IMG/VR virus record: IMGVR_UViG_3300021511_000003
Span: 62,001 to 126,000 of that record
DNA length: 64,000 nucleotides
Reading direction: 5' to 3' (one strand)
Below the pieces are notes generated by a model that was not told where the DNA came from, searched no databases, and worked only from the letters and a program-made list of their open reading frames with translations. How positions within the stretch are numbered: position 1 is the stretch's first letter; each line of letters starts with the position of its first letter. This document shows, in pieces, positions 1 through 64,000 of this stretch. The position numbers were made by a program, and so were the translations under genes.

Positions 1-522
1 ATTAAGATATTCGGAAATATTTGAATATTTCATCCCTTTCCCTCTGATAAATATAAAAATTGGTTTCTTATCATCAGTCAAAATGGGACTGCCGTTTTTA
101 TTACAATAAATACCTGCAACTAACAACTGTGATCGACATGCATTACAAAAATCAACCGTGGCTCTTTCCGCTGAGGTCATTGGGCATGTTCTTATTTCAC
201 CATTTGCCAATTTACTTGAGCCTTTCCATGGCGGAGTTCCTTCTTTGAAAGAAAAACATATAATTGTATCACGTCCACGTTCATTTTCAATTTTCGCCAA
301 AATCTCTTTGGTGTGCGTAATAATCATATTTACTTCACTCAAATTATATTCAACACCTCTTATCTGAAAGTGCTCAATCTTTTCTTCAATATTCAAATGG
401 TTTTTTCTTGTTTTACCGGAAATATAAACACTGTGAAAAAACTCATCCTCTGGAGCAATTTTTTCGCCACTACCACCTTGAAAACCAGTTCCCTGTAGAT
501 CTTGATATTCCTCAAAACTCAT
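1..522 (-). CDS. Hypothetical protein, 3' end outside the window (MSFEEYQDLQGTG...; CP..C..C motif)
   Basis: Read manually: SD AAGGAGG, ATG at 522, frame open to position 1; not in the ORF track because it is truncated. Confidence 0.75.
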   Translation of the reverse strand, partial: MSFEEYQDLQGTGFQGGSGEKIAPEDEFFHSVYISGKTRKNHLNIEEKIEHFQIRGVEYNLSEVNMIITHTKEILAKIENERGRDTIICFSFKEGTPPWKGSSKLANGEIRTCPMTSAERATVDFCNACRSQLLVAGIYCNKNGSPILTDDKKPIFIFIRGKGMKYSNISEYLN

Positions 523-543
523 AATGTACATCCTCCTTTAAAG

Positions 544-1119
544 TTACTTATTTGGTATCAAACACCAATTTTGGCCATTTCTGTCATCTGGTATTGTAAC
601 AAGAGAAAACTCGTTGTTAAACCAGCATCTTATATATTGATCTAATAAATCACTTGAAATAAAATCACATAATTTATCATATTCAGGTAACGCAACTAAA
701 TTTGAATCTTCAATTGTAATTGGGGTGATTTTTCTTACCTTTGAATCTGTTATATCACCTGTGATTAATTTAGGGTGTGGGCAATAAACTATTACTAATC
801 TTTTTCCCACCATTCTAAAGATTTCATTTTTATACAAGTACGTATTTGTATCTAAATCATATGCAACATTCCTGGCGGTTAATACTCGATCAATTGATGT
901 ATGTTGTCTGCATAAAATACCATCTTTAGCTTTCATTTTACAAACTTCACAATTTGAATGATCAACCGTATATTTAACTCTTAGTTCAAAATTATCGTTT
1001 GCAGCTTTAGAAAAATATGATATTATCCGCCGTTTATTTAATAAAAATTTTACAATAGTTATTGGGTATACATCTGCACCCATTTTTTCAATGAACTTTT
1101 CAACTGAAACTTGTTTCAT
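544..1119 (-). CDS. Hypothetical protein with a CxxC...CxxH motif
   Basis: 191-aa ORF, SD AAGGAG. Confidence 0.7.
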   Translation of the reverse strand: MKQVSVEKFIEKMGADVYPITIVKFLLNKRRIISYFSKAANDNFELRVKYTVDHSNCEVCKMKAKDGILCRQHTSIDRVLTARNVAYDLDTNTYLYKNEIFRMVGKRLVIVYCPHPKLITGDITDSKVRKITPITIEDSNLVALPEYDKLCDFISSDLLDQYIRCWFNNEFSLVTIPDDRNGQNWCLIPNK

Positions 1120-1316
1120 TTATTAACTCCTTTGCTTTTTTTCTTTAATTTTTTCAGAACAAAAAACCAGCTATTTTGGCATATCTCCCACTTAGTAAAA
1201 TTTAATATAACTTTATTACCTAAATTAAAAGGATATAAAAGCTATATCAAACCACTAAGTGGAGAGACGATGCTAGTATTCGCATTGAAAAGTTCATATA
1301 TATCAGTAGATAATGT

Positions 1317-1478
1317 TTAATTACTATTATCCTTAGATATATACCGATTTCTGATATTATCAGAAACATTTATTTTACATATATCTGCGACCTTGATTAA
1401 CATCTCAGGAGTCGTATTTCTTAAAAATTCCTCTATACGTCTTCGCAGTTTTCGAAGCTGGTTATCAATCTGTTTCAT
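1317..1478 (-). CDS. Small hypothetical protein (53 aa, MKQIDNQLRKLRRR...)
   Basis: Read manually; SD AAGGGG directly after the stop of the 1488 ORF. Confidence 0.55.
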   Translation of the reverse strand: MKQIDNQLRKLRRRIEEFLRNTTPEMLIKVADICKINVSDNIRNRYISKDNSN

Positions 1479-1487
1479 TTATTCCCC

Positions 1488-2450
1488 TTAAAGTACGAGT
1501 GACAAATATACAGGTTTATTTTTTTGGTAAATTATATCACCACCACCAGATGATGTTTGGATCAATGTTGTTTGAAGTGAGCCAATTTGATCTATAGTTT
1601 TACTGGATTTAATTTTAATATTTTCCATAAGAGGTAATATTTCCTCTCTAAGATGTTGAGAGAATTTTTCTAAAATATATTTAACATCAGATGGTGTTGC
1701 ATCGTTTGGAAATTCTGGCAATAATAATACTTTATTATTCAATTTACCCAATAGTTTTAACCTAACCATTTCTGCTCCATAACATCCACGGATTAAAAGT
1801 TTCCAGTATTCTTCCCAATGCTCACTTGATGGCATGATTTCGATACCAACTGGAACACCTGAAAACATAATGATGGCACCAATTTGATTTTCAACTGGTT
1901 CAAACTCTGCCGCAAAAATTTCGAGTTCTTCTTTAATAGTCGGATTATCATAAAAATATCTCAAATGCGCTGAACCAATATTAACACTTGGAATTCCCCT
2001 AAGCCATTCACTAATTTTTCCCCATAATTTTGAATAATTTTCATGAGATCTGATTGATTGTTTGAGTAATGTTTTTCTAAGGGTAATTGGTAAAATATCA
2101 CTATCTACAACATCATTTAAATAACCACCCTGACTTTCTTCAATACAACATGCATTCTTAAATGATCTTGATTGTTTTTTCATTACAATACCAGAACCAC
2201 TCATTGCATGATCCTGACCTTTAGTACTTCGGACCATTATATTTGTGGGGACAATGGCTTCTGCTGAAGTATCTTTATTTTCAAAGACCATTGTTCCATA
2301 TGAAGTTGTCCGTTTGAATGACAAATTTGTTGGTTTTGCTATATCACCCCTTTCATCCCCCAGTATCGGAATAATGGCCATCTCATCAACAGCCTGAATG
2401 TTACCAATCTCAATTTTATCAAAATTGAGTCTTTTAAAAATTGAAGACAT
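1488..2450 (-). CDS. ARPP-type (ARPP-1/ARPP-2, DUF6569-like) domain protein
   Basis: Motifs MAIIPILG, YG.M.F.N, QDHAM, A.CIE.SQGG, LW..I, FE....QIGAII..G..VGIE..PS..W; adjacent to a vWA gene as recalled for bacterial ARPP-2 operons (not searched). Confidence 0.65.
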   Translation of the reverse strand: MSSIFKRLNFDKIEIGNIQAVDEMAIIPILGDERGDIAKPTNLSFKRTTSYGTMVFENKDTSAEAIVPTNIMVRSTKGQDHAMSGSGIVMKKQSRSFKNACCIEESQGGYLNDVVDSDILPITLRKTLLKQSIRSHENYSKLWGKISEWLRGIPSVNIGSAHLRYFYDNPTIKEELEIFAAEFEPVENQIGAIIMFSGVPVGIEIMPSSEHWEEYWKLLIRGCYGAEMVRLKLLGKLNNKVLLLPEFPNDATPSDVKYILEKFSQHLREEILPLMENIKIKSSKTIDQIGSLQTTLIQTSSGGGDIIYQKNKPVYLSLVL

Positions 2451-2463
2451 TTATGACCTCCTA

Positions 2464-3990
2464 TTATTTCAATTGTTTATTAAATTTATTGATGAGTAAC
2501 TTCTTGACCATTTCACGATTATCAATCATACGATTAAAGATCATTTCGGTTTCCAAATACTTGTAATTCGATACAGGCAACGGGTTTGTATCTGCTGTTA
2601 ACCTTCGTGTTGTACCGATTTTTGCATCTGCAGAAAACACAGGATTTAAATGAATCAGGTTAAATTCATAACCTGACTTTTTAAAATGATTATAGGTATG
2701 TTCAAACATACCTTTTATTGTATTTTCATAACCGTCTGATATAACAATAATAGTCTGGGGTTTGGAGATTACTGCATCTATAAGAGCTTGCCATAGTTTT
2801 GTATCATTGTGTGGAACAATAACACTAATAGGATCTTTCGTTGGAGTTTCCATTCTTTTCCCACCAACATAGATAACATCCTTGACGTTATCCAATATTG
2901 ACAAGATTGATAATGATGTAAGAAATGGATGCATTTTTCTTTCGTTACTACCCATCATGGATCTTGAGGCATCAATAATAACAACACACTCTCCAATATC
3001 AATATGATTCAATTTTTGAGATTGATATTCAATTCCTTCCATGATTTTTTCAATATTGACTGAATCGCCATTGAATAATTTAAAATAAAATGCCTTCCAT
3101 AGATCGTAAATATCTTGATTTTTATAGTTGATAGTTTTTGATTTGGTTGCACCACTACGTTTAACAGCAGATTCCATTTGTAGTGCTTCTCTATCACCCA
3201 TCTTCGCTTGTTCGTAAATTTCAGATATTTTAATATTTACTTTATAAGTATTTCTGAAACCCATTACTGTTCGGTTCGGCATGCCTTTCATCAATTTCTT
3301 GAATCGTTTAACATTGCCATCTTGGGCAGCTGTACGAAGATCCCAATATCTTTCAATTTTTGGGTATCTAACCAAAAGAATATTTTTTGGTGGTGCATGA
3401 TCAAATATATGATAAACCACCGGCATGGATTTGATATTATATCGACCGATTCTTTTGTTAAACAATTCCTCATCACCATTCAGGATTTTAAATACTTCCT
3501 GCTTTCCAAGAGCATGTCTAACCAATTTTTTCAATTTTCTTTTATAGTTAATTGCCAACCCTTCAAGTTCTTGAGTTGAACGGTCGAATATAAACTCAAG
3601 AATAATCTTTCTAGTTCTGGAGTTGTTGACTTTTTTAAAACCTTCTTCACCGGTGAGCATCAAAAGATTCTTCAAAGCTCTTGGTATTTTTTCTTTGGAA
3701 AGATTATATTTGATAACTTTTTGTTCATAGTCGAATGGTAAACCACTCGGGATTAATTCTTTTCCTGTTACACTTTGAGGATTGGCAAGTAACATATGAC
3801 TCATTGCGCCTTTTGAAAATCCAGTTCCCTCAAGTATTGTTGTTAATCCAAATAATGTTCGGTCAAATAAAAACAACTCTTTCCACATTTTGTATACTCG
3901 TTGAAACTGTTGATTTGCTTCTTCATAAAACGCACCTTTCGGAGCAAACTGAAGCATTCCAGAATCAATAGTAAGTGATTTTTCTGTCAT
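2464..3990 (-). CDS. Ro60/TROVE-like helical domain plus C-terminal vWA (MIDAS) protein
   Basis: IIDASRSMMGS (DxSxS), IIVISDGYEN and HLNPVF motifs; basic helical N-terminal ~340 aa; SD AAGGAG favours a start at 3990. Confidence 0.65.
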   Translation of the reverse strand: MTEKSLTIDSGMLQFAPKGAFYEEANQQFQRVYKMWKELFLFDRTLFGLTTILEGTGFSKGAMSHMLLANPQSVTGKELIPSGLPFDYEQKVIKYNLSKEKIPRALKNLLMLTGEEGFKKVNNSRTRKIILEFIFDRSTQELEGLAINYKRKLKKLVRHALGKQEVFKILNGDEELFNKRIGRYNIKSMPVVYHIFDHAPPKNILLVRYPKIERYWDLRTAAQDGNVKRFKKLMKGMPNRTVMGFRNTYKVNIKISEIYEQAKMGDREALQMESAVKRSGATKSKTINYKNQDIYDLWKAFYFKLFNGDSVNIEKIMEGIEYQSQKLNHIDIGECVVIIDASRSMMGSNERKMHPFLTSLSILSILDNVKDVIYVGGKRMETPTKDPISVIVPHNDTKLWQALIDAVISKPQTIIVISDGYENTIKGMFEHTYNHFKKSGYEFNLIHLNPVFSADAKIGTTRRLTADTNPLPVSNYKYLETEMIFNRMIDNREMVKKLLINKFNKQLK

Positions 3991-4081
3991 TTCTATGAAT
4001 CTCCTTTTTTTTAGTTTCAACGTAAGATAATCATAACTAATTTTTTTGGTTGAAAAATAAAAAGCATCTTTGGCCTTTTTG

Positions 4082-4137
4082 TTTCAAATATGACTTATAT
4101 AATATTCGATTTGAAATTATATCAAATCGTCTCGAAA
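4082..4137 (-). ncRNA. Degenerate fifth scaffold module of the RNA array
   Basis: Core TATAAT-TTCA-(8 nt)-ATTATA; weak outer helix TTTCGA/TTTGAAA. Confidence 0.4.
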
Positions 4138-4175
4138 AAATTCTATACCATTTAAACAGTATATTCAAAAAATAA

Positions 4176-4301
4176 TCCTGAAAGTAGAAAATGTAATAGG
4201 TACTTGATAAAGTAAGAATTGAACTTACCGTCTTTTGCGTATAAGGCAAATACCCCACCATTGGGATTTTTTATCTGAAATCACAAATAAGTCTTTCAGG
4301 A
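4176..4301 (-). ncRNA. Scaffold RNA module carrying a tRNA-Ile(UAU)-like cloverleaf (4206-4275)
   Basis: Outer helix TCCTGAAAG/CTTTCAGGA; inner TGTGAT/ATTACA; insert GATAAA/TTTATC stem, D arm TCCC-AATGGT-GGGG, anticodon arm TTTGC-CTTATAC-GCAAA, T arm GTAAG-TTCAATT-CTTAC; no CCA. Confidence 0.8.
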
Positions 4302-4327
4302 AACTGTAAATTGTATAATAAAAAGAA

Positions 4328-4406
4328 ACTAGAAGTTGTATATGTAATATGATGTTTTGGCTTCTTCTCAAAAGAATAAAACTGAAATTACAAAAAGTCT
4401 TCTAGT
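4328..4406 (-). ncRNA. Scaffold RNA module with a short hairpin insert
   Basis: Outer ACTAGAAG/CTTCTAGT; inner TGTAAT-TTCA...ATTACA; insert GTTTT..TTCTT-loop-AAGAA..AAAAC. Confidence 0.7.
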
Positions 4407-4417
4407 GTTAAAATACA

Positions 4418-4548
4418 CCCGAAGTAGTAAGTGTATTAATTTGTCATACCACAGATGGCGTGGTAGAAGGGACTCGAACCCTATACGTTGCTTTATAAGA
4501 GCAGTGCTGAACCAATCAGCGATCAGAAAATACGTCTAAGTCTTCGGG
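4418..4548 (-). ncRNA. Scaffold RNA module carrying a circularly permuted tRNA-Ile(UAU)-like domain
   Basis: Outer CCCGAAG/CTTCGGG; inner GTATT/AATAC; D arm GCTGA-TTGGT-TCAGC, anticodon arm TGCT-CTTATAA-AGCA, T arm AGGG-TTCGAGT-CCCT, then CTACCAC-G-CCA-TCT-GTGGTA. Confidence 0.8.
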
Positions 4549-4560
4549 AAAAATATAAAA

Positions 4561-4619
4561 TGGAGTTATAAATGTAATTGGTTGATTTAACAATAATTTG
4601 AAATTACATAAATTCTCCA
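4561..4619 (-). ncRNA. Minimal scaffold RNA module (first in the array)
   Basis: Outer TGGAG/CTCCA; inner TGTAAT-TTCA...ATTACA; about 20-nt AT-rich insert. Confidence 0.65.
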
Positions 4620-4660
4620 AAATGTTCTTAAACATAATAAATCATTATTCTTATTCAGAT

Positions 4661-4674
4661 ATTAATATATATAG
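4661..4674 (-). promoter_or_regulatory. Putative phage promoter class A (CTATATATATTAAT)
   Basis: Identical 14-mer at four intergenic sites, each oriented toward the downstream gene. Confidence 0.6.
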
Positions 4675-4693
4675 TTATTATATTTTTAAATGA

Positions 4694-4969
4694 TTAAGTA
4701 ACATCTACCATAGCAGGTTTTCTTGTATTATCTAAATCAAAAATAATCTTTTTATTTGAAAAATGATTTGCGGTATTCTTGATGATTTGTTTCATACCTT
4801 GTGGCATAAAATTATCAGTATAATATAATTGAAGTCCATCTTTGAAGCTAAATGCAATACCATCATGTGTTTCATTAACTTCAACTAAATCACTTCTTTT
4901 GATTTCAAGATTCATAGTACCTTTTTTAATGACAATCATTGATTCCTCAGTCATGTTATTCTCCTTCAA
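4694..4969 (-). CDS. Hypothetical protein
   Basis: ORF at the end of the RNAP operon; SD favours a start at MTEES. Confidence 0.7.
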   Translation of the reverse strand: MKENNMTEESMIVIKKGTMNLEIKRSDLVEVNETHDGIAFSFKDGLQLYYTDNFMPQGMKQIIKNTANHFSNKKIIFDLDNTRKPAMVDVT

Positions 4970-5570
4970 TTAATTTCAAGTATATTTCATTATTAAGTTC
5001 TTTTGATTTCTTACAAAACCATTCTGTGATTTTATCTTTATTATATGTTCTTAAAAAATTAGTAATTAACCAAGAAAAGTCTTGAGAATTTAACTGTTCT
5101 TCAATTTCAAAAATAATTTCATTTTGATTTTGTTTACAAATCTTTTCAATATGAAATGAATCCAATTCTGGATCTAGATATGACCATATTTCTATAATAA
5201 AATTTTTATGGTCATATTCAACAAACTCCAAAAATTTTAAGATATTTATAATATCAGATTCGCTATTTGTATTAACGATTATAGATGGTTCATAATTATA
5301 CACTTGCTTAACTCTTTTTAATATTGATTCTGCCAGAACCTGTTTTTGTTCTATTGGGTATTTTATCATATCAGGATATACTGATAAATATTCTTCTTTA
5401 AAATCTGATTTACCAATATTACGAATAATTGTTATAAAGAAATATTCTTTCAATGCTTCTTCTTCAACGGGATACCCCAATTCACTTTCCACTTCTGCAT
5501 CATCATAATCTACTTCTGGCTCTTCAATAGAGTTACCAAGAAGTATTTTTAGATCTTCTGATTCAAACAT
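4956..5570 (-). CDS. Hypothetical acidic protein in the RNAP operon
   Basis: 204-aa ORF coupled to the end of the beta gene. Confidence 0.75.
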   Translation of the reverse strand: MFESEDLKILLGNSIEEPEVDYDDAEVESELGYPVEEEALKEYFFITIIRNIGKSDFKEEYLSVYPDMIKYPIEQKQVLAESILKRVKQVYNYEPSIIVNTNSESDIINILKFLEFVEYDHKNFIIEIWSYLDPELDSFHIEKICKQNQNEIIFEIEEQLNSQDFSWLITNFLRTYNKDKITEWFCKKSKELNNEIYLKLIEGE

Positions 5571-5572
5571 TT

Positions 5573-8500
5573 TTACCTCGTTAACATTAATGATATAAAA
5601 TATGAATTTAATAAATCTTTTGCTGGAGATATTTTTGGTTCTTTATAACCAGCATTGCCATTTTGAATAATCTCTGCCATTATTTTATCTCTTGTTATAT
5701 AATCATCAGATAATGGACCCATAAATTCAGCTAAAACATGTGGACAATTATATGAAATAAAAGAATAAGTATCAAGTTCACCCAGTCTTTGACCTCCATC
5801 ACGTTTTTTTCCACTTGTAGGTTGTGATGTTTTACCTGTTGTTGGACCGGTACCACGTGCATATATTTTCGCTTCGCCAAGATGTTCGAGTTTTGACATA
5901 TACATATAACCAACAGCAACTTCAAAATGGGTTTTAGTATTATATTTAGGCAAGAAAAGTTTATATTTTGTTTTCAAGCCTAATACTTTCAATGATTTTT
6001 TAATCTCAGTATGACCGGGTGCTTTAAATGGTGGTATAATAATTGGATAAAAACCAGTCTTTTTAACCTGGTCAATCATTTTTACATATTGTGTTGTTGT
6101 CAAACTTGATAAATTTCTAACAAGATTTTCTGTTGCTTTTTTATTTGGTGACATATCAAGATTTACAAATACTTGTTTTATGAGTGCAATTGTTTTTGGT
6201 TTTGTCATTGTTGGTAATCGTTTACCTAATTCTCTTGCCATCAATCCACAATACATTTCATATAACTGACCCATATTCATTCTACTTAAAAGACCGAGAG
6301 GATTTAAAATTGTTTCAATGATATCACCGTTAGGAAGTCTTGGCATTAATTCATCGTTTTCAATTAGTGAGATGATTCCCTTATTGCCATACCTATTCGC
6401 TAATTTATCACCAAGTCCAACTCGTAATTCCTGTTCAATTCTAAATCTTACTAATACTCCTTTGATTGTTTCACCTTTGACCGTAAACGATTCTTTTGCT
6501 GGTTTCATTGATTTAAGATTTGTTTTTGTAATCAACTCTTTTAATTGTGGAAATAGTTCTTCATCAACATTAGAATAAACTTCAATATCAACAATTTTTC
6601 CACCAGGACTCTTTTTAATAAATTGTCCAGTAAACATATCAGTTGTTTCATCATCATCGAAACCAATAATATCTTCAATATCACCAAGAGTCTTTCTTAA
6701 TAATGGTTTTCCTTTTTCAATTTCATCACCAATTTCTGCAATATATAAAAGCCTATCATTAGGAGCAATTAATATTTCTTCTTCAATACCATGTAATGAA
6801 GTCAATTTATCCTGTTCTACAACTGATTTACTAATAACTGCACCATCTTCAAAATTATATCCATCATATGGCATAAGAGCGCATAATAACGGTCTTCCAA
6901 GTGAAATTGATCCATTAGACATACATGCACCTTCTGCAATAACATCACCCTGTTTGACGGTTTCACCCACCTTAATCAAAGGGTTAAATACACTTAATGT
7001 ATTTTTTCCAGAACCAGATTTTAAATGAACCGGTGTTATATCAATTATCTTTTTTGTTTTACCACATTGAATTGTTATTAAATCCTTATGAACAGAAGAA
7101 ATTTTACCATTACAAGGAGATTTTTTCACAAAGTTTTTTGATAAAACACCTGTTAATATTGATTCATATCCAGATTGAACAACAGGGGGTTGTGGATTTC
7201 TTAAAGGCAACATTTGTTTTGCCTGATTTGAAAGCATAATAACCCTTGCACCATCTGTATTTTCAAGGAATGGAATCATTGATGTAGTCGTTGAAAGCAT
7301 TCCACTTCCTTCATTATCTGATATATCTTTTGTTGTAAATAAACCTCGTGATGACGATATCAATGCGTCTATGGTTAACTGTTGAACAATTCCAATATTG
7401 TCACTCTCGGATGTATCAAGAGGATCAAGATTTCCAAAATATGAATTATGTAAATTACGAGCATCATTATGAATAGCTCTTTTATCAGGAATACCTCCAA
7501 CCTTTTTACCAGCAGGAGACACTCTTGTCATAGTTGACATTTCTTCAAGAGGATTTGCGTATTCCATATCAACAACTAATTCAGTCATTAAAAAATCACT
7601 TAATACTTTAGTTGGTACTATTGTTAATTTTGCTTCTGTATTGCCTGATAAAACTTGCTCTTTATATACTGTGTAAGCTGCAAGAATTTGTTTTTGTGCT
7701 AAATGGACAAGAACTTCTGAATTTCTAATTCGTTGATTACTAATATCATTTCTTGCAATATAAAACCCATCAACAACTTTTTCTGTCATATATTTCATAA
7801 TCATTTCAAGATCAGTTGGTAATTGTTTATTTAATAATACTTGCTTAGCAACAGGATCAACAATATTTTGAAGATTTGAACTAATAAGAAATGTTGAGTT
7901 TAATCTACCTGATAATTGAATTATTAAATCTTCAAAATATTTATGTGAAGCAAATTCGGCATCACTTTTATATTGTTGTACTTTACCATGAATGAATGAT
8001 TGGCATAGTTGTTTTTGTAAATCTGTTTGGACGTTTTGGAATATAATATATTTTTCGTTGTTAATTTTACATGAGAATTTTTCACTTGGTTTATTATCTG
8101 ACAATATATATTTAATATTATATTTTTTTAAGGTTTCATCAAAACCAAAACTAAACGCAAGCAAAAATATTAATGGCATTTTATAAGACATGAAAGCTTC
8201 AAGATATTTTTCACGTCTTAGCTGTTTAACATATATTCTAAAAACAGAATATGAGCTTTCAAATCTTGATTCACCTGGTGATGGAAATGTAATTGGATTT
8301 TGTACAATTTGATTGATCAAACATTTTTGTTTACCATTCAGTCGAAACACTCCAGTATCAGGATCAATTTTTGGCAACTCCATTTTTATTTCATGTTTGT
8401 TTCCAAATTCATCTGACATATTAATTGTAGCAATTGATAAATCAGATCTCATTACTTCACCCATTCTTTGAGGTTTATCAGCAAGTGTAATCCCTTCAAA

Positions 8501-9649
8501 TTTCATAGGAATCTCTTTTGATTCTAAAACTTTGAATGAGTTTGTTAAATCCTTTTTCAGATTTGTTTTGAAATCAACCTGGCGTTTTTCATATACATGT
8601 TCAGGAGATTTATTATCAACCATTATTTGTGGACTATATACCTGAACTCTTGGGTCAGTACTTAGATTTACAGTTTTAACAGGTTTTAACAGTTCACTTG
8701 AAAAGTTTTTATCTATTGCTTTTAATGCAACTTTCTTTCTTGATTTTGGTATCTGTCTTGCAATAGCGGTTGATTTAGATTTATCGCCACTGACTCCATA
8801 CAATATCGCTGAAGTTGCTATATCTCTCACATCATCGCCTGACGCATCACCAGAGGTTATTTTAATAATATCATCTGGATTTGTTTTTAAATATTTTTCA
8901 ACTGCGCCAGCAACATTTTTTATATTTTTTGGTTCAATATCAGTTGAAATAGCTTTGCTTATAATTCTTGCAGCCTTTTTTGTTTGGTTTTCAACCTCTT
9001 CTTCTGCTGGAATACTTTTAATAGTTCTTATATAGTGGGTCAATCTTGCGAATTTATATTCATTATCTTTCACGAGTAAACGATATTTTGATGAACTAGC
9101 ATCTAAATAATTTATTATCATATGATCAAATAAAAAGTTTCCATTTTTCATATCTCGTATAACAGGAAATATTTTTTTGTCAATAAATGGATTGATTTCT
9201 TTTGAAATATCAACAGAATAAAATAATATCTTTTGATAATTATCTGGAAAAGCATCTGACATTTGCTTCAAAATATTTGTAATAAAAAATCCAGCTCTTT
9301 GTCTATACGTAGTAGGCTTATAAACTGTATCAATAGCATTTGTATATTGTGATAAATCTACAATAACATTCTTCCCTTGCGGTATATTTTGTTGCATTGT
9401 ATAAGGAATTAATCCAAGAGCTTTATACATTTTTACAAATTGTGCTGTCATTCTTGTACGTGGAACCTGTGTAACTGGACTTGCAACAATACGAAAATCA
9501 ACTCTTTTTAAATTCAATTTTAGGTAATCTGTAATGAAATTAGAATTTTCAGAAAAATATATAATAAGATATGGTTCTTTTGGATTTTGCGGAAACCTCA
9601 CACCATCCGTTACATGCGTATATTGTTTCCATGATTTAAATTGAATCAC
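5573..9649 (-). CDS. rpoB: DNA-directed RNA polymerase beta subunit (phage type, N-terminal extension)
   Basis: GVFRLNG, YFGNLDPLDTSESDNIG, GYNFED, GDKLANRYGNKGII, LNPLGLLSRMNMGQLYE, KLEH, QPTSGKKRDGGQRLGELD. Confidence 0.95.
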   Translation of the reverse strand: MIQFKSWKQYTHVTDGVRFPQNPKEPYLIIYFSENSNFITDYLKLNLKRVDFRIVASPVTQVPRTRMTAQFVKMYKALGLIPYTMQQNIPQGKNVIVDLSQYTNAIDTVYKPTTYRQRAGFFITNILKQMSDAFPDNYQKILFYSVDISKEINPFIDKKIFPVIRDMKNGNFLFDHMIINYLDASSSKYRLLVKDNEYKFARLTHYIRTIKSIPAEEEVENQTKKAARIISKAISTDIEPKNIKNVAGAVEKYLKTNPDDIIKITSGDASGDDVRDIATSAILYGVSGDKSKSTAIARQIPKSRKKVALKAIDKNFSSELLKPVKTVNLSTDPRVQVYSPQIMVDNKSPEHVYEKRQVDFKTNLKKDLTNSFKVLESKEIPMKFEGITLADKPQRMGEVMRSDLSIATINMSDEFGNKHEIKMELPKIDPDTGVFRLNGKQKCLINQIVQNPITFPSPGESRFESSYSVFRIYVKQLRREKYLEAFMSYKMPLIFLLAFSFGFDETLKKYNIKYILSDNKPSEKFSCKINNEKYIIFQNVQTDLQKQLCQSFIHGKVQQYKSDAEFASHKYFEDLIIQLSGRLNSTFLISSNLQNIVDPVAKQVLLNKQLPTDLEMIMKYMTEKVVDGFYIARNDISNQRIRNSEVLVHLAQKQILAAYTVYKEQVLSGNTEAKLTIVPTKVLSDFLMTELVVDMEYANPLEEMSTMTRVSPAGKKVGGIPDKRAIHNDARNLHNSYFGNLDPLDTSESDNIGIVQQLTIDALISSSRGLFTTKDISDNEGSGMLSTTTSMIPFLENTDGARVIMLSNQAKQMLPLRNPQPPVVQSGYESILTGVLSKNFVKKSPCNGKISSVHKDLITIQCGKTKKIIDITPVHLKSGSGKNTLSVFNPLIKVGETVKQGDVIAEGACMSNGSISLGRPLLCALMPYDGYNFEDGAVISKSVVEQDKLTSLHGIEEEILIAPNDRLLYIAEIGDEIEKGKPLLRKTLGDIEDIIGFDDDETTDMFTGQFIKKSPGGKIVDIEVYSNVDEELFPQLKELITKTNLKSMKPAKESFTVKGETIKGVLVRFRIEQELRVGLGDKLANRYGNKGIISLIENDELMPRLPNGDIIETILNPLGLLSRMNMGQLYEMYCGLMARELGKRLPTMTKPKTIALIKQVFVNLDMSPNKKATENLVRNLSSLTTTQYVKMIDQVKKTGFYPIIIPPFKAPGHTEIKKSLKVLGLKTKYKLFLPKYNTKTHFEVAVGYMYMSKLEHLGEAKIYARGTGPTTGKTSQPTSGKKRDGGQRLGELDTYSFISYNCPHVLAEFMGPLSDDYITRDKIMAEIIQNGNAGYKEPKISPAKDLLNSYFISLMLTR

Positions 9650-9821
9650 TAGTTTCCCCTCTGCAAATTATATTTGTTAGTTTTCCTGTTGAACATTCAT
9701 TTTGATGACCTTTTTTAATATATTCGGGACAATTACTTGAATGTTTACTATAACACCATTTACCATTTTTAAATTGATAATTAGCTTCTTGACTACAACC
9801 ATAATTGCATAGTTGTATTAT
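9636..9821 (-). pseudogene. Miniature HNH-family remnant: N-terminal Cys motif fused in frame to the C-terminal tail
   Basis: Reads IIQLCNYGCSQEANYQFKNGKWCYSKHSSNCPEYIKKGHQNECSTGKLTNIICRGETSDSI*; ATA at the start position. Confidence 0.75.
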
Positions 9822-12800
9822 TCCTTTTTTTCTTCCACAAGTGTACCAGTAAGGACTTTTTCAAGAACAGATGCTTCCCCAGTTTCATCAGTAATCAATC
9901 CAGTTTTTATAGCTTCGTTGATATTTTCGAAGGCCAGTCCCTGAATAAAACTTGTCTTGAATACAATCTGTTTAATATTAATCATAACAGGATCCCATTT
10001 ACGTCCAAGTCTTGCAGGAATACTCTGATTGGCTCTATCTCTTAATGATTGTGATAATAAAATTTCAATATGAACACTATCCATATCTCTAAGATCACCA
10101 TATATTTTAAATAATTTTAAATATAAATGATTAGCATCTTTATAAATTTCACGCCCTCCAATTAGTCTTTCAACATATTGGATTTGTTTTTTCATTGCTT
10201 CTGTTTCTGTTGGTACTTCTAATATTGTACTATGTTTCTTATAATATAATTTGATTGTTTCTTTATTTTCTTCGATTTCATATATTTGAAATTTAATTGG
10301 ATAATCAAGAATGATATTATAGATTGAATCTGAAAATTCAACTATAGCTACAGAAGCTCTTATAGACAAAATAGTTTTTGTATCATTAAATGTCAAATCT
10401 CCTGATACTGGGTAATCTCCTTTTGAAATTGTAACTGTACAATCATCGTTACATGCCAATACATTATCATTTTGTATTAAAGTCTTTCTTACAATCTTTT
10501 CATCTACAAGAGCATCATTCTGAATAATATCGTCAATGATATTTCTTGAAACAACACTTACTGCACCGCCTGTGTGGAACGTTTTCATAATAGTCTGTGT
10601 TCCAGCTTCACCAATAAGCTGTGCTGCCATTACACCTGCATATGGACTTCGATGACGTTCTAATAGTTTTCCATAACAAGTATGACATAGTTTTGAAGAT
10701 TCACAAAATACGGGTGTTCGTAAATGAATTTGATCTCCAATCTTATAATTTACAGGATTAAATAATTGAGGTTTACCATTTTCAAGAACATAACGACCAT
10801 TCAGTCTAGTTGATAGTTTTTTAGTTAACCTTAGATCAAGAGTCCTTTTTGTTTTACAATCTTGTAGATTTGGATCAATCTCAACACTGTTTAAAACATA
10901 TGCTAATTTTCTTGCCATGTATCCAGTATCTGCAGTATTTAAAACTCTATCAATAATACCACTTCTTGCACCAGACGCTGCTGAAAAATATTGACTATTT
11001 GTTAAACCATCCGAAAACGAACCATCTATTGGAGGTAATACTTTTCCTGTTGGATCAGATACTAAACCTTTAGCAACAAAAATTTGTGTTGGTTGTCCCC
11101 AACCTTTACCTCCACCTGATTCAATTAAATCATAAACACCACTTCCTTTCAAATGTTCTATTAACATTACTTGCATTTTTTTCAATAATACATCGGCTTC
11201 CTCTGTTGATGAATTTTTCAATTGTTTTTTAAGCTCTAAAATTTCAGGTGGTAATTGAATATCATCTAATGTAATACTTGGTGAAATGATTGTTGAAAAT
11301 TTAAATGAAATATCTTTTAATTTTGAAAAAGATTTAATTGCTTGTTCCTGACCATATTTTTTAAGAATTGGAGAAATCATTCCATTAACAACTTTCTTTG
11401 TCACTATATCATTATAAAATGGAGTATCCAATGGAAATACACTATTAAAAAGAGCTTTTCCCATTGTTGTAGTTTTCTTTCTATATACTACAGGAATATA
11501 TGGATCAACAGCATTATCTAAATCTTTTTGTGTTACTGCAATAGGAGGAGTTGTTCTTTTTATATCTTTTGTGATTGTAAAAAGTCCAACACACATTTCT
11601 TTTGAAAGTTCAAAATTTACAGATTTATCATTATCACCACTTTCAGATCTCATCATTTTAGTTTTTGCTTCAAGTTGTGCTTCATTCGTAATTGGATGAA
11701 AAATTGCCATAGTATCACCATCAAAATCAGCATTGAATCCACCAACTTGTAATGTACATAATTGCACTGTATTCCCTTTAATTAAAATTGGATTAAATGC
11801 TCTAATAGATTCAGCATGTAAACAAGGGTCACGTTTTGCCAATACAACACGATTCATCATAGCAACTTCTGTTGCTTCAAATACAATATCATATAGTTCT
11901 TTTGGTATTTTATCTCCACTTTTAATAGACTTGAAAACTTGTTTAACACCATCAACAGAAAGTTCAAATTTTGTAAACTTTTTAACTTCATCTGATAATT
12001 TCTTTTTATCAACCCGACTTGAAAATAAACGATGTAATATAAATGGTTCAAATAAACTAACAGCCATCCGTAATGGTATCCCAATTTCATTTACTTTTAA
12101 ATCTGGACCTGGTGTAATAACGGCACGACCAGAAAAATCTGTACGTTTACCAAGCATTTGTGATCGAATTAAACCACGTTTTTTCTGAATTAATTTTCTA
12201 ATAAAATTGTCATGATTAATAATTGCTTTTTGTAATTCAAAATTCAACAAATCAAATAATGGTCCACTTTTTGCAGCACTCCTTATCTGATGTGCTCGGC
12301 GTATAGTTGTGATATAATAATCATTTAAAGGATCAATAATCCACATTCCATTTTCATCTTGATATGCATCTCGTTGAATTGGTGGTATTACTGGTAAAAC
12401 ATCTAAAAATAACGTATTGTTTTCATATGATTCTTTTATCTTTTTAATGAATTTATCTCGAGTATCAGACCCCCCTCTAAATTTGATTTTTGGAAGTAAC
12501 TTCATAAATGATGAAATTCCAGTAACACCTCTTGAATCTTTTTGAAGAAGCCCTTTTGAATCAACTGAAAAGGTTTCTTGCGCAGATATAAATAATTCAA
12601 TTTGTCTATCAAGTTGAATAAGAAGTATATATGCAGATGGGTGAATAACATAAGCATTTAAATTAATATATGAAAATGTTTTCTTTCGTTCAGTAGATTC
12701 TTCGGATCCAAAAATTATTTCAGAAAAAAGACCATCAGGATGAAACTCCCCAGGTTTGGAAAATAATTCCGTTGTTGTTACAGGGGTCAATCCTTTTTTG

Positions 12801-12829
12801 AAATTATTTATATTCAGAAAATTAATCAT
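9818..12829 (-). CDS. rpoC: DNA-directed RNA polymerase beta' subunit
   Basis: GLFSEIIFG, LPVIPP, LGKRTDFSGRAVITP, catalytic FNADFDGDTM, TADTGYMARKL, GEAGTQTIMKTFHTGG. Confidence 0.97.
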   Translation of the reverse strand: MINFLNINNFKKGLTPVTTTELFSKPGEFHPDGLFSEIIFGSEESTERKKTFSYINLNAYVIHPSAYILLIQLDRQIELFISAQETFSVDSKGLLQKDSRGVTGISSFMKLLPKIKFRGGSDTRDKFIKKIKESYENNTLFLDVLPVIPPIQRDAYQDENGMWIIDPLNDYYITTIRRAHQIRSAAKSGPLFDLLNFELQKAIINHDNFIRKLIQKKRGLIRSQMLGKRTDFSGRAVITPGPDLKVNEIGIPLRMAVSLFEPFILHRLFSSRVDKKKLSDEVKKFTKFELSVDGVKQVFKSIKSGDKIPKELYDIVFEATEVAMMNRVVLAKRDPCLHAESIRAFNPILIKGNTVQLCTLQVGGFNADFDGDTMAIFHPITNEAQLEAKTKMMRSESGDNDKSVNFELSKEMCVGLFTITKDIKRTTPPIAVTQKDLDNAVDPYIPVVYRKKTTTMGKALFNSVFPLDTPFYNDIVTKKVVNGMISPILKKYGQEQAIKSFSKLKDISFKFSTIISPSITLDDIQLPPEILELKKQLKNSSTEEADVLLKKMQVMLIEHLKGSGVYDLIESGGGKGWGQPTQIFVAKGLVSDPTGKVLPPIDGSFSDGLTNSQYFSAASGARSGIIDRVLNTADTGYMARKLAYVLNSVEIDPNLQDCKTKRTLDLRLTKKLSTRLNGRYVLENGKPQLFNPVNYKIGDQIHLRTPVFCESSKLCHTCYGKLLERHRSPYAGVMAAQLIGEAGTQTIMKTFHTGGAVSVVSRNIIDDIIQNDALVDEKIVRKTLIQNDNVLACNDDCTVTISKGDYPVSGDLTFNDTKTILSIRASVAIVEFSDSIYNIILDYPIKFQIYEIEENKETIKLYYKKHSTILEVPTETEAMKKQIQYVERLIGGREIYKDANHLYLKLFKIYGDLRDMDSVHIEILLSQSLRDRANQSIPARLGRKWDPVMINIKQIVFKTSFIQGLAFENINEAIKTGLITDETGEASVLEKVLTGTLVEEKKE

Positions 12830-12981
12830 TATACGCATATCCTTTGTGCCAAATTACCTGTAGAACATTCATCTTTATGACCATATTTATAGTGACATCT
12901 TTCACATACAGACCATGCTAAATCTGGATCTAACTTAAAAAAATGGGTTGCTTCTTTGCCACATCCATCACAAATAATCAT
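12829..12981 (-). CDS. 50-aa miniature HNH-family derivative
   Basis: MIICDGCGKEATHFFKLDPDLAWSVCERCHYKYGHKDECSTGNLAQRICV*; TAATG overlaps at both ends. Confidence 0.75.
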   Translation of the reverse strand: MIICDGCGKEATHFFKLDPDLAWSVCERCHYKYGHKDECSTGNLAQRICV

Positions 12982-13448
12982 TATTTATCATCAATTGCAT
13001 TTGTTTTATTAATATCAAGATAAGATTTAATTTTTTTGAACATCCTCGTTACTTGTGCTTTTTTTGCAGCTGTGGATGCCGGTTTGATCACAGTTTTTGA
13101 AAGGACATTATGTCTATGATTTAATTGATTCAAAATACCTTGAAGTGTATTAGTATCAAATTTTCCTTTTGGATCATTCATTAATCTTTGAACAAGTTTT
13201 AATGCAACTGCAATTACTTTTTTATCCTCCATACCCATACGATTACAGATGGGTATAAGATATGGAGAAGTGTTTCTACCAATTGGTAACAACTTTAGAA
13301 AACATTTTGGCTTATCACCGTATAATCTATCTCTCAAATCCTTCTTTAGTAAATACGATAAACTATCTTCGGGATTAATTAAATCATTTGCCTTTCTAAT
13401 AAGTTCCGAAAGATGTTTTATTTCTTCATTTAATTGGTCGCTCATCAT
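12981..13448 (-). CDS. Hypothetical protein, first gene of the RNAP operon
   Basis: 155-aa ORF, SD GGAGG. Confidence 0.75.
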   Translation of the reverse strand: MMSDQLNEEIKHLSELIRKANDLINPEDSLSYLLKKDLRDRLYGDKPKCFLKLLPIGRNTSPYLIPICNRMGMEDKKVIAVALKLVQRLMNDPKGKFDTNTLQGILNQLNHRHNVLSKTVIKPASTAAKKAQVTRMFKKIKSYLDINKTNAIDDK

Positions 13449-13486
13449 TTAACCTCCGATAACTGGATGTAATATCTTATTTTATA

Positions 13487-13494
13487 TTTGTTCT
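13487..13494 (-). promoter_or_regulatory. Putative phage promoter class B (RGAACAWA)
   Basis: AGAACAAA about 40 nt upstream of the start; the motif recurs before many genes. Confidence 0.45.
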
Positions 13495-13510
13495 TAAAAT
13501 ATAATGGCAA

Positions 13511-13545
13511 AAAATATGTGGGGATAAAATTTCCCCACATATTTT
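13511..13545. terminator. Rho-independent terminator-like hairpin
   Basis: AAAATATGTGGGG/CCCCACATATTTT stem with T/A tails. Confidence 0.75.
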
Positions 13546-13627
13546 ATAACTTTTTATCTTTGGGTGTCGAATTTACTGAATCTGTATTTTTAATGCTTCC
13601 GACCCGGAAACGTAATATTATTGGGTT

Positions 13628-13954
13628 TCACATACTTTTAAAGCGTATTACATAAATATTTGTTTCTGGAAATTTATGCCAGGTTTTTACATCCACCAGT
13701 AACATTTCAGAAATTTGTTTGTCTTTTTTATCAAGTAATTCCAAAATAATTTCGTCATTGGTATTAACTTTTTTTGTTTGATCATATTTTGTTATTTTAA
13801 TTCCATCGACAACAATACTATATTGTGTTTTATATAAAAATTCTTTTATAGATAAACTATTTTTATAATCTTCGTTTAATTCTATGCTACATGAAGGAAG
13901 AATAAAAATAAAAAACAGTAGTGAATAAAATATTTTTCTCATTCGCATCTCCAT
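13628..13954 (-). CDS. Putative lipoprotein
   Basis: Hydrophobic signal peptide ending LPSC. Confidence 0.6.
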   Translation of the reverse strand: MEMRMRKIFYSLLFFIFILPSCSIELNEDYKNSLSIKEFLYKTQYSIVVDGIKITKYDQTKKVNTNDEIILELLDKKDKQISEMLLVDVKTWHKFPETNIYVIRFKSM

Positions 13955-15399
13955 TAAAAATCAGCATTCATCAATTTTGTCATTTCATCAATTTCTTTTT
14001 TCATACCTCCTGAAAAGTATGCTGTAAAGAATTTGATCATACCATTTTCGATTTTTGAAAGAGGAATACCACCTAATCGTTTTCCTGTTAAAATATCACA
14101 AAAATCAACTCGAGAAACTCTACCGATAAAATGACATAATAATGTATGAGGTAATATCTTTGTAGTAAATCCAAAGAAATTTTGTGTTTCTTGTTGTGTT
14201 TTCAAATATTCATGCACAGCTTTAATTTTATATGTTGTACTCATTGATGGGCTTTTCATTGGGTAAAAGTTTAATAAAGTAAATAAGTCTTTATAGTCTG
14301 TACCGAATACTTGTCTAAATAAAACTTGGATATAAACTGCAATCACCGCTGTATGCTCAGGGGAAAGTGTTCTGAAATGATGGAACGGTATATGAGTCAT
14401 TTGTGATAATATTGGAAATACTAATGTTTCTGCCAATGGAGAAATAAAATTAATTTCTGATGCTCGTTCATGGAATGATATAATGAATTCGTCATCATCA
14501 ACTTTTTCAGTTGACATAGTTGATTGCCTTTGAAGTAATTCATATATTTTTTCATAAGCAATGCTTTTTAATCTTCCAAGAGTATCATTATAACTATAAG
14601 TCTTTAAGTTATCTGTATTAATACCTTGAATATCTTCTGTTGAAATACTATCATCATAAACAATAGAACCTTTATAAACTGATCGTAAAAACCATTTAAC
14701 TGATTCATCAATAACTCCAACAAAATAAGTAATTGGATTTTTATCTATTTCACAAAGAATCAGAATATTATTCATAATGAAATTGAAAATTTCAATAACA
14801 TGAACTCCAATATCTTTTCCTTGCACATTCTTGATATATTCCCACATAAATCTATCTGTTAGATTATATCTGAATGTTTTTGTTTTGATAACATCATAAA
14901 TCTTTCTAATAATATCTGTTTCAACAATATCTGAAGCAAATTGGTTATAAACTTCTCGATGTAGTTGTGCTCCCAATTTCAATTTTTCATTGTTTGAAAT
15001 CACTGAATAAATTTTAAGATAGCTTGATAGTCTAATAATTTGTTCAATTTCATCTGGTTTAAAAAGTATGGAGTTTTTCTTGACCTTTGTCATATCAACA
15101 AACTGACTATAATCAAAAGTTAAAGAATCCATATAACTATCAACATAATTTTTAATTTGAGGAATACTATCGACTACAGCTTTTGATCGCAGATTTTCAT
15201 CATGGCAATCAGTTAAAAAATTAATAAACCAGTTGCTGAATCCTTCTACGTTATGTTCAGCAACTCTCTCGATGAATTTGGTCACAATAAAATATTTATT
15301 AGTGACTGAAGAAGGTGAGAGAAAGAGTTTTATTGGTTCAACATCATCATCTACTACAACTGACCATACTTTTGGTCCATTCTGCTCAATTCGTAACAA
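13954..15399 (-). CDS. Hypothetical protein (~480 aa)
   Basis: Long ORF; SD AAGGAGG favours a TTG start near 15399 (ORF track gives 15432). Confidence 0.75.
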   Translation of the reverse strand: MLRIEQNGPKVWSVVVDDDVEPIKLFLSPSSVTNKYFIVTKFIERVAEHNVEGFSNWFINFLTDCHDENLRSKAVVDSIPQIKNYVDSYMDSLTFDYSQFVDMTKVKKNSILFKPDEIEQIIRLSSYLKIYSVISNNEKLKLGAQLHREVYNQFASDIVETDIIRKIYDVIKTKTFRYNLTDRFMWEYIKNVQGKDIGVHVIEIFNFIMNNILILCEIDKNPITYFVGVIDESVKWFLRSVYKGSIVYDDSISTEDIQGINTDNLKTYSYNDTLGRLKSIAYEKIYELLQRQSTMSTEKVDDDEFIISFHERASEINFISPLAETLVFPILSQMTHIPFHHFRTLSPEHTAVIAVYIQVLFRQVFGTDYKDLFTLLNFYPMKSPSMSTTYKIKAVHEYLKTQQETQNFFGFTTKILPHTLLCHFIGRVSRVDFCDILTGKRLGGIPLSKIENGMIKFFTAYFSGGMKKEIDEMTKLMNADF

Positions 15400-15511
15400 A
15401 ATAAATTGACCTCCTTTGATGTTGTGAGACATTCATTGATAAAAAATACCAATGAATACCTCATGGACCTTTATGAGTTGTGGTTATAAAGATCCAATTC
15501 AAAAAATAACG

Positions 15512-15570
15512 AAACACTTATATCTTTCATTAGTTATTAATATATATAGACATGGAATATATAAGTGTTT
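15512..15570 (-). promoter_or_regulatory. Class A promoter motif (15536-15549) flanked by a perfect 12-bp inverted repeat
   Basis: AAACACTTATAT (15512-15523) and ATATAAGTGTTT (15559-15570). Confidence 0.55.
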
Positions 15571-15590
15571 AAGTTCTCATATTCAAAGAT

Positions 15591-16502
15591 TTATATTTTA
15601 CACACCAAATCTTTTAAGACTTGCTCAAATATTTCTTTTGGTACTGTTGTTGTGCCTGATTGTGTTACTACATAAGCAGCGCATTTATTTGCAAGAATGG
15701 CTGCTTCGTGTATAGAATAATTCATTGATAAACATAAACCCATAACAGCCACAACCGTATCACCGGCACCTGAAACATTGTAAACTTCAACGGGTTCTGA
15801 CATAATTGAATATTCTTTATTATTCAACTTATTATATAAAATCATTCCATGTTTGCCTTTTGTTTCAAGAATAAATTTTACATTTTTTAATGAATATTTA
15901 GATGATAGTTTCATGATTTTCCATTCTTTTTCATTGGGTGTAATCATGTAAGCATCATTATATAAAAAGCCATTAATTGGTTTTGGATCAACAATGATTT
16001 TTGTATTCAGAGTTTTAAGAAATTCCATTAGTTCTTTTGTAATCATTCCTTTTGCATAATCCGAAACTATAATAACATCATATACTTTTCTACAATCTTT
16101 AAGGAAAACTTCAATTGCTCTTTTTGAATCAATTTTCGAGATTGTTTCTCTATCAACTCTTAACATTTGAACTTTACGGTCATCAGCAATAATTCTTTCT
16201 TTTACAATTGTTTGTTTTGAACCGTATGAACATAAATTCTTTGCGCCTATATTATCCAATTCATTAATTATCAACCCCCCATTGATATCATTCGAAATTG
16301 AGGACATACAATCAACTTGTGCTCCGAGTTCTCTAAGATTTCTACAAACATGGCCACAACCTCCCAAAGTATAATATTCTTCTTTAACGTGAACAACAGG
16401 TACAGGAGCTTCTGGGCATATTCTTTCAACTTTACCTATAATATATTTGTCAAGCATTATATCGCCAACAACTAAAACTTTCACATGACCAGTTTCTTTC
16501 AT
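15591..16502 (-). CDS. hldE: D-glycero-D-manno-heptose-7-phosphate kinase (HldE/RfaE domain I, PfkB family)
   Basis: VLVVGDIMLDKY, ERICPEAPVPVV, SDYAKG, VDPK, ITPNEKE, VYNVSGAGDTV. Confidence 0.9.
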   Translation of the reverse strand: MKETGHVKVLVVGDIMLDKYIIGKVERICPEAPVPVVHVKEEYYTLGGCGHVCRNLRELGAQVDCMSSISNDINGGLIINELDNIGAKNLCSYGSKQTIVKERIIADDRKVQMLRVDRETISKIDSKRAIEVFLKDCRKVYDVIIVSDYAKGMITKELMEFLKTLNTKIIVDPKPINGFLYNDAYMITPNEKEWKIMKLSSKYSLKNVKFILETKGKHGMILYNKLNNKEYSIMSEPVEVYNVSGAGDTVVAVMGLCLSMNYSIHEAAILANKCAAYVVTQSGTTTVPKEIFEQVLKDLVCKI

Positions 16503-16566
16503 ATACACCGCCTTTTTAAAATTTTCGTGGCAAAAAAGAGTATCGAACTCATTTTTTGTAAAGTGT

Positions 16567-16645
16567 GAGAGAGGTAATTCCGCTATCCCATAAGGACCGG
16601 TGATTTTGCGTCCTAACCTTGCGGTTAGTTTGCCTTTTTCTCTCT
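16567..16645 (-). promoter_or_regulatory. c-di-GMP-I (GEMM-I) riboswitch aptamer
   Basis: GAGAG-AAAAA-GGCAAAC-TAACC-GCAA-GGTTAG-GACGCAAA-ATCACC-GGTCC-TTAT-GGGATAGC-GGAATTACC-TCTCTC matches the class I consensus, with P1 GAGAG/CTCTC and a GNRA loop. Confidence 0.88.
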
Positions 16646-16683
16646 TAATTTTACATTATGTTCCAATTGTAAATTGTATAATC

Positions 16684-17421
16684 TTACAGTTCATTCAACA
16701 TTTTCTGAATTTCGGCATTTACGAAAGCATTACCTTGCAACCAAGGACGATCTTCTGGACCAGCGGATCCACCGGATATTCCGGTACCACCAGTTGCAAT
16801 TGATGTATCAGAGGCCTTGGCATATGAAAAACCAATACCCCATCCGAATGCTTCAATTTTACGATGGGCACCTTCAGCTTTAAATACAAGCACATTGGCA
16901 CCGTTTTGCATGGCTTTCAGAGCCATTGCTCCAACTAATTGTACTGAGTTGGTTTTCCCGTTTTTGGCAGTACCGTTGATAAAAGCGACATGCGTTCCGG
17001 TGTTTTTAATTCCCTTAATACGATCAGGGTCGATTACAAGCAGGATACGACGATCATTTTTTTCACGTCCATTAACGCATTTTTCGGGGTTCACTTCAGC
17101 ATATGTAATACGGGTCTCCCCCCATTTAGCCATATTTTCAAGGGCACCTTCGGAAAAGACTTTTCCAAATTCGAGAATGTTTTTGATTGTAACGAAATCG
17201 CCATCCGGAGTCGGTGTAGTGAACCATCCGGGTTGACCAGGAATCGGAACGGAACCGGCATTCGGGAAGGCACGGTCAGTAGCTTCGTATGTATTTATAC
17301 TGTGATCATCAATGGATGCAGTAACATCATCGACATTTGCTTCGGATGTTGTATCCGCCATTGCGGGTATATAAAATGCAACAAAAACAAGGCTCATCAT
17401 AATTACAATAATCTTTTTCAT
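16684..17421 (-). CDS. Secreted protein of unknown function
   Basis: Signal peptide MKKIIVIMMSLVFVAFYIPAMA; higher GC than its flanks. Confidence 0.75.
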   Translation of the reverse strand: MKKIIVIMMSLVFVAFYIPAMADTTSEANVDDVTASIDDHSINTYEATDRAFPNAGSVPIPGQPGWFTTPTPDGDFVTIKNILEFGKVFSEGALENMAKWGETRITYAEVNPEKCVNGREKNDRRILLVIDPDRIKGIKNTGTHVAFINGTAKNGKTNSVQLVGAMALKAMQNGANVLVFKAEGAHRKIEAFGWGIGFSYAKASDTSIATGGTGISGGSAGPEDRPWLQGNAFVNAEIQKMLNEL

Positions 17422-17474
17422 AAGATTTAATCTCCTTTTTCATTTGTATGATATTCGTTTTACAATTAGTAAGA

Positions 17475-17513
17475 ATAGAACCCTAAGATTAGAACTCTAT
17501 CTTAGAGTCCTAT
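17475..17513 (-). terminator. Long intergenic hairpin (terminator or mRNA-stabilising)
   Basis: ATAGGACTCTAAGAT/ATCTTAGGGTTCTAT pairs fully only on the minus strand (G-U pairs). Confidence 0.6.
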
Positions 17514-17539
17514 CTTTTAATAATTATCGTTAATGATTA

Positions 17540-18556
17540 TTAGTTCCCTCCTACAACGCCATTGGCAGTTGCATGTGAAGAACCGGAAACGGAAACGTGG
17601 CTTCTGTCATTATGAACACCGATGTCGGCATTCAGAGTGGCATTACCGGATCCGTGAGTTCCACCAACAAAACTGAAGTTAGAAGCTCCACCTGCATAAG
17701 TTCCACCACGAGCAATGACTCCACCAACTCCACCACTACCCTGAACTATGCTGTACTGCATACCATGAGAAGCAAAGGTATTGGCTTCGGTATATGTACG
17801 GGCACTGATACTACGATGTGAACCATAAAAGTCACCGGTTACCATTGTATGACCTTCGACATTGGCACCACCATTGATCCAGTTGATATCTCTTACATAC
17901 CCACGACCACTTTCATAATCATAGTCGGAAGCATAAAACTCTCCCATGGAACCATTTCCACCACCAACCCATGAACCACTTGGATAACCCTCTTCCATTG
18001 CGTTGTGATACTGACTTACCATACCACCAACATAGACGGTGCCTTGAACAACTTCACGATTACCACATTTACCAGAGGCTATACCCCAAGTGTCAGCTTC
18101 ACCATAAAAAGAGGCACCGGCACCGGCACGAGATGTTCTGCTGTAATGATCATTGGTGTATGACCATGCATCAGAATGACTTGTAGCATTCATTCCGCCT
18201 GATTGATCGGCAGGATTGTCAATAAGATCATAACGAGGGACTGGAATCCAGATTCCACAACAAATATGTACCCAACTGGTTCCAACATATTGCAGAGATT
18301 GACCAGCAGCGTTAGCATATGTGGAAACATCCCCACCTGCATAACCTCTGGCAGATGAGTGGGCATCGTCATTATAAGCTCCCGGGTAACCGGAATAGGA
18401 ATTGGAGTTATCATTAGATGGTGCTTCACCGTAGTAATAACCGGTAGCGGTCAAAGGGCCTTCACCTGGAGGGCAATTTCCGCCTGGGCATGCCATAACA
18501 CTACCAACTGCAATTAACGTAATCATAATAAATGCAATAAACAATTTTTTAAACAT
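17540..18556 (-). CDS. Secreted Gly/Ser/Tyr-rich protein
   Basis: Signal peptide ending VMA; low-complexity beta-type composition; GC-rich codons. Confidence 0.75.
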   Translation of the reverse strand: MFKKLFIAFIMITLIAVGSVMACPGGNCPPGEGPLTATGYYYGEAPSNDNSNSYSGYPGAYNDDAHSSARGYAGGDVSTYANAAGQSLQYVGTSWVHICCGIWIPVPRYDLIDNPADQSGGMNATSHSDAWSYTNDHYSRTSRAGAGASFYGEADTWGIASGKCGNREVVQGTVYVGGMVSQYHNAMEEGYPSGSWVGGGNGSMGEFYASDYDYESGRGYVRDINWINGGANVEGHTMVTGDFYGSHRSISARTYTEANTFASHGMQYSIVQGSGGVGGVIARGGTYAGGASNFSFVGGTHGSGNATLNADIGVHNDRSHVSVSGSSHATANGVVGGN

Positions 18557-18609
18557 AATTCAATTCTCCTTTTTCACATGTGATAAAATTAATTAAAATA
18601 GTACGGGTG

Positions 18610-18870
18610 TTATTTAGATATATCTTTTTCTTCTTCAACTTTCAACTTCTGTTGCTCGACGTTTTGCTCTTTTGACGCCAATGGAACAATAACAGCTTGT
18701 TGACCATCTCGAGAAGTGATAACTCTGCTATCTGCCTTTTGTTGTTCGACGGCAGCAAGTTTAAAGGTGTCATAATATCCAATATGTTTATAATTGGATT
18801 CAAGTGCAAAAGCAGGAGCAGTGACCATCAAACACATCAATAAAACAATTAGTATCGATATTATTTTCAT
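18610..18870 (-). CDS. Small secreted protein
   Basis: Signal peptide ending AFA; SD AAGGAG. Confidence 0.7.
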   Translation of the reverse strand: MKIISILIVLLMCLMVTAPAFALESNYKHIGYYDTFKLAAVEQQKADSRVITSRDGQQAVIVPLASKEQNVEQQKLKVEEEKDISK

Positions 18871-18907
18871 TTAAAGTTTCGCTCCTTTTAAAAATGTTTT
18901 AAGTAAT

Positions 18908-19450
18908 TTATTTCTTGTTGTTTATCCCCCTCCTTTCATACTGAAATGGACCAATTATGAAAACTTCAATTCCACCTGATTGAACTGAACCATAAAACAT
19001 GATATTTTCATTATCCTGTTTTATCGGTAAATCAATCGTATAATGCCTATATATTAAATCACTAATTGCCAATCCATTATTTATAAAATCTTCTTTATGG
19101 CTTTTCATTTTTGATTTAATACTATAGTTGATTGAATATTCAACCAAGTTTGGATTGTAGATTTCCATAGTTACCATCACTTTAACAATGTCTTTATTTA
19201 TTACTTGAAGTTTATCCATTGATAAAGTATGTGGGATAAAAATACTTGTCCCGTCTTTGTCAATAACAGTTGAAAAACCAGTGAACCAAAATGTAACCAT
19301 CATATTTGTTTCACCAGATACATCTTTAAGAACGTAGTTCGGATTTGCTATTGGTCTTCCACTATTTAAACGAATGTTATAAACAGGGGCAGCACATGAT
19401 ACCAAAAATATAAGTAACATGACTGGTAACATAAATTTAATTTTTTTCAT
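18908..19450 (-). CDS. Putative lipoprotein
   Basis: Lipobox LVSC. Confidence 0.7.
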   Translation of the reverse strand: MKKIKFMLPVMLLIFLVSCAAPVYNIRLNSGRPIANPNYVLKDVSGETNMMVTFWFTGFSTVIDKDGTSIFIPHTLSMDKLQVINKDIVKVMVTMEIYNPNLVEYSINYSIKSKMKSHKEDFINNGLAISDLIYRHYTIDLPIKQDNENIMFYGSVQSGGIEVFIIGPFQYERRGINNKK

Positions 19451-19531
19451 AACTTTTCCCTTCTATAATAAAAAATATTTAATTTAATTTCTCAAAAATA
19501 AACGTACAATATACAATTATTTTTATTAGTT

Positions 19532-19545
19532 ATTAATATATATAG
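19532..19545 (-). promoter_or_regulatory. Class A promoter motif
   Basis: CTATATATATTAAT upstream of the exported-protein cluster. Confidence 0.6.
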
Positions 19546-19568
19546 GTATATGAGTTATAAATAAAAAA

Positions 19569-20465
19569 TTATATTTGGAATGATAGAAGTTCTTTTAAAG
19601 TTATTGATGATGATGAACCTTTAGAACGATTTTGATATGTAGGTATTACTTGTAGATTTTTATGATGGGCTATTAATTTAGGTGTTACTTTATTTATAAA
19701 ACCATTATATATTGAATATTTATGATCCAGTTCATATTGATTTTTTATTCCTCTTAATTCAATATGTTTGATTTTATATTTTTTTAAGGTTTTTCTAGTT
19801 TCTTTATATACTTTGAAAATATATTCTTTAAACATAGATGATTGTTCCGGATTAATTTGTCTACCAAAATATTTACATTTATTTTTACATTCATTTGAAC
19901 AATAGAAATATCCATTTGATTTTCCAGTTTTAAGAGATCTCAAACGTTCAGTCAATTGTATTCTATTAGGTATAAATTTTATATTACAATATTTACATCT
20001 TACAAATATAGTAGTACCAATAAATTCTGGGGTTTCGATTTCAAAAAATAAAGGATGCCTATATTTATATTCTTCTTTTGTTAATAAATGAGATTTTCTA
20101 ATTTTTTCTATGGTATTTTTTGAATATATTCCAGTTTCTCCTTTATTCCAAGGAACGGAACCTGTTTTAATTTTAGTAAAATGTTTACTTCTTACTTTTC
20201 TTAGTTCATTACCTTTTTTTTCACCATAGATTTCTTCATATGTTTTACCTTTTGTTGATTTGGTACATCTCATCTTTTTTAGTGTTTCATTAGAATATAT
20301 CCCGCTTTTTCCTTTATTCCAGGGTGTTCTATTATACATAGGATTATTCTTACCAGACCGTGTTTTTTTTATTTTTGGACACTTAGAAAAATGTTTTGAA
20401 CAACACCACTTACCATTTATAAATTGATGTTTAGCTTCTTGTCCACAACCAAAGTCGCATAACAT
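19569..20465 (-). CDS. Homing endonuclease, NUMOD3-like repeats plus HNH (ELDH..S...HHKNL variant)
   Basis: Family N-terminus CDFGCGQEA..GKWCCS; PWNKG repeats; YFYCS. Confidence 0.8.
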   Translation of the reverse strand: MLCDFGCGQEAKHQFINGKWCCSKHFSKCPKIKKTRSGKNNPMYNRTPWNKGKSGIYSNETLKKMRCTKSTKGKTYEEIYGEKKGNELRKVRSKHFTKIKTGSVPWNKGETGIYSKNTIEKIRKSHLLTKEEYKYRHPLFFEIETPEFIGTTIFVRCKYCNIKFIPNRIQLTERLRSLKTGKSNGYFYCSNECKNKCKYFGRQINPEQSSMFKEYIFKVYKETRKTLKKYKIKHIELRGIKNQYELDHKYSIYNGFINKVTPKLIAHHKNLQVIPTYQNRSKGSSSSITLKELLSFQI

Positions 20466-20986
20466 TATTTGATAATATACCGTCTGATTTGTGATATTAA
20501 ACGATCCATATCTATGAAATCACCAGGACATGATAACTCCGTATTAGATGATACATCTCTATGGAATTTAACTTTGGTAGGAGAAATACCAAAATGATTT
20601 AACATAGGATTTATTAGCCTATATGCCAAAATTTGATACAGACGATTTGGTGGAATTTTGAAATCGTAATCGCCCAAAATTCCTATATGTATGGCTCTAT
20701 TATTAATGTTTGGATTAATATCTTCCCAATCACATAAATAAACAAACGGACGACATGTAATAACAGTATAATCACTTTTTATCATATCAATTACATAATG
20801 ATAATTTACATCACCCTGTTTTTTCTCAAGTACACCTTTAAATAATCCTGATACCTGATATTTCGGGTTATCAATTTTTGACTCAGGATTCTCATACATT
20901 TCTGCTGTATGGTGTAAAATTATCCATTTAACACTTTGTCTTCTTCGTTTTAACATTGAAGGTCTTAAAGGTATTCTTGTTGGCAT
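20465..20986 (-). CDS. N-acetylmuramoyl-L-alanine amidase (Amidase_2)
   Basis: IILHHT, YHYVI, FHRD....SCPG. Confidence 0.8.
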   Translation of the reverse strand: MPTRIPLRPSMLKRRRQSVKWIILHHTAEMYENPESKIDNPKYQVSGLFKGVLEKKQGDVNYHYVIDMIKSDYTVITCRPFVYLCDWEDINPNINNRAIHIGILGDYDFKIPPNRLYQILAYRLINPMLNHFGISPTKVKFHRDVSSNTELSCPGDFIDMDRLISQIRRYIIK

Positions 20987-20997
20987 ATTTATTTCCT

Positions 20998-21294
20998 CTA
21001 AAGAGTATTATGAATTGGATTCCCTGTTACAAGTTGTCCAATTGTGCATCCAGTAACACGTCTTGATATACTAGATTTTCCTCTACCATTCGTAAAATTT
21101 GTTAGGCTTGCTGTTATAATTTTACCAGGATGACCACAAGTACCAATAACAATATCAAATAATCTTGTAACTTGAAAAGAAGATGAAATATGGTTTGGGC
21201 TTCCGGTTACTACTGGACCACTCATTGGTACACAACCAGAATGACAACAACAAACTCCCATCCATATATCTCCAATACGCGATATATTCAACAT
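20998..21294 (-). CDS. PAAR-like spike tip protein
   Basis: RIGD, CCCH, GPVVTGS, CGHPGKI pattern; close to the gp5-like gene. Confidence 0.7.
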   Translation of the reverse strand: MLNISRIGDIWMGVCCCHSGCVPMSGPVVTGSPNHISSSFQVTRLFDIVIGTCGHPGKIITASLTNFTNGRGKSSISRRVTGCTIGQLVTGNPIHNTL

Positions 21295-22271
21295 TATTCA
21301 TAATCCTCAAAAATATCTAAAGAGTTATTAATTTTTTCTTTATTTTCTATTAGTAATTTTTTTGCATCAACTAATGCATTACGACTTGGTAATAACCCAT
21401 ATGTTGCACCAGTTGTGTATTCTCTTGTTAGATAATCTATTGTAAATTCAAATTTTTCAATTAACCTAAGTATATATGGATCATTATCAAAATTTACATT
21501 TAGACTATAAACTATATGGTTAAACTCATCCTTAAAAACCCAATCAGTTATATTTGTGCTGATTATATTTACAGCATCATCAAATGTACCCACCAATCCA
21601 GAAATGTCTTGTCCATAATAATTCTTATTATTAATGTATATTTCTTTTACATGGATGAAAGATGTCGAACCTATTGAGGTTGAATCTAAACCAAATGATA
21701 TATAACCATCACCAGGATCTTCATCAATATTAGATGGATTATATCTCATGACCTGATCTTCGAGATCTGTTACTGAAACAACTGCTTCTGAAGTTGTATC
21801 CGTAGTTATTGTACCATGAACATTAGTTTTAATTATTGAAATATTAACAGTTTCATCTTTTACAAAATCATCAAAAGAGTCGCCTGATGAAGAATCGAAT
21901 TCTACACTTAACTTTTTATATTTTCTATCGGGTATATCTTCTTTGGTTGTATCAGATATCAAATATTGACTCCAAACTGTTGCATTCGTACCATCATATG
22001 TTATTTTTAAAGTTGTTCGTTTAGGTGGTCCATAATTCAAACCAAATGAAATATGGTCTGCTGAAAGAGATATTTTTAATACAGGGAGTTTTGTATTTAT
22101 TAAATATTCTGTCATCTCCCTTTCGACTACAGCACATATATCATTTGTTAAAGCATCAATTTGAGTATCAAGTTCTTTTATTTGATTTTCAATTACGTCG
22201 AGACTTGTATTTAAATTATCAACGTGTAATGGGATGTCTTCTCTCATATATCCCACAACATTTTTAGTCAT
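21294..22271 (-). CDS. Hypothetical virion protein
   Basis: 325-aa ORF in the baseplate cluster. Confidence 0.6.
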   Translation of the reverse strand: MTKNVVGYMREDIPLHVDNLNTSLDVIENQIKELDTQIDALTNDICAVVEREMTEYLINTKLPVLKISLSADHISFGLNYGPPKRTTLKITYDGTNATVWSQYLISDTTKEDIPDRKYKKLSVEFDSSSGDSFDDFVKDETVNISIIKTNVHGTITTDTTSEAVVSVTDLEDQVMRYNPSNIDEDPGDGYISFGLDSTSIGSTSFIHVKEIYINNKNYYGQDISGLVGTFDDAVNIISTNITDWVFKDEFNHIVYSLNVNFDNDPYILRLIEKFEFTIDYLTREYTTGATYGLLPSRNALVDAKKLLIENKEKINNSLDIFEDYE

Positions 22272-22289
22272 TATAATCTCCTTTCAATA

Positions 22290-23057
22290 TTAAAAAAAAC
22301 CTGATTTTGTTAATTTTTTAACTTCTGCAACACTTTTAGTTATTGCATCTATAGCTCCTGTTTTTACATCAATAACTCCATTAAGTGCTGTTGTAAACTT
22401 TTGTTGATTCTCATAAGGCAGTGCAATATCATTAAACATCTGTTCGTAGTCAAATTTACCATAATTGATAGATAATGGATCACTAACTATTCCTGTTTGA
22501 TCATATAAGGAATTTGTTTGATCTGTATAATTAGAGGCTATAGAAATATATTCAGGATCCTTAGCAGCACAAATCAATGATACACATTCAATAAGTTCAT
22601 CTGCTTGGCTTAATGAACCACCCATATTATTTCCACCAGGGATTCCAATACCACCAAACATATCATTAAGTAAACTTCCCAATCTTGCAGCACCAAATTC
22701 AGGAATACCAATACTTTGAATTAAGTTATCTATTTTATCAAACACACCAGTAATACAACCAAGAATATTTGATATAGGAGATAATTGATTTAAATAACTA
22801 CAGTTATCTAGAATGTTTTTCATCGCTTTCATATCATCCACCGAATCTCCTGGATAAAGATTACCCGCTGATGTCTTCATTGAAGTAACTCCATTTTGTA
22901 CATCTTCAATATCAGGAGAAAATACCATATTCATTAAAGTATGCTTCAAGTTTCGTGCAGTTTCTTTTGCTTGACTTAAACCTAGATCTACTGGACCAAG
23001 AAGTGAATTAAAATCAGATGTCATTTTATTACACAAAGCTCGTTCTGTAGGTAACAT
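22290..23057 (-). CDS. Hypothetical virion/baseplate protein
   Basis: Translationally coupled to the gp5-like gene. Confidence 0.6.
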   Translation of the reverse strand: MLPTERALCNKMTSDFNSLLGPVDLGLSQAKETARNLKHTLMNMVFSPDIEDVQNGVTSMKTSAGNLYPGDSVDDMKAMKNILDNCSYLNQLSPISNILGCITGVFDKIDNLIQSIGIPEFGAARLGSLLNDMFGGIGIPGGNNMGGSLSQADELIECVSLICAAKDPEYISIASNYTDQTNSLYDQTGIVSDPLSINYGKFDYEQMFNDIALPYENQQKFTTALNGVIDVKTGAIDAITKSVAEVKKLTKSGFF

Positions 23058-24004
23058 TATGTGTCCCTCTCACCTTTTGGGTCTGTTTTAATAGCTGAAG
23101 TTGCAGATAATGCTGGTCCTGCTGCCCCACTTTGCTCAACTATATTACTTGCATCATGATTCATATTCCCACCAGCACGACCATTTATTATATTTGATGC
23201 CTGATAATTTAAATTACTATTACTTAATATATTAGTATCTTCTCCTGACTCGTGATTCATTTTAGCATTTGCTTTAACATCTATATTACCAGCTTCTGCT
23301 GTTACTTTTATATCCCCAGTTGTAGAGACAATATCTATATCACCATTACATGTTAATTTAAAATTTTCATCAGTTTTTATCAAAATATCACTTTTAAAAT
23401 ATGCCTGTAATTTTTGTTCGTCAATATCAATATGTAAAAAATCACCCTTATAAGTTCTGATTAAAATCTTTTCTTTTCCTTCACGTTCATCAAAAAGTAT
23501 TGTTGTTTGATTACCATCAATAATATATACAGAACTTGTGTCTCCTGTAGGTGGAGAGTTAAGTTGCCTCTTTTTACCTGTTATTTCAGTTCTAGCATCA
23601 GATGCATCATCTGAAATAACAATGGCTCTACCTTCATGAGTTTTTAATAAAGTCCATTTATCTTGATAATTTGAACCCAATTGATTCTCTGGTAATACTT
23701 TAGTATTTTGTAAATCTAGAGCACCAAAGTAATATGGTGAATTTATATTACCGCCCTCAAAGAATACAAACAACCACGAACCTTTTTTAGGAATGAATGA
23801 TGATCCCATATAATGATGGTCACTATCACATTCCATATTTCGACCACCAACTGGGTTATTAGCAGGACGTGCCCACAATCCTTTTTTTTCTTCAACTTCA
23901 GGCATCAAGTCGGGAATCCACACTTTAACTCTTCCAAATTTTTTTTTATCTTTATTATTGACAACCTTAGCTCTCCAGTTGCCGTAGATTGCCCCTCTTT
24001 CCAT
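23057..24004 (-). CDS. Baseplate hub/spike, gp5/VgrG OB-fold plus beta-helix
   Basis: RAKVVNNKD...GRVKVWIP, WARP, P.KGSWLFVFFEGG..N.PYYFG. Confidence 0.85.
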   Translation of the reverse strand: MERGAIYGNWRAKVVNNKDKKKFGRVKVWIPDLMPEVEEKKGLWARPANNPVGGRNMECDSDHHYMGSSFIPKKGSWLFVFFEGGNINSPYYFGALDLQNTKVLPENQLGSNYQDKWTLLKTHEGRAIVISDDASDARTEITGKKRQLNSPPTGDTSSVYIIDGNQTTILFDEREGKEKILIRTYKGDFLHIDIDEQKLQAYFKSDILIKTDENFKLTCNGDIDIVSTTGDIKVTAEAGNIDVKANAKMNHESGEDTNILSNSNLNYQASNIINGRAGGNMNHDASNIVEQSGAAGPALSATSAIKTDPKGERDT

Positions 24005-24018
24005 TTATTAGATATCCT

Positions 24019-25293
24019 TTATCCTTTTGGAGTTAATTTTTTAATCCAGAATTTTTTTGCAGTAGTTATTCTAAAGTTAGCTGGCTTCCATGTTTCTTGA
24101 TCTTTTAATATATTTTCAACCCTCTTTTTTACTGGCGGGTGTTCATCAAATACTTCATTTATTTTATTTACTAGTTTACATACTTTACCACAAGGTCTTT
24201 TTGACTGTTGTTTTTTGACCCATTTATCTATTTTTTGCAAAGCTGATATTAGCTCTTTACCATACCCATATTTCGATGCAGTAGTATCAGCATGTTTTTC
24301 TGCTCTTCTATCAAGAGTCATTGCAAATATAGTATCTGTAAGACCATAATTTTTCGCCATCATTAACAAGAAATACACCATAGGTATAACAATCGGCGCT
24401 GCTGGTGAGGTAGATACAATACCAATAATCATAAGCATAAATGCATTGTCAGCAAAAATGTGCTTCCATGCATCTCTATTTTGAATATGACCAACTTCAT
24501 GTAACATAATTGCCATAACTTCTTTTTCATTTAACTTTTGTATTAAGCCTGAATGAAGAAATATTTTCGGAGTTGCTAAACAAAATGCATTTGGTGTAGA
24601 ATCCCTAATTACATATACTCGCCATTGCCTTCCATCTTTTAAAACGTTATTTAAGTTTCGTTCTAATTTTTTATTTCGTTTACATAATACAATAAAAAAA
24701 GCTAACGATCCAAATAACATAGATATTGTTATAGCCAATGAAATAAGCATATGCTTAAATACAGGATTTGTATTTTCCTTAAACGCTTCTTCTAATTTTT
24801 TACTATTCTTAGTACGAAAATAAACATTAACAGGTATTTCACGAGTGGTTATTGATTTTTGTGTTGCCCAATATGGATCAGATCTTATCACTATAATTGC
24901 ATTATTATTGAATGGGCTAAGTTGTAGTTTTCTAATTATAACTGTAGCGGAATATGCTTCAAAGGTACAGGTTCCCTTACTAATAATTTTCATTGATTGA
25001 AATATTTTCTGAGCTTTCATACCATAAAATATTTTAGTATTAACCGAAGTATTAACTTTAGTCAATTTTTTAATATCAGAGGTTTTATCAAAAACTACCG
25101 CTATTGGCATACCAAAACGAAGAAGTGTGTTAAACTGTCCTCTATTTTGATCTATCTTTTTTTTATTATCAATAAAAAGTACATAATTCCCATTATTAAG
25201 ACCACCTATTATCTTACCAAATATAGCACTACCAGGTATTTTTTGACTCAATGTATTTATTTCTTGAATATAATTTAAATAATCATCTAACAT
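24019..25293 (-). CDS. M48-family zinc metallopeptidase
   Basis: PNAF, HEVGH, EKHAD, HP..KRV, transmembrane segments. Confidence 0.85.
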   Translation of the reverse strand: MLDDYLNYIQEINTLSQKIPGSAIFGKIIGGLNNGNYVLFIDNKKKIDQNRGQFNTLLRFGMPIAVVFDKTSDIKKLTKVNTSVNTKIFYGMKAQKIFQSMKIISKGTCTFEAYSATVIIRKLQLSPFNNNAIIVIRSDPYWATQKSITTREIPVNVYFRTKNSKKLEEAFKENTNPVFKHMLISLAITISMLFGSLAFFIVLCKRNKKLERNLNNVLKDGRQWRVYVIRDSTPNAFCLATPKIFLHSGLIQKLNEKEVMAIMLHEVGHIQNRDAWKHIFADNAFMLMIIGIVSTSPAAPIVIPMVYFLLMMAKNYGLTDTIFAMTLDRRAEKHADTTASKYGYGKELISALQKIDKWVKKQQSKRPCGKVCKLVNKINEVFDEHPPVKKRVENILKDQETWKPANFRITTAKKFWIKKLTPKG

Positions 25294-25298
25294 AATAT

Positions 25299-26198
25299 TT
25301 ATCCTCTTTTGAAAATAGTCTTTGCTATTTCAAGAATCCTATTAAAATCTCTTTCATTATATTTGTAAAGATATGTAGATACTACATTACTTCCTTTAAT
25401 ATCCGATGTTGCTATAGTTGCTATAAATCTTGAACAATCTTCTAATGCTGGTAAAAAATTAAAACCAAATTGTCTTAGTATTCTTGCTGTAAATTGATGT
25501 TTATTTAGATTTGGCATAACTCCAATTTCAGATAAGGATGCTATAAAATCATTTATATTTTTAAAATCATATTTCTTTAACTTATCAACTACTGGTCTAT
25601 ATTCAAAAGCAGCAGCTGCGGCAGCTCGTTTATATGCTTTAACATTACTCATTCCAAAAAATGAAGATAATATATATAGATTAGTTAAAAATTTTAACTT
25701 ATTTATTTCAGATGAAAAACTTCCTAAAAGTCCATACTCTTTTCCAAACATTCTCAAAAGAATACTAACAAAATAATTTGAGATTGGTGATGAATATTTA
25801 TCTGTTATTTTAAACTTACCTGTAATTAATTCTGAAAAAACAATTGAATATACCATAAGTGCATATAAATTTTGTGGGCCAGGTTTTGTTGATAATACAT
25901 CATCAATACCAAATGGACTTAGATTTATTAATTGCTCATTAGTTGATTTATTAAATGAAACAGGTAAACTATATGTAGGATATACAATAATATTTAGTTG
26001 TTTTCTTTCTTTAATATTAGAAATAAAATTAAACACACCATCTTTTGTATAATGGTTTATTCTACTTTTCATCAATTCAAGAACAACGAATACTTTACGA
26101 GGACCGTTTTCAATTCTCATATTCTTTATTTTAGATGATGGAAGTTTTAATATATTATCCACCCCTTTTAGAAGATCAAACTTTTCTTTAACAATCAT
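25299..26198 (-). CDS. Hypothetical protein
   Basis: 299-aa ORF in an operon. Confidence 0.7.
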   Translation of the reverse strand: MIVKEKFDLLKGVDNILKLPSSKIKNMRIENGPRKVFVVLELMKSRINHYTKDGVFNFISNIKERKQLNIIVYPTYSLPVSFNKSTNEQLINLSPFGIDDVLSTKPGPQNLYALMVYSIVFSELITGKFKITDKYSSPISNYFVSILLRMFGKEYGLLGSFSSEINKLKFLTNLYILSSFFGMSNVKAYKRAAAAAAFEYRPVVDKLKKYDFKNINDFIASLSEIGVMPNLNKHQFTARILRQFGFNFLPALEDCSRFIATIATSDIKGSNVVSTYLYKYNERDFNRILEIAKTIFKRG

Positions 26199-26210
26199 AT
26201 TTTTATCCTA

Positions 26211-26603
26211 TTACCAATTAACCTCTATTAGGTCATCTGTTTTTTGAATTGGGAATCTATCTTTTAACATTTCAACAACAGCAGAAAAAGATGGAACAAT
26301 AACTGTATGAAGGTCAAAATCTTCGAGGGATGGAACTGTATTTACATACATGATCATATGTGCTAATGATACTGTCCCATATTCATCAAAACTTAAATAA
26401 TCAGGTCTCATTAAATATTGACGTTCAAATAGGCGTTGTTCTGAGTGTTTAAGAAGAAAATACAAATTTTTATCAATAGTTTCGAGAGTAGGTGAAGGAA
26501 ATGTAAATAAGTGATTTGCAGTTTTATACCTATTACCGGCAAAATTAATATCAATTGATATACGAGATCGTTGTCTACTTTCTTGATCAATTGTAATAGC
26601 CAT
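26211..26603 (-). CDS. Baseplate wedge gp53-like / LysM-like protein
   Basis: RPDYLSFDEYG...IMYVN pattern. Confidence 0.55.
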   Translation of the reverse strand: MAITIDQESRQRSRISIDINFAGNRYKTANHLFTFPSPTLETIDKNLYFLLKHSEQRLFERQYLMRPDYLSFDEYGTVSLAHMIMYVNTVPSLEDFDLHTVIVPSFSAVVEMLKDRFPIQKTDDLIEVNW

Positions 26604-26604
26604 A

Positions 26605-27204
26605 TTATTTGATCACCTTGAGATTTTCTTTTTTACTATCAATAAACAACTCAATAATTGATTTTGTTATATAAATAAAAATAGCAGCAGCTATAAACAT
26701 TATACCAGTGGCTGTTAAAATAGTCGATAAATAAAAAGTTGTAGTAAGGAAAAATTCTACAAGCCATGCAAGTCCTATAATATTTATTCCTTTACCAACC
26801 ATATCTTTTTTTGATAACTTTATCAATAGATCATCAATTTTTTGTAATGAACTTTGTGTTTTTTCTTTGATATCAGGATCTTTAGTATCATTGTTGATTT
26901 TTAATAAAGAGGCTCTTCCCAATACCAATGATTGTTTTATTTTTTCAGGACATTTTTTAATCTTTTGTTCAACTACTTTTTCACTGTCTTTATATTCTTT
27001 AGCAAACTTTCGTCTTGCAATAGGAAGTATTTCCGATATTGGTATATCTTTTAAAGAACCAAATACTCTATTAATAGCTAATATATTACCACTTTTTGAT
27101 TGTTTGACTATTTCGGAAGCCTTTGATTTAATTCCACCAAAATTTAATTCATGTAAAATATAGAAACTATTTAAATGCTCATTAATAATATCTAATCTTT
27201 TCAT
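26605..27204 (-). CDS. Hypothetical membrane protein
   Basis: Two C-terminal hydrophobic segments. Confidence 0.65.
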   Translation of the reverse strand: MKRLDIINEHLNSFYILHELNFGGIKSKASEIVKQSKSGNILAINRVFGSLKDIPISEILPIARRKFAKEYKDSEKVVEQKIKKCPEKIKQSLVLGRASLLKINNDTKDPDIKEKTQSSLQKIDDLLIKLSKKDMVGKGINIIGLAWLVEFFLTTTFYLSTILTATGIMFIAAAIFIYITKSIIELFIDSKKENLKVIK

Positions 27205-27818
27205 TACTTATATACCTCCTCCGAAACATTTGGGTATTCATCTCGACTCCATGTACAATTTGATTCATTTGTTGCTAATCTTAAGTCAATTTTTTCAAGT
27301 TCATCTTCATCTAAATATTTTGAGTATTCATTTACAAAATACCTATAATCCCCTTTCACAAATCCGATTGGAATTGTAAGTTTGCCATTGTGGAATTTTT
27401 CATGCATACTCTTTATCAACGTAACATACCCAATCTTATTTTTAAAATGTAACTCAATAGCTTCTTGGCAAATTTCAAATGTACAAAACTCTTGGTTTTT
27501 ATCCATATGTTTATTTACCAAAGCTGATATTAATGAAAATAGTGATGGTAAATGATGATGAACTTCAATTGTTAAATCATGTATAGATTCATGAGTAATC
27601 ATACATTCATTAATCTGAAGAACATCAATGATATAATTCCTCCATAACTTATATTCAATACTTCGCCTTATCATCATCTCGCAGTTTTTAATGAATTTCT
27701 TATATGATGATTCGTTTTCAAAATTGTTAATTCTTAGAGAAAGTCTAAATGGATAATTATCACTATAAAGTTCTAAATTTTCTATATTCGAATCTACATT
27801 AACATTTTCTGTATCCAT
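27204..27818 (-). CDS. Hypothetical protein with a degenerate HNH-like motif
   Basis: EYKLWR, C.IT, IEVHHH, HEKFH; SD favours MDTEN at 27818. Confidence 0.6.
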   Translation of the reverse strand: MDTENVNVDSNIENLELYSDNYPFRLSLRINNFENESSYKKFIKNCEMMIRRSIEYKLWRNYIIDVLQINECMITHESIHDLTIEVHHHLPSLFSLISALVNKHMDKNQEFCTFEICQEAIELHFKNKIGYVTLIKSMHEKFHNGKLTIPIGFVKGDYRYFVNEYSKYLDEDELEKIDLRLATNESNCTWSRDEYPNVSEEVYK

Positions 27819-27822
27819 AATT

Positions 27823-28809
27823 TTAATCCTTATTTTGAAATATTTTACGTATTGTGGTACTTTTCTTTCTGAAAAATGGACCAGTTGAACGTGCTGCATC
27901 TTCAAGATCTTTATATGCTTGATTATGCTCCTTTCCAAGTGATGAAAATATGAATGTGTAAGGAATTGTCGAACACACACCATTAAACTCTTTCATACAA
28001 AATGTTACCTGTTTATTTACATCATCTGTCATGATTATTGATGCCCAACCAAGTTTTTGTAGTTTTTGAACTGCTTGTGGTGATGTGAAAATATCATCTT
28101 GTTCAAGATCTAACTGGGAAAAACAAACAAAAGCATTTTTACCAAATTGACTCGATGCCCATAAAACATCTTGTTTAACATCTCCACTAACAGATTTCCC
28201 TTTTAATCCAGGTAATTTTTTAAGGACTCGATGAATAACTCTTATGATAGTTCTACTAGCTTTAGTTGAAAGATAATCCATTTTCTTTAATTCTCTATCA
28301 CTCATTAAAAGACCAACCATACCTGTAGTTGATTTTACTTTAAACGGAACAACTTTAACACCAATAAGTTTTGCACCAACATTTGTTTCGACTTGTACAT
28401 ACGTTGGTTCTAACGAAACAGTATCGATTCTTGGCATTTCAAACTTTTTTATACTAGCTTGTTTTGATGCTTTATCAATACTATCTGCAGCTCCTTGTAC
28501 TATTTGTTGTTTAGTAGTTGATTGGACTTTAGATCCAGTAAATTGTTCTAATTTTATTTTCTTTCCAACTTTTTTCATTCTGGTAACGACATTATCGTTT
28601 TTCATTGCATAAGCTACAGCAGCAGCAACACCACCAGTAACAGCACCAGTAACTCCAGCTCTAACAATATTTGATAATGTTGAATTGATGAAATTCAATA
28701 CTTCATCAGTATTATTAACAATTATATATTTTTCGATTGCTTTAATTATACCAGGTAATAATGTCGGATTAACACTTTCCGAAGTTAACATGGGGTATAC
28801 TATAATCAT
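27823..28809 (-). CDS. Hypothetical protein (possibly virion)
   Basis: 328-aa ORF. Confidence 0.7.
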   Translation of the reverse strand: MIIVYPMLTSESVNPTLLPGIIKAIEKYIIVNNTDEVLNFINSTLSNIVRAGVTGAVTGGVAAAVAYAMKNDNVVTRMKKVGKKIKLEQFTGSKVQSTTKQQIVQGAADSIDKASKQASIKKFEMPRIDTVSLEPTYVQVETNVGAKLIGVKVVPFKVKSTTGMVGLLMSDRELKKMDYLSTKASRTIIRVIHRVLKKLPGLKGKSVSGDVKQDVLWASSQFGKNAFVCFSQLDLEQDDIFTSPQAVQKLQKLGWASIIMTDDVNKQVTFCMKEFNGVCSTIPYTFIFSSLGKEHNQAYKDLEDAARSTGPFFRKKSTTIRKIFQNKD

Positions 28810-28821
28810 TTTAAGTATCTC

Positions 28822-29811
28822 CTATAATAAAAATTTAACATCAGGAATCTTTTTATTTATTTCCTGTTTATTCTTTTTAATGACTTCCTTTTTTGTTATT
28901 GATTTCTTCTTTCTTTTATATGGCGGAATAATTTTATTGAAACCATCGTCTTCACAAAACTTTTTATATGGGCACCATTGACATTGTTTCTTAGTTGCTC
29001 CAATTGTTTCTGGAACAACATTTTCTTCAATAGCTGATAGTAGAATTGGTCCTCTCATTAAAAATGACTCAGCTAATGCCATATCAATTTTAACATCAAA
29101 TGCTCGAATTGTTTTTAAATCTCGTAAAATATAGATAATAGTAATATTATCAATTTCATATCCATATTCTTTAATCAAAATATAAGCATATATTATACCT
29201 TGAAACAAATGTTCTTTTATATAAACACCCTTAAATTTTGTTGGATCGATGCTCTTAATTTCATATATCACTTTACCCTTAACAGCATCAAGTCGCCCTT
29301 TAACTTTATATTTTTCACTTACAACACTTTTTTCAACTTCATCAAAGTTATAAAGATCTTGAAATATCTCATGAATAACATGTCCAATTTTTTGAATTAA
29401 ATATAAATAAGCAAATCTAAATTGAGATTTAATATCTGATTGATATCGTTTCCTTACATAATAGTTCTGCCTCATACAAACATATAATTCGCTTACAGAT
29501 ATATAAGGTCTTTCATAACTTTGACGAGTTTTATATTCTTCAACAAGTTTACTTCTCATCATTGATTCGAACTTTATTACATCAAATGATTTTGATTGAT
29601 TACCTTTATTTATATGAACAGTTGGTAAATCTTTAAAATCATCAATTGTTGCTTCTTCAAGCAATTTCTTTGTGTTTTGTGATGCTAATTCTTTTTTTGT
29701 AACTGTTTTTGTTTTGGTCTTTTCAGAAATAGGTGCATTATCGGCAATTTTCTTTATTTCTTGCTTATCTAAATAACGTACAAGATTCTCATATTCATTC
29801 GCTAGTGCCAT
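28822..29811 (-). CDS. Cas4-like PD-(D/E)XK exonuclease with Fe-S cysteines
   Basis: SVSELYVCMRQ, G..IH, GRLDAV, EIKS, Q...Y, CQWCPYKKFC. Confidence 0.85.
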   Translation of the reverse strand: MALANEYENLVRYLDKQEIKKIADNAPISEKTKTKTVTKKELASQNTKKLLEEATIDDFKDLPTVHINKGNQSKSFDVIKFESMMRSKLVEEYKTRQSYERPYISVSELYVCMRQNYYVRKRYQSDIKSQFRFAYLYLIQKIGHVIHEIFQDLYNFDEVEKSVVSEKYKVKGRLDAVKGKVIYEIKSIDPTKFKGVYIKEHLFQGIIYAYILIKEYGYEIDNITIIYILRDLKTIRAFDVKIDMALAESFLMRGPILLSAIEENVVPETIGATKKQCQWCPYKKFCEDDGFNKIIPPYKRKKKSITKKEVIKKNKQEINKKIPDVKFLL

Positions 29812-29835
29812 ACACTCTCACTTTCAGTTTATTTC

Positions 29836-30798
29836 TTATTTAGATTTTGCCATTTTTTTGGCAGCACTGGCTTTATATTTAACAATTTTTGTTCTATATG
29901 TATCAATCAATTTATCAAATTTAGCAACACATTTCTCTGGGTTTCTTGCGGTTCTACATCTTGATTTACCAGATTGTAATGTGGCAATACCTTTTTGTAA
30001 TGCAGATACCCAACATAGATCAGTACATGCTCTACCAACTTTACTCATATTTAAAATACCTGTTTTAAGTCCAGAACTTTTATGGCATTTTGTTTTTCTA
30101 CACGCTTCATAAGTAGCTTGTAACTGTTGACTAACTGCATTTAAGAAGCCTGAAAATTCAGACAACTCAGTCATAAGTTGTTCTGTATGAAGTTCTTCTA
30201 ATTTTGATGTAGAATCTTCATCTTTATCTTCTTCATCAGGTTCATCAGCTTCTGTATAAATAAGTTCATAAGCAGATTCAATTAAATTATCACGAAGAAT
30301 TTTATATGAATCTTCAATGATATTACCTTCCCATTCATTTAGTTTATCGAAACTTTTAGATTCAGAAACAACACGAGCAAGAAGAAGACTATCAACAGCA
30401 AGACTAAAAGCTTTGGTTCTGATTTGATTTTCAATTACTTCTGAAATATCAATATCCTTTGTTTCTTTAATCTTTATTTTTAATGCTTCTTTTATATTAG
30501 CTTTTGACTTTGGAGTTGACACAATTCTCTGTGCATTTTCTCGGGCTATAGTTGCTGATTTTTTTGCATTCTGAATAAGAATAGTTGAATTACTTTGCTC
30601 TTCAATAGTATTCGGGGTGTGATCAACAAGCTTTAGCATTTCAATGAACACTGACATAAGTGCCCCTTTAATTGCCATATATTCCTCTTTAACGAGAGGA
30701 CAACAACTTTCCATTGCAGAAATATCTTTTCCAAAGAAAACATAATCTAATGCATAGAAATTTTCTAATACTCTAATTTTAGACTCTTTTGATAACAT
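29836..30798 (-). CDS. Hypothetical protein with a C-terminal Cys-rich domain
   Basis: 320-aa ORF, SD AAGGAGG. Confidence 0.7.
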   Translation of the reverse strand: MLSKESKIRVLENFYALDYVFFGKDISAMESCCPLVKEEYMAIKGALMSVFIEMLKLVDHTPNTIEEQSNSTILIQNAKKSATIARENAQRIVSTPKSKANIKEALKIKIKETKDIDISEVIENQIRTKAFSLAVDSLLLARVVSESKSFDKLNEWEGNIIEDSYKILRDNLIESAYELIYTEADEPDEEDKDEDSTSKLEELHTEQLMTELSEFSGFLNAVSQQLQATYEACRKTKCHKSSGLKTGILNMSKVGRACTDLCWVSALQKGIATLQSGKSRCRTARNPEKCVAKFDKLIDTYRTKIVKYKASAAKKMAKSK

Positions 30799-30817
30799 TT
30801 TATAACATCCTCCTTAA

Positions 30818-31111
30818 TTAATATGAAAACTCTGAGTTTTCATCCTCTAATACTTCCAACATAACTCTTCTTGAGTCATTAGGATAGTTTGTATTCTTAA
30901 TTGCTAAGCATAAAACTTTAAGAGCATCAATAGTACGCCCTCGTTTCCCTATAACTTTTCCACAATCTGACTGATCAACTCTAAGTTGAATAATAATTGC
31001 TTTAGTTGAAATGGACACTGATACTTCAACTACTTCTGGTTTATCAACAACAGCTTTTGTAGTACTTTCAATATAATTTTTTAATAATTGTGACATATCA
31101 CCCATTTTCAA
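30818..31111 (-). CDS. khpA: KhpA-like KH-domain RNA-binding protein
   Basis: VDKPE.V.V, LRVDQSDCGKVIGKRGRTIDAL, RVMLEV. Confidence 0.85.
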   Translation of the reverse strand: MKMGDMSQLLKNYIESTTKAVVDKPEVVEVSVSISTKAIIIQLRVDQSDCGKVIGKRGRTIDALKVLCLAIKNTNYPNDSRRVMLEVLEDENSEFSY

Positions 31112-31189
31112 TTCTCCTTTTCAGATATCTAGTAACGTATCTATTAATTTATTTTTTGTTCTAAATCTACACCTTAATTAGTTTAGACC

Positions 31190-32004
31190 TCAACATATTT
31201 TGTTTGCCAAATTTCTAGTTGAACATTCATCGCTATGAGCGTATTTATAATGACATTTTTTACATACAGACCAAGCTAAATCTGGGTCTAAAGAATAAAA
31301 TGGTTCTAATTTTTGTGGACGTTCATGATGAACATAGTCTGCTTTTTTACCACAGTATTGACATTTGTAGTTATCACGTTCAAGAACAAATTGCCTGAAA
31401 GTTTGATATTCGCTTTGAGTATAGGTTTTATTATTTTCTATTAGAGGATCTATACCACGAGATCTAAACAATGGACATATTAATTTACATTCTTCACAGC
31501 AGTAAAAATTTGACTCTCCAATACCACTTGGTTTTTCAATAGCTTCTGTTCGTTTTGATATTTGACCATGACTTGGAGTAAACCAACCGTTTTGTTCTTT
31601 TGAGTTTGGACAATTATGGTTTTTGCAATGAACTTGAATTTCTTTTTCTTCAGGTTTATCTGGATTATATCTCATTTCTTCAATCTTTGAAAATACAAGA
31701 TATTTTTTTTAATTTTAGATATAGTTAATTTGTTTGAATTACTTATTTTTTCTTTTGTTATGTTGTTATGATTTTTCCCATATAAAGGATGATTTTTTCC
31801 TGTCATATATTTTGAATGTTCTGGTCTTTTTTTATTCTTCCAAAAACCATCTTTCCCATATAAAGGGTGTTTTTCACCTGATCTATTTATACTCATTTGT
31901 TTTTTTATAAAAGGACAAGAATTATGACTTTTACTGCAACACCATTTATTCACCGTTTTAAAATAAAATTTTCCTTCTTGCCCACAACCATAACTACATA
32001 ACAT
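31190..32004 (-). pseudogene. HNH homing endonuclease split by a frameshift at an A8 run (31703-31710)
   Basis: ORFs 31672-32004 and 31190-31675 join as KIKKKYLVFSKIEEMRYNP if one A is added, matching the paralogs. Confidence 0.8.
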
Positions 32005-32007
32005 TAA

Positions 32008-33201
32008 TTAAACCTTTGGGTTATATTTATCAATAATTTCAGTTTGTATTGCTTCCTTTACTGTATCATCAAATACTTTTTTAAATTCCTCATCCGTTTT
32101 GTACACTTCTGGAGCATCTTTGGTTCTGAATTTCTTATCAGGTAATGTTACAAGAAAGTTCCATGCACCAGAATTTAATCTCTTGGTTGATTTTAAGAAA
32201 TTGTAATTTGTCCAAAAATTCGAGAAACCTGTTGTAAATGAACCAACTATTTCAATTTCAACGTTCGGCGGAAACAATTTATTCTTAACACATTTCAATT
32301 TACAAATAACACCTTCGAATCCATACTTATTTGAGTCTTCTGCTTTTCCTTCTGCAATTGCTGATTTTACTTTCATTTCAACTAACTGAAACGCATTGAA
32401 TTTTAAGACGGTTCCTCCGGGCATATCTTTTGAGGCACTCATAAACTTCAAATCTTTAGCTGGTGCAAACTGACCAATATTAAGAACATCTCTTAATTGA
32501 TTTATTGCAAGAAAACAAATATTATTTTGAGCGCACTTGGCTACGTACTTAGGGATAAGGATCGATAACAATCTTGCTTTATAACCGATTACACTATTTG
32601 GATCATCAGTTTCTCTTTCTTTTTGACTTAAAGTGTTTGCAATACTATCCCAAATTACAACAGATGGAGTTTCAGTAATTTTCTTTTCTTTCTTAAAAAC
32701 TGACAACCCCTCCAGAAATTTAAATACCTTTTCAATTGTTATATCTGTATAAGGTTTGATTTTTGGATATTTTACTCCAAGATTTGATAATCTAAGACTA
32801 GTTGTTGCTTCTTCTGAGTCAAGAAAACTTCCAAGGAGTTGCCCATTGTATTGCTTTTGACCTTCACCAAGTGTTTTAATAGCCAACATTGTTTTACCAC
32901 TACCTGGTTGTCCAACAATAATATTCAATCCACCAACTGCGAAACCTCCACCCAAGATTGCATCTACAACATCAATACCTGTAGAAATAACTTGTTTTAC
33001 TCCAATGTCGGATACGATATCGGTTTTATGTTCAAGAAATGAACTAAACTCATCATACAACTCTTTAGTCTTTACCTCATCTTCAGATATTTTACCAGAC
33101 CCCTTATCTACAATAGTTGAAACATCTTCATCCTTGAGTTTTACACTATCAAGAATTTCATCTGTTGTTTCATCCATAGTGATTTCTGTAATTTCATCCA
33201 T
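32008..33201 (-). CDS. uvsX: RecA/UvsX-like recombinase
   Basis: STGIDVVDAILGGG, GQPGSGKT, LDSE, IWDSIA, INQLR, PGG..LKF, KNK. Confidence 0.88.
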   Translation of the reverse strand: MDEITEITMDETTDEILDSVKLKDEDVSTIVDKGSGKISEDEVKTKELYDEFSSFLEHKTDIVSDIGVKQVISTGIDVVDAILGGGFAVGGLNIIVGQPGSGKTMLAIKTLGEGQKQYNGQLLGSFLDSEEATTSLRLSNLGVKYPKIKPYTDITIEKVFKFLEGLSVFKKEKKITETPSVVIWDSIANTLSQKERETDDPNSVIGYKARLLSILIPKYVAKCAQNNICFLAINQLRDVLNIGQFAPAKDLKFMSASKDMPGGTVLKFNAFQLVEMKVKSAIAEGKAEDSNKYGFEGVICKLKCVKNKLFPPNVEIEIVGSFTTGFSNFWTNYNFLKSTKRLNSGAWNFLVTLPDKKFRTKDAPEVYKTDEEFKKVFDDTVKEAIQTEIIDKYNPKV

Positions 33202-33215
33202 ATAAATATTCTCCT

Positions 33216-33671
33216 TTACATTGCATTTATTTTCCGTACTTCTTCTGCAATTTCATCTGTAGCTTGTTGACCTTCTTTAACAGATTTTGCCTTCAATGCT
33301 CTTGTTTTTTTGGTAAAATCTTCAACCTTATCAGCCATTTTTCTAATATCAATAAAGTCTTCTATATCAAGATTTCGATCCTTAATATCAATTTTACGAC
33401 GCAATTCAATTTCATCTTTAAGACTCTTCTGAATTTCTTTTCTCATTTCTAGTAAAGCTCTAAAAAATTCAGTTGCTGTTTTTACTTTTTCTTCGAAAAA
33501 TCTTACATATCTAGTATCAAGATTGTTTGGAATAAGTCTGTCAATCTTATCTTTTAGTTTTTCAATATCAGTAACCATATCCATAACAGCATTTCTATGT
33601 TTTTTAAATTCACTGAGTAATTCGGTAATTATTTCTTCATTTGTTTGTGTTTCATCAGACATAATAAACAC
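33216..33671 (-). CDS. Hypothetical coiled-coil protein
   Basis: ORF with SD; class B motif upstream. Confidence 0.7.
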   Translation of the reverse strand: MFIMSDETQTNEEIITELLSEFKKHRNAVMDMVTDIEKLKDKIDRLIPNNLDTRYVRFFEEKVKTATEFFRALLEMRKEIQKSLKDEIELRRKIDIKDRNLDIEDFIDIRKMADKVEDFTKKTRALKAKSVKEGQQATDEIAEEVRKINAM

Positions 33672-33692
33672 CTCTTTTATATTTTGTTCTAA

Positions 33693-33893
33693 TTATTCCA
33701 TTAATATCTTCATTTTTCCTGTCTGATCTTCTCGAAGTCTTGTACCATCTGTTATAATTTTACCATTTTTAACATAGGAGCAATTGAATCCCATTGGGCG
33801 GTCTTTTTTAGCACCCCAACATTCATGATTAGTATTGTGAGGACAATTATTACTATATGGGCAAACAACTCCAGCTTCTAAAATTAACGACAT
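33693..33893 (-). CDS. Small Cys-rich hypothetical protein
   Basis: SD GAGGAG before MSLILEAG. Confidence 0.6.
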   Translation of the reverse strand: MSLILEAGVVCPYSNNCPHNTNHECWGAKKDRPMGFNCSYVKNGKIITDGTRLREDQTGKMKILME

Positions 33894-33918
33894 GATATCT
33901 CCTCTTTTGATATAATAT

Positions 33919-35724
33919 TTATAAATCACACGATCCTGAAGCACATTTTACATCTCCAACATGTAGTGTATTTTCAACTTCTTTTTTATTTGTTAAATAT
34001 TTACGAACATCTTTCTCACTTATCTTATTTAAAATTTGACCGTCTCTTGAACCATCACGATATACAGTAACTCCTTTGAGATCATAAATATATTCAAGAA
34101 GTAACGTGCTCAATTCTTCTTCACTTGTTTCTTCTGGTAAATTAATAGTTTTACTTACTGATGCATCACAGTATTTTTGACAGGCAACTTGCATTTCAAA
34201 ATGATCTTTTGGTTCAAGATCAAATGAATCAACAAACCAATCAGGAATCTCTTCTCCATTTTCAATGATTTCTTGATATTTTGGATGAATATACATTCTT
34301 TTACTAACTCTATCACGCCTCAACATTGCCTTGGCAAACAGAGGTTCAATTGAGCTGGTTTTATCAGCCAACAATGAAATTGTACCTGTTGGTGCTAATG
34401 CCATTAATGTACAATTTCTAACCCCATATTTTTTAATATCCATTCTTAATTGAGCTGGAAGTTTTCTAATAAAAGAAGCTTTACCATAAGCAATGGGATC
34501 AAATTGTGGAAATGCACCCTTTTCAATTGCTAATTCAACTGATGCTTCATAGACTGTATTACGAATAAATTGCATTAACACTTCAGTCTCTCTCACAGCC
34601 TTTTCTGAACCATATCTAATTTTCTTTGCAAATAGATATTCAGCAAGACCAATAACACCAACACCAACACGTCTGGACTTATGAGCGTTAATATCAATTT
34701 CTTTTAGTACATATTTATTGACTTCAATAACATTATCAAGAAAACGAACAGCAAGTTTTGTTATTTCTTTCAATTTTTTCCAATTTGTATTAACATTACC
34801 CGTAATAAAATTTGGTAAAACTAATGAACCAAGATCGCATACACCATATGGTCCCAATGTAGTTTCACCACACGGATTAGTTCCAATAACTGGTTCAAAG
34901 TAATATGAATTATTTTTTGAAAAGGTAGACCAATTAATTAATCCTGGTTCAGCACATTTAACCATATTATGAACAATTTTATTCCAAATATCTCTAGATT
35001 TAACAGTACTATATGATTTTTGTTTGAATTTAAATGTCCAATTTTTATCAGCTTCAACACACTCTAAAAACTCATTATTAATCATAACTGAAATATTAAA
35101 ATGAGTAAGACTTCCTTTATCAACTGTATCTTTTACAATTTCTCGAATAGATTCTGGAGTATCATCTTTTAACCATTTACTAACATTTGGTTTTAATAAT
35201 TTTGCATCAATAAAGTCTAATAATTCAGGATGCGAAACATCAATATGACCAATCGCAGCGGCTCTTCTACTTCCACCACTTTCAATCATTCTTGATATAT
35301 AATCTGCACCTTTCATAAAACTAACTAAACCAGATGAATGACCACCTTTACCAAAAATTAGATCATTTTTTGGTCTTAGAGGTGAAAAATTTACCCCGAC
35401 TCCACCCCCTTCTGACCATAATGTTAAGGCATCTTTATATAACTGCCCGATTTCTTCAATTGAATCGCCCACAGGAAGATGATAACAATTAAAAAGTGAT
35501 CCTCTTGGTCTTGCACTATTTCTTAAAATTCTACCACCAGGAATGAAATCCATATTATAAATCATTTCACCAAAAGAATCTTCAATTCCTTTTCGTATAT
35601 TTGTTTCTGGTATTGCAATATTTTTGGCAACTCTTTCTGAACAAGTTTCCCAATTTTCACCTTCTAAAAAATATCTACTCTTAGCTATTTCTAAGGCGTT
35701 ATCTGATATTATCATTTTTTTCAT
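33919..35724 (-). CDS. nrdJ: Adenosylcobalamin-dependent (class II) ribonucleotide reductase
   Basis: PGGRIL, LFNCY, GGGVG.NFS, TNPCGE, CDLGS, APTGTIS, SKTINLP, GVTVYRDGSR; no C-terminal YY pair. Confidence 0.88.
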   Translation of the reverse strand: MKKMIISDNALEIAKSRYFLEGENWETCSERVAKNIAIPETNIRKGIEDSFGEMIYNMDFIPGGRILRNSARPRGSLFNCYHLPVGDSIEEIGQLYKDALTLWSEGGGVGVNFSPLRPKNDLIFGKGGHSSGLVSFMKGADYISRMIESGGSRRAAAIGHIDVSHPELLDFIDAKLLKPNVSKWLKDDTPESIREIVKDTVDKGSLTHFNISVMINNEFLECVEADKNWTFKFKQKSYSTVKSRDIWNKIVHNMVKCAEPGLINWSTFSKNNSYYFEPVIGTNPCGETTLGPYGVCDLGSLVLPNFITGNVNTNWKKLKEITKLAVRFLDNVIEVNKYVLKEIDINAHKSRRVGVGVIGLAEYLFAKKIRYGSEKAVRETEVLMQFIRNTVYEASVELAIEKGAFPQFDPIAYGKASFIRKLPAQLRMDIKKYGVRNCTLMALAPTGTISLLADKTSSIEPLFAKAMLRRDRVSKRMYIHPKYQEIIENGEEIPDWFVDSFDLEPKDHFEMQVACQKYCDASVSKTINLPEETSEEELSTLLLEYIYDLKGVTVYRDGSRDGQILNKISEKDVRKYLTNKKEVENTLHVGDVKCASGSCDL

Positions 35725-36734
35725 AGAGGTAGTTCTCCTTTATTACATATTATATTTGCTAATTTGCCAGTTGAACATTCATCTTTATGACCGTATTTAT
35801 AATGGCACTTTTTACATACAGACCATGCTAAATCAGGATCTAATGTAAAGAAAGGTTCAAGTTTTTGTGGACGTTCATGATGAACATAGTCTGCTTTTTT
35901 ACCACAGTATTGACATTTATAGTCATCTCTTTTTAAAACAAATTCTCTGAAAGTTTGATATTCTTCTGAAGTATATGGCTTTTCAATTGATTTGTATGGA
36001 TCTGAACGCAATGCATATAATGGACAGTCATTTTTACATTTATCTGAACAATAAAAATAACATCCATCATTTTGAAGAATTTCAATCCCTCTATTTCTTT
36101 CATATAGTTGAGTTTTTGTTGGAGTAAACCATCCCCCTTGTTCTTTTGAATTTGGACATTTGTGGTTTTTACAATGAACCTGTATTTCTTTTTCTCCAGG
36201 TTTATCTGGGTTGTATCTCATCTCTTCTATTTTTGAAAATAACGGAGATTTTCTTTTTTTATCAGATATAGAATCTAATGATTTTATTCTTATCTTAAAT
36301 CTATGTTTATCAGAAAAAACTTTTCCTTTATTAGATATACTTATCTTTCTTTTATGTTCATCAGATAATTTTTTACCTTTATAATATCCGGGTGTTCCGA
36401 TTCTTTTCAGTTTTAATTTTTCTTTATGTTCGTCAGAAAAAACTCTTCCTTTGTTAGATATACTTATCTTTCTTTTATGTTCATTAGATAATTTTTTGCC
36501 TTTATGTGATATGCTTAATTTTTTTATATGATCTTTTGAAAATTTTTTTCCTGTGTTTGCTTCACTCAATTTCTTTTTTGTATCGAAAGAAATATATTTA
36601 CCCATATTTTTATCACTATTTATTTTTTTCATATTTGGGCATGATGAAGTATTATTTTTACAACACCATTTCCCATTTTTAAATTGATGTTTAGCTTCTT
36701 GCCCACATCCATATTCACAAAGTTGTATAAACAT
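35721..36734 (-). CDS. HNH homing endonuclease with NUMOD3 repeats
   Basis: GKKLS.EHKRKIS repeats; RDDYKCQYCG...HH...CKKCH. Confidence 0.85.
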   Translation of the reverse strand: MFIQLCEYGCGQEAKHQFKNGKWCCKNNTSSCPNMKKINSDKNMGKYISFDTKKKLSEANTGKKFSKDHIKKLSISHKGKKLSNEHKRKISISNKGRVFSDEHKEKLKLKRIGTPGYYKGKKLSDEHKRKISISNKGKVFSDKHRFKIRIKSLDSISDKKRKSPLFSKIEEMRYNPDKPGEKEIQVHCKNHKCPNSKEQGGWFTPTKTQLYERNRGIEILQNDGCYFYCSDKCKNDCPLYALRSDPYKSIEKPYTSEEYQTFREFVLKRDDYKCQYCGKKADYVHHERPQKLEPFFTLDPDLAWSVCKKCHYKYGHKDECSTGKLANIICNKGELPL

Positions 36735-36742
36735 CTAACTCC

Positions 36743-37594
36743 TTAATAATCAGTCGTTATTGTGAGATGAAATGGTTTTTCTATATCATCGCGTTTCATA
36801 AAAAGATATGTATCAACTTCAGATACATTCCATTTTGTCAACTCACACAATTTTTTAACAACTAAAATTGTTGCAGCACGAATCTCACATTCTGGTCTTG
36901 AATTTTTTACAATTATAATACTTTCGTGAATTGCATCATCCAATTCATCTTCGTAAACTATACAATCATAGTATTCTAACACTCTGGGAATTTGATAATC
37001 TGCGGGGACATGTAATGAATGAAGATCTGATTCATACCATCCAAAACGTCTGAATAATTGAAGGAAAAATAATGATGCTCTTTTAAGAAATATATCAGAA
37101 GCAAAACCTGGAAAAGATAAAACCATTTCCATTAAAGGTATATCAATCGAATTATGATCTAAATATATTGCCTTTGCAAAATTCTCTCCATTCTCAACAA
37201 GTTGATTTAAATGTCTAATACGTTCTTCAATCAAAGGAAATCTTTCTTTTGATAAATTAGCTCCAAACCTTTTAATTACCCTTTCAAACGACATTTCATC
37301 GTTTATATATTCTTGAAAAGAATCAGCAAGGATATTATACATTGAACTTGATGAAGAACCATTGGGTCTTATATCATGTTGTGAATACCAATAGCAATAA
37401 TTAACAGATGATGCAACTAATTCAAATACAATATCTTTATAAGTTATTTTATCATTTGATCTGTTGTATTGTGGTTTACCATTTTCAATCATTCTTTTTG
37501 CCATGTTTTCAATTCCTGCTTCAATCAAGAAAACATGCTTGGAATCTTTCATAAAACGTTCTGATAATTCATATACATTTTTAACTAAATTCAT
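36743..37594 (-). CDS. Queuosine salvage protein (QNG1/DUF2419-like N-glycosylase)
   Basis: SVNYCYW, FPLIEER, FPGF.D, KRASLF, ADYQIPRVL, ECEIRA, HLTITTDY. Confidence 0.75.
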   Translation of the reverse strand: MNLVKNVYELSERFMKDSKHVFLIEAGIENMAKRMIENGKPQYNRSNDKITYKDIVFELVASSVNYCYWYSQHDIRPNGSSSSSMYNILADSFQEYINDEMSFERVIKRFGANLSKERFPLIEERIRHLNQLVENGENFAKAIYLDHNSIDIPLMEMVLSFPGFASDIFLKRASLFFLQLFRRFGWYESDLHSLHVPADYQIPRVLEYYDCIVYEDELDDAIHESIIIVKNSRPECEIRAATILVVKKLCELTKWNVSEVDTYLFMKRDDIEKPFHLTITTDY

Positions 37595-37733
37595 ACATTC
37601 TCCTTCATATTTGTATTATTATGTTCTAAATTCTATATTAGATGTCTATAGTTAGCTGTTCTTAACTATACTACAAGAATACAAAGTGAATTAATTCAGT
37701 AGTAATCTATATTTCAAAATTTCAACGGATAGT

Positions 37734-37771
37734 AGGAAATATTTCAATTGAATTTAATTGAAATATTTCCT
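37734..37771. repeat. Perfect 16-bp inverted repeat (terminator or operator)
   Basis: AGGAAATATTTCAATT-GAATTT-AATTGAAATATTTCCT. Confidence 0.7.
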
Positions 37772-37869
37772 CCTGAAAATCGACAAACTATATTTTATTG
37801 CCAATTTAAATTTATTACAAAAATAAAAATGTTCATACATTTTTTTCATTATTCGCCTTCTTGTTTTAT

Positions 37870-38301
37870 TTATCCATTATTTTTTGGTGAATCAAGTCCT
37901 GTAAGATCCACAACTTCTTCTTCACCTTTTTCTTTATTTGGTTCATGTTCAGAATCTAAATTTTCAAGTAAATATTCAAACTCTCCAATGTGTGCTTTTT
38001 CTTCATTTGCAATTTCGAGTAAAACTTTTTTAATATTGGTGTTATTTGTTTCACTTGCCATTTTTTCGTAAAGATTCACTGCATCATATTCAGCGATACA
38101 AGCAAGGTGTAATATAGCCATATCTTTTCTTGGACTATTTGTCATATTACTAATTTCATCCATTTGAATAAACAACTCATTTAATAAATCTTTTGGTTCA
38201 GGAATATCCACTTCCATTAAAATTGTTTCAGTATTTTCCTTAACCTTAATTTTATTAGGTCTCATGTTAAGATTTTTGAGTCTATTTAAATAGTCTGACA
38301 T
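37870..38301 (-). CDS. Ferritin-like / rubrerythrin-family protein
   Basis: AEYDAVNLYE...IANEEKAHIGEF. Confidence 0.8.
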   Translation of the reverse strand: MSDYLNRLKNLNMRPNKIKVKENTETILMEVDIPEPKDLLNELFIQMDEISNMTNSPRKDMAILHLACIAEYDAVNLYEKMASETNNTNIKKVLLEIANEEKAHIGEFEYLLENLDSEHEPNKEKGEEEVVDLTGLDSPKNNG

Positions 38302-38302
38302 C

Positions 38303-38806
38303 TTAATATACTCCCAATTCCTTTAAATATTTATGCATACCCATCGATTTCATTTTAATTCTGAAAAACTCTGATATTGTTGGTGCATAAGGTGTTTTTA
38401 CTAAAAACATATGCGCTTCAGAGGGGGTTCTGTCATTTTTTTTATTATTACATGGTTTACATGCAGATACACAATTTTCAAACGAACTTTTTCCACCTTT
38501 AGATACAGGTATAACGTGGTCAATTGTTAATTCATTATTACTTCCACAATATTGACATTTGAATCTATCTCGGATAAAAATGTTTTTCTTTGTGAAGGGA
38601 ACTCTATTTTTATATAACATTCTGATAACTTTAATAAGTTTCATTACTAGTGGTATTTTTATAAACGAACCATCTACACATTTTATTTCTCTATCATCAT
38701 ATTTAAGAACTTCAGTCTTGCCTTTAATTACAAGGCATAATGCTCTTTTCCAATTTACTGTGTTTAAGAATGTGTAGTCTCCGTTTAATATTATACATCT
38801 TTCCAT
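38303..38806 (-). CDS. HNH endonuclease (bacterial McrA-like type, unrelated to the repeated family)
   Basis: LN.DY...WKRA..LV..GK.EV; RDRFKCQYCG..LTIDHVIP.SKGG...ENCVSACKPCN. Confidence 0.85.
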   Translation of the reverse strand: MERCIILNGDYTFLNTVNWKRALCLVIKGKTEVLKYDDREIKCVDGSFIKIPLVMKLIKVIRMLYKNRVPFTKKNIFIRDRFKCQYCGSNNELTIDHVIPVSKGGKSSFENCVSACKPCNNKKNDRTPSEAHMFLVKTPYAPTISEFFRIKMKSMGMHKYLKELGVY

Positions 38807-38847
38807 TTTTTACATAACTCCTTATATATAATTTACCATGTCTATTT

Positions 38848-39057
38848 TTATGGATTCAACTTTAATATTTTCCATTTGTTATATGATTCTTTTACATACA
38901 AAGTTTTAAATTTATTTACATCAGACATATCTATAAAAATTTTACTACCGTTAATATGTGGTGATACACCAACAACATAACCATCTCGTATCATAATTTT
39001 AGTACCTTTCACACCAAAATCTACATCATCTTTTGTTAATGTAATTTCTAATAACAT
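38848..39057 (-). CDS. Hypothetical protein
   Basis: 69 aa, TAATG-coupled. Confidence 0.6.
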   Translation of the reverse strand: MLLEITLTKDDVDFGVKGTKIMIRDGYVVGVSPHINGSKIFIDMSDVNKFKTLYVKESYNKWKILKLNP

Positions 39058-39560
39058 TATTTACTCCTTTTATCCCAAGGTAATTTTGTCGTACTTTCTA
39101 ATTCTTCATCATCTTCAACCGGAGATGGGCTTTTCTGTGTATTTACTTCATTTAATATTTTGCCTTTGAACAACATATATTGTTGTTTTTTATATTCTTT
39201 TTTCTTGCCTACTACTGCTATATTAATTAAATGATAAAGTCCTTTTACTTTATGACCCTTAAATTCTATAGCGATATGTGCCGTTCCGAATTTATGAATT
39301 ATACATTGACCATCATCCCATTTTTTTAACTTACCTTCACCATAACCTTTTTTTATAGTACCCAAAAATAAGGCTTCCTCTTTTGTATGATTATGTGTTC
39401 TAATTGCTAGAACTTTTTTCCCTGGCTTTAAAGGAATACCTTTTCTTACAGCGAATGACATCCAAATATTTTTCTTATTGGGCATTTCAAACCTTAAATC
39501 CCAATGTAGTCTTGCCTTTTTAGCATCATGCTCAACTACAATAAATTTTGATTTTATCAT
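39057..39560 (-). CDS. Stand-alone LigD 3'-phosphoesterase (PE) domain
   Basis: FIVVEHDA..ARLHWDLRFE, SFAVRKG, LAIRT.NH, GYGEG...WDDG. Confidence 0.85.
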   Translation of the reverse strand: MIKSKFIVVEHDAKKARLHWDLRFEMPNKKNIWMSFAVRKGIPLKPGKKVLAIRTHNHTKEEALFLGTIKKGYGEGKLKKWDDGQCIIHKFGTAHIAIEFKGHKVKGLYHLINIAVVGKKKEYKKQQYMLFKGKILNEVNTQKSPSPVEDDEELESTTKLPWDKRSK

Positions 39561-39673
39561 TGTAAATCATCTCCAACTCCACCTGTTTTAAATTCATTAC
39601 CAGGAATTGTGCCTGTTGGTTCATATATATCTGTATATAATGATTGTAGGAAGCTTTCTAATAACTGATTCAT
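39557..39673 (-). CDS. 38-aa peptide (MNQLLESFLQSLY...)
   Basis: ATGA overlaps with both neighbours. Confidence 0.5.
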   Translation of the reverse strand: MNQLLESFLQSLYTDIYEPTGTIPGNEFKTGGVGDDLQ

Positions 39674-40500
39674 TCCTTTTTACCAACCTTTAATTTTTTT
39701 ATAAATATCTTTATAGCTCCATTCTTATTATTTGATTTAATTGCTTTTTCAAATTCCTTATCATCTAAACAATATTTTATTCTTTCTTCAAGTTCTGGAT
39801 GTTTGTTCAGTATTGTCATTAAAAACAAAAATGGTTTTATAATATTTGGGGGTTTATAATTATTTAAAGCTTTATTTAGCTTCTTTAATGCTGATGCTAA
39901 ATATTTTCCGTAACCATGATTAATTACAAAGAAATCAGCCTGTTTTTCTTTTCTATATGAAGTAGGTCTTTGAACTGCTACTACTAATGAATAATCTAGT
40001 AAGAACAAAATAGGAGCCATCCACCAAGATAAAGAAGCACGTAATATTTGTCGAGCCAATACATTATTACCTTTATCACAAATTAATTTAATTGTTTTTG
40101 TTATAATCTTCTTTTGAAGATATTGACTTAATGCCCTTGCCCCATAAGTTTGAGCCACATTTATTGGAATATGTAAATATCTACTATGAGCTATCTCATG
40201 TAGCATAACAGCAGCAGTTTCATTTAAAGTTAATTTATCTCTACAACCCTTAGTTATATAAACTCTTATCTCACCACTAGATAAAGCATTTGGAAGTTTT
40301 GTATTTAATATTCTAACTTCCCATTTTATTTTTGTATCATTTAAAATTTTTCTAACTTTATCTGTTGCTTCTTTATCTAAAGTGCTGTTTTTAAATAAAA
40401 AATAACTCCATAAAATAGAGGGAATAATTGCTGTAGCAGCAGATATTAAAAATGAAAACATAGTTATTTCTTGTAAAATAATTTCGGTACGTTTACTCAT
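39670..40500 (-). CDS. M48-family zinc metallopeptidase (second copy)
   Basis: PNA, HEIAH, EKQAD, HPELEERI. Confidence 0.82.
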   Translation of the reverse strand: MSKRTEIILQEITMFSFLISAATAIIPSILWSYFLFKNSTLDKEATDKVRKILNDTKIKWEVRILNTKLPNALSSGEIRVYITKGCRDKLTLNETAAVMLHEIAHSRYLHIPINVAQTYGARALSQYLQKKIITKTIKLICDKGNNVLARQILRASLSWWMAPILFLLDYSLVVAVQRPTSYRKEKQADFFVINHGYGKYLASALKKLNKALNNYKPPNIIKPFLFLMTILNKHPELEERIKYCLDDKEFEKAIKSNNKNGAIKIFIKKLKVGKKE

Positions 40501-40516
40501 TTTATTTCTCCATAAC

Positions 40517-40828
40517 TTATATTTTATGTCTTTTAACATCTTTTTTAACTTCAGCAGGTTTCTTACCTTTACCTCTCCAGAATGTGGAACCATGAGCTTC
40601 ATCTTTCAATGCAGCACAGAACCCTTCTGGATTGTCAACTTTACCTTGCATCTTCTTTACACATTTATCAAAGAAGTCTTTTGACTTGGCAGTTCCCTTC
40701 ATTTTACTAGTGAATGTTTTAGTGTATTTTTTAATACTTTTATCAGTCCATCCTTCTGGTTTACCTTCAAAACCAGCTTCAGAAATTCCTTTTTGTAAAT
40801 GATTTAAATAATTATTAATTATTTCCAT
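40517..40828 (-). CDS. Hypothetical basic protein
   Basis: N-terminus MEIINNYLNHLQ shared with the neighbouring gene. Confidence 0.7.
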   Translation of the reverse strand: MEIINNYLNHLQKGISEAGFEGKPEGWTDKSIKKYTKTFTSKMKGTAKSKDFFDKCVKKMQGKVDNPEGFCAALKDEAHGSTFWRGKGKKPAEVKKDVKRHKI

Positions 40829-41486
40829 TTTTATACCTCGTAAAAATAGTTCATTTTGTTTTATTAAATTTGAAATACCTGAACATTGGAACCTTTAACT
40901 TTTATTCTTTCTTTCTTAAATTTTTTCATTAATTCATCTAAAGAAAACACATTTACAAAACCGTAGTATATCATAGATATTATAGGACTGATTTCTTTAT
41001 CTTTCATTTTTTTAGCTCTATTATATGCTCTTATTGTAGATTTAAGAGCAGATGTGCCCAACACTATAGTTGGATATTTTAATATTGTTGCTTTTTCTTC
41101 AGCAGTTCCATTAAATAATTCTAAAAATCCAATACCTTCTAATATCATTCTTTGAGTAGATTTTAGTTTGGTATTTAAACAGTTATAATATATATCATTC
41201 ATTTTATCTATTTCTTTATCATCTATCGGTGGTTCCGGAAATTTCTTTTTAGCAGGCAACCAACATGAATCACCTTCAAAGAATTTAGTTTTATATTTTT
41301 TAGCTAACTTTCTTCCCAATGTACTTTTACCAGATCCTGCTGGACCTACTATTATTAACTTGTTAGATTCGCCACTGATAAATTTATCTATATCAATACC
41401 TATGGTTTTATTTGTAATAATTATTCCTTCTTGTAAATGATTTAAATAATTATTAATTATTTCCATTTTTATACCTCGTAAAAATA
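40793..41486. repeat. 56-bp exact direct repeat (40793-40848 and 41431-41486) covering the RBS and first 12 codons of two genes
   Basis: Identical sequence at both positions. Confidence 0.9.
40864..41466 (-). CDS. P-loop nucleoside/nucleotide kinase-like protein
   Basis: LIIVGPAGSGKSTLGRKLA, FEGD, ILEG. Confidence 0.7.
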   Translation of the reverse strand: MEIINNYLNHLQEGIIITNKTIGIDIDKFISGESNKLIIVGPAGSGKSTLGRKLAKKYKTKFFEGDSCWLPAKKKFPEPPIDDKEIDKMNDIYYNCLNTKLKSTQRMILEGIGFLELFNGTAEEKATILKYPTIVLGTSALKSTIRAYNRAKKMKDKEISPIISMIYYGFVNVFSLDELMKKFKKERIKVKGSNVQVFQI

Positions 41487-41490
41487 AAAG

Positions 41491-41751
41491 TTATCCATAT
41501 ATCCAAACTTGTGGGTCTGGTATACCTGTTATAGATGCTTCTCCTTTTTTTCTCCATATTAAAGTATGTCCTGTAGAAGAAGTAGATGTAAACCATCCTT
41601 CAATAATAATAAACCCTATGTGTACTTGTCTATGACAATTTGGGCATATTTTACATCTATTCCATTTGATGTTCTTTCCGCCATAAACCTTAGATTGAAT
41701 ATGATGAATATCTAGATTTATTTTCTTATTACAAATATCACACTTGGCCAT
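41491..41751 (-). CDS. Small HNH protein
   Basis: CDIC..DIHHI..GG.N..N..ICPNCH..H. Confidence 0.75.
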   Translation of the reverse strand: MAKCDICNKKINLDIHHIQSKVYGGKNIKWNRCKICPNCHRQVHIGFIIIEGWFTSTSSTGHTLIWRKKGEASITGIPDPQVWIYG

Positions 41752-42310
41752 CTTTTTCTTTAAATTCTATTTTATATTCTTCTAATACCATACGTGCTAA
41801 TCCATATGCATCACATAGATTATTATCATCAAATTCAACCCCCCATTTTTTATATGTTTTGAGGAGCATTAACTCTTTCTTCGCATTCCCCTTATCTGCT
41901 ACAAATTTCTTTAATGTTCCTGGTGTTATAATTTCATAATTTACACCACGCTTTAAAAAATTGAGTCGAAGTAAAAAATGTAATGCTCCCATTTGAAGGA
42001 CAGCCTGTCCTGCACTTTGATATGATGGTCCTTCCATATATACTTTATACAAATTCATAATGGTAGGAATAAATCTTGTGGCTTTTTCAATATCGAGAAG
42101 ACGTTCTTCAACTTCACCTGGTTTTGCTTTATAAAGTATTTGCTTAAGAATATTAGCTTTTTTATCTATTATAACTATACCCATACCATTAAAAGATGGG
42201 TCAATCCCAACAAAAATCGGGTCTCGAATTTTTCTTTTATCAGGTTTCTTTTGTAGTATATTTTTCTTTTCACCAACAATAACACCTGTTTTCTTCACAT
42301 CATCTTTCAT
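41738..42310 (-). CDS. ruvC: RuvC-like Holliday junction resolvase
   Basis: VGIDPS, MEG, P.TLKK, GNAKK, DN.CDAYGLA. Confidence 0.85.
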   Translation of the reverse strand: MKDDVKKTGVIVGEKKNILQKKPDKRKIRDPIFVGIDPSFNGMGIVIIDKKANILKQILYKAKPGEVEERLLDIEKATRFIPTIMNLYKVYMEGPSYQSAGQAVLQMGALHFLLRLNFLKRGVNYEIITPGTLKKFVADKGNAKKELMLLKTYKKWGVEFDDNNLCDAYGLARMVLEEYKIEFKEKDGQV

Positions 42311-42445
42311 ATAATATTCCTTTATTCCAAGGTACTTTATTATTTTTTACATTTGGACATGATTGCCAATTTTTACTACAACACCAATTACCATTTTGAA
42401 ATTTAATGATTGCCTCTTTACCACAACCATAATCACACAAGTGTT
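42311..42445 (-). pseudogene. N-terminal remnant of the HNH family
   Basis: LCDYGCGKEAIIKFQNGNWCCSK, frameshift, WQSCPNVKNNKVPWNKG. Confidence 0.7.
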
Positions 42446-42450
42446 TATTT

Positions 42451-43173
42451 TTATCCATGATCAATACGAATATTGGGAATAAACAATCTTTCTAACTTTT
42501 CAATCGTTTCAGCCTTCAATGTTTTTCCTTCATCGAATATTTCGGACTCCAATGGAATTTCCCCAAATGGAGTTCTAAGATTTCCCCCGCCGTATCTTTT
42601 TCTAATACGACCAAGAGAAACCATAATATCTGCCAATGCTAGATTTAAAAAATGTATATGAAGATCGTTCGGAATTTCACTAAAATCTTCTGACGACATT
42701 CTTTCATATTCAACTGTACACTTTTGTAATTCATTAAATGGGTACGGAGAAATACGAATTATATTTGGATGTTGAAATTCAAACGTATGATCCCATGACG
42801 AAAACATTTTTGTGCTAATTGATTCGTGAACTCTTAAAGCCATTTCACCAAGTTCATGATACGAGAACACTCCCATGGGTGGGTGTCCAAGTGCATACAA
42901 TTCACCTTGATCGAAATAAATATCGATTACATTAAGTATTTCCCTTCCATCCGGTTCATTTAAATAAAATTCATTTGTTCTGCCAGGAACTCTATTTGCT
43001 TCAAGTTGAACATTAAGTGACATTTTTTTTACATCTGGTACATAATATGACCACTCTCGTATTGTTTCTTCTTTTACATATTCAAGTATATCTTCATCAG
43101 ACCACTCTAAATGCATAAACGGAAACCCAAGATTTTTTTTAATATAATTTAATACTCGAGAATCATTTAACAT
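42451..43173 (-). CDS. Neck / head-completion protein (T4 gp13-like)
   Basis: YI..NLG.P...E; LALA....LGRIR.RY; PFGEI.L pattern. Confidence 0.6.
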   Translation of the reverse strand: MLNDSRVLNYIKKNLGFPFMHLEWSDEDILEYVKEETIREWSYYVPDVKKMSLNVQLEANRVPGRTNEFYLNEPDGREILNVIDIYFDQGELYALGHPPMGVFSYHELGEMALRVHESISTKMFSSWDHTFEFQHPNIIRISPYPFNELQKCTVEYERMSSEDFSEIPNDLHIHFLNLALADIMVSLGRIRKRYGGGNLRTPFGEIPLESEIFDEGKTLKAETIEKLERLFIPNIRIDHG

Positions 43174-43192
43174 AATATTTTACCTCATATAA

Positions 43193-44080
43193 TTAACAAA
43201 CTTTATGGGCTAATTTTCCAGTAGAACATTCATCTCTATGACCGTACTTATAATGACACTTTTTACATACAGACCATGCTAAATCAGGATCAAGTGCAAA
43301 AAATGGTTCAAGTTTTTGTGGTCTTTCATGATGAACATGTTCTGCTTTTTTACCACAATATTGACATTTATAATTATCTCTTTTTAAAACAAATTCTCTG
43401 AAAGTTTGATATTCTGCTTGTGTATATAGTTTGTTGTCTATTTTAAATGGATCGCTATATAAATTAAATAAAGGGCACTCATTTTTACACTTATCAGAAC
43501 AATAAAAATAACTACCACCAGACCCAAATTCATTTTCTAATGCCCTAACTCGTTCATATAATTGGGTGTATGAAGGAGTAAACCAACCACCTTGTTCTTT
43601 TGAATTTGGGCAATTATGGTTTTTACATCTAACTTTGAACTCGTTGTTTTTTATTTTAATATCTTCTACCGTACAAAAAAAATTATGATTTTTTATCCAA
43701 TCAATCTTTATTTGAATTGATTTTTTATAGTTATCAACACCATATTTTTTAATACAAGTATTTTTAAAATTATTCTTAAATTTTTCAACTTTACTTACAT
43801 TATCGACACCATATCTTTCAATACATGTTTTTTTTATTTTTTCTTTATTTTCTTTTGTTTTATTTGGGTGATCAACACCATATTTTTTAATACATGTTTG
43901 TTTCGTTTTTTCTTTTATTTTTGATACTTTATTGGGATTATCAACACCATATTTTTTAATACAAGTGTTTTTAAAATTATTTTTAACAGCTTCACATTGA
44001 AAGTGATTCTTACTACAACACCATTTACCATTTTTAAATTGATGATTTGCTTCTTGACCACAACCATATTCACATATCAT
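43193..44080 (-). CDS. HNH homing endonuclease with T(C)IKKYGVDN repeats
   Basis: Family N- and C-termini; four KYGV-type repeats. Confidence 0.85.
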   Translation of the reverse strand: MICEYGCGQEANHQFKNGKWCCSKNHFQCEAVKNNFKNTCIKKYGVDNPNKVSKIKEKTKQTCIKKYGVDHPNKTKENKEKIKKTCIERYGVDNVSKVEKFKNNFKNTCIKKYGVDNYKKSIQIKIDWIKNHNFFCTVEDIKIKNNEFKVRCKNHNCPNSKEQGGWFTPSYTQLYERVRALENEFGSGGSYFYCSDKCKNECPLFNLYSDPFKIDNKLYTQAEYQTFREFVLKRDNYKCQYCGKKAEHVHHERPQKLEPFFALDPDLAWSVCKKCHYKYGHRDECSTGKLAHKVC

Positions 44081-44134
44081 AAAGCATCCTCATCATATTT
44101 ATTTTTTGTTCTAAAATAAAATCATATTCTTACT

Positions 44135-45265
44135 TTATATATATAAAAAGTCGATTGAACTTCCCTCCAAAAATACATTATTTTTTTCAAGAGCTTTTTT
44201 CATAGATTCTAAAGGAAATATTTCACGATCACTTGTAAAATATTTTTCAACTATTTCTCGTTTATCAATCATTTCTGTTTTAACTGGATTTTCGAGTGCT
44301 CTTGATATCAATTCAAATGATACTAATCGTAAATTATTAGATATTGTCTTGTGAGTTACTTCCGCATCAACTATGTTTTTTAGTTTTTTATTTACTATAC
44401 TTGTTGGTACAGGATCTATTAATGGTCTGTTGTTTTCTATTTTTTCATAAATTTCATCCATATTACCAGTCATTGCAATTAACTGATCGAATACTTTAAT
44501 GAAAGTAACAGGTCCAATTCCATTCACACCACTGACATCATCGCCTGGATCGCCAATTACAGCCATTGATAACGGCAAAAAATTATCTGGTATATTAACT
44601 GGTTTCTTTAAAAATGTTTCCATTACTTTTCCAGATTTTAAAATTTTCTTATGTTTACCAGCTTTGGAATATATAAAAACATTATCTTTTAGACATTGCC
44701 ATAAATCATGATCATTCGAATATACTATATTTCCGACTCCATCACCACTCTTTACAAAATTTCGTGTAGTTATATAATAAGGAACAAAATCAGCTTCAAG
44801 GTTTGGAATCCTTACAACTTTAACGCTTGGCATTTTATTACATGCTTTTTCAACTAATTGGTAATTTGCATGTAAGACGCTAAAAAATAAATCACGATCT
44901 ACTTTATCTAAACCGTAAAGATCATCAATACGTCTTGACATCTTGTATCTTTTATCAATATTTTTATGATATAACGATTGTCCTGTTTCAAAAAAGACTA
45001 TAAAATTGATATTAATTCCTCTCTTAACACCATATATTTTGTGAAAAGAAAGGAATGATATCAATGACGAAAACACGGACGTATCCAAGAATTTAGATTG
45101 TTTAGACGCCTCGACTATATTTACAATAGCATGTTCCATATATAAAGATTGCATTACATTCTTTAAATCCATAAATATATTAAGAGTCTTATAATTTCCA
45201 TATGATGCAATTTCGTCAAGAATTGCATAGGTTGGATAATAACTAAGTAAAGAACTTGGGTGCAT
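44135..45265 (-). CDS. 5'-3' exonuclease / T4 RNase H-like flap nuclease
   Basis: YK..R, EAD, SNDHD, GDPGDDVSGVNGIGP (H3TH). Confidence 0.85.
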   Translation of the reverse strand: MHPSSLLSYYPTYAILDEIASYGNYKTLNIFMDLKNVMQSLYMEHAIVNIVEASKQSKFLDTSVFSSLISFLSFHKIYGVKRGININFIVFFETGQSLYHKNIDKRYKMSRRIDDLYGLDKVDRDLFFSVLHANYQLVEKACNKMPSVKVVRIPNLEADFVPYYITTRNFVKSGDGVGNIVYSNDHDLWQCLKDNVFIYSKAGKHKKILKSGKVMETFLKKPVNIPDNFLPLSMAVIGDPGDDVSGVNGIGPVTFIKVFDQLIAMTGNMDEIYEKIENNRPLIDPVPTSIVNKKLKNIVDAEVTHKTISNNLRLVSFELISRALENPVKTEMIDKREIVEKYFTSDREIFPLESMKKALEKNNVFLEGSSIDFLYI

Positions 45266-45376
45266 TTGGATATATCCTTTTATTTATTACTATTATATCA
45301 TGAACTTTTTTAAGCTGACATCATAAAATCTTCTGAACGAATTCTATTTGTAGCTGTAAACTAATATTATTATATA

Positions 45377-46132
45377 TTATTCATCTTTTACTAACGAAGA
45401 TCTTGTAAAAATTATCAATTCACAGTCACCAAGATTCGTTGTAAATGTATTCAATGAAACATCTTGATTTGAATCTTTATACATTTTGAAATTAATATTA
45501 TCATCATGTTCAATTTGAAATGGTATTACACCAAGATTTGCTGAACATTTTTCAAAAACAACATTAGTTGAAATACCTTCTGCAACTTTTGCAAATTGAT
45601 CCTTTGCCTGTGTTCCAGCTTTAATATTAGCCTCTTCACCATCAAGTTCAACCTGAATAGCTTTAATGTTAAAACTTTGTGTAATGATTTTAACTCTATC
45701 AGTAATCATAGTTTCTAATTCATGTTCAAGAATTAAACTATCATCATCTAAATTAAAAACGGCAACCAATTCATCTTCACTCATAAATTTATTATCAATA
45801 AACTGATAAGCTGGACTCATGAATTTTAATTCAGTGAACTGATCTGAAAAGATAAAATATTGGGTACCTTCTGTATTTATTTCAAGATTTACATCTTGAC
45901 CAATAAACATTTTAAATAGATCAAGTTTCTTTTTAATATCTGAAATTGACATTGTTACAGCATCCGTTAAAATGGGAGTTAAATCAATCTGAAAAATAGA
46001 TGTTTTATCATTGCTCCTTTGCCGAATTATACCATTTTTAATATCAATGTCATTACATTCTTCTTTAAGATTAGTAATACATCTCAAAAAGTCACTGAAC
46101 TCTTCTGCATTTAAACTGAAATTTTCACTCAT
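45377..46132 (-). CDS. DNA polymerase sliding clamp (gp45/PCNA-like)
   Basis: 251-aa acidic two-domain protein in the operon with the clamp loader. Confidence 0.6.
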   Translation of the reverse strand: MSENFSLNAEEFSDFLRCITNLKEECNDIDIKNGIIRQRSNDKTSIFQIDLTPILTDAVTMSISDIKKKLDLFKMFIGQDVNLEINTEGTQYFIFSDQFTELKFMSPAYQFIDNKFMSEDELVAVFNLDDDSLILEHELETMITDRVKIITQSFNIKAIQVELDGEEANIKAGTQAKDQFAKVAEGISTNVVFEKCSANLGVIPFQIEHDDNINFKMYKDSNQDVSLNTFTTNLGDCELIIFTRSSLVKDE

Positions 46133-46135
46133 TTA

Positions 46136-46321
46136 TTATTCTCCTTTTGTTTTATTCAAACTAATCAAACCTTTTTTATACATACATTTAATTGCTTTAT
46201 AAATACGTTTTTTATCCATATCTTTCGTTTTTTCACCATAAACTTTATGAATCAAAAAAAGTAAATAGACATCAGGTTTTTCAGATAGTTTTTTAAGTTT
46301 TTTTATTACTTTACCATTCAT
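46136..46321 (-). CDS. Small basic hypothetical protein
   Basis: 61-aa ORF in an operon. Confidence 0.55.
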   Translation of the reverse strand: MNGKVIKKLKKLSEKPDVYLLFLIHKVYGEKTKDMDKKRIYKAIKCMYKKGLISLNKTKGE

Positions 46322-46336
46322 ATAATATATCTCTTT

Positions 46337-46711
46337 CTATTTGATTTTTTTTATTGCTGTTACATATACAAATTTATCTTCCTTTACTTCTTCGGATTTA
46401 ACATGATCCAATGTAACAAAGCATCTCTCAATTCCACCAATAACTTCCATCACTCGTTCAGCAACATTTTTTGCACCTGACTCTTTTGAATTAATTGGTA
46501 TAGAAAAAATCATCATTACAGCATCTTCATCAGCGTAACTACAATTAAACATACATAAATTATTTCCCATGAGTTTATATAACTGATCTTTTGATGCAGC
46601 TTTACAAAATAATGTATAATAATCAGGATTTTCAACAGTCCCTTCGTATTTAATTCCAATCTCTAACGTGTTTTCAAAAATTTCTTTCAAACGTTCTTTT
46701 ACATGACTCAT
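46337..46711 (-). CDS. Hypothetical protein
   Basis: 124-aa ORF with SD. Confidence 0.7.
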   Translation of the reverse strand: MSHVKERLKEIFENTLEIGIKYEGTVENPDYYTLFCKAASKDQLYKLMGNNLCMFNCSYADEDAVMMIFSIPINSKESGAKNVAERVMEVIGGIERCFVTLDHVKSEEVKEDKFVYVTAIKKIK

Positions 46712-46725
46712 ATCAGGTATCTCCC

Positions 46726-47706
46726 TTACATAACAAATTTTATAGGTATAACAGGAGTATCGTTGAAATCCTTTCCTGTTTTATTATAATAAACTGTTAA
46801 TTTATTAATAATATGTTTATTAAAATGTTTCATAGTTTTATAATATTTTCTTTTAATTCCTCTATCTGATAGTATAATTACTTCAGGTTGAAATATTTGC
46901 TCATGAAAAATTATACTTTGAATTAAAGAAAGATATTTTGATGATAATGCAGAAGCATATAAATATACATCGTTTTTAATGTTTAATGAATCATATATGT
47001 GTTCTGAAAAAATATCAAATATTCCTTCTGCTAGAACTATTTTATTTGATTGTGGAGAATTACCTGGTAATTTATAATAATCAAGAAAGTTTGTTTGCTG
47101 TATCTTTAATTTAAAAAATGACATATTATGTGTGTGATCGACATTTCTAAATATTACAGTTGAATTATTTTCTGTTAAAAAACCAACAAAATTATTTTGT
47201 AAATAATCTTTTAATTTAAATATTGTTTCAGTAATAGGAATTCTATTTATTTCAAGGAACTGTTCAACATCATATATCAACCCTTTAATATTAGTTGATG
47301 GTATACTTGAAAATTTCATTCTTTTTTTTATATATAATTCTTTTCCAACCCATCGTTTTTTATCTAATTTTGGTAGTACAATATTAATAGTTTCATTTTC
47401 TTTATCAATAAATATTTCTTTTTTCTTTTTTATTTCATCAAATTGTTTTCTACTAACAAATGTTTCAGAAATATCATGCCCCTCTAATCGTTTTAAAAAT
47501 TTTCTAAGAGTACCATGTTCTTCACAATTAGCATGAAAACAATGGAATATAGGGGCTTCTAAAGAAATATACATATGATAATGATTTTTTGTCTTTTGAT
47601 ATTCACACCAAGGGCACTTTGTAATTATATTCTTTGCTGATACTTTTGTATAACCTAATCTATCTTTGAGATACTCAACAAAATTGTCTTGATATATACC
47701 AATCAT
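46726..47706 (-). CDS. DNA primase (Zn finger plus TOPRIM)
   Basis: CPWC..H...FHCF..C, EGIFD, LSD, KDFN. Confidence 0.85.
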   Translation of the reverse strand: MIGIYQDNFVEYLKDRLGYTKVSAKNIITKCPWCEYQKTKNHYHMYISLEAPIFHCFHANCEEHGTLRKFLKRLEGHDISETFVSRKQFDEIKKKKEIFIDKENETINIVLPKLDKKRWVGKELYIKKRMKFSSIPSTNIKGLIYDVEQFLEINRIPITETIFKLKDYLQNNFVGFLTENNSTVIFRNVDHTHNMSFFKLKIQQTNFLDYYKLPGNSPQSNKIVLAEGIFDIFSEHIYDSLNIKNDVYLYASALSSKYLSLIQSIIFHEQIFQPEVIILSDRGIKRKYYKTMKHFNKHIINKLTVYYNKTGKDFNDTPVIPIKFVM

Positions 47707-48032
47707 AAAATATACTTTGCTTTTGATAAATCACCACCTCTTAGATGTGTGATCCAATCAACAAGTCCTTTTTGATTACAAAGTGAACAACCAAATCCAT
47801 TACAACTACGGCATACAAATTCTCCATTAATTTTTTTAAAACCTGTGTAACCAATACCACCACAGTATACACAATAATTAAGAGAATGTTTATTTGAGAT
47901 ACCAGTTCCTCCGCAGTGACCACATTTTTTAATATTACATTTTTTAAATTCTTCAGGAAATAAATTTTCAAAATCTTTTACTATTTTAAATATTCTATTG
48001 ACTCTTGATAGTTGTTTATAAGTTTCTGTCAT
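47703..48032 (-). CDS. DnaJ-type CxxCxGxG zinc-finger protein
   Basis: CGHCGGTG, CVYCGGIG, CRSCNGFG, CSLCNQKG. Confidence 0.75.
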   Translation of the reverse strand: MTETYKQLSRVNRIFKIVKDFENLFPEEFKKCNIKKCGHCGGTGISNKHSLNYCVYCGGIGYTGFKKINGEFVCRSCNGFGCSLCNQKGLVDWITHLRGGDLSKAKYIL

Positions 48033-49018
48033 TTTGATGTCATAGCTTTCTTATATGCTTGTAATGATTTAAAAATATCAAAAACCATCGCCATAAAATG
48101 CATATGGGGTATTAAACACCCTTGATGACTATTTGAATATTTATTAATAATTATCTTTGCGGGTGCAGGAATTTTATTCATAAAAAATAATTCTGTATAA
48201 ACATTTCTATATTCAAGATCTTGTGCAGATAATACATCAATTACTTTATTAATAATTGGACCTATTTTATTATCTTCACCCTTTGTAATACAACTAATAA
48301 TCTCAACAATATATGAAATTAAAACTCTCTCATTTGTTATAACTGAATCTTTATCAACAATTAATTTACCATTCCAAGAACTACGTTGAAGAATATTAAT
48401 AATTCTTCTCACATCAGGATATAATTGATTAATAATAAAGGTAATATCTTTTTTATCATATTCAACTTTTTCAGTTTTTAAAACTATTTCACAATAATCA
48501 TGAACAAAATCTTTAGGAATTTGTTGAAATATATAAGGAGTAAATCTACTTTGTACTGGATCTGGGATTTTTGAAACATAATTACAAGTCCAAATAAATC
48601 TTCCATATGCTTTATGATATTTTTCAATAATACCTCTCCAAGAATCATAAGCATCACCTGTAATATTATCAGCCTCATCCATAAATACTATTTTATATCG
48701 ATCACCGCCAGCTGGGGGATGTTTTAAAAATGGTTCCACAACTTGATCAACAAAGTTAATACTTCTTTCCTTTTTTGAAGAACCATTTGCCATTAATAAA
48801 TTATCACTTTTATTTTGAAGTACTCCATTTTTCGAACAAAGAATTAATGCAAGAGTTGTTTTTCCACCACCAGGAGGACCTGAAAATAATAAATTCGGTA
48901 ACATATTTTTTGTAATAATTCTTTCAAAATCTTGAGAATATCTTTCGGGAAGACTAACATCTTTTAAAGTTGCCGGTCTATATTTTTCTACCCACATACT
49001 CGATAGTATATCACTCAT
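48029..49018 (-). CDS. Clamp loader subunit (gp44/RFC-like AAA+)
   Basis: WVEKYRP, GPPGGGKTT, DEAD, CNY..KI...QSRF, PDVR. Confidence 0.92.
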   Translation of the reverse strand: MSDILSSMWVEKYRPATLKDVSLPERYSQDFERIITKNMLPNLLFSGPPGGGKTTLALILCSKNGVLQNKSDNLLMANGSSKKERSINFVDQVVEPFLKHPPAGGDRYKIVFMDEADNITGDAYDSWRGIIEKYHKAYGRFIWTCNYVSKIPDPVQSRFTPYIFQQIPKDFVHDYCEIVLKTEKVEYDKKDITFIINQLYPDVRRIINILQRSSWNGKLIVDKDSVITNERVLISYIVEIISCITKGEDNKIGPIINKVIDVLSAQDLEYRNVYTELFFMNKIPAPAKIIINKYSNSHQGCLIPHMHFMAMVFDIFKSLQAYKKAMTSK

Positions 49019-49029
49019 TTATATCTCCT

Positions 49030-49425
49030 TTAACATTTATATGCGTTATCACTATTCAATAACATCTGAGTATAAAATTGATTTTGTATTAATTCATTAG
49101 ATATTTTTTCAATTTTAGTTTTCTCTATAAGTTTAAATGCTTTATCTCCTAATATACATTCATTATTTGCATTAAAAATAAATGATTCCATTACATCTAC
49201 ATCCCTGTTAATTTCACTAAGTATTAATGCTAGATTAGCTGCTTTATCTGGTTTAATAGTAGCCTGAAATGAAACAGCTAAGTTTTCTTCTTTCGTACTT
49301 GCAAATAAGATCATTTCTTCAACATAAAAAATATGTTCATTACATCTTTCTTTTGATGGGTAATCAGTAAAAATTTTCAAGCCATATTCATTCATTTTAT
49401 ATTTAATCTTTTCAACAAATGTCAT
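49030..49425 (-). CDS. Hypothetical protein
   Basis: SD GAGGAG before MTFVEK. Confidence 0.65.
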   Translation of the reverse strand: MTFVEKIKYKMNEYGLKIFTDYPSKERCNEHIFYVEEMILFASTKEENLAVSFQATIKPDKAANLALILSEINRDVDVMESFIFNANNECILGDKAFKLIEKTKIEKISNELIQNQFYTQMLLNSDNAYKC

Positions 49426-49494
49426 ATAATACTCCTCTAAAATGTTATTTAATATTATGTTCCTAATAGTGAATAATTCATCCAATAAAAAATA

Positions 49495-49698
49495 TCATTT
49501 TTTTGGAATATGAGTAGCTCTGGAACAAGGATAACCTAAATCCTTGAACCAGAACCATTCACAACTCGGATATATTGAAAAACTACAACAAAGTTTATTA
49601 TCGTATATTCGCTTGAAAATATATTCACACCCTTTGCATTCTTTAACAATTTCTTCAAAGTCGTTACAAGTGAATTTACACACAATATTTATCCTCAC
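49495..49698 (-). CDS. Small Cys-rich hypothetical protein
   Basis: 67-aa ORF. Confidence 0.5.
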   Translation of the reverse strand: MRINIVCKFTCNDFEEIVKECKGCEYIFKRIYDNKLCCSFSIYPSCEWFWFKDLGYPCSRATHIPKK

Positions 49699-49710
49699 TT
49701 GGGTTCCTGT

Positions 49711-50967
49711 CTACCCATAATAGTTATATATAATAAATAATTTTTTACTTGATCTTGTTATTGCAGTATAAAGCCATCGAGCATAATATTCGTCATCCCA
49801 ATAATTAGATCTTTGTTCAAATACAATTACTTTTTCCCATTCAGATCCTTGTGATTTATGCACACTCATGGTGTAACCATAATCGAAAAAGTCAACTCGG
49901 GAAGCTCCTTTTGCTGCTGCATATTTTTGCTGTTGTTTTAAATGTTTGGTACCATCATACATGGTATATGTTACCTCACCAAAACATTTAGGAGACACCA
50001 TACATTCAATAGGATCAGGGTCTCCTAAATCAATTGTCATTCGATATAAACCATAATTTTCAGGCATTAACCATTGAATTGTACCTATCTGCCCATTCAT
50101 AATTTTTATATCATGATTATTTACAAGGCATACAATTCGCTCACCCGGATATGGAATTTTATTTTTTGAATATTTAAGTTTCCTTCGTATCTTATTGTTT
50201 AGATTACATCTTGTTGTATTAAACCCACATAAAGTAATCAAATTATCATCAAATATAACTTTATTTTCCCAAATTTCTTTACAGTGTTTATTATTCCAGT
50301 TCAGTCTGAATACATCTTTGGAGAAAAACTTGTTGTTTTGTGGTATATACCCTTCTTCTCTAACTATTTTAGATAATGCGATTATAGGTGAATTCATTGC
50401 CTGTCTATGAATTTCAGTTAATTGAAAATCTGTATGTGTCAATAAATTGAATTGATCGCCAACAGGCGGTAATTGCCCATGATCACCAACTCCTATGATT
50501 GGTTTGTTAAATTTATTCAGATCGTCCCATATTTGTTTTGAAACCATTGATGCTTCATCAATTATAATAATATCAATATAAACTTCATCTTTATTTTTTA
50601 ATTCCCATCCTATTATAACATGTGTTTTTAAGTCGGGATCATATCTAGTTTTTGCTTTATATATCAACCCATGAATAGTTCCTATATAATCTTTTGGATA
50701 TATAACATTAGCATTTTCTAATTTTCTCTGTAAAACAGATGATGCTTTACCAGTAAAGGTTACAAAAGAAACATTAACACATGGAAAATATTTATTTATT
50801 TCTTTTCTTAATTCACATAATAAAGTTGTTTTACCAGTACCTGCAAATCCACCAACTGTTAAAACAAATGGATTACAGAAAAATGAAGTCTTACGACTCA
50901 TCCCATTGGATTCCAATTGACTTATTATAGCATCAACTATCTTTTGTTGTTCCAGTGTTAATTCCAA
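49711..50967 (-). CDS. SF1B helicase (RecD2/Dda-like)
   Basis: GFAGTGKT, TGKAS, TIH, DEASMV, GDHGQLPPV, LTEIHRQ, HKSQGSEW, YTAITR. Confidence 0.92.
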   Translation of the reverse strand: MELTLEQQKIVDAIISQLESNGMSRKTSFFCNPFVLTVGGFAGTGKTTLLCELRKEINKYFPCVNVSFVTFTGKASSVLQRKLENANVIYPKDYIGTIHGLIYKAKTRYDPDLKTHVIIGWELKNKDEVYIDIIIIDEASMVSKQIWDDLNKFNKPIIGVGDHGQLPPVGDQFNLLTHTDFQLTEIHRQAMNSPIIALSKIVREEGYIPQNNKFFSKDVFRLNWNNKHCKEIWENKVIFDDNLITLCGFNTTRCNLNNKIRRKLKYSKNKIPYPGERIVCLVNNHDIKIMNGQIGTIQWLMPENYGLYRMTIDLGDPDPIECMVSPKCFGEVTYTMYDGTKHLKQQQKYAAAKGASRVDFFDYGYTMSVHKSQGSEWEKVIVFEQRSNYWDDEYYARWLYTAITRSSKKLFIIYNYYG

Positions 50968-51167
50968 TTTTGTTTTTTATCTCCTTTTTAAGAAATTATT
51001 TTGCACCATCCGATTAACCATGGTATAATAAGCAATAAAATAATTATTGTAATTATAACATAAAAATAAATTCTATATTTATATCTTTCCCATAATATAG
51101 ATAATATTTTAATCACCTCCAATTCATTAAATTGTGTTATATTTCAATATTATGCAAAATTTTATAG

Positions 51168-51250
51168 TTTGTTCCAAAAACTTTATTCAATTATTAATAT
51201 ATATAGATGGAACATATTAATAAGAATAAAATTTTAACTTTAGGAACAAA
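51168..51250. promoter_or_regulatory. Divergent promoter region at the strand switch
   Basis: Class A motif 51193-51206 (-); class B motifs 51168-51175 (-), 51209-51216 (+) and 51243-51250 (+). Confidence 0.55.
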
Positions 51251-51289
51251 CAACAGAATTCAAACATTACATGAAAAAGGAGATTTTTA

Positions 51290-51748
51290 ATGAGTGATAA
51301 CGAAAAAGATATTCAGGCTTTAATTAAACGGTATAGTGAGCAACAAAGTGCATTTCAACCAAACCCTCAATTTACAGGAAATACAAACCAAGGAATTAAT
51401 TCTCATCAAGGTATAGATAACCAGGGTGTTATTAGTAAAAATACACCATTACCACCAGATATAATGATCCCTCCCAAACCAATTGAACCGGTGCCTGTTG
51501 GTAATATATGCCCGCAATGTAATATGATGCATCCTCCACTTAGACCAGGTGAAAAATGTCCTAATGCAATTACAAAGGCTATAAATGAAGAAAGTAGTGA
51601 CCCCACAATCAATATTAATAAATATCTGGTTTCTCTACAAAATATTCTCATAAGTCAAATTGAAATAAAAAAAATTAAGGATATTAAGAAACTTTATGAG
51701 AACATAACCTTAGAAATAACAAAATATTTGGAGGGATATAGCGAATAA
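51290..51748 (+). CDS. Hypothetical protein with a CPQC..H....CP motif
   Basis: SD AAGGAG. Confidence 0.7.
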   Translation: MSDNEKDIQALIKRYSEQQSAFQPNPQFTGNTNQGINSHQGIDNQGVISKNTPLPPDIMIPPKPIEPVPVGNICPQCNMMHPPLRPGEKCPNAITKAINEESSDPTININKYLVSLQNILISQIEIKKIKDIKKLYENITLEITKYLEGYSE

Positions 51749-51820
51749 AGAAGGTAATGAAAGCTTGTGGTCACTATATATTAATTAAAGATTTTGAACA
51801 GGTGAAGGATAATTTATATA

Positions 51821-52024
51821 ATGGTTAATAGTAGAACTTTATGTTTTGATGATGTTGTATTTTTTAATTATAATGGTTCGATACCAATATATAAGTTACT
51901 TGCTTTAAAGTATCATGAAACAATTTACAAAGAAGATTATGTAGTAGATCATGAAAAACAAGAAAGAGATCTTATGAATAATTTAATATCAGAGGATTTT
52001 GGAGGTGTTTTTTACCATGAATAA
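51821..52024 (+). CDS. Hypothetical protein
   Basis: 67 aa; class A-like motif at 51774-51785. Confidence 0.55.
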   Translation: MVNSRTLCFDDVVFFNYNGSIPIYKLLALKYHETIYKEDYVVDHEKQERDLMNNLISEDFGGVFYHE

Positions 52025-52727
52025 AGTAGAAAATTATATCAATGCTTGTACGTTGAATAATATTCGTAAAAATTCTAATGTTCTTGGTATTATAACTAAT
52101 ACAGAAATAGAAGAAAAGGGAAGAGGTATCGGAACTGTAGTATTATTTGTGAATCTTAAGAAAAAATCATATTTTAAATATGGAGATATTATCACATATA
52201 ATAAAAGTAAATTAAAATGGAGTTCAAAACCAGATAAAGATGGATGTAGATTATATTTGATAAATCCATATTGGTGTTCAGCATATAATCATGATATAAA
52301 AATTCCATGTGATGTTGATGTTTTAAAAAGTTATGAAGAAGGCGGAAATAGAAAATATCACATAGAAACTGAAAAAGTATATATGTCTAAAAAACAATAT
52401 ATCAAAAGATATAATATTGAATTATTTGGAGGTGTAAAATATAGAGTTATTTTAGCATGCCAAAATATGTGGGAACGTATTAATATACACAAAGATTATT
52501 ACAGAGCTTTGAATGAAACATCTAAACATTATATGATTGAACATGAACAATTAAAAAGTTATTATGGTAAATATAAAAATGCTGCTGGTGTTGCTGTAAG
52601 GAAATGGGAAAAATTCAAAGTTGAATATTATACACAAAATCAAAATGAGCAAGCTTTACAATTTAAATTGGATGAGTTAAAAAGTAAAAGTGAATCAAAT
52701 ATTATTAATTTTAAAGCTAATATGTGA
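52017..52727 (+). CDS. Hypothetical protein
   Basis: SD GGAGGT before MNKVEN. Confidence 0.7.
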   Translation: MNKVENYINACTLNNIRKNSNVLGIITNTEIEEKGRGIGTVVLFVNLKKKSYFKYGDIITYNKSKLKWSSKPDKDGCRLYLINPYWCSAYNHDIKIPCDVDVLKSYEEGGNRKYHIETEKVYMSKKQYIKRYNIELFGGVKYRVILACQNMWERINIHKDYYRALNETSKHYMIEHEQLKSYYGKYKNAAGVAVRKWEKFKVEYYTQNQNEQALQFKLDELKSKSESNIINFKANM

Positions 52728-52833
52728 TGATTTCAGTTGGAATCCAAGGTAGTTGGGACGAGCCAGCTTATAATATATGTAATATATATTATAGCTAATG
52801 ATCTAAGTATATAATAGATGAAATAATATAAAG

Positions 52834-53025
52834 AGTAATAAAAGGAATTAGATTAAAAAATAATTTCAAAAAAAGTATAAGTACAAAAACAACTATTAAA
52901 CTAAAGATATAAATTCAAAAATACAAATAGTAATAAAAGGAATTAGATTAAAAAATAATTTCAAAAAAAGTATAAGTACAAAAACAACTATTAAACTAAA
53001 GATATAAATTCAAAAATACAAATAG
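52834..53025. repeat. 95-bp perfect tandem duplication, strongly A-rich
   Basis: Copies start at 52834 and 52929. Confidence 0.9.
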
Positions 53026-53144
53026 AACCTGACGGTTCAAGTACTTCTCATAAGGCCCTACTCGGGCAGAGCAACCCTTCGGGTTGATCAAGGGCGCTAA
53101 TGGAACAAATGAATATTAAAGAAATAAATTCAAAGGAGATTTAG

Positions 53145-55076
53145 ATGTACGAAAATAAAGAAAATATAGAATGGTTTAGTCAGACCTTAATGACTTACAA
53201 GGATAAGGTATATGGAACCGATGGTTATTTAAGAATTTCATTGTCTACAAATACTGAAGATTATAAGTTCTTTAATCCACCTTTATTCAACCTTTCAATT
53301 AGCAATAACTATCAAAAAAGCTATAACCTCAACTATCATAATGCAAGTGATCTATTACAAACTTTACGTTTAGTCAAAACTCAAACGAATGGTAATAACT
53401 CTGAAATTCAGAGAAAATATCAAAAGAATATGATGTTATATATCAAATTCTTTGTAGAGAGTAATAATAAAAATTCAGTTGTAGATATAAGATTATTATC
53501 AAACGAAACAGATTTTACGAAGATTATAATTCCAGTTGAAATATTTGCAACTTTAGGAAAATGTTTAAGATATTATGTAGATAATTTTTTTGAACTATGT
53601 ACTAAATTATTAGGTCAATCAATACAATCAAAATCAAATCAGATAATACATCAATTACCATCATTAATAAAAGGGATATCATCTCAGATTGTAGGGCAAG
53701 AAATATCTCCAGATTCCCCCAGGTCGGCGCCTGAGGTTGTAGAACATGCCGTAAAAACTAAAGCAACAATTGCTGATTTAGATAAGTTTTTGGGTGATGA
53801 TATGGAAAATATTACGGTAGCTGAATTAGAAGAAAAAAAGAAACCTCTTGTTGAAGTTGATAGTATATTTGTAAAACGTGTATTAAAAAATGATTTATCA
53901 AATTTTGAAAGTATGTTAAATAATCACTCGATCAATCCAGATCCAATTTTAACGTTATCAAACGAAATTCAAAATACCATTGAACCATATATAAAGGGTG
54001 AATTTTCAATGTTACCAGGGATTAGTGATGATGATATGAAATCATTATTATATATGTCTAAAGTGTTCTATAATACGTCATATTTAAATCATTTGATAAA
54101 TAATAAGGCATTACCATTAAGTATACCTGTATTTAAATATAATAATAAAATTCGAACTCCTGAAAATCAAGAAATCGCATATGATTTATTTCTTTTTAGT
54201 TTATATATTCGTTGTATTAGAAGTCGTCTTGAAGGTAAAACAAGCGATATTATTACAAATAAGGCGTTGTTTCATATTCAATTACGATGTTTTACAGATG
54301 TTTTTGTATTTAGTTTTATAGGTAAAGATGATATTGAAAATTTAAATTCTATAATTTCAAATCGTTATAAATATTTTGATAGTATTGGTGTATTTGATAA
54401 ATATAAACAAATGCTTATAGATAATAAATGCCCTGAAATTAAAGATTTTAATATTTCATCTGCTGTAGATGAAGTAATTGATAAGGTCATTGGTAAATGT
54501 CTTAATATTATGAATTTACATGATAAAGTACATGATAATTTCAGATTACCATCTAAGAATACCTTTAATTTAGAACAAATTATAAATGAGATTATTCCAC
54601 TTGAAGTCGCTGAAAAAATAGGAAAGGATATAACAAATAAAGAAGTATTTGACGAAATTGATAAAAATACCCCAATTTCAAATGAGATTTCAAATTTTTT
54701 CTTTAAAAATAAAACTAAAGTTGGAATAAAAAAAGAAAATATATTTAGTAGTAATCTTGAAAGAATAGTTAATTTTTATTCAGATGAAATACCTGAACAG
54801 TATAAAGATAACTTTATTGAATGGATAAAAAGTCATTCTGAAATTAAAATTGATTTATCAAAAGATGAATTTCCATTTGATGAATTTGGAGATAATATTG
54901 TTAGAGCATTATATTTATGGGACCCACAAGGTGATCCTAAAACTACAAAAAGTTATAAATATTTTCAGATGAAAATACAAGAAGAATTAATGGAAAAGAA
55001 ATTAATCTTGGCAAAAATAAACGTCGAAGATAATAAAGAAAGTAATTCTGGTGATTGGAATTTTTTATCTGAATAA
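53145..55076 (+). CDS. Large hypothetical protein (643 aa)
   Basis: SD AAGGAG; class B motif at 53102. Confidence 0.8.
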   Translation: MYENKENIEWFSQTLMTYKDKVYGTDGYLRISLSTNTEDYKFFNPPLFNLSISNNYQKSYNLNYHNASDLLQTLRLVKTQTNGNNSEIQRKYQKNMMLYIKFFVESNNKNSVVDIRLLSNETDFTKIIIPVEIFATLGKCLRYYVDNFFELCTKLLGQSIQSKSNQIIHQLPSLIKGISSQIVGQEISPDSPRSAPEVVEHAVKTKATIADLDKFLGDDMENITVAELEEKKKPLVEVDSIFVKRVLKNDLSNFESMLNNHSINPDPILTLSNEIQNTIEPYIKGEFSMLPGISDDDMKSLLYMSKVFYNTSYLNHLINNKALPLSIPVFKYNNKIRTPENQEIAYDLFLFSLYIRCIRSRLEGKTSDIITNKALFHIQLRCFTDVFVFSFIGKDDIENLNSIISNRYKYFDSIGVFDKYKQMLIDNKCPEIKDFNISSAVDEVIDKVIGKCLNIMNLHDKVHDNFRLPSKNTFNLEQIINEIIPLEVAEKIGKDITNKEVFDEIDKNTPISNEISNFFFKNKTKVGIKKENIFSSNLERIVNFYSDEIPEQYKDNFIEWIKSHSEIKIDLSKDEFPFDEFGDNIVRALYLWDPQGDPKTTKSYKYFQMKIQEELMEKKLILAKINVEDNKESNSGDWNFLSE

Positions 55077-55084
55077 GGAGTTAA

Positions 55085-55708
55085 TTGCGAATGAGTTTGA
55101 ATCTTGGAAAATCATTTAATAGAAGTTATAATTTACGAATACCATTTCTTGATGGTTTTTACAATATTGGAATTTTTCTTAATAAAAAATCAACATTTCT
55201 TTTATTTAGTGTTGATCAAGCAATTAGATGTGGAGGTAGTGAAGGTATTAAAATAAATATGTACAAAAATCTTGAGTCATCAAAATTTTGTGAAACATTT
55301 CTTGAACTTCACAATTTTAGAAAGAGTACATTAGATATTTTAAATCAATTCAAAAATATTAAAGCAGAATATTATCATGAAATTTCATTTGTAATGAATG
55401 AGAGTATTAATTTTTCGAAGATTGAGATAGATGATAAAACTTTGTTTGATTGTTTAAATATTTATGGATTTACTTTAAATTCATACCAAAATGAATTTTT
55501 ATTTATAATAACTGAACGTCAGAATATTGTTAAAAAACTTAATAGAAAAATTGTAAGAACCAGTGGAGTACAAATTGCTACATCTCAAGCATTGCATATG
55601 TTGAATGACTATCATGAAGAAAGTAAAAATTCTGGAAAAGCGGGATTTGAACAAATAGTACCTACGGATATTTTGCATAAAAAGATTATTAAGTTGGATG
55701 AAGAATAA
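55085..55708 (+). CDS. Hypothetical protein
   Basis: 207-aa ORF. Confidence 0.7.
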   Translation: MRMSLNLGKSFNRSYNLRIPFLDGFYNIGIFLNKKSTFLLFSVDQAIRCGGSEGIKINMYKNLESSKFCETFLELHNFRKSTLDILNQFKNIKAEYYHEISFVMNESINFSKIEIDDKTLFDCLNIYGFTLNSYQNEFLFIITERQNIVKKLNRKIVRTSGVQIATSQALHMLNDYHEESKNSGKAGFEQIVPTDILHKKIIKLDEE

Positions 55709-55711
55709 ATA

Positions 55712-56719
55712 ATGTTTTGTGAGTACGGTTGTGGTCAGGAAGCAAAATTTGAAATGAAGAATGGTAAGTGGTGTTGTTCACATCATTGGAATGCTTGTCC
55801 GGAAGTAAAAAAGAATAGACTTGGTAAAAAAAGAAGTGAAGAATCAAAGAAAAAAATGAGTGAGTCACATAAAGGGAAACAACCATGGAATAAAGGTTTA
55901 AAAGATATATACTCAGAAGAAAGTAAAAGAAAAATGGGTAAACCAAGATTTGCTTCTGATAATCCTTTTTTTGGGAAGAAACATACCAGAGAAAGTAAAG
56001 AAAAAATGTCTTTAAAAAGAAAAGGTAAGACATATGAACAAATATACAATAAGGAAACTGCTACAAAAATAATAAACATAAGAAAAGATAAATCATACGA
56101 TCAAATTTATGGACATGAACGTTCATTAATAATAAGAAGTAAACAAAGTAAATCAATGAAATGTAGTGATAGAATTTATAAGAAAATTACAATATCGTAC
56201 TTAAATAAAAGATATTCATTTTTTTCAAAAATAGAAGAAATGAGATATAATCCATATAATAAAAAGGAAATTCAAGTTCATTGTAAAAATTATAATTGTA
56301 AAAACTCTAAAGAACAAAATGGTTGGTTTACTCCTACATATATTCAACTTTATGAAAGAATAAGACAAATAGAAAAAGATTATGGTAATGGTGGTTGTTA
56401 TTTTTATTGTTGTGAAGAATGTAAAGGAGAATGTCCATTATATAGATTAAGAAGTGATCCATTTCAAGAAACTACAAAATCATATACACAATCTGAATAT
56501 CAACAATTTAGAAAATTTGTATTGGAAAGAGATAACTACATTTGTCAATACTGTGGTGAAAAAGCAGACTATGTTCATCATGAAAGACCTCAAAAATTAG
56601 AACCATTTTTTGCACTTGATCCAGATTTAGCATGGTCTGTATGTAAAAAGTGTCATTATAAATGTGGACATAAAAATGAATGTAATACAGGAAACTTATC
56701 AAATATAGTTTGTAAATAA
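55712..56719 (+). CDS. HNH homing endonuclease with NUMOD3 repeats
   Basis: Family N- and C-termini; NPFFGKKHT.ESK.KMS. Confidence 0.85.
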   Translation: MFCEYGCGQEAKFEMKNGKWCCSHHWNACPEVKKNRLGKKRSEESKKKMSESHKGKQPWNKGLKDIYSEESKRKMGKPRFASDNPFFGKKHTRESKEKMSLKRKGKTYEQIYNKETATKIINIRKDKSYDQIYGHERSLIIRSKQSKSMKCSDRIYKKITISYLNKRYSFFSKIEEMRYNPYNKKEIQVHCKNYNCKNSKEQNGWFTPTYIQLYERIRQIEKDYGNGGCYFYCCEECKGECPLYRLRSDPFQETTKSYTQSEYQQFRKFVLERDNYICQYCGEKADYVHHERPQKLEPFFALDPDLAWSVCKKCHYKCGHKNECNTGNLSNIVCK

Positions 56720-56730
56720 GAGGAAAAAAT

Positions 56731-57966
56731 ATGGGAGCAGATCCACAGGGGTTATCTTCACCTCAACGAGAGATGTATTTTTTTATACATAATGTCTATG
56801 CGAATTTTTTTAAAGATAGTCTTGATTATTTTTCTTTACATTTATATCCTAGATTTGAACATAGAGTTGTGGCTACATATGATAAGGCAGTTGAGTATAT
56901 AACAAAGACATGTCAATATAATAGAGAAATGGATCGTCCAACCCTGCCCGCATTAGTTTTAAATCCATCTGGTGAGTTCGATGTAGCTGATGCTAATGCT
57001 GGTGGACGTCAACTTTGGAGGTTCCCTAATTTAGCTCCTGGTATGATCAAAAGAATATTTGATCCTGTATATCAAGATGAAAATAATAAAGTAACAGTTG
57101 GTTTCATTAGAATGCAGGGTGATATTGAATTGATAATGTTACTTAATAGTTTTTATGAATATTGTGATATGAGAATGTTGACACTTCAAATATTTGGTGG
57201 TTATGAAAGATGGATATATCCACAATATTTTACAACTTTTGTTATTCTCCCAGAAGAATTTGTCAACTACGAATATTATAATCCATATACAGGATTAAAA
57301 TATAAATTAGATTGGACAAGTTCTGGAGCTTATGATAAGATAGTTAAATCTACAGCAAAAAATGAACTGGTCATACCGTGTAATATTAAACCAATATACA
57401 AATTAACGAGTGTTAGTGATGCAAGTTCAAGATATGGTGGAACTGATAATCTTGCTGATTGGAGATTGACTGCTACAATTAGATATGAAATCGAAATACC
57501 ATCATATTTAATATTAGAATCAGATTGGTTAGTAAAAGAAATGTCAATTAATCTTAAAGCCGGATCTACATATTCACATTATTCAAATTATGATGTTCCT
57601 GATTTTCAAATTAAAGGAAATGTTAAAAGAGATTGGGGATTAGATGAAACATCAAATTCTACATTAATATTGGATGGGACTTGTGAAGAAACTATGACAC
57701 ATGATGAACATTCATATGTATTTAATACAAGATATTTTCATACTATTAATCAAACACAAATTGATTCAACTGGAGATTTATTAATATCTTTACCTGAACC
57801 TGTTGACGATTTAGCAGGATTTATTGTAAATAGTAAATATGGTCCGATGGATTATGGCGATCATTATTTAATTTCTGATGATGGTGAAGTATTAACTATA
57901 AAAAAAGATACAGTTGAATTAAAAGATGGAATGGTTATTGAATTATATTTTTATAAGAGGGTATAA
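56731..57966 (+). CDS. Putative virion structural protein
   Basis: 411-aa beta-rich ORF; function not recognised. Confidence 0.5.
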   Translation: MGADPQGLSSPQREMYFFIHNVYANFFKDSLDYFSLHLYPRFEHRVVATYDKAVEYITKTCQYNREMDRPTLPALVLNPSGEFDVADANAGGRQLWRFPNLAPGMIKRIFDPVYQDENNKVTVGFIRMQGDIELIMLLNSFYEYCDMRMLTLQIFGGYERWIYPQYFTTFVILPEEFVNYEYYNPYTGLKYKLDWTSSGAYDKIVKSTAKNELVIPCNIKPIYKLTSVSDASSRYGGTDNLADWRLTATIRYEIEIPSYLILESDWLVKEMSINLKAGSTYSHYSNYDVPDFQIKGNVKRDWGLDETSNSTLILDGTCEETMTHDEHSYVFNTRYFHTINQTQIDSTGDLLISLPEPVDDLAGFIVNSKYGPMDYGDHYLISDDGEVLTIKKDTVELKDGMVIELYFYKRV

Positions 57967-57967
57967 A

Positions 57968-59023
57968 ATGATTCAATTATGTGAATATGGTTGTGAAAGA
58001 ATAGCATTATTTCCACCAAGAAAAGGACAAAGAAAATGGTGTTGTTCTGAGAAATTCACACAATGTCCAGCAATGATAACAAAAATGAATATAAAGAAAC
58101 GTGGTCGAAGCTGGGATGAAACGTTAGGCATTGCTGAAGCAAATAAAAAACGAGAAAAGTTAAGAAAAAATATGTTAGAAAATAATCCAATGAATATTAT
58201 GGATCCATGGAATAAAGGAAAAAAAGATATTTATAGTGAAGAAACTTTAAGAAAAATGAAAAATAATCGTTGTAGTAATAAGGGAATTTCATGGAATGAA
58301 TTATATGGTGGTGAAAAAGCTGAGATTTTAAAAAAAGAACAATCTAAAAGAATGACTAAATGGAATAAAGGTCGAAAACCATGGAATGTAAATAAACCAG
58401 GTTGTTTTAATAAAAGAACGTTGAATTTAATGTCTGAAAAAGCAAAAGGTAGAATGAAAGATAGAAAATTAAGAAATAAAATTTCAACTACTCTTAAAAA
58501 AGGAATTGATTATTATTTAGAAACATATCCTTTTTTCTCTAACATAGAAAAAATAAAAGAAGGAAAAAATAAAGAAATATTAGTAAAGTGTAAAAATTGT
58601 GGAAAATATTTTGAACCAAATGGAACTCAGTTATATGAAAGAATTAGACAACTTGAAAAAATTGATGGGAATGATGGGTGTTATTTTTATTGTTCTGAAG
58701 AATGTAAACAACAATGCCCTTTATATAACTTAAAGCAGAATCCTTTAAAAATAACTAAAAAATATTATACAGATGAGGAATATCAAACATTTAGGAAATT
58801 TGTATTGGAAAGAGATAATTATAAATGTCAGTATTGTGGTGAAAAAGCAGAACATGTACATCATGAAAAACCACAAAAACTTGAACCATTTTTTGCACTT
58901 GATCCTGATTTTGCCTGGTCTGTATGTAAAAAGTGCCATTATAAATACGGTCATAAAGATGAATGTTCTACTGGCAAACTATCTAATATAATCTGTGGAG
59001 ATAAAAATAATGAAAAAATATAA
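57968..59023 (+). CDS. HNH homing endonuclease (PWNKG repeats)
   Basis: MIQLCEYGC start; family C-terminus. Confidence 0.85.
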   Translation: MIQLCEYGCERIALFPPRKGQRKWCCSEKFTQCPAMITKMNIKKRGRSWDETLGIAEANKKREKLRKNMLENNPMNIMDPWNKGKKDIYSEETLRKMKNNRCSNKGISWNELYGGEKAEILKKEQSKRMTKWNKGRKPWNVNKPGCFNKRTLNLMSEKAKGRMKDRKLRNKISTTLKKGIDYYLETYPFFSNIEKIKEGKNKEILVKCKNCGKYFEPNGTQLYERIRQLEKIDGNDGCYFYCSEECKQQCPLYNLKQNPLKITKKYYTDEEYQTFRKFVLERDNYKCQYCGEKAEHVHHEKPQKLEPFFALDPDFAWSVCKKCHYKYGHKDECSTGKLSNIICGDKNNEKI

Positions 59024-59582
59024 AAACGCATTAATCGAATCTATAATTGGTCATGATGATAAAGTTGAAGTTGTTATGAATGTTGCTGCTGGTGTTATCA
59101 TGAGAATAGATGAGAATAACACCAAACAAATTTTATTGATACAAAGAGCAGAAGATGATCATTGGCCAGGACATTGGGAATTCCCTCGGGGCAAATGCGA
59201 TAAACCAATGGGTGAGAATTTGATAAAATGTTGTAAACGAGAAATTAAAGAAGAGACTGGACTTGATATTGAAGTTTTAACTTTAATTGATAAATTTGAA
59301 TATTTAGCAGATCATGGTAAGAGAAGAAGTATCTGTCATAATTATTTATGTAGAATAAAAGATCCTGAACAAAAGATTAAACTTTCATTTGAGCATCAAG
59401 ATTATCATTGGATAAGTGAAGTTGGTGAAGCTCAATTGATGGTAATGCCAGATCAAAAAAGAACTATTGAAAAAGTATTGAATTCTGATCGTACTATTAC
59501 TAACAACCCTAAAAATGATTTTACAGATAATAACACACAACTTGAAGGATATTTAAAATGGCTTACTATAAAAAACCAATGA
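59010..59582 (+). CDS. NUDIX hydrolase
   Basis: WEFPRGK...GE......REIKEETGL; LSFEH..Y.W. Confidence 0.88.
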   Translation: MKKYKNALIESIIGHDDKVEVVMNVAAGVIMRIDENNTKQILLIQRAEDDHWPGHWEFPRGKCDKPMGENLIKCCKREIKEETGLDIEVLTLIDKFEYLADHGKRRSICHNYLCRIKDPEQKIKLSFEHQDYHWISEVGEAQLMVMPDQKRTIEKVLNSDRTITNNPKNDFTDNNTQLEGYLKWLTIKNQ

Positions 59583-59839
59583 CTAAAATTGAGATTCTAG
59601 TTAGAGATAATGATGATCAGTTGGTTAAAATGATTGAATATATTCGAATACTTTCAGCTCCTGGTCATTCATTTGAAGTAATAGTAGATCCTGACAGAAC
59701 AAAGGAAGAAGGAAAAGCAATATTTTTTATGGATGGTGATGGCTCTTTTTTTATTAAAGATATTAAAAAAAATGGTAAAAAAGTGAAAACTAACAAACAT
59801 GGTAAACTCATTGATGAATATTTAAAGATAATAAAATGA
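59558..59839 (+). CDS. Hypothetical protein
   Basis: 93-aa ORF. Confidence 0.6.
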   Translation: MAYYKKPMTKIEILVRDNDDQLVKMIEYIRILSAPGHSFEVIVDPDRTKEEGKAIFFMDGDGSFFIKDIKKNGKKVKTNKHGKLIDEYLKIIK

Positions 59840-60432
59840 TAATTTTAAAGATTAGTGAGAAAGGACATTATATAGAATTTCCAGGAATGTCTCCATTTAG
59901 AACTCCTGCTGAAGTTAATATTTCACATATTAGTATAAATCTCGTCGTATCCAATCTACAATCACAAGGTATTAAAAAATTTAAAATTATTTCTGATACC
60001 AAGGGTAAAGAGACAGTTTTGACTAATAATGATTTTACTGTCGATAATAGAAGCCCTAAAAAACGAAAAATAGATACATATGAAAAAAGAATCGATCAAT
60101 TAGAAACATTAATTGGTAAACTTATTAGACATCAGACGGTTGAACCAGATTCAAATACAGAACAAATTAATAATAAACTAAATAATATTGAAAAGTTATT
60201 AGAAAAACAATCAACAAAAGTAGTTCAATTTACGAAGAAAAAACAAACAAAAAAAATAAAGAAACAGAAGGGACCTGTAATTGAAGAATTGGGTGAAACT
60301 TTTATTCCATCTATTAATGTTGATGCTTTTGAAATGAAGGGTAATGGAACAAAAATAAAAATTGAACAAGATAATTCAAATCTTGATGAAAGTGCTGATT
60401 TATTATCAAGAATTATGCAGGTAGATGATTAA
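59836..60432 (+). CDS. Hypothetical protein upstream of the actin-like gene
   Basis: 198 aa, coiled-coil middle. Confidence 0.7.
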   Translation: MIILKISEKGHYIEFPGMSPFRTPAEVNISHISINLVVSNLQSQGIKKFKIISDTKGKETVLTNNDFTVDNRSPKKRKIDTYEKRIDQLETLIGKLIRHQTVEPDSNTEQINNKLNNIEKLLEKQSTKVVQFTKKKQTKKIKKQKGPVIEELGETFIPSINVDAFEMKGNGTKIKIEQDNSNLDESADLLSRIMQVDD

Positions 60433-60446
60433 GGAGGTAGTATTTA

Positions 60447-61490
60447 ATGACAGATGAAGCGAACAGCGAAGATAAACAAAAAGGCGAGACTATTTCAATT
60501 GGCCTTGATTGTGGTACAATGCATATTGTTTGCGCCAGATCAGATTCTAATGAAGTTAATATGACAAGAAATGTTTTTCTTCCACTTGATGGAGATGATA
60601 TTCAAATATCAGAATTGAGTGATATCAATTATGTGCGAAGCGATGATGATGAATTATTTATTATTGGATCTGATGCTTTTAAATATGCAAATATTTTTGG
60701 TCAAACTATCTCACGCCCAATGGAAAAAGGATTGATTTCACCGAAAGAAATTTCTGCAATTGATGTATTAACATTGATGATTAGAGAATTAATTGGAGAT
60801 GTTCAAACTAAAGATGCATATTGCTCATATTCAGTTCCTGCTGAGGCTATTGATGAAGGTCGATCTATAACATATCATGAAAATGTATTTGCTCGTATTT
60901 TAAAAACACTTGGAGTAAATTATACATCAGTTAATGAAGCAATGGCAATTATTTATTCAGAATGTGCCCAAGAAAAATTTAGTGGTATTGGTGTGAGTTT
61001 TGGTGCAGGAATGGCAAATATTGCTATAGCATATAAAGGTATTCAAGCATTAACATTTTCAACTGCAAGAGCAGGAGACTGGATTGATAATGAAGCAGCA
61101 GCTTCACTTGGTATGGTTGCAAATAGAGTTACAAGTATCAAAGAAAAATATATGCAGTTATCAGGAGAAGTACATATTAAAAATAAAAAAACAAAAAGAG
61201 TATTAGAAGCTCTTTATTACTATCATAAGGCATTGATTGAGTATACTGTAAAGAAGATCATTGAAGAGTTTAATGATAAGGTTGATATCGAAGTTGATGA
61301 ACCAATACCAATTGTTATTTCAGGTGGTACAAGTATGCCTAAAGGATTTGTTGAATTGTTTAAAGATGTTATATCAGGTTATAATTTACCATTTGAACTT
61401 TCAGAAATTAGACGAGCAAAAAATCCTTTAACAGCGGTAGCAAATGGTCTTCTTGTAAGAACAATGTCAGATGTTAAGGGGATGAAATAA
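60447..61490 (+). CDS. Actin-like ATPase (MreB/ParM/MamK superfamily)
   Basis: IGLDCGT (phosphate 1), NEAMA, GVSFGAGM (phosphate 2), ISGGTS (adenosine), NPLTAVANG (connect 2). Confidence 0.82.
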   Translation: MTDEANSEDKQKGETISIGLDCGTMHIVCARSDSNEVNMTRNVFLPLDGDDIQISELSDINYVRSDDDELFIIGSDAFKYANIFGQTISRPMEKGLISPKEISAIDVLTLMIRELIGDVQTKDAYCSYSVPAEAIDEGRSITYHENVFARILKTLGVNYTSVNEAMAIIYSECAQEKFSGIGVSFGAGMANIAIAYKGIQALTFSTARAGDWIDNEAAASLGMVANRVTSIKEKYMQLSGEVHIKNKKTKRVLEALYYYHKALIEYTVKKIIEEFNDKVDIEVDEPIPIVISGGTSMPKGFVELFKDVISGYNLPFELSEIRRAKNPLTAVANGLLVRTMSDVKGMK

Positions 61491-62158
61491 TGTATAATAA
61501 AAATAAAACAGATTGTCCAAGGGGTTTTTATTTTAACAAAGATAAACAGGAATGTGTTCCTATTCAAACTGGTGTTGAGGATAAACTTATATTAAAAGCA
61601 GAAAGATATTTTTTCAAGGAAAACAAAGATTGCCCAGATGGTTTTCATTGGTGCGATCAAACAAATCAATGTATTGAGGATGACTCAGAAAAAAGACAGG
61701 GAAAAGGAAAAGGATTTGGGAAAGGAAATGGGCCAGTTGGTGTTCCTAAAAATGAAGATGTAAATGGTGTTTTTGAAAAGATTAAAGAATCAGAAATAAT
61801 AATTGACAAAATTCTTAATAGGCTTGAAGAAAGTAATTATCTTAATGATGTTACTTTAAGTACGATCATTATGAAGTATGGAATTAGAGCTTCTAAGATG
61901 TATAATAGATGTATGGATAAAGCAAAAACACATCCTATATTAAGTAAAAATAGAGCTTTTGCCAAAGCCACTTGTAAATATAATGATGCGATGTATAACG
62001 TGAAACAGTTAAAAGCTCATATAGGAATGTGTGCACAAGCAAAGAATCCAAATAAATGTAAAAAACAAGTATTGGATGCAATAAAATTGGATTTAAAGTT
62101 GGCAGCTGTTTATGCCAAAAGAATAAAAAAATTGAAACCAAAACTGAAAAAAAATTGA
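61490..62158 (+). CDS. Cys-rich hypothetical protein (two CP.GF...C repeats)
   Basis: 222-aa ORF. Confidence 0.65.
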   Translation: MYNKNKTDCPRGFYFNKDKQECVPIQTGVEDKLILKAERYFFKENKDCPDGFHWCDQTNQCIEDDSEKRQGKGKGFGKGNGPVGVPKNEDVNGVFEKIKESEIIIDKILNRLEESNYLNDVTLSTIIMKYGIRASKMYNRCMDKAKTHPILSKNRAFAKATCKYNDAMYNVKQLKAHIGMCAQAKNPNKCKKQVLDAIKLDLKLAAVYAKRIKKLKPKLKKN

Positions 62159-62196
62159 TAGATTTTATATAAAAAATAAAAACGAAAGGAATTAAA

Positions 62197-63483
62197 ATGT
62201 TAGTTGAGTCGAAACGTGGAATTTGGAGAGAAGACACAATTCAAAGAGATATATTACCAATACCCTCACAAATTATGCGACAATTTGGTATCTCTGCCGA
62301 AAATGCAAAACATGTATTGAAATTAGAAGATTTAAGAAAAACACCACCTAATATTATTATTGCTGAAGCAAAAAAGACTTTTGGTTTTATGCAAAATTAT
62401 TTCAGTAGACAACAATTAAAAAAGAAACAAAAATATGTAATGGGACTTGGTGTTTTCCAACAACTTTTTAAAGATAGAAAAAATAAAAAAATTAAGTTGT
62501 TGAAAGCTACAGTACCAAAATTTAAAAATGTTTATAAGCCATATATTGGTCAGGATATAACTGACAAAACTATTCTTGTATTCCGAACTGGAGGAATAGG
62601 TGATCTTCTATTTATTCAACCCAATCTAATATATTTAAAAAACAAATATCCCACATGCAAAATCAAATTTGCCTGTGGTCCGCAATATCAACCTATGGTA
62701 AATAATTGGCCTTGTGTTGATGAAGTTTTAGAGTTACCATTCTTATTTAAACATATGATAAAGTCAGATTATCATATGTTATTTGAAGGTGTTATTGAAA
62801 GGTGTGAAGAAGCAAGAACGGTAAATTCTTACCATCTTTTTACACGATGGCTTGGGTTAAATTTACCAGATAATTTACTTATCCCAAGACAAGATCCGAA
62901 AACAGAACTTATTGATAAATGTTTTAATATATTAACAGAATGGGGGATTGTGAATAAATCATTTGTATTGATGCAGTTACGTGCAAGTTCTCCCATTAGA
63001 ACTCCAACACATGAATTTTGGGTTAAAATTATAGACGAACTGAATGAGAGAGGTCACTATGTTGTTTTAACTGATAGCCCAAGACAATCAGAAAAAATTG
63101 ATGAATTTATTAAAATGTTGAAAAAACCAGAAATGATATTTAACTTTTGTAAACATTCAAAATCTATTGCTTATACAATTGCTCTTACTAAATTAAGTAA
63201 ATGTGTTTACGCTACAGATTCAGCATTGATGCATATTGCTGCATCTATGGATATAAAATGTTTTGGCGTATTCGGGCCATTCCCTGGTTATATTAGATTG
63301 AGTACATATCCTTATGCCTCTTGGGTTGATGCAAAAAGAAAGTGCTCACCATGCTGGATTCATTCACATAAACCTTGTCCACAATCGAAAGATGGTTATA
63401 GTCCCTGTTATGATGAACTTGTAAATACTGATGATAAATTGAAAAAAGTCATTGATAAATTTGAGGATTTATTAAACAGATGA
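62197..63483 (+). CDS. GT9-family (heptosyltransferase-like) glycosyltransferase
   Basis: RTGGIGDL, TDSALMHIAA, FGP, CSPC....CP. Confidence 0.85.
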   Translation: MLVESKRGIWREDTIQRDILPIPSQIMRQFGISAENAKHVLKLEDLRKTPPNIIIAEAKKTFGFMQNYFSRQQLKKKQKYVMGLGVFQQLFKDRKNKKIKLLKATVPKFKNVYKPYIGQDITDKTILVFRTGGIGDLLFIQPNLIYLKNKYPTCKIKFACGPQYQPMVNNWPCVDEVLELPFLFKHMIKSDYHMLFEGVIERCEEARTVNSYHLFTRWLGLNLPDNLLIPRQDPKTELIDKCFNILTEWGIVNKSFVLMQLRASSPIRTPTHEFWVKIIDELNERGHYVVLTDSPRQSEKIDEFIKMLKKPEMIFNFCKHSKSIAYTIALTKLSKCVYATDSALMHIAASMDIKCFGVFGPFPGYIRLSTYPYASWVDAKRKCSPCWIHSHKPCPQSKDGYSPCYDELVNTDDKLKKVIDKFEDLLNR

Positions 63484-64000
63484 TTTTATGCGATTATGGG
63501 TGTGGTCGAGAAGCTAAATATCAATTTAAAAATGGTAAATGGTGTTGTAGTAAAAGTAAAAATAGTTGCCCAAAAATGAAGGAATATATGTTTAGAAATA
63601 GAACAGGAAAAAATCATCCTTTATATAATAAAGAACCTTGGAATAAAGGAAAAATAAATATCTATTCTAATATAACACTTCAAAAAATGAAGGAAAATAA
63701 TACTGGTAAAAAATTATCAATTAGTACAAAAGAAAAAATATCTAAATCTTTAAAAAATAGAACCCCTTGGAATAAAGGTAAGACGTATGATGAATTATTT
63801 GGAAGAAAAAAATCTGAAAAATTAAGATTAAAACATAGTATATTTATAAAAAAATTAATCAAAAAAAATAAATATACAACAAATACAATAAGTAAAATTA
63901 AAAATAAATATCCATTATTTTATAAAATTGAAGTAATGAGATATAATCCAAATAAGTCTGTAGAAAAAGAGATTCAAGTACACTGTAAAAATCATAATTG
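63480..64000 (+). CDS. HNH homing endonuclease family member, truncated by the window end
   Basis: MILCDYGCGREAKYQFKNGKWCCS; PWNKG; MRYNP. Confidence 0.8.
   Translation, partial: MILCDYGCGREAKYQFKNGKWCCSKSKNSCPKMKEYMFRNRTGKNHPLYNKEPWNKGKINIYSNITLQKMKENNTGKKLSISTKEKISKSLKNRTPWNKGKTYDELFGRKKSEKLRLKHSIFIKKLIKKNKYTTNTISKIKNKYPLFYKIEVMRYNPNKSVEKEIQVHCKNHN

What the first reader, a model, noticed from the sequence alone, without database searches (positions are those of the whole stretch)
16502..16664. Phage-encoded c-di-GMP-I riboswitch in front of a heptose kinase gene
Seen: a complete class I aptamer at 16567-16645 and a class B promoter-like motif just upstream (16657-16664). Downstream is a hairpin with a U run (16531-16558) ending in TTTGCC, which can alternatively pair with the aptamer's GGCAAA, then the RBS of hldE. 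Established: G at the Vc2 G20-equivalent position indicates c-di-GMP rather than 3',3'-cGAMP preference, and riboswitches are rare in phages. Inference: the phage ties ADP-heptose supply or surface modification to the host's biofilm state, or a terminated ~120-nt RNA acts as a cyclic-dinucleotide sponge.
Basis: partly seen in the sequence, partly recalled or inferred. Interest (0 to 1): 0.78.

Follow-up and report, generated by a model that had tools for sequence, protein, structure and literature searches.

The report
Jumbo-phage c-di-GMP riboswitch before heptose kinase
A large environmental phage carries a genuine, canonical c-di-GMP-sensing RNA switch in front of its own heptose-sugar kinase gene, so it probably tunes a sugar-nucleotide pathway to the host's second messenger; this is a known switch type in an unusual place.

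Summary
On the minus strand, 16643-16569 matches Rfam c-di-GMP-I (61.7 bits, cut-off 35) and the c-di-GMP-I-GGC variant model (65.2, cut-off 59). At the ligand-contact positions it has the canonical letters G/A/C, not the variant's G after GACGC.

Six homologous aptamers in related jumbo phages keep the fold, with compensatory changes in 6 pairs. The GGAACATAAT motif upstream recurs before genes genome-wide, so it is promoter-like.

The downstream gene is a stand-alone HldA-like heptose-7-phosphate kinase, not bifunctional HldE. The phage also encodes an HldC-like adenylyltransferase and a GT9 heptosyltransferase-like protein elsewhere.

New point: aptamer-less relatives have the same leader (motif, A-run, hairpin, U-run, often GCC, RBS). 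The hairpin and the TTTGCC are therefore ancestral, not riboswitch-specific, and the proposed GGCAAA/TTTGCC switch is not supported.

In two relatives the terminator stem overlaps the P1 3' strand, which is an ON-switch design. In this window the hairpin is weak (-7.9 kcal/mol) and independent of P1, so the switching logic is unresolved.

Verdict: a new member of a known class in a rare context (phage with its own RNA polymerase), moderately interesting. The sponge idea is untested.

The parts
16655..16664 (-). Promoter-like motif GGAACATAAT (phage gene-start motif, core GAACA[AT]AAT). The predicted transcript start lies a few nt downstream, just 5' of P1.
   Evidence: The core occurs 36 times in the genome. 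13 copies lie within 200 nt upstream of RBS+ATG+ORF, against 4.5 +/- 1.9 for random positions. It sits at the same position in relatives with and without the aptamer.
16569..16643 (-). c-di-GMP-I aptamer. P1 is 16644-16640 paired with 16573-16569. The first hairpin has a GCAA tetraloop (16633-16608). The second hairpin is short and UUAU-capped (16605-16576). Ligand-contact equivalents are G16634, A16607 and C16574.
   Evidence: RF01051 61.7 bits (GA 35) and RF03167 65.2 bits (GA 59). Across 6 homologous phage aptamers, 94.9% of cells are paired and 6 pairs show compensatory change. Sliding the partners by 1-3 columns gives 32-46% paired.
16532..16557 (-). Leader hairpin with A-run and U-run. 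The A-run is 16557-16552. The GAGU:ACUC stem is 16550-16547 paired with 16541-16538. The U-run is 16537-16532, followed by GCC at 16531-16529. It looks like a terminator but is weak.
   Evidence: dG -7.9 kcal/mol, z -3.5. It fails the generic terminator scan. It forms regardless of the state of P1. A homologous but stronger hairpin with a U-run is present in aptamer-less relatives.
16508..16514 (-). Ribosome-binding site AAGGCGG of the kinase gene (conserved as GAAAGGYGG in relatives).
   Evidence: Sequence. Conserved upstream of the ATG in relatives.
15591..16502 (-). [quoted passage not shown]
   Evidence: PF00294 87.1 bits. TIGR02198 rfaE_dom_I 249.9 bits (cut-off 345). The closest solved structure is 4E84, a heptose 7-phosphate kinase, E 9e-39. 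The PfkB GG dipeptide and the SGAGD motif are invariant in 24 homologues.
16684..17421 (-). Upstream gene (245 aa, N-terminal hydrophobic signal-like segment, no family match). Its stop is 20 nt before the promoter-like motif.
   Evidence: No Pfam, NCBIfam or PHROG hit. There is a 68% identical orthologue directly upstream of the kinase in aptamer-less L223.
62197..63483 (+). GT9 (ADP-heptose heptosyltransferase-like) protein, a likely consumer of the pathway's product. It is not adjacent to the riboswitch.
   Evidence: PF01075 40.1 bits (cut-off 22). TIGR02195 43 bits, below its cut-off.

Best explanation
A canonical c-di-GMP-I riboswitch aptamer sits in the 5' leader of a jumbo phage's own heptose-7-phosphate kinase gene (HldA-like). 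It lies between a phage promoter-like motif and an older, pre-existing leader hairpin with a U-run.

Shown:
- The aptamer is real, has the c-di-GMP-type contact letters, and is conserved with compensatory changes in at least five related phages.
- It is always in the leader of the kinase, or of an epimerase-kinase pair.
- It is present or absent between the same orthologous genes in different relatives.

Inferred:
- Host c-di-GMP binding closes P1 and changes how much full-length kinase mRNA is made. ADP-heptose supply, together with the phage's HldC-like and GT9-like genes, would then be tied to the host's c-di-GMP level.
- In relatives L445/L218 and L447 the terminator's 5' arm is the P1 3' strand, so ligand should prevent termination (ON switch).
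- In this window the hairpin is weak and does not overlap P1. The direction and the level of control (transcription or translation) are therefore unresolved. ON by homology is my preferred guess.
For: - Rfam scores are above the gathering thresholds for both class I models, and there is a single hit in the 223-kb genome.
- The contact letters are G16634, A16607 and C16574.
- Homologous aptamers occur in L217/L218/L445, L447, L448 and L226. L240 has a degenerate copy and L234 a truncated one.
- Covariation: 6 pairs with changes on both sides and 94.9% paired, against 32-46% when the partners are slid.
- The promoter-like motif is enriched before genes.
- The kinase is assigned by TIGR02198, PDB 4E84 and conserved catalytic motifs.
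- Pathway partners are in the same genome: an HldC-like gene (179.7 bits, cut-off 181.5) and a GT9-like gene.
- In L226 the aptamer precedes an NDP-sugar epimerase/dehydratase followed by the kinase.
- P1 and the terminator overlap in L445/L218 and L447.
Against: - No ligand binding, transcript or expression data exist. No RNA runs were listed.
- In this window the hairpin forms with probability 0.93-0.99 whether P1 is enforced or blocked, and no stable anti-terminator was found.
- The hairpin has only 4 core pairs and fails a generic terminator scan.
- It is not known whether the RNA polymerase that uses this promoter, host or phage-encoded, responds to intrinsic terminators.
- Most relatives (at least 9 loci) do without the aptamer, so it is dispensable.
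- GmhA and GmhB were not found in the 71%-complete record, so the phage pathway is partial.
Confidence: 0.65

Rival explanations
1. The promoter-to-U-run unit makes a short RNA of about 115 nt that is essentially just the aptamer. This RNA would act in trans as a c-di-GMP sponge or decoy that lowers free c-di-GMP in the infected cell. Control of the kinase would be secondary.
For: In this window the hairpin and U-run form irrespective of P1, which would give a constitutive short transcript if the hairpin terminates. The promoter-like motif lies directly upstream.
Against: The hairpin is weaker here (-7.9 kcal/mol) than in aptamer-less relatives (-9.6 to -33.6), the opposite of what a dedicated sRNA terminator would need. 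Relatives L445 and L447 have a classical cis switch design. The aptamer is always in a sugar-gene leader. No abundance data exist.
Confidence: 0.1
2. It belongs to the c-di-GMP-I-GGC variant class, Rfam's top hit, and senses a ligand other than c-di-GMP.
For: RF03167 outscores RF01051 (65.2 against 61.7 bits) and passes its own higher threshold.
Against: - The uppercase G that follows GACGC in the RF03167 consensus is A here, as in the RF01051 consensus. The junction before the P1 3' strand reads AC, not GC.
- Homologous aptamers in the same clade flip between the two models: L226 goes to RF01051, and L218 scores 59.2 against a threshold of 59.
- Another A-carrying viral aptamer, L116, also goes to RF03167.
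- The preference therefore seems to reflect the short second hairpin, not the binding site.
Confidence: 0.06
3. The aptamer is a passenger or decaying relic acquired from host DNA and has no regulatory role in this phage.
For: Its distribution is patchy and most relatives lack it. L240 has a degenerate copy: 46.4 bits, below threshold, with core changes and an opposite-strand ORF downstream. In this window the platform shows no P1 coupling.
Against: Junction letters are strictly conserved and helices vary in a compensatory way across phages whose kinases are only 62-70% identical and whose flanks have diverged. The sequence is identical in contigs from other metagenomes, and the one strain variant seen has its insertions in the platform, not in the covered part of the aptamer.
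Confidence: 0.12
4. It senses 3',3'-cGAMP or another defence-system cyclic dinucleotide (for example CBASS signals) rather than housekeeping c-di-GMP.
For: It is in a phage, and class I aptamers can be retuned by a single change at the G20 position (established knowledge).
Against: The G20-equivalent is G in all six homologues, with A47 and C92 equivalents intact. The regulated genes are sugar-nucleotide genes, not counter-defence genes.
Confidence: 0.04

Closest known systems
c-di-GMP-I (GEMM-I) riboswitch, Rfam RF01051, e.g. Vibrio cholerae Vc2
   Same: It has the three-helix junction and the GGCAAAC...GGACGCAAA core. It has a GNRA tetraloop on the first hairpin. The G20, A47 and C92 equivalents are present. 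It lies in a 5' leader followed by a hairpin and U-run.
   Different: The second hairpin is short and UUAU-capped, without the canonical 11-nt tetraloop receptor insert. It is encoded by a jumbo phage that has its own multisubunit RNA polymerase. It regulates a heptose kinase. In this window the expression platform is not visibly coupled to P1.
c-di-GMP-I riboswitches in Clostridioides difficile PhiCD119-like prophages (Cdi1_4 and Cdi1_5; Sudarsan 2008, as cited in PMC5473149 and PMC3649979)
   Same: The same riboswitch class, carried by phage DNA.
   Different: Those are in temperate prophages of a Firmicute, in the lysis module. This one is in an uncultured genome of more than 220 kb from vent and sediment metagenomes (CheckV puts the 223-kb record at 71% complete), next to the RNA polymerase genes and in front of a sugar kinase.
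c-di-GMP-I-GGC variant, Rfam RF03167
   Same: It gives the best Rfam score (65.2 bits). The overall architecture is shared, including the short second hairpin.
   Different: The variant's conserved G after GACGC is A here, and the GC before the P1 3' strand is AC here. A defining feature was tested and not met.
c-AMP-GMP (3',3'-cGAMP) GEMM-Ib riboswitches of Geobacter
   Same: The same scaffold.
   Different: Those carry A at the G20 position (established knowledge). Here it is G in all homologues.
HldA / HldE N-terminal domain heptose-7-phosphate kinases (e.g. PDB 4E84)
   Same: PfkB fold, best family TIGR02198, conserved GG and GAGD motifs. HldC-like and GT9-like partners are in the same genome.
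   Different: The score is below NCBIfam's equivalog cut-off. It is a stand-alone phage gene in a conserved block with the RNA polymerase genes. GmhA and GmhB were not found. The substrate is untested.

Membership tests
c-di-GMP-I riboswitch (RF01051) | Covariance-model score at or above the curated gathering score | tested here: met
   61.7 bits against 35. Homologue L226 scores 57.6 bits.
c-di-GMP-I riboswitch (RF01051) | P1 plus two hairpins at a three-way junction, supported by covariation | tested here: met
   Six homologues, 94.9% of cells paired, 6 pairs with compensatory change. Slid controls give 32-46% paired.
c-di-GMP-I riboswitch (RF01051) | Ligand-contact nucleotides equivalent to Vc2 G20, A47 and C92 | tested here: met
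   G16634, A16607 and C16574, placed by alignment to the model consensus. The assignment of these positions to Vc2 numbering rests on my knowledge of the crystal structures.
c-di-GMP-I riboswitch (RF01051) | GNRA tetraloop docking into a receptor in the other hairpin | tested here: inconclusive
   A GCAA tetraloop is present. The canonical CUAAG...UAUG receptor insert of the RF01051 consensus is deleted. A helical C-G receptor is possible but cannot be tested here.
c-di-GMP-I riboswitch (RF01051) | Binds c-di-GMP and changes expression of the downstream gene | not testable with these tools
No RNA runs were listed.
c-di-GMP-I riboswitch (RF01051) | Expression platform mutually exclusive with P1 | tested here: not met
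   In this window the hairpin forms with P 0.93-0.99 whether P1 is enforced or blocked. The feature is met in relatives L445/L218 and L447.
c-di-GMP-I-GGC variant (RF03167) | Score at or above the gathering score | tested here: met
   65.2 bits against 59.
c-di-GMP-I-GGC variant (RF03167) | Variant letters at the binding-site positions (conserved G directly after GACGC, and GC before the P1 3' strand) | tested here: not met
   The window has A after GACGC and AC before the P1 3' strand (alignment). So do all homologues. The paper that defines the variant was not held, so the definition is read from the Rfam consensus.
HldA / HldE kinase domain (TIGR02198) | Equivalog-level score | tested here: not met
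   249.9 bits against a cut-off of 345. It is still by far the best family; the next is ribokinase at 53.9 bits.
HldA / HldE kinase domain (TIGR02198) | PfkB fold with catalytic GAGD and GG motifs, and a solved heptose kinase as the closest structure | tested here: met
   PF00294. G47, G48 and S244-G245-A246-G247-D248 are conserved in 24 homologues. 4E84 matches at E 9e-39.
ADP-heptose pathway (GmhA, HldA, GmhB, HldC, HldD plus heptosyltransferase) | The other pathway genes are present in the same genome | tested here: inconclusive
   HldC-like (179.7 bits against 181.5) and GT9-like genes are present. SIS_2/GmhA and the GmhB-type HAD were not found. The SDR present is UDP-sulfoquinovose-synthase-like, not HldD. 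The record is only 71% complete.

The most novel reading that the evidence does not exclude
A lytic-type jumbo phage with its own multisubunit RNA polymerase reads the host's c-di-GMP directly through an RNA switch. It uses this to gate production of ADP-heptose for a phage-directed glycosylation, of the host envelope or of phage components. The switch arose by insertion of an aptamer into a pre-existing promoter-proximal hairpin/U-run leader. The clade would then preserve 'before', 'after' and 'rewired' stages of riboswitch evolution: aptamer-less leaders, aptamer plus uncoupled hairpin as here, and aptamer with a P1-overlapping terminator.
Probability: 0.3. Interest if true: 0.7.

Novelty: new member of a known kind. 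Interest (0 to 1): 0.5.

Why it matters
Riboswitches are reported to be rare in phages. A 2017 survey cites only two c-di-GMP-I examples, both in C. difficile prophages (PMC5473149).

This one sits in an uncultured jumbo phage that encodes its own RNA polymerase beta and beta' subunits. It controls a sugar-nucleotide gene. That would be a direct RNA-level link between a host lifestyle signal (c-di-GMP: sessile or motile) and a phage auxiliary pathway.

The clade offers a natural comparison: the same promoter, leader and kinase with and without the aptamer, and with two different platform designs. This could make the birth and wiring of a riboswitch experimentally tractable. It could also test whether riboswitch terminators work with phage RNA polymerases.

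It is still a known aptamer class. 'Rare in phages' may therefore be overstated.

Tried and rejected
- Megablast of the locus against GenBank phages found no match.
- A kinase-based scan of IMG/VR found only relatives at 26-30% identity.
- A clade-specific 17-mer (GAGAGAAAAAGGCAAAC) scanned in viral contigs and genome contigs gave 133 loci, none with the rest of the aptamer, so these were chance matches.
- A loose core pattern in IMG/VR gave mostly chance matches. Fixing the gap at 14 nt and requiring the hairpin left 38 true-looking aptamers.
- The paper that defines the GGC and UAU variants could not be read. The three papers that mention the name only list it.
- I looked for an anti-terminator in this window by constrained folding and found none. 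The candidates CUCA:UGAG (4 bp, about 0 kcal/mol) and GGCAAA:UUUGCC (transcribed too late, and ancestral) were rejected.
- An RBS-sequestering pairing (CACCG:CGGUG) is not conserved in L226 and was dropped.
- I asked whether TTTTTGCC is a general terminator ending in this phage. It is not: only 2 of 16 copies follow a hairpin.
- No RNA-seq runs were listed.
- A kinase tree meant to count gains and losses of the aptamer came out as an unresolved star. At least 2 changes are needed on the ML tree, and a single origin is not excluded.

Full report
**What is there**

All genes around the finding are on the minus strand. Read 5' to 3' on that strand, the 181-nt spacer between a 245-aa gene (stop at 16684) and a 303-aa gene (ATG at 16502) contains:

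- GGAACATAAT at 16664-16655.
- A match to class I c-di-GMP aptamers at 16643-16569.
- An A-run, a 4-bp stem and a U-run at 16557-16532, followed by GCC.
- An AU-rich stretch, then AAGGCGG at 16514-16508 and the ATG.

Rfam's gathering-threshold scan of the whole window returns RF03167 (c-di-GMP-I-GGC) at 65.2 bits (threshold 59, E 3.7e-13). A separate search with RF01051 (c-di-GMP-I) gives 61.7 bits against a threshold of 35. It is the only such match in the 223-kb record.

**Which class**

The two Rfam consensus sequences differ in the junctions at one strongly conserved letter. RF03167 has G directly after GACGC, and an uppercase GC before the P1 3' strand. RF01051 has A after GACGC.

The window has A at 16607 and AC at 16575-16574, with G at 16634 before the G-C pair that opens the first hairpin. 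From my knowledge of the Vc2 structures, these are the equivalents of A47, A91/C92 and G20. The binding-site letters are therefore canonical for c-di-GMP. They are neither the GGC variant's nor the A20 of cGAMP-specific relatives.

The preference for RF03167 seems to come from the short second hairpin, which lacks the receptor insert of RF01051:

- Homologous aptamers of the same clade flip between the models. L218 goes to RF03167 at 59.2 bits and L226 to RF01051 at 57.6 bits.
- An unrelated A-carrying viral aptamer, L116, also goes to RF03167.

I could not read the paper that defines the variant, so this membership test rests on the Rfam consensus.

**The organism**

The window is bases 62001-126000 of a 223-kb IMG/VR virus record that CheckV estimates to be 71% complete. 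The same sequence occurs in hydrothermal-vent and marine-sediment metagenomes.

The window encodes full-length RNA polymerase beta (5573-9649) and beta' (9818-12838) homologues, a ribonucleotide reductase and a UvsX-like recombinase. It also has two tRNA matches. GenBank phages hold nothing similar at the DNA level.

**The regulated gene**

The 303-aa product is a PfkB-family kinase. Its best family by far is TIGR02198, the kinase domain of HldE: 249.9 bits, below the equivalog cut-off of 345, with ribokinase next at 53.9 bits. Its closest solved structure is a heptose-7-phosphate kinase, 4E84, at E 9e-39. The GG and SGAGD motifs are invariant in 24 homologues.

It is kinase-only. An HldC-like adenylyltransferase (140 aa, 179.7 bits against a cut-off of 181.5) is a separate gene at G000:154299-154721. 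A GT9 heptosyltransferase-like protein lies at window 62197-63483.

GmhA (SIS_2), a GmhB-type phosphatase and GGDEF domains were not found. The one SDR enzyme found is UDP-sulfoquinovose-synthase-like rather than HldD. 'Heptose kinase' is therefore well supported as the best assignment, but it is not proven and the phage pathway is partial.

**Relatives**

The kinase has hundreds of metagenomic homologues at 55-71% identity. In the relatives I fetched, the gene order is usually kinase, a 98-aa gene (missing in L221/L222, as in this window), a 480-aa gene, a 153-aa gene, then RNA polymerase beta'. This is a clade of related jumbo phages.

A covariance model built from three aptamers and Rfam scans gave the following.

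- Aptamer present:
  - Directly upstream of the kinase in L217/L218/L445, L447 and L448.
  - Upstream of an NDP-sugar epimerase/dehydratase followed by the kinase in L226.
  - As a degenerate copy in L240 (46.4 bits).
  - As a 3' fragment at the contig end of L234.
- Aptamer absent from at least nine other relatives whose upstream region is available: L219/L229, L221, L223, L227, L228, L230, L243, L244 and L446.

Across the six distinct aptamers, 94.9% of cells pair and six pairs change on both sides. Sliding the 3' partners by 1-3 columns drops pairing to 32-46%. Junction letters are invariant.

L223 has the orthologous upstream gene (68% identity) and kinase (71%), but a 99-nt spacer without an aptamer. 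The aptamer is therefore an insertion or deletion between the same two genes. A kinase tree is too unresolved to count gains and losses.

**The promoter-like motif**

The core GAACA[AT]AAT occurs 36 times in the genome. 13 copies are followed within 200 nt by RBS+ATG+ORF, against 4.5 +/- 1.9 for random positions (maximum 10 in 200 trials). Several copies lie only 18-40 nt before a start codon, so the transcript start must be close behind the motif.

The motif is at the same place in the kinase leaders of relatives. Which polymerase uses it is unknown.

**The expression platform: the main correction**

Aptamer-less relatives have the same leader architecture: motif, AAAAA, a G+C-rich stem-loop, U7, then GCC, ACC or GG, then GAAAGGYGG and the ATG. 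Their hairpin energies run from -9.6 to -33.6 kcal/mol.

The hairpin, the U-run and even the trailing GCC are therefore ancestral leader features, not parts invented for the riboswitch. In addition:

- That pairing is never predicted by folding.
- GCC leaves the polymerase only after the termination decision.
- TTTTTGCC is not a general terminator ending in this phage. Only 2 of its 16 copies follow a hairpin, so its presence here reflects shared ancestry of the leader.

Among aptamer-bearing phages there are two designs:

- In L445/L218 and L447 the terminator's 5' arm is the P1 3' strand (CUCUCAUACA...UGUAUGGGAG followed by U8, -15.3 kcal/mol). Enforcing P1 removes the pairs next to the U-run. 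This is a standard ON switch: c-di-GMP favours read-through.
- In this window and in L226 the hairpin keeps the ancestral A-run/U-run form but is weak (-7.9 and -8.0 kcal/mol). It lies about 10-30 nt beyond P1 and forms with probability 0.93-0.99 whether P1 is enforced or blocked. It also fails a generic terminator scan.

I found no convincing anti-terminator or RBS-sequestering alternative for this window. The direction and level of control here are unresolved. ON by homology is a guess.

**Population data**

Contigs from other metagenomes are identical across the leader (X4, X5). One strain variant (X6) has an extra A in the A-run and an extra UC in the CU repeat after P1, and no change in the part of the aptamer it covers.

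Several other, much more abundant contigs in the same samples share the 44-nt aptamer core at about 82-84% identity. Class I aptamers are therefore common in that community. No RNA runs were listed.

**Comparison with what is known**

McCown et al. 2017 state that riboswitches are rarely found in phage genomes. They say the only earlier c-di-GMP-I cases were two in C. difficile prophages (PMC5473149). Those two lie in the lysis module of PhiCD119-like prophages (PMC3649979).

Seven aptamers on five of those loci pass the RF01051 threshold and an eighth (L116) passes RF03167. They include a tandem pair on a 237-kb contig and one on a 145-kb contig. Many IMG/VR records are prophages, so this does not show they are all phage-owned, but the class is not unique to this phage.

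No paper in the library links riboswitches with jumbo phages or links phage genes with ADP-heptose synthesis.

**Verdict**

This is a real, canonical c-di-GMP-I aptamer, conserved in a jumbo-phage clade, in the leader of a phage heptose-kinase gene. It is a new member of a known class in an uncommon context.

The cis-regulatory reading is the best supported (about 0.65). The sponge, variant-ligand, relic and cGAMP readings are minor rivals.

Noticed in passing
L219:2925-3002, L223:800-880, L230, L243, L244, L227, L228 (kinase leaders of aptamer-less relatives): A strong hairpin with a U7 run sits immediately after the promoter-like motif and before the kinase RBS. It is conserved in architecture but not in sequence across the clade. 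It looks like a promoter-proximal attenuator or a 5'-terminal stabilising stem whose A-run/U-run pairs flush with the transcript start. Its role is unknown.
   Followed up: partly
L221:2870-2985 (also L222, L231): At the place where other relatives have the aptamer, this phage has a different structured insert of about 110 nt. It folds as two hairpins (-37.7 kcal/mol) and ends in UUUUUUUGCC. It has no Rfam match at E<=0.1.
   Followed up: partly
L445:58-69 and 194-204; also L447 and L448: In one aptamer-bearing subclade the U-run is followed by GTTCTAA. In L445, TTAGAACAAAA (the promoter-like motif) and TTTTGTTCTAA form a perfect 11-nt inverted repeat that brackets the whole riboswitch. This may be an antisense copy of the promoter motif or a long-range helix in read-through RNA.
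   Followed up: no
L240:1657-1737: A degenerate copy of the aptamer (RF03167 46.4 bits, below threshold). The core is changed to GGCAACC, GGCACGC and UUACUUC. An opposite-strand ORF follows it, about 720 nt upstream of a kinase that is 54% identical.
   Followed up: partly
window 16597-16640: In four metagenomes, short contigs at up to 13 times the phage's depth share this 44-nt aptamer core with 7-8 differences. Other organisms, possibly the host, carry many similar class I aptamers.
   Followed up: no
window 13511-13545 and 13480-13495 (minus strand): A strong 14-bp terminator hairpin (-19.2 kcal/mol) ends in TTTTTTGCC and is followed by a promoter-like AGAACAAATAT. It lies between the 108-aa and 155-aa genes upstream of RNA polymerase beta'. 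This probably ends any transcription unit that begins at the riboswitch.
   Followed up: partly
window 15433-15590 (minus strand): The 158-nt spacer after the kinase lacks the 98-aa ORF that most relatives have there. It contains 12-nt inverted arms (15570-15559 and 15523-15512) followed by a U-run. This may be a remnant or a second terminator.
   Followed up: no
window 4205-4275 and 4466-4524 (minus strand): Two tRNA matches: 47.5 bits, and a marginal 29.4 bits that appears truncated.
   Followed up: no
window 9818-15432 (minus strand): A block of a 492-aa gene, a 108-aa gene, a 155-aa gene and RNA polymerase beta' follows the kinase. The three small or medium proteins have no family match in Pfam or NCBIfam (PHROGs was run only on the 492-aa one). 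Homologues of the 492-aa and 155-aa genes keep this order next to beta' in the relatives fetched. They may be polymerase-associated.
   Followed up: no
L139:2275-2462 (IMG/VR contig of 237 kb) and L140:9061-9134 (145 kb): Other large viral contigs carry class I c-di-GMP aptamers above the Rfam threshold. One has a tandem pair, and one sits near a tRNA cluster in front of a gene that begins like a signal peptide.
   Followed up: partly
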